Shown piece by piece: positions 1 through 6,771 of a stretch of 6,771 nt of DNA. Under the pieces are notes generated by a model. That model did no database searches, had not been told where the DNA came from, and saw nothing but the letters and a program-made list of their open reading frames with translations. The translations under genes were made by a program, and so were the position numbers. The DNA comes from a virus (Duplodnaviria > Heunggongvirae > Uroviricota > Caudoviricetes). The stretch lies in IMG/VR virus record IMGVR_UViG_2534681934_000014; one strand, written 5' to 3'. Numbering within the stretch: position 1 is the first letter of the stretch; every line of letters begins with the position of its first letter.

Positions 1-938
1 GGGACCATCTGGTCGCAGTACTGCGCAATGGCATACAGCGCCCACTTGTCCACATCCGCCGCCCCCAGGCGTTTTCCCATGCCGTAGCGCGGGTGAGTCA
101 GCATGTCCCACAGGCACCAGGCAGGGTTGTTGCTGTATGCCGGTTTCAGGCTGCCGTCCCAGATGCCGCTGTACGTGCGTTTTTCCGGGTCATAGTTTGA
201 CGGCACCTGGATGATGCGACCGCGGATATGGTAGTTCACCGTCATCTGCTGACCGCCAAACTGCTCCGCATCCACCTGCAGCCCCACAATCGCCGTGTTC
301 GGGTAGCACTGTTTCACATCGATGATTTCGGTGTATGACGACCACAGCGTTCTGTTCTGCAGCTGGTCCGTGGTGCTGTCCGCCGTCTCCCTGACCATCC
401 GGATGTTAAAGGGCCGGGGCGGCAGATTATCCAGAATCACCGACGCCAGGAACTGCGAGGTGGTCTTGCCGTTAATGGTGACATCCTTTTCCGTCACCCA
501 GTTACCGTTACGCTGCAACTGAATCAGCAGTCGGACAGAAGAGTGATTACGGTCGCCCTTTGAGGTGGTCTCCAACAGTGACTGCACCCCGAAGGTGACC
601 CGCAGGCGGTCAATGTTCGCGGACGTAATGGTGCGCGTCACCGGCTTTGCCTTCGTCACTTCCACGCCCAGTCCGGTTTCAGCTCCGGAGGACTCAAAGC
701 CTTCAGGTGGTGTCTGCTCCTGCTCCCCGGCGCGCCAGACCGCTGTCACACCATGTATCACAGGATTACCGTCCGTGTCCGTCAGCGGGGTTTTGTTCAC
801 CAGAATACTCTGCAGCCCCTTCACCGGACCTTCAATCGGCCCTTCACCAATGGCGTCAATCACGCTCATCATCTGCGTGGACTTAAGATTGTCCTTTGCC
901 TCTACCGGCGTGTGCCCCTTGCCGCCCCCTTTACCCAC
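1..938 (-). CDS. J: Tail tip / central tail fibre protein J, N-terminal 312 codons (continues past window start)
   Basis: Minus-strand translation from GTG at 938 reads VGKGGGKGHTPVEAKDNLKSTQMMSVIDAIGEGPIEGPVKGLQSILVNKTPLTDTDGNPVIHGVTAVWRAGEQEQTPPEGFESSG...TITSANIDRLRVTFGVQSLLETTSKGDRN, closely matching the lambda gpJ N-terminus as I recall it (MGKGSSKGHTPREAKDNLKSTQLLSVIDAISEGPIEGPVDGL...). The frame is closed by a TGA at 1013-1015 and has no in-frame ATG upstream; GTG at 938 sits 10 nt after an AGGAGAGGGGGA Shine-Dalgarno-like stretch. Not in the ORF track because it is truncated by the window edge. Confidence 0.9.
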   Translation of the reverse strand, partial: MGKGGGKGHTPVEAKDNLKSTQMMSVIDAIGEGPIEGPVKGLQSILVNKTPLTDTDGNPVIHGVTAVWRAGEQEQTPPEGFESSGAETGLGVEVTKAKPVTRTITSANIDRLRVTFGVQSLLETTSKGDRNHSSVRLLIQLQRNGNWVTEKDVTINGKTTSQFLASVILDNLPPRPFNIRMVRETADSTTDQLQNRTLWSSYTEIIDVKQCYPNTAIVGLQVDAEQFGGQQMTVNYHIRGRIIQVPSNYDPEKRTYSGIWDGSLKPAYSNNPAWCLWDMLTHPRYGMGKRLGAADVDKWALYAIAQYCDQMV

Positions 939-979
939 TCTGTCCCCCTCTCCTGTCTGATGTCTGAATCTGTTTATGC

Positions 980-1012
980 CAGAAAACAACAGGCACCCCG
1001 GAGGGTGCCTGT
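980..1012 (-). terminator. Putative rho-independent terminator (minus-strand sense) downstream of the small ORF and upstream of J
   Basis: Perfect 10-bp GC-rich stem (989-998 pairing with 1003-1012, ACAGGCACCC / GGGTGCCTGT) with a 4-nt loop; on the minus-strand transcript it is followed by UGUUUUCUGG. On the plus strand the same hairpin is not followed by a U tract. Confidence 0.5.
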
Positions 1013-1013
1013 G

Positions 1014-1133
1014 TCATGACGGAATAAAATTTCTGAAACTCTTCACATTTCCGGCAATTGCCTGTAGCCGCAATAATGACGCTGCATTACTTTTTTGATG
1101 CCTGAAAAATAACTCCATAACGTTAATCTTCAT
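1014..1133 (-). CDS. Hypothetical small protein (39 aa), candidate moron ORF between I and J
   Basis: ATG at 1133 preceded by GGGAGAG about 6 nt upstream; translation MKINVMELFFRHQKSNAASLLRLQAIAGNVKSFRNFIPS; TGA at 1014-1016; immediately followed by the hairpin/U-tract at 980-1012. Sits in an AT-rich island (~1014-1140) between GC-rich tail genes. No homolog recognised; too short for the ORF track. Confidence 0.25.
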   Translation of the reverse strand: MKINVMELFFRHQKSNAASLLRLQAIAGNVKSFRNFIPS

Positions 1134-1141
1134 CGTTCTCT

Positions 1142-1179
1142 CCCGCAGCTCCGCTAACTCTGCGGGATTTTTTTATTTT
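1142..1179 (+). terminator. Putative rho-independent terminator in plus-strand sense (antisense to the tail operon)
   Basis: Stem CCCGCAG (1142-1148) pairing with CTGCGGG (1160-1166), 11-nt loop, followed by ATTTTTTTATTTT (1167-1179). The U tract follows the hairpin only on the plus strand. The I stop codon (1179-1181) lies at the end of the T tract. Confidence 0.45.
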
Positions 1180-1856
1180 CATCCCCGCCCGATAACCACC
1201 ACTTTCCCGTCTCCGCCCTCATCACGGGTGCTGATGTCCTGGGATATCCGTCGTGAACCAACCAGCATTTCACCATAAGGCACCGGCATCGGGTTCCCCT
1301 GGGCAATCATGTTATCCAGTGACGAAAAATACGTGTTCTGTTTACCGTTATCCGTTGCGCGGTAATCCGGTGTTTTTTGCCTTCGGTGCCAGCATCTGGG
1401 CCACACCGCCCAGTATCATGCTGGCCCCCAGTGAAAACAGCATCGTGGTGGCAGAAAAACCACCGGCTGCCAGGGCTGAACCCCATAACGCCATTGATGC
1501 CCCGGCCGTGAAGAAAGAGCCCACGATGGCTGCCGCCCCCAGCACAATCTGCAGTCCACCCTTTCCGGCCCGGCCAGTCGCGGCACAATATGGATGACCG
1601 CCCCCTCACCCAGAGGTTCGTGAAGACGGGCGTACACCGCCTCCGGTGCCGTGTCCTCACCGCGAATACGTATCTGGTACCAGCCTTCGTTCATCTGACG
1701 GCGGAATCCCGGCACCTGTAACGACAGCGCCCGGATGGCTTCCGCTGCCGTGTTCACATACAGGCTGAGGCGGCGGCCAAATCGTTGCAAATCCCCGTGA
1801 AGGCAGATGCGTGCCAGTGGCGGTGACGCCAGACAGAATGCGTTCGTCGTTGCCAT
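1179..1856 (-). pseudogene. I: Tail tip assembly protein I, reading frame disrupted by two compensating 1-nt indels
   Basis: Three successive minus-strand segments match lambda gpI in order. Frame A from ATG 1856: MATTNAFCLASPPLARICLHGDLQRFGRRLSLYVNTAAEAIRALSLQVPGFRRQ...VIHIVPRLAG. Frame B (~1570 to ~1376): KGGLQIVLGAAAIVGSFFTAGASMALWGSALAAGGFSATTMLFSLGASMILGGVAQMLAPKAK. Frame A again (~1376 to 1179): TPDYRATDNGKQNTYFSSLDNMIAQGNPMPVPYGEMLVGSRRISQDISTRDEGGDGKVVVIGRG. Switch points fall in a G/C run (~1566-1572) and a T6/A6 run (1373-1378). Read in frame A alone, the ORF gives 146 aa with a nonsense C-terminus and a stop at 1416. The ATG at 1856 overlaps the 3' end of K by ~100 nt. Confidence 0.8.
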
Positions 1857-2497
1857 TTTTCGGAATACCTCTCCCGTTTACTCAGTTGTTCAGGCAGATG
1901 GTGAAGCAGTTCACCGTTGCCGCAGTATATGGCGGCATGATTGGCCACCGATGCGCCAAAGCAGCACAGCAGGATATCGCCCGCCTGTGCAGAGGACAGG
2001 GGCACCCGGTAAAAACCAGTCGCCGCCATATTGTCCAGGTAAAGGTTCTGACCGTTGCGCCACCAGTCATCCTCACGCACAAAATCCGGCAGCGTTATCC
2101 CCGCCAGATGGTATGCATCCCGGAACAGGGTGTAACAGTCCGTCACCCCGTGCTCAAAACGACGCCCGGTCAGGTGCGGCACACAGCGGAATTTGTGAAT
2201 TTCCCCCCGGCAGACCAGCCACCAGGGCAGGGCACTCTTTATCTGCAGCCGCCGGTCGGCCTCGCTCAGCCAGGGCAGACCACCAGGGTGGCTGTGAACC
2301 AGCGCCACAATCTCCCCCTGCATCTCTGCCTGCAGCCAGTCTTCCGGCGCAATACGAAAATACGCCTCCGGCTCTGCGGAGATATTCACGCAGGGCTGGT
2401 ACCGTTCGCCCTCCGGGGTGCCTATCACGAAGCCGCACGACTCCGCAGGCGCACACCGCCGGGCACGCACCAGAATCGCTGATTCAGTCTGTGTCAT
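1754..2497 (-). CDS. K: Tail tip assembly protein K (JAB/MPN-type metalloprotease-like plus NlpC/P60-like domains), 247 aa
   Basis: ATG at 2497, 10 nt after the L stop; MTQTESAILVRARRCAPAESCGFVIGTPEGERY... matches the lambda gpK N-terminus as recalled. Contains HSHPGG...SEADRR (JAMM-like) and a downstream Cys/His region (DCYTLF...HAAIY) typical of NlpC/P60. The track ORF 1754..2758 is the same frame extended upstream into L; the extension is not homologous. Confidence 0.9.
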   Translation of the reverse strand: MTQTESAILVRARRCAPAESCGFVIGTPEGERYQPCVNISAEPEAYFRIAPEDWLQAEMQGEIVALVHSHPGGLPWLSEADRRLQIKSALPWWLVCRGEIHKFRCVPHLTGRRFEHGVTDCYTLFRDAYHLAGITLPDFVREDDWWRNGQNLYLDNMAATGFYRVPLSSAQAGDILLCCFGASVANHAAIYCGNGELLHHLPEQLSKRERYSEKWQRRTHSVWRHRHWHASAFTGICNDLAAASACM

Positions 2498-2507
2498 AAA
2501 ACAGGAT

Positions 2508-3206
2508 TTACTGCGAAAGTTTATTGATGGAAAGGAAACCGCCAAAATTAGCCACCATGCCGCGCATCTCACACCCGCGCATGCATTTACTGCATCTGTC
2601 CTTCCGGATATCCGTGGTGGGGTTGTCGAACTCATCCGCCACTGCCGGACCGTTATACCCGCATTCATCGCCCCGGTAATCCCACATACAGGTGTTCGCC
2701 AGCATGATGCGACCGGGAAACAGCGCCCCGTCCGTCTCCGTCGGTGTCGCCAGCACAAACGAGGCCGTCATGGCCGTCAGCGATGACATCTGCTCCACCA
2801 CCCACCGGTCCGTCAGCTCCTGCTCAGGGTCTGCCTCAGGATTGCCTGCCACAAAATTCACCGCATCCAGAAAACGGGCATACACCCGGCGGCGGACCAC
2901 CGTGGCCCCCACCAGGCTCTGCAGGTCCTCCGCCATCCCGGTGACCAGACCAAACAGATTCGACACCGTCAGCGACAGTCTGGCACTGCTGCCCTTCCCG
3001 TTCATCTCAAAGCCACTGCCGTCAATCGGGTATGCCTGATATTGCCGCCCCTGCCAGGTAACCGCCTCCCCTTTTTCATTCAGCTCATTGCAGAAAAAAT
3101 ACCGCTCACCGCCCTGCGCCGTCAGGTCGATTTCCCAGAGTACCACCCGCGGTGACTGCTCTGATTTAACCGACTCGTTCAGACTTTCTTCGTGAATATC
3201 CTGCAT
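2508..3206 (-). CDS. L: Tail tip assembly protein L, 232 aa
   Basis: Track ORF, same length as lambda gpL; start overlaps the M stop (TGATG). The C-terminal region carries clustered cysteines (CMWDYRGDEC...DRCSKCMRGC), consistent with the reported Fe-S binding domain of gpL. Confidence 0.9.
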   Translation of the reverse strand: MQDIHEESLNESVKSEQSPRVVLWEIDLTAQGGERYFFCNELNEKGEAVTWQGRQYQAYPIDGSGFEMNGKGSSARLSLTVSNLFGLVTGMAEDLQSLVGATVVRRRVYARFLDAVNFVAGNPEADPEQELTDRWVVEQMSSLTAMTASFVLATPTETDGALFPGRIMLANTCMWDYRGDECGYNGPAVADEFDNPTTDIRKDRCSKCMRGCEMRGMVANFGGFLSINKLSQ

Positions 3207-3535
3207 CAGTTCACCACCTGCTTAAACTCCGCGCTGAACTCAACGCGCAACATCCCGACCCGCGCAGACCACCCGGCACAGGTCACCTTTATCTGCCGGT
3301 ATGCATAGGGTGGCTTCCACAAAAATGCCTTCCAGCCTCCGTGCTCTGCCAGGAACGCTTCCAGATGCCGGGCCTCCTCCCGGGTCACGGAAAGCGTCAC
3401 ACGGTATGTTTTCAGGTCAGCATTCAGCCCTGCCGCCATACGCTGTGAGTACCCGTCACCAAAACGCACTTCACGCACCGATGGCTGCGAGTTCACCTCC
3501 ATATCCGGCTTCACTTTCCAGCGAAAGGTTTTCAT
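3206..3535 (-). CDS. M: Tail tip protein M, 109 aa
   Basis: Track ORF MKTFRWKVKPDMEVNSQP..., same length as lambda gpM; its ATG overlaps the H stop in an ATGA arrangement (translational coupling). Confidence 0.9.
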   Translation of the reverse strand: MKTFRWKVKPDMEVNSQPSVREVRFGDGYSQRMAAGLNADLKTYRVTLSVTREEARHLEAFLAEHGGWKAFLWKPPYAYRQIKVTCAGWSARVGMLRVEFSAEFKQVVN

Positions 3536-6171
3536 CGCCCGCTCCCCGATAACATACCGCCATCACGCAACTGCAGCCGGAGCTCATCCTGCGCCCCCTT
3601 GCGGGCCATGTCATACACCGCCTTCATCAGCTGCGGCCCCGCCTGTCCGTTGGTGCCGTCGTTCTGAATCACCACGTGATTGTTCTGATTAAAATTAATA
3701 CCTTCCGCCCGCCGCATCTGCGCCGGACTTCCGGCACCACCCACATAACCACCTTCCGCATAGCCGCGCATCAGACGGTAAAGATTCCCCACACCTATCC
3801 GGCTGGTTGCCTCTTTCGTGAAAACAAACTCCCCGCGGTGAACTATCCCCGCAGGCTCATATTTGCCGCCCGTCCCCGTAAATCCTCCGGTCGCGAAATG
3901 GAAGTTCGCCGCCGCAGCCTGAATGGCCGTCCCCGAGGAAGCAGATGCACCACCACCGAAAGCACCGCCAATGGCGCTGCCGATACGCCCGACAATGCCC
4001 ACCATGGCCTGTTTAAGCAGGATTTCTGTCATCATGGACAGCACCGAACGGGTGAATCCCCGCCAGTCTGCCTCTGCACCGGTCAGCATCGCCGCCATAT
4101 TCTGTGCAATACCGTCAAAGGTCTGCGTGGCAGCACTTTTAACCTGCGAAAAACTGTCCGTCGCACTTTCCGCCCACTCGCCCCAGCCGGACTTCAGCCC
4201 GGCCATCCAGCTTCCACGAAGCTGCTCCTCCGCAGACCTGGTGTTCTTCAGTGCCGATGTGGCCTTCGCCAGCGCAGCCGGATTATCACCGTACACGTCC
4301 CGAAGACGCTGCGCTTCAGACTCCCGCTGCGCCTGACGGTCAGTGAGACCGCGGGCTTTTGCGCTGATGGCGGCCTGCTTCGCGCTCTGCTGCTCTTCAA
4401 ACCGCACCGCCTGCTGTGCCAGCTCATTCAGGCGTTTCTGGTATTCAACCTTGTCGCCCAGCTCAGCCAGCTGGCGTTTGTACTCCAGCGTCTCGTCTTT
4501 ATGCGCCAGCAGGGATTTTTCCTGCTCAGATAACTGTCGTTTCGTGGCAGCCTCTTTCAGGACCGCATACTGACTTTCCGCCTTCCATAAATCACGGCGC
4601 TGCCGGCTGATTTTCTCATTCGCACCGCTGTGTTTTTCCAGCGTCCTGAGCTCAGCTTCAAGGGCAAGCAGAGCCTCTCTTGCCTGCTCCTCTTCCCTCT
4701 CCCCGGCAGAGCGCGTTTTCGGTGATGTATGCTTTTTACCTGTCAGCTCTTCAGCCAGACGGCTGACGGCTTCCTGCTGCCCCGGACCTTTGCTGACGCC
4801 TGTTGCACGCGAGCGGTTGATGTACCCCATTTCCCCCTGGCGTATACGCGCATCCCGTTCCGCAATGGATTTTCTCAGCGCCAGTTCATCGCGTTTTGTT
4901 TTCTCAATAAATACGCGGTTCTCTTCTGCCAGTTCACCAAACAACGCACCAACGCCGGGCACATTCTTTGTCGTTTCCCAGGCTGACTGAATAAATTCAG
5001 CCAGCGCCAGATCCCCCTGCACAAGCAGCAGCTTCACTTGTTCAACGGTTCCGGCCACCACGTCAGTGATCAGACTGAGTGCCCCCAGTGTATGATCACC
5101 TATCCATGCCCATGCGTCAGAAGTCCAGGTTTTAACATCGTCCCAGATTTTTTCCACCGGCGTGGCCGCTTTATCAAGTTGCTCCAGACGTGCATTCATG
5201 ACATCCGCAAACAGGGACATCGCCTCCGTCACCGCAACCTGTTTACCTTTCGTGCGCTCAAGCTCATCAATATGGCGTAACTGGGAAACGCTCAGGAAGT
5301 TATACTGCTGATTCAGGGAGGCCAGCGCCTTCACCGGATCTGCTGCAATCCCTTCAAAGGCTTTTTCCACCTTCCCGGCATCGTCCCCCACCGTCTGCAG
5401 CCATCTCTGAGAGGTTTCCCCCATGATCCGTAGCTGCCCGGCGGTATATTTCCCGCTTTCTGCCAGACGGGCCAGATTTTCTGCCGCCTGTCTGATACCA
5501 CCACCGGCTTCATCGCTGATCACCCCGGCCATTTTCCACAATTCTGCCGTTGTGGTGGCAGCCGCCCCTCCGGTCAGGATCAGTGAACGCAATAAGGCCC
5601 GGTCAGCCTGCTCTGCCTGCCAGGCGGCGGCAGCAAGCGCGGCCAGTACGGCAACCCCGCCACCTGCCGCCACACGGGCCACCGACATAAATCGTCCCAG
5701 CTCACCGGCATTCCGGGCATTTTCAGCCAGTGCATTTGCCGTATCTGACAGCGACTCCTCTGATGATTCAGAGGCATCCCTGATCCCGAGAAGTTCCTCC
5801 TTCAGCAGGGTAAGCAGGCTGAGCGGTCCACCGAATGAATCGCTGATCTGCCCCCCCTGCTGCAGCATGATAAGGAAGGGATTCTGACCACCGGCAAGCT
5901 GAGTGACAATATCCGTGAACTGTGCGGGCAGTGTGCGCATGGCAGCCTTATACTGTCCGACTGATATCCCGGCTTTTTGTGCCGCCAGCGCCTGTCGGCT
6001 CAGCCCCTGTTCAACAGTACTGGCGGTTTTTCTGGCATCCGCCTCCAGACTGGAAAAATGAGCGTCCAGTTGGGTATCCTGAAAATAATGCGTGCAGTAA
6101 AAACGTCGCCAGTCGGCATATTCGGTGGATGTCATCCCGGCAAGCATGGCGCGCCAGTCGGGTCTCCCCAT
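3532..6171 (-). CDS. H: Tail length tape measure protein H; the ORF as drawn starts at the first ATG, but the frame is open upstream to 6234 and is the -1 frame of G
   Basis: 879-aa track ORF. From ~6034 the translation (ARKTASTVEQGLSRQALAAQKAGISVGQYKAAMRTLPAQFTD...) aligns with lambda gpH from about residue 36 as recalled; the C-terminal ~400 aa (LLALEAELRTLEKHSGANEKISRQRRDLWKAESQ ... GIVHRGEFVFTKEATSRIGVGNLYRLMRGYA ... KAVYDMARKGAQDE) are near-collinear with lambda gpH. The central ~380 aa (Ala/Gly-rich) differ from lambda. The first ~45 codons after ATG 6171 resemble gpT, not gpH. No convincing Shine-Dalgarno precedes ATG 6171 or the next in-frame ATGs. Confidence 0.85.
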   Translation of the reverse strand: MGRPDWRAMLAGMTSTEYADWRRFYCTHYFQDTQLDAHFSSLEADARKTASTVEQGLSRQALAAQKAGISVGQYKAAMRTLPAQFTDIVTQLAGGQNPFLIMLQQGGQISDSFGGPLSLLTLLKEELLGIRDASESSEESLSDTANALAENARNAGELGRFMSVARVAAGGGVAVLAALAAAAWQAEQADRALLRSLILTGGAAATTTAELWKMAGVISDEAGGGIRQAAENLARLAESGKYTAGQLRIMGETSQRWLQTVGDDAGKVEKAFEGIAADPVKALASLNQQYNFLSVSQLRHIDELERTKGKQVAVTEAMSLFADVMNARLEQLDKAATPVEKIWDDVKTWTSDAWAWIGDHTLGALSLITDVVAGTVEQVKLLLVQGDLALAEFIQSAWETTKNVPGVGALFGELAEENRVFIEKTKRDELALRKSIAERDARIRQGEMGYINRSRATGVSKGPGQQEAVSRLAEELTGKKHTSPKTRSAGEREEEQAREALLALEAELRTLEKHSGANEKISRQRRDLWKAESQYAVLKEAATKRQLSEQEKSLLAHKDETLEYKRQLAELGDKVEYQKRLNELAQQAVRFEEQQSAKQAAISAKARGLTDRQAQRESEAQRLRDVYGDNPAALAKATSALKNTRSAEEQLRGSWMAGLKSGWGEWAESATDSFSQVKSAATQTFDGIAQNMAAMLTGAEADWRGFTRSVLSMMTEILLKQAMVGIVGRIGSAIGGAFGGGASASSGTAIQAAAANFHFATGGFTGTGGKYEPAGIVHRGEFVFTKEATSRIGVGNLYRLMRGYAEGGYVGGAGSPAQMRRAEGINFNQNNHVVIQNDGTNGQAGPQLMKAVYDMARKGAQDELRLQLRDGGMLSGSGR

Positions 6172-6234
6172 CTCTCGCGCCAGTTTCAGGACAAAGTTCA
6201 GCTCGCCTTCGAATGCTTTTTTGATGTTACCGAC
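6034..6234 (-). other. T-like remnant (GT chaperone -1 frame) fused in frame to H; no stop codon between T-like sequence and H
   Basis: The frame that opens after the TGA at 6235-6237 reads VGNIKKAFEGELNFVLKLAREMGRPDWRAMLAGMTSTEYADWRRFYCTHYFQDTQLDAHFSSLEAD and then runs straight into H-homologous sequence. The AMLAGMTSTEYADW.RFY.THYF motif matches my recollection of the N-terminal part of lambda gpT. Coordinates of the junction are approximate. Confidence 0.6.

Positions 6235-6771: not shown

Follow-up and report, generated by a model that had tools for sequence, protein, structure and literature searches.

What is encoded in the gap that separates tail genes I and J of a lambda-like prophage, and on which strand? 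The window, by which we mean the whole 6,771-nt stretch of DNA analysed here, carries on its minus strand the genes H, M, L, K and I and the beginning of J, with a low-GC spacer between the last two. An earlier note on this DNA had read the spacer as a possible moron encoding a 39-codon peptide or, alternatively, as a small RNA. Our analysis indicates that it is very probably a stand-alone small RNA (sRNA) gene, a copy of EcOnc22/23/24, which is read from the plus strand, against the direction of the tail operon. What looked like a peptide "moron" would then be a published sRNA gene, missing from the annotations, seen from the opposite strand, and this correction is the main value of the work. 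EcOnc22 has already been reported, and the entity itself is therefore known; the novelty added here is minor and consists of the strand and coordinates, the anatomy of the family, tandem cassettes, the relation to a hairpin of phage lambda and a complementarity to yjbJ.

The I-J spacer and the 39-codon reading frame

The spacer is delimited by the minus-strand stop codon of I (1179-1181) and the GTG start codon of J (936-938), and the annotation of phage VT1-Sakai gives identical limits. The gap of roughly 240 bp described in the earlier note (939-1178 as measured) is thereby borne out, as is its AT-rich segment between GC-rich flanks: GC content is 0.43-0.46 across 950-1199 vs. 0.53-0.67 in the flanks (100-nt windows). 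The spacer is part of a Shiga-toxin-type prophage tail region. Positions 880-1240 (361 nt) match the I-J junctions of the Sakai prophages Sp15, Sp14 and Sp11 at 100% identity, and this stretch occurs unchanged in four of our collected records (L001, which is VT1-Sakai, L002, L003 and L004); the junction is 100% identical in phage VT1-Sakai (= Sp15 of E. coli O157:H7 Sakai) and in CP-1639. Outside the spacer, this window is about 97% identical to Sp15 and represents a separate prophage copy.

Versions of the junction that are 73-88% identical were found in 147 phage records, nearly all of them Stx-converting, and 804 of 5426 complete E. coli genomes (about 15%) carry the junction, with a median of 3 and a maximum of 9 copies per genome. 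Because the junction is kept across these phage records and genomes, chance is excluded as the source of the spacer's features. When the conserved block was searched for in a single genome of each species, a true homologue emerged in E. albertii only, the remaining 41 matches being chance. Carriage by Shiga-toxin phages, often in several copies per genome, gives the locus its wider relevance.

Compared with I of VT1-Sakai, the I gene of the window (1179-1856, minus strand) has a 1-nt deletion near 1570 and, 192 nt beyond it, an extra A at 1378-1383 (A6, where VT1-Sakai has A5); between these two indels the frame is shifted and a stop codon occurs. The prophage may be decaying and its I gene a pseudogene, or the two indels may be paired sequencing errors. 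In VT1-Sakai (L001 / AP000400 13525-14700 and 11228-13648), the J gene beside the spacer is annotated as mutation-split, and that prophage copy is therefore tail-defective, with the sRNA still expressed.

The minus-strand open reading frame (1133..1014) exists as described, 39 amino acids long, with an ATG start and a GGGAGAG sequence 4 nt upstream of it. As a peptide gene, however, it does not hold up. Among 127 scored copies of the spacer, the plus-strand triplet at the ORF start is CAT in 70, CGT (= ACG) in 48 and deleted in 9, the start thus being lost in 57/127. Translation from this point in 14 phage relatives gives 15-32 residues (15-39 aa overall) with unrelated C-termini, because indels shift the frame, and searches of the 39-aa peptide against Pfam and PHROG returned nothing. 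The pattern across relatives is not coding-like, which is the outcome that the earlier note itself had named as speaking against its proposal. Short "hypothetical proteins" are annotated inside the spacer in two phage records, in frames and at positions that differ. The features that made the ORF attractive have their origin on the other strand: the reverse complement of the sRNA core UUAAUCUUCAU is the ATG-AAG-ATT-AA of the earlier note, the "MKI" start is conserved because this core is conserved at the nucleotide level, and the "Shine-Dalgarno plus ATG" arises where the sRNA body, shortly before its terminator, is read as its reverse complement.

Correspondence with the Hfq-bound RNA EcOnc22

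Tree and colleagues listed 63 orphan Hfq-crosslinked RNAs for strain Sakai (Tree et al. 2014, Mol Cell 55:199; PMC4104026), among which EcOnc22 (Sp15), EcOnc23 (Sp14) and EcOnc24 (Sp11) are given as homologues on the + strand (Table S2). In that strain, EcOnc22 is made by uninduced lysogens, is crosslinked to Hfq, is destabilised in a delta-hfq strain and gives a northern-blot signal of about 85 nt (PMC4104026). Placed on the current Sakai record, the Table S2 positions fall inside the three I-J junctions. The published northern probe "EcOnc22/23/24" (Table S3C) matches the minus strand of the window at 1144..1110 and therefore detects a plus-strand RNA; its alignment has two gaps and one mismatch, which are most likely errors of text extraction from the PDF.

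The RNase E CLASH data confirm the strand. An EcOnc22 fragment, GCCTGAAAAATAACTCCATAACGTTAATCTTCA, was mapped at 2902717-2902749 (Waters et al. 2017, PMC5286369) and is an exact match to plus-strand positions 1100-1132 of the window; other fragments match the plus strand exactly at 1112-1149 and 1124-1154. In one chimera, the 3' arm derives from a paralogue and has the terminal sequence GGGAUUUUUUU, an argument for termination at the U7 run.

Reading the published positions requires a conversion. As the fragment at 2902717 begins at position 1100, window positions equal the old Sakai coordinate minus 2901617, and the Table S2 coordinates differ from NC_002695.2 by +135 at 2.9 Mb and about +142 at 1.27 Mb. 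The latter figure follows from the end of StxB2 at 1268347 on the current record and the AsxR peak at 1268494, which is stated to lie 282 bp downstream of stx2AB (PMC4104026); the +135 offset was established from the stx2B position together with the CLASH fragment. Unconverted, the Table S2 positions put EcOnc22 on the wrong element of the current record, with the Hfq peak falling at 962-1022, over the minus-strand hairpin, an assignment ruled out by the +135 offset.

Two matters of naming concern the same literature. In supplementary file 4 of Waters et al. 2017, the feature at 2902729-2902766 is labelled "asxR2"; the label is suspect because the read sequence is that of EcOnc22 and has no AsxR similarity, and it looks like a find-and-replace artefact (EcOnc2 to asxR). 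A 2025 paper returned by the literature search was set aside, its subject being EcOnc27, a different RNA.

No RNA feature is annotated at the spacer in the GenBank, RefSeq or phage records examined. Rfam searches found no family in the whole window at gathering thresholds and, at permissive E-values across 850-1300, chance-level matches only (E of 1 or more).

Anatomy of the cassette and the hairpin before J

The elements of the spacer are collected in the table below. Conservation was judged from 15 spacers collected by BLAST and about 130 further copies from IMG/VR, 127 copies being scored.

Table. Elements of the I-J junction, in window coordinates
Feature	Position	Strand	Basis
J ribosome-binding site AGGAGAGGGGG (954-944) and GTG start (938-936)	936..954	-	sequence, VT1-Sakai annotation
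I-J intergenic spacer, 240 bp, low GC	939..1178	.	ORF limits, GC profile, VT1-Sakai annotation
Terminator-like hairpin of the tail operon (sense), U-rich tail	979..1012	-	just upstream of the J ribosome-binding site
39-codon ORF (ATG), rejected as a gene	1014..1133	-	start and frame not conserved, no family match
Most conserved spacer block GAATAAAATTTCTGAAACTCTTCACATTT, upstream of the -35	1025..1050	+	15 BLAST-collected spacers
-10 box AATAAT of the predicted sRNA promoter	1072..1077	+	aligned position in 127 homologous copies
EcOnc22-type sRNA gene (probable)	1084..1174	+	5' end predicted +/- 3 nt; 3' end = U7 run
Hfq UV-crosslinking (CRAC) peak, converted	1097..1157	+	Tree et al. 2014 Table S2, 2902714-2902774
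A-R-N tract AAA AAU AAC, candidate Hfq distal-face site	1105..1113	+	inside the CRAC peak
Conserved single-stranded core UUAAUCUUCAU	1123..1133	+	consensus ttaATCTTc, 44 unique sequences
Rho-independent terminator of the sRNA: CCCGCAG, 11-nt loop, CUGCGGG, A, U7	1142..1174	+	terminator scan, MFE fold

At the -10 position, the 127 copies read TATAAT (74), AATAAT (26) or TATCAT (26). A promoter scan called no sigma-70 promoter in the window itself, because the -35 hexamer of this variant is poor (TTCCGG, 1049-1054); in a relative (L007), the same scan found TTCACA-16-TATAAT (11/12 matches), with the homologous terminator after it. Transcription would start near 1084, about 7 nt past AATAAT, and would stop at 1142-1174, for a product of about 85-90 nt; the length predicted from 1084 to 1174 is 89-91 nt, vs. 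the northern estimate of about 85 nt.

The block at 1025-1050, nearly invariant across the 15 BLAST-collected spacers, is a candidate UP element or regulator site; the IMG/VR set was gathered by the motif of this block and is for that reason unusable for judging its conservation. By eye, plus-strand positions 1032-1047 read TCTGA-N6-TCACA, which agrees with the CRP half-site consensus at 9/10 positions. Its centre falls at about -44.5 relative to the predicted start, a spacing that is non-canonical for class I or class II CRP sites.

The plus-strand terminator, which the earlier note had overlooked, has a 7-bp stem (1142-1148/1160-1166) and a T7 run (1168-1174), and reaches to within 4 nt of the stop codon of I. 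It is conserved in the 127 copies, where the stem arms are kept and the loop differs in sequence and length. The sRNA of the window folds at -20.3 kcal/mol (z = -3.9), and an alifold consensus of the 44 unique sequences of the family contains the terminator only, the 5' two-thirds having neither consensus structure nor covariation. These 44 sequences, of 90-103 nt, have a common layout. GCGUUA stands at the 5' end, and after it come a U run, a variable segment and the A-R-N tract; variable bases resembling CUCC lead on to the core UUAAUCUUC(A/G)U, and the terminator closes the RNA. At the tract, 41/44 members have at least three consecutive ARN triplets despite sequence variation, and the core is predicted to stay mostly unpaired in ensembles of the 12 commonest variants.

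Some records carry the cassette twice. In L064 (reverse strand, 2217-2715), L119 and L139, two tandem cassettes stand 179 bp apart, each with the conserved upstream block, and in the J-proximal one both the RNA body and the terminator differ, the latter being CTCCCG...TGCGGGAG with a T run after it.

On the minus strand, the strong hairpin and U-rich tail that the earlier note saw after its ORF were recovered as a terminator-like call: the hairpin at 1012-989 has 10 bp and a 4-nt loop, is followed by TGTTTTCTGG and folds at -27.2 kcal/mol (z = -5.9 vs. shuffles). It occurs in eleven sequence variants, with a compensatory C-G to U-A change in 22 contigs, and over the unique variants 108/110 pairs are kept as minus-strand RNA vs. 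102/110 as plus-strand RNA. These comparisons lend modest support to a role in the tail-operon transcript.

In L018 and 42 other IMG/VR contigs, the ACAGGCACCC hairpin at the equivalent of 989-1012 is replaced by CCCCGGTATC-AGCA-GATACCGGGG; this replacement belongs to the largest spacer type, has T-rich flanks and resembles a bidirectional terminator. At the position of the hairpin, the architecture is kept and the sequence is not. The lambda record (L183, NC_001416 19300-19800) has a terminator-like hairpin, AGCCCGCCGG-AA-CCGGTGGGCT with TTTTTG after it, which lies 16 nt ahead of J on the strand of the late operon; in the feature table of that record, the I/J coordinates are named "Lom"/"tail fiber", and the labels appear shifted.

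The I-J spacer of lambda is 64 nt long, is made up of little more than this hairpin and has no similarity to the cassette. The hairpin at 1012-979 is probably a tail-operon element with a counterpart before lambda J. Most simply, a cassette of about 165 bp (about 1013-1178) would have entered between such an ancestral hairpin and the stop codon of I. The moron proposal survives in part: the low-GC insert, its own signals and its absence from lambda stand, and the peptide product falls. Since the lambda spacer measures only 64 nt, "moron-like" is a fair description; the cassette has its own terminator, called in the window, and a conserved -10, with a consensus-like promoter called in L007 and none in the variant of the window.

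Possible modes of action and known systems

We infer that EcOnc22 acts by base pairing in an Hfq-dependent manner. Its terminator and U7 tail would engage Hfq at the proximal face, with the ARN tract bound at the distal one, leaving the unstructured stretch at ~1100-1140 (the variable segment, then the core) to pair with target RNAs; pairing could lead to RNase E-dependent decay or, as for AgvB and AsxR, to sequestration of the partner. EcOnc22 occurs in RNA-RNA chimeras recovered with RNase E (Waters et al. 2017, PMC5286369), in which its partners (yjbJ, ECs4701, ECs5349 and rRNA) are represented by 1-2 reads each. The only recurrent partner is yjbJ (ECs5028), with 1-2 reads each for EcOnc22 and EcOnc23. 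Three colinear blocks of complementarity connect yjbJ and EcOnc22, including a perfect 10-mer (CCAUAACGUU/AACGUUAUGG), and the duplex is predicted at -33.3 kcal/mol (z = -3.4 and -3.9), an energy matched by 1/300 shuffles of the target and 0/300 of the sRNA and found in about 0.2% of natural 65-nt windows. The yjbJ mRNA is a weak candidate target. The 10-mer lies in the variable segment, and partners may therefore differ between prophage variants. Within VT1-Sakai, a search for trans targets by exact complementarity gave 12-mers at best, none convincing, and a search by duplex energy gave at best -38 kcal/mol, in coding sequences and none at a translation start. A 2021 review lists the target and function of EcOnc22 as unknown.

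On a broader and decidedly speculative view, which we think rather unlikely to be right as it stands, the I-J junction of lambdoid prophages is a slot for one or two exchangeable Hfq-sRNA cassettes that share one scaffold and differ in about five target-recognition segments; if so, these RNAs, at up to nine copies per EHEC genome, could retune host stress mRNAs such as yjbJ and, as antisense partners of the I-J part of late transcripts, could allow resident prophages to hinder tail production by co-resident or superinfecting relatives. Target finding can draw on the corrected coordinates, on the yjbJ lead and on the family-wide layout of core, variable segment and ARN tract.

The same RNA, which is fully complementary to the I-J part of the tail transcript, might instead act mainly on the late mRNA after induction, in cis or in trans, through a ~90-bp duplex with RNase III cleavage or transcriptional interference that tunes I and J or acts between prophages. 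Its convergence with I, with an end so close to the stop codon, the presence of up to 9 related copies per genome and a cis-site complementarity of -92 kcal/mol, vs. -38 kcal/mol or weaker elsewhere in the phage, are in keeping with such control, under which tail production by co-resident related prophages could be hindered. We nevertheless regard it as unlikely, as Hfq dependence, the ARN tract and uninduced expression fit a trans-acting sRNA, and variation among prophages in the segment beside the core is unexpected for cis pairing alone. That the RNA is a functionless stable by-product, for example of a spurious promoter by a bidirectional insulator terminator, would agree with the few and varied CLASH partners and with a literature that reports no phenotype or validated target. 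Such a by-product would hardly be expected to keep its -10, ARN tract, core and terminator in 44 variants and about 130 contigs while the neighbouring spacer diverges, to bind Hfq and depend on it for stability, or to occur in tandem duplicated cassettes, and we judge this explanation improbable.

Readings that place the product on the minus strand fare no better. The small RNA ending at 980-1012 that the earlier note had offered as its alternative was right as to the kind of product and wrong as to strand and terminator (1142-1174). A minus-strand RNA that starts within the spacer and ends at 1012-979, perhaps forming a convergent or overlapping pair with EcOnc22, would explain the strength of the hairpin, its compensatory change and its better preservation as minus-strand RNA, and convergent sRNA pairs do occur elsewhere in prophages (Tree et al. 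2014, PMC4104026). Against it, no minus-strand Hfq peak is listed in the spacer, no minus-strand promoter was found there, and the presence of a pre-J hairpin in lambda, where the cassette is lacking, argues that the hairpin is part of the tail operon; such an RNA appears quite improbable. As for a protein-coding moron whose peptide aids the host or blocks phages, the ORF, the SD-like sequence, the downstream terminator and the two records with annotated "hypothetical proteins" are outweighed by the ACG or deleted starts, the varying lengths, the discordant frames of the annotated ORFs, the lack of Pfam or PHROG matches and the origin of "MKI" in the opposite strand, and we hold translation of this frame to be extremely improbable. 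A plus-strand, Hfq-dependent, trans-acting sRNA thus remains our preferred reading, and it is this RNA that we compare with known systems.

Like lambda OOP and P22 sar, EcOnc22 is short, terminator-ended and antisense to a phage operon; OOP and sar overlap coding or ribosome-binding regions of their defined targets and work via RNase III, whereas EcOnc22 overlaps only an intercistronic spacer and depends on Hfq. The moron concept reportedly goes back to Juhala and colleagues in 2000, and with the lambdoid morons lom and bor the cassette shares a promoter and terminator of its own, low GC content, insertion between conserved genes and expression from the prophage. It differs from them in that its product is a non-coding RNA, read against the late operon.

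AgvB and AsxR of EHEC are alike in being prophage-encoded, made by lysogens and Hfq-bound, with ARN motifs and Rho-independent terminators, and both they and EcOnc22 form families with conserved and variable parts. They differ in location (downstream of PR' near stx), in length (51-60 nt vs. about 85-90 nt) and in having known partners (GcvB and FnrS), those of EcOnc22 being candidates. Identity with either was rejected: the best local alignments score 14.5 and 11, which amounts to no similarity, the PR' location does not agree, and the ~42-nt conserved 3' region of the AgvB/AsxR/EcOnc03 group was not found in the sRNA. With EcOnc22/23/24 of Sakai, by comparison, the locus shares the spacer sequence, the I-J position and the strand, and no difference separates them at the sequence level.

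What the first reader, a model, noticed from the sequence alone, without database searches (positions are those of the whole stretch)
1179..1856. Gene I disrupted by two compensating single-base indels in homopolymer runs
Homology to gpI proceeds through frame A (1856 to ~1570), frame B (~1570 to ~1376) and back to frame A (~1376 to 1179). The switches occur at a G/C run (gccgggccgg, ~1566-1572) and an A6 run (1373-1378 on the minus strand). The net shift is zero, so the 65-codon hydrophobic Gly/Ala-rich core is read out of frame and a stop appears at 1416. Possible explanations are homopolymer sequencing errors, genuine pseudogenisation of a tail assembly gene in a decaying prophage, or (least likely) slippage-dependent expression.
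Basis: seen in the sequence. Interest (0 to 1): 0.5.

Follow-up and report, generated by a model that had tools for sequence, protein, structure and literature searches.

The report
Likely sequencing errors in prophage gene I
The two one-base shifts that break a lambda-type tail assembly gene are really in this sequence, but the sequence is a short contig of an old draft genome and the shifts are most likely homopolymer sequencing errors, so the finding is ordinary.

Summary
On the minus strand, homology to lambda tail assembly protein I runs in one frame (1856 to about 1572), a second frame (about 1568 to 1379), then the first frame again (1372 to 1179). The switches lie at a GGG run (plus-strand CCC 1569-1571) and an A6 run (plus-strand T6 1373-1378). 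Frame A has a stop at 1416-1418.

Over 851 bases, more than 100 complete O157:H7 genomes differ from the window only at these two sites. They carry GGGG and A5, which give an intact gene.

The window is the whole 6771-base contig AIFO01000040.1 of the 2012 draft genome of E. coli O157:H7 strain DEC4E. Four differences are private to it: these two indels and two substitutions, all within 1.6 kb. The two substitutions are evidently not reproduced in the later closed genome of the same strain (CP038398).

The same run-length variants occur in only four other assemblies. In each, the neighbouring genes are also frameshifted or fragmented.

I conclude that this is a sequencing or assembly artefact (about 0.85). 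The main rival is real decay of the gene (about 0.12). Programmed slippage is effectively excluded. I could not read CP038398 here, and it would settle the question.

A 367-base deletion fusing genes T and H in the same contig is real.

The parts
1179..1856 (-). Gene I (lambda-type tail tip assembly protein I). As written it is split over two frames. Restoring one G and removing one A gives a 225-aa protein identical to the allele found in many O157:H7 genomes.
   Evidence: The intact protein is in the collection on 32 contigs (225 aa) and 219 contigs (192-aa PGAP version).
1572..1856 (-). Frame A, N-terminal domain of gpI (PF06805 Lambda_tail_I), up to ...HIVPRLAG.
   Evidence: Pfam E=4.9e-15 on residues 15-96; alignment with lambda gpI.
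1569..1571 (-). First lesion: a GGG run on the minus strand (CCC on plus). All close relatives have GGGG or GGAG, so one base is missing here.
   Evidence: The exact 39-mer with the short run occurs in only 1 of 5426 complete genomes, and there sodC, I and K are all flagged frameshifted. P0106 is a different gene I allele that carries the same G-run loss. It comes from an assembly with fragmented L and J and no K called.
1379..1568 (-). Frame B: the hydrophobic Gly/Ala-rich core of gpI (AGKGGLQIVLGAAAIVGSFF...MLAPKAK). It is out of frame with both flanks. The draft annotation called it as a 65-aa 'putative membrane protein' (ORF 1348-1545).
   Evidence: (EHV12642.1, seen on a single 6771-base contig).
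1416..1418 (-). Stop codon that ends the frame-A reading after 50 out-of-frame codons. It lies upstream of the second lesion, so the second indel cannot rescue translation.
1373..1378 (-). Second lesion: an A6 run on the minus strand (T6 on plus). All close relatives have A5, so one base is extra here.
   Evidence: The 38-mer with A6 matches only 2 of 5426 complete genomes (97% identity). In both, neighbouring tail genes are also flagged frameshifted.
1179..1372 (-). Frame A again: the conserved C-terminal part of gpI (TPDYRATDNGKQNTYFSSLDNM...VVVIGRG).
   Evidence: phrog_4554 E=5.8e-33 and phrog_32 E=4.2e-22.
1754..2497 (-). Gene K (C40/NlpC-P60 peptidase). It overlaps the start of I by 103 nt, as in lambda. 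It carries a draft-private substitution at 2466 (R11; relatives have H).
   Evidence: The exact 247-aa product is not in the protein collection, and the 39-mer is absent from all complete genomes.
2508..3206 (-). Gene L. It carries a draft-private substitution at 2977 (L77; relatives have P).
   Evidence: The exact protein is found only on this draft contig, as EHV12644.1. The 39-mer is absent from all complete genomes.
3532..6171 (-). In-frame fusion of the T frame to tape-measure gene H, made by a 367-base deletion with its junction at 6046-6061. This is context: a real lesion of the same tail module.
   Evidence: The exact 879-aa product is QKB43308.1 on a 5,362,528-base contig, which is the length of the closed DEC4E chromosome CP038398. 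The junction is absent from 5426 complete genomes.

Best explanation
The two indels are most likely base-calling or consensus errors in a draft assembly, not features of the organism.

The window is a complete 6.8-kb contig of the 2012 draft genome of E. coli O157:H7 strain DEC4E. It covers the tail genes (end of V, G, T-H, M, L, K, I, start of J) of a lambda-like prophage related to Sakai Sp11. This module is present in about ten near-identical copies per O157:H7 genome. Such a region gets poorly supported, possibly paralogue-contaminated consensus in a short-read draft.

One base was under-called in a G4 run and one over-called in an A5 run of gene I. This throws the roughly 63-codon hydrophobic core out of frame in the deposited sequence. 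In the cell, gene I is probably the intact 225-codon allele seen in many other O157:H7 genomes.

**Shown:** the identity of the contig, the exact nature of the lesions, their absence from good assemblies, and the non-reproduction of two other private differences of the contig.

**Inferred:** that the two indels share that cause.
For: 1. **Source.** The 65-aa frame-B ORF is EHV12642.1 of E. coli DEC4E. It is seen on one contig of 6771 bases, AIFO01000040.1 of GCA_000249455.2, which is the window itself.
2. **Only two differences.** Over 851 bases the window differs from more than 100 complete O157:H7 genomes only by the two homopolymer indels. Repairing them gives a protein identical to WP_024748477.1 and its 225-aa form.
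3. **Not seen elsewhere.** None of the frameshift products (146, 113, 169, 136 and 75 aa) exists among about 15 billion proteins.
4. **Company of the same variants.** Among 5426 complete genomes the short G run is in 1 and the A6 run in 2. In all three, adjacent genes (sodC, K, L, J) are also annotated as frameshifted, as in error-rich assemblies. P0106 is another product with the same G-run loss. It lies in an assembly whose L and J are also fragmented and where K is not called.
5. **Other private differences of the contig.** Substitutions at 2466 and 2977 are absent from every complete genome. The closed PacBio+MiSeq genome of the same strain (CP038398) contributes the identical T-H fusion protein to the collection. 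It does not contribute the window's L or K proteins. So the closed genome does not reproduce these differences.
6. **Density.** Four private differences within 1.6 kb is far more than the clonal O157:H7 lineage should accumulate (inference).
7. **Platform.** The same institute's E. coli drafts of that year were made with 454 Titanium and Celera Assembler. 454 is known for homopolymer length errors (established knowledge).
Against: - I could not read the closed DEC4E genome or any reads, so the indels themselves are not directly refuted.
- The same prophage has a real, strain-private 367-base deletion that fuses T to H. The tail module may therefore already be defunct and free to decay.
- Random homopolymer errors would fall twice in gene I only about 1.4% of the time (13 of 110 runs of 4 or more bases lie in I). 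Some local cause, such as low coverage or paralogue reads, has to be assumed.
- I could not verify the sequencing platform of the DEC drafts. The paper by Hazen et al. 2012 is not held.
Confidence: 0.85

Rival explanations
1. Real pseudogenisation. In strain DEC4E this Sp11-like prophage is decaying. After the T-H deletion disabled tail assembly, replication slippage removed a G and added an A in gene I. The gene now yields only a 146-aa truncated product.
For: - The T-H deletion in the same contig is real and private to this strain.
- Homopolymer runs are also hot spots for real slippage mutations (established knowledge).
- Rare frameshifted I products exist in other genomes, some of them complete O157:H7 genomes.
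Against: - Two real private indels 195 bases apart, plus two private substitutions within 1.6 kb, is far above what the clonal lineage should accumulate.
- The two substitutions are not reproduced in the closed genome of the same strain.
- A compensating second indel brings no benefit, because the stop at 1416 precedes it.
- No other genome among 5426 shows both lesions, and the single-lesion matches lie in assemblies full of frameshifts.
Confidence: 0.12
2. Slippage-dependent expression. Ribosomes or RNA polymerase shift by -1 at the G run and by +1 at the A6 run, producing full-length gpI from the interrupted gene.
For: Both sites are homopolymers. An A6 run can support low-level +1 slippage of tRNA-Lys (established knowledge). 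The same module uses a programmed -1 shift between G and T (heptamer A AAA AAG at 6216-6222, read).
Against: - The arrangement is not conserved. Thousands of homologous copies have the uninterrupted frame.
- GCC GGG CCG is not an X XXY YYZ slippery heptamer (read).
- Two independent low-efficiency events would be needed for each protein.
- The variants otherwise appear only in error-rich assemblies.
Confidence: 0.01
3. Chimeric consensus. The contig merges reads from several paralogous prophage copies, and the indels arose where alleles that differ (GGGG versus GGAG, and the divergent core) were forced into one consensus. This is a sub-type of the artefact explanation, not a separate biological reading.
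For: - O157:H7 genomes hold 9-13 places matching this region.
- The contig ends inside V and J, where paralogues continue.
- The two indels bracket the segment where paralogous I alleles differ most: about 25 substitutions between 1356 and 1507 against Sp11. The Sp11 allele has GGAG at the G run.
Against: - Between the indels the window is identical to a single natural allele, with no mixing.
- The J-region substitutions at 673-762 are a natural allele found intact in other genomes.
- The private substitutions at 2466 and 2977 match no paralogue in any complete genome.
Confidence: 0.25

Closest known systems
Bacteriophage lambda tail tip assembly protein I (gpI; Pfam PF06805 Lambda_tail_I; PHROG phrog_32)
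   Same: The gene has the same position between K and J and the same 103-nt overlap with K. It has the same three-part layout: N-terminal domain, hydrophobic Gly/Ala-rich core and conserved C-terminal part. The repaired protein is 69% identical to lambda gpI.
   Different: As deposited, the core is out of frame and the frame-A reading stops at 1416. The 240-nt spacer between I and J holds an extra 39-codon ORF that lambda lacks.
Intact gene I allele of O157:H7 lambda-like prophages (WP_024748477.1; for example strains MB9-1, F8492 and 7636)
   Same: Identical at every base of the 678-base gene except the two run lengths.
   Different: GGGG instead of GGG, and A5 instead of A6. The gene is annotated as an intact tail assembly protein.
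Homopolymer-length errors of draft or uncorrected assemblies (454 pyrosequencing, unpolished long reads)
   Same: Single-base changes of opposite sign, confined to mononucleotide runs and private to one assembly. The same variants recur only in assemblies whose neighbouring genes are also frameshifted or fragmented.
   Different: Two errors falling in one 678-base gene is more clustered than random. The platform of this particular draft was not verified here.
Programmed -1 frameshift of the lambda G/GT tail chaperone
   Same: It lies in the same gene module. A canonical heptamer A AAA AAG is present in the window's gene G at 6216-6222 (read).
   Different: Gene I has no conserved slippery heptamer, needs two shifts of opposite sign, and the interrupted arrangement is not conserved in any relative.

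Membership tests
Lambda gpI tail assembly protein family (PF06805 / phrog_32) | N-terminal Lambda_tail_I domain above the Pfam gathering score | tested here: met
   56.1 bits against a cut-off of 23.8, residues 15-96 of the 146-aa ORF.
Lambda gpI tail assembly protein family (PF06805 / phrog_32) | Collinear hydrophobic core and conserved C-terminal segment | tested here: met
   Both are present, but in frame B and frame A respectively. phrog_32 profile positions 104-150 and 145-201 are matched. See also the alignment with lambda gpI.
Lambda gpI tail assembly protein family (PF06805 / phrog_32) | Single uninterrupted reading frame of about 223 codons | tested here: not met
   Three ORFs in the window as deposited. 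The feature is met after restoring the run lengths of relatives.
Lambda gpI tail assembly protein family (PF06805 / phrog_32) | Synteny L-K-I-J with a K/I overlap | tested here: met
   K ends at 1754 and I starts at 1856, an overlap of 103 nt. Lambda K is 14276-14875 and I is 14773-15444, also 103 nt.
Sequencing or assembly artefact | Variant confined to one assembly and absent from independent high-quality genomes | tested here: met
   The only other carriers have frameshifted or fragmented neighbouring genes.
Sequencing or assembly artefact | Other private differences of the same contig fail to reproduce in an independent assembly of the same strain | tested here: met
   The window's L(L77) protein occurs only in the draft and its K(R11) protein is in no source. 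The T-H fusion protein of the closed genome is present.
Sequencing or assembly artefact | The indels themselves are absent from an independent assembly or reads of the same strain | not testable with these tools
   CP038398 is not in any DNA collection available here.
Sequencing or assembly artefact | Platform prone to homopolymer errors | tested here: inconclusive
   Contemporaneous drafts from the same institute used 454 Titanium and Celera. The DEC genome paper (PMC3370608) is not held.
Programmed frameshift or slippage site | Interrupted arrangement conserved among homologues | tested here: not met
   All close and distant homologues examined have one frame.
Programmed frameshift or slippage site | Canonical slippery motif at the shift site | tested here: not met
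   GCC GGG CCG at the first site is not X XXY YYZ. The second site is only A6 (read).
Genuine prophage pseudogene | Lesion shared by related strains or reproduced on re-sequencing | tested here: inconclusive
   The lesion is not shared by any related strain. Re-sequencing data could not be read.

The most novel reading that the evidence does not exclude
Both indels are real in DEC4E. Its Sp11-like prophage would then have acquired a T-H fusion deletion and a double, frame-restoring but non-rescuing pair of slippage mutations in gene I within a very short evolutionary time. That would be a snapshot of unusually fast decay of one tail module among about ten paralogous copies.
Probability: 0.1. 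Interest if true: 0.15.

Novelty: not a real feature. Interest (0 to 1): 0.05.

Why it matters
It matters mainly as a caution. Frameshifted prophage genes in short contigs of older draft assemblies should not be read as pseudogenes or recoding sites without checking the source and related genomes. If the lesions were real, they would only add one more dead gene to a prophage whose tail module is already damaged by a verified T-H deletion. No new mechanism or open question is at stake.

Tried and rejected
**Reaching the closed DEC4E genome failed.**
- Fetching it by accession (CP038398 / NZ_CP038398) found no such record in the collections.
- Looking up the 879-aa fusion protein's contig found nothing on record.
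- Searching the T-H junction 38-mer in the complete E. coli genomes gave no match, so that genome is not in the collection.

**Other searches that led nowhere.**
- The A6-containing 42-mer in viral contigs gave no match.
- Exact look-ups of the 146-aa and 113-aa frameshift products and of hypothetical single-lesion products gave none.
- The Roary gene table in the supplement of PMC10758439 might have shown how Prokka called gene I in the closed genome. The stored file is truncated and holds no tail gene rows.
- The DEC genome announcement (PMC3370608) is not held, so the platform is unverified.

**Ideas considered and dropped.**
- I thought of inferring the state of gene I in CP038398 from GenBank protein numbering around QKB43308. 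That needs the exact full-length J protein, and the J and K alleles of the related strain 7636 differ from the window.
- I considered that the J-region substitutions at 673-762 were also errors. They are a natural allele present at 100% identity in other genomes.
- I considered recoding and rejected it for lack of conservation and of slippery motifs.

Full report
**What is in the window.** All genes lie on the minus strand and form the tail module of a lambda-like prophage.
- End of V.
- G (6198-6620).
- One long ORF that joins the T frame to the tape-measure gene H (3532-6171).
- M (3206-3535), L (2508-3206) and K (1754-2497).
- I (1179-1856).
- A 240-nt spacer, then the start of J (from 938 downwards).

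The order and the 103-nt K/I overlap are those of phage lambda.

**Check of the observation.** The three minus-strand ORFs 1416-1856 (146 aa), 1348-1545 (65 aa) and 1179-1406 (75 aa) together carry the homology to gpI.
- The first ORF matches Pfam PF06805 (Lambda_tail_I) on residues 15-96.
- The second and third match successive parts of the PHROG tail assembly families phrog_32 and phrog_4554.
- A protein alignment with lambda gpI shows frame A up to HIVPRLAG, frame B for AGKGGLQIVLGAAA...MLAPKAK, and frame A again from TPDYRATDNGKQ.

A nucleotide alignment with the closest genomes places the lesions exactly. Where relatives read GGCCGGGGCCGG the window reads GGCCGGGCCGG (plus-strand CCC 1569-1571). 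Where they read GGCAAAAACACC the window reads GGCAAAAAACACC (plus-strand T6 1373-1378). The gene is 678 bases in both, so the net shift is zero. The frame-A reading stops at 1416-1418, upstream of the second lesion.

**How unusual the lesions are.** An 851-base query around gene I matches 9252 places in 3049 of 5426 complete E. coli genomes. The best 100 or more, all O157:H7, are identical apart from these two positions, and there the gene is annotated as an intact tail assembly protein. Against the closest relative over the whole window (strain F8492), the two indels are the only small indels in 6.7 kb.
- A 39-mer centred on the short G run occurs in one complete genome. A 38-mer centred on A6 occurs in two.
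- In all three, the neighbouring genes (sodC, K, L or J) are also flagged as frameshifted. That is the signature of an error-rich assembly, not of a shared allele.
- A search with the out-of-frame peptide found five rare frameshifted I products. The only one with the same G-run loss (P0106) comes from an assembly in which L and J are also fragmented and K is not called.
- None of the products expected from the window's lesions, singly or together, exists among about 15 billion proteins. The exception is the 65-aa frame-B ORF, which is on exactly one contig.

**Where the window comes from.** That one contig is 6771 bases long and is AIFO01000040.1 of assembly GCA_000249455.2, E. coli DEC4E. The window is the whole contig. 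DEC4E is an O157:H7 strain of the DEC collection. It was sequenced again as a closed genome with PacBio RSII plus MiSeq polishing: CP038398, 5,362,528 bases. I could not read that record with any tool here. The same institute's E. coli drafts of 2012 were made with 454 Titanium and the Celera assembler. I recall the DEC drafts being made the same way, but the paper is not held, so this stays unverified.

**Indirect comparison with the closed genome.** The protein collection does hold proteins of CP038398. The window's 879-aa T-H fusion protein is QKB43308.1, on a contig of exactly 5,362,528 bases.

Two substitutions in the window, at 2466 (K, R11 for H) and 2977 (L, L77 for P), differ from every reference examined. 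They are absent from all 5426 complete genomes. The window's exact L protein is on record only from the draft contig, and its exact 247-aa K protein is not on record at all.

So the closed genome of the same strain reproduces the large deletion but not these two substitutions. The contig thus has four private differences within 1.6 kb (1373, 1569, 2466, 2977), and at least two of them are not confirmed by better data. The substitutions at 673-762 in J, by contrast, are a natural allele found intact elsewhere.

**Most likely explanation.** The two indels are consensus errors in homopolymer runs of a draft contig. The contig covers a sequence present in about ten near-identical copies per genome.

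The clustering of two errors in one gene is not expected from random errors. Thirteen of 110 runs of four or more bases lie in I, which gives about 1.4%. It points to a local cause such as thin coverage or stray paralogue reads. The indels bracket the segment where paralogous I alleles differ most, and one paralogous allele reads GGAG at the G run. I put this explanation at about 0.85.

**Rivals.**
- **Real decay (about 0.12).** It gains some weight from the verified T-H deletion, which probably already disables tail assembly. Against it: it needs an implausible density of private mutations in a clonal lineage, the second indel brings no benefit because the stop precedes it, and two of the four private differences are already contradicted.
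- **Slippage-dependent expression (about 0.01).** The interrupted arrangement is conserved nowhere and the first site is not a slippery heptamer. Two inefficient events would be needed for each protein (inference).

**Comparison with known things and verdict.** The gene is an ordinary member of the lambda gpI family, 69% identical to lambda gpI once repaired. It is identical to a widespread O157:H7 allele. The 'disruption' is best filed as not a real feature. Reading CP038398.1 or the DEC4E reads at two homopolymer runs would settle it. Interest is low.

Noticed in passing
window 3532-6171 (minus), junction 6046-6061: A 367-base deletion relative to all close relatives joins the T reading frame in-frame to tape-measure gene H. 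It removes most of T and about 27 N-terminal codons of H. The deletion ends share about 16 bases. The resulting 879-aa protein is identical to QKB43308.1 of the closed DEC4E genome, and the junction is absent from 5426 complete genomes. It is therefore a real, strain-private lesion.
   Followed up: yes
window 6216-6222 (minus): A canonical -1 slippery heptamer A AAA AAG lies near the end of gene G, at the position of the lambda G/GT frameshift. Because of the T-H fusion, the shifted reading would now run from G through the T remnant into the whole tape-measure protein (read).
   Followed up: partly
window 2466 and 2977: Two substitutions private to this draft contig (K R11 for H, L L77 for P). 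They are absent from all complete E. coli genomes and evidently not present in the proteins of the closed genome of the same strain. They are probably draft errors.
   Followed up: yes
window 1014-1133 (minus) and 989-1012: A 39-codon ORF (MKINVMELFF...) sits in the 240-nt I-J spacer, where lambda has only 60 nt. It has a GGGAGAG ribosome-binding-like motif and is followed at once by a 10-pair terminator-like hairpin with a T tract. It is identical in the O157 relatives aligned and has no PHROG match; it was not scanned against Pfam.
   Followed up: partly
window 1757-1856 (minus); L001 3194-3772: RefSeq (PGAP) annotation starts gene I of the relatives at an internal GTG (window 1757; 192 aa). 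This drops 33 N-terminal residues that align with lambda gpI and lie in the 103-nt overlap with K. The 225-codon reading from ATG 1856 is the better gene model.
   Followed up: partly
proteins P0108-P0110: Other rare truncated I products arise from a frameshift at a different run (the G5 run in QIVLG|AAA). They are each seen on 1-4 contigs, including complete genomes. Whether these are errors or real was not examined.
   Followed up: no
window 673-762: Six substitutions in 90 bases at the start of J differ from the four close O157 relatives examined. They match other E. coli J genes at 100% identity, so this is a recombination patch typical of mosaic lambdoid tails.
   Followed up: yes
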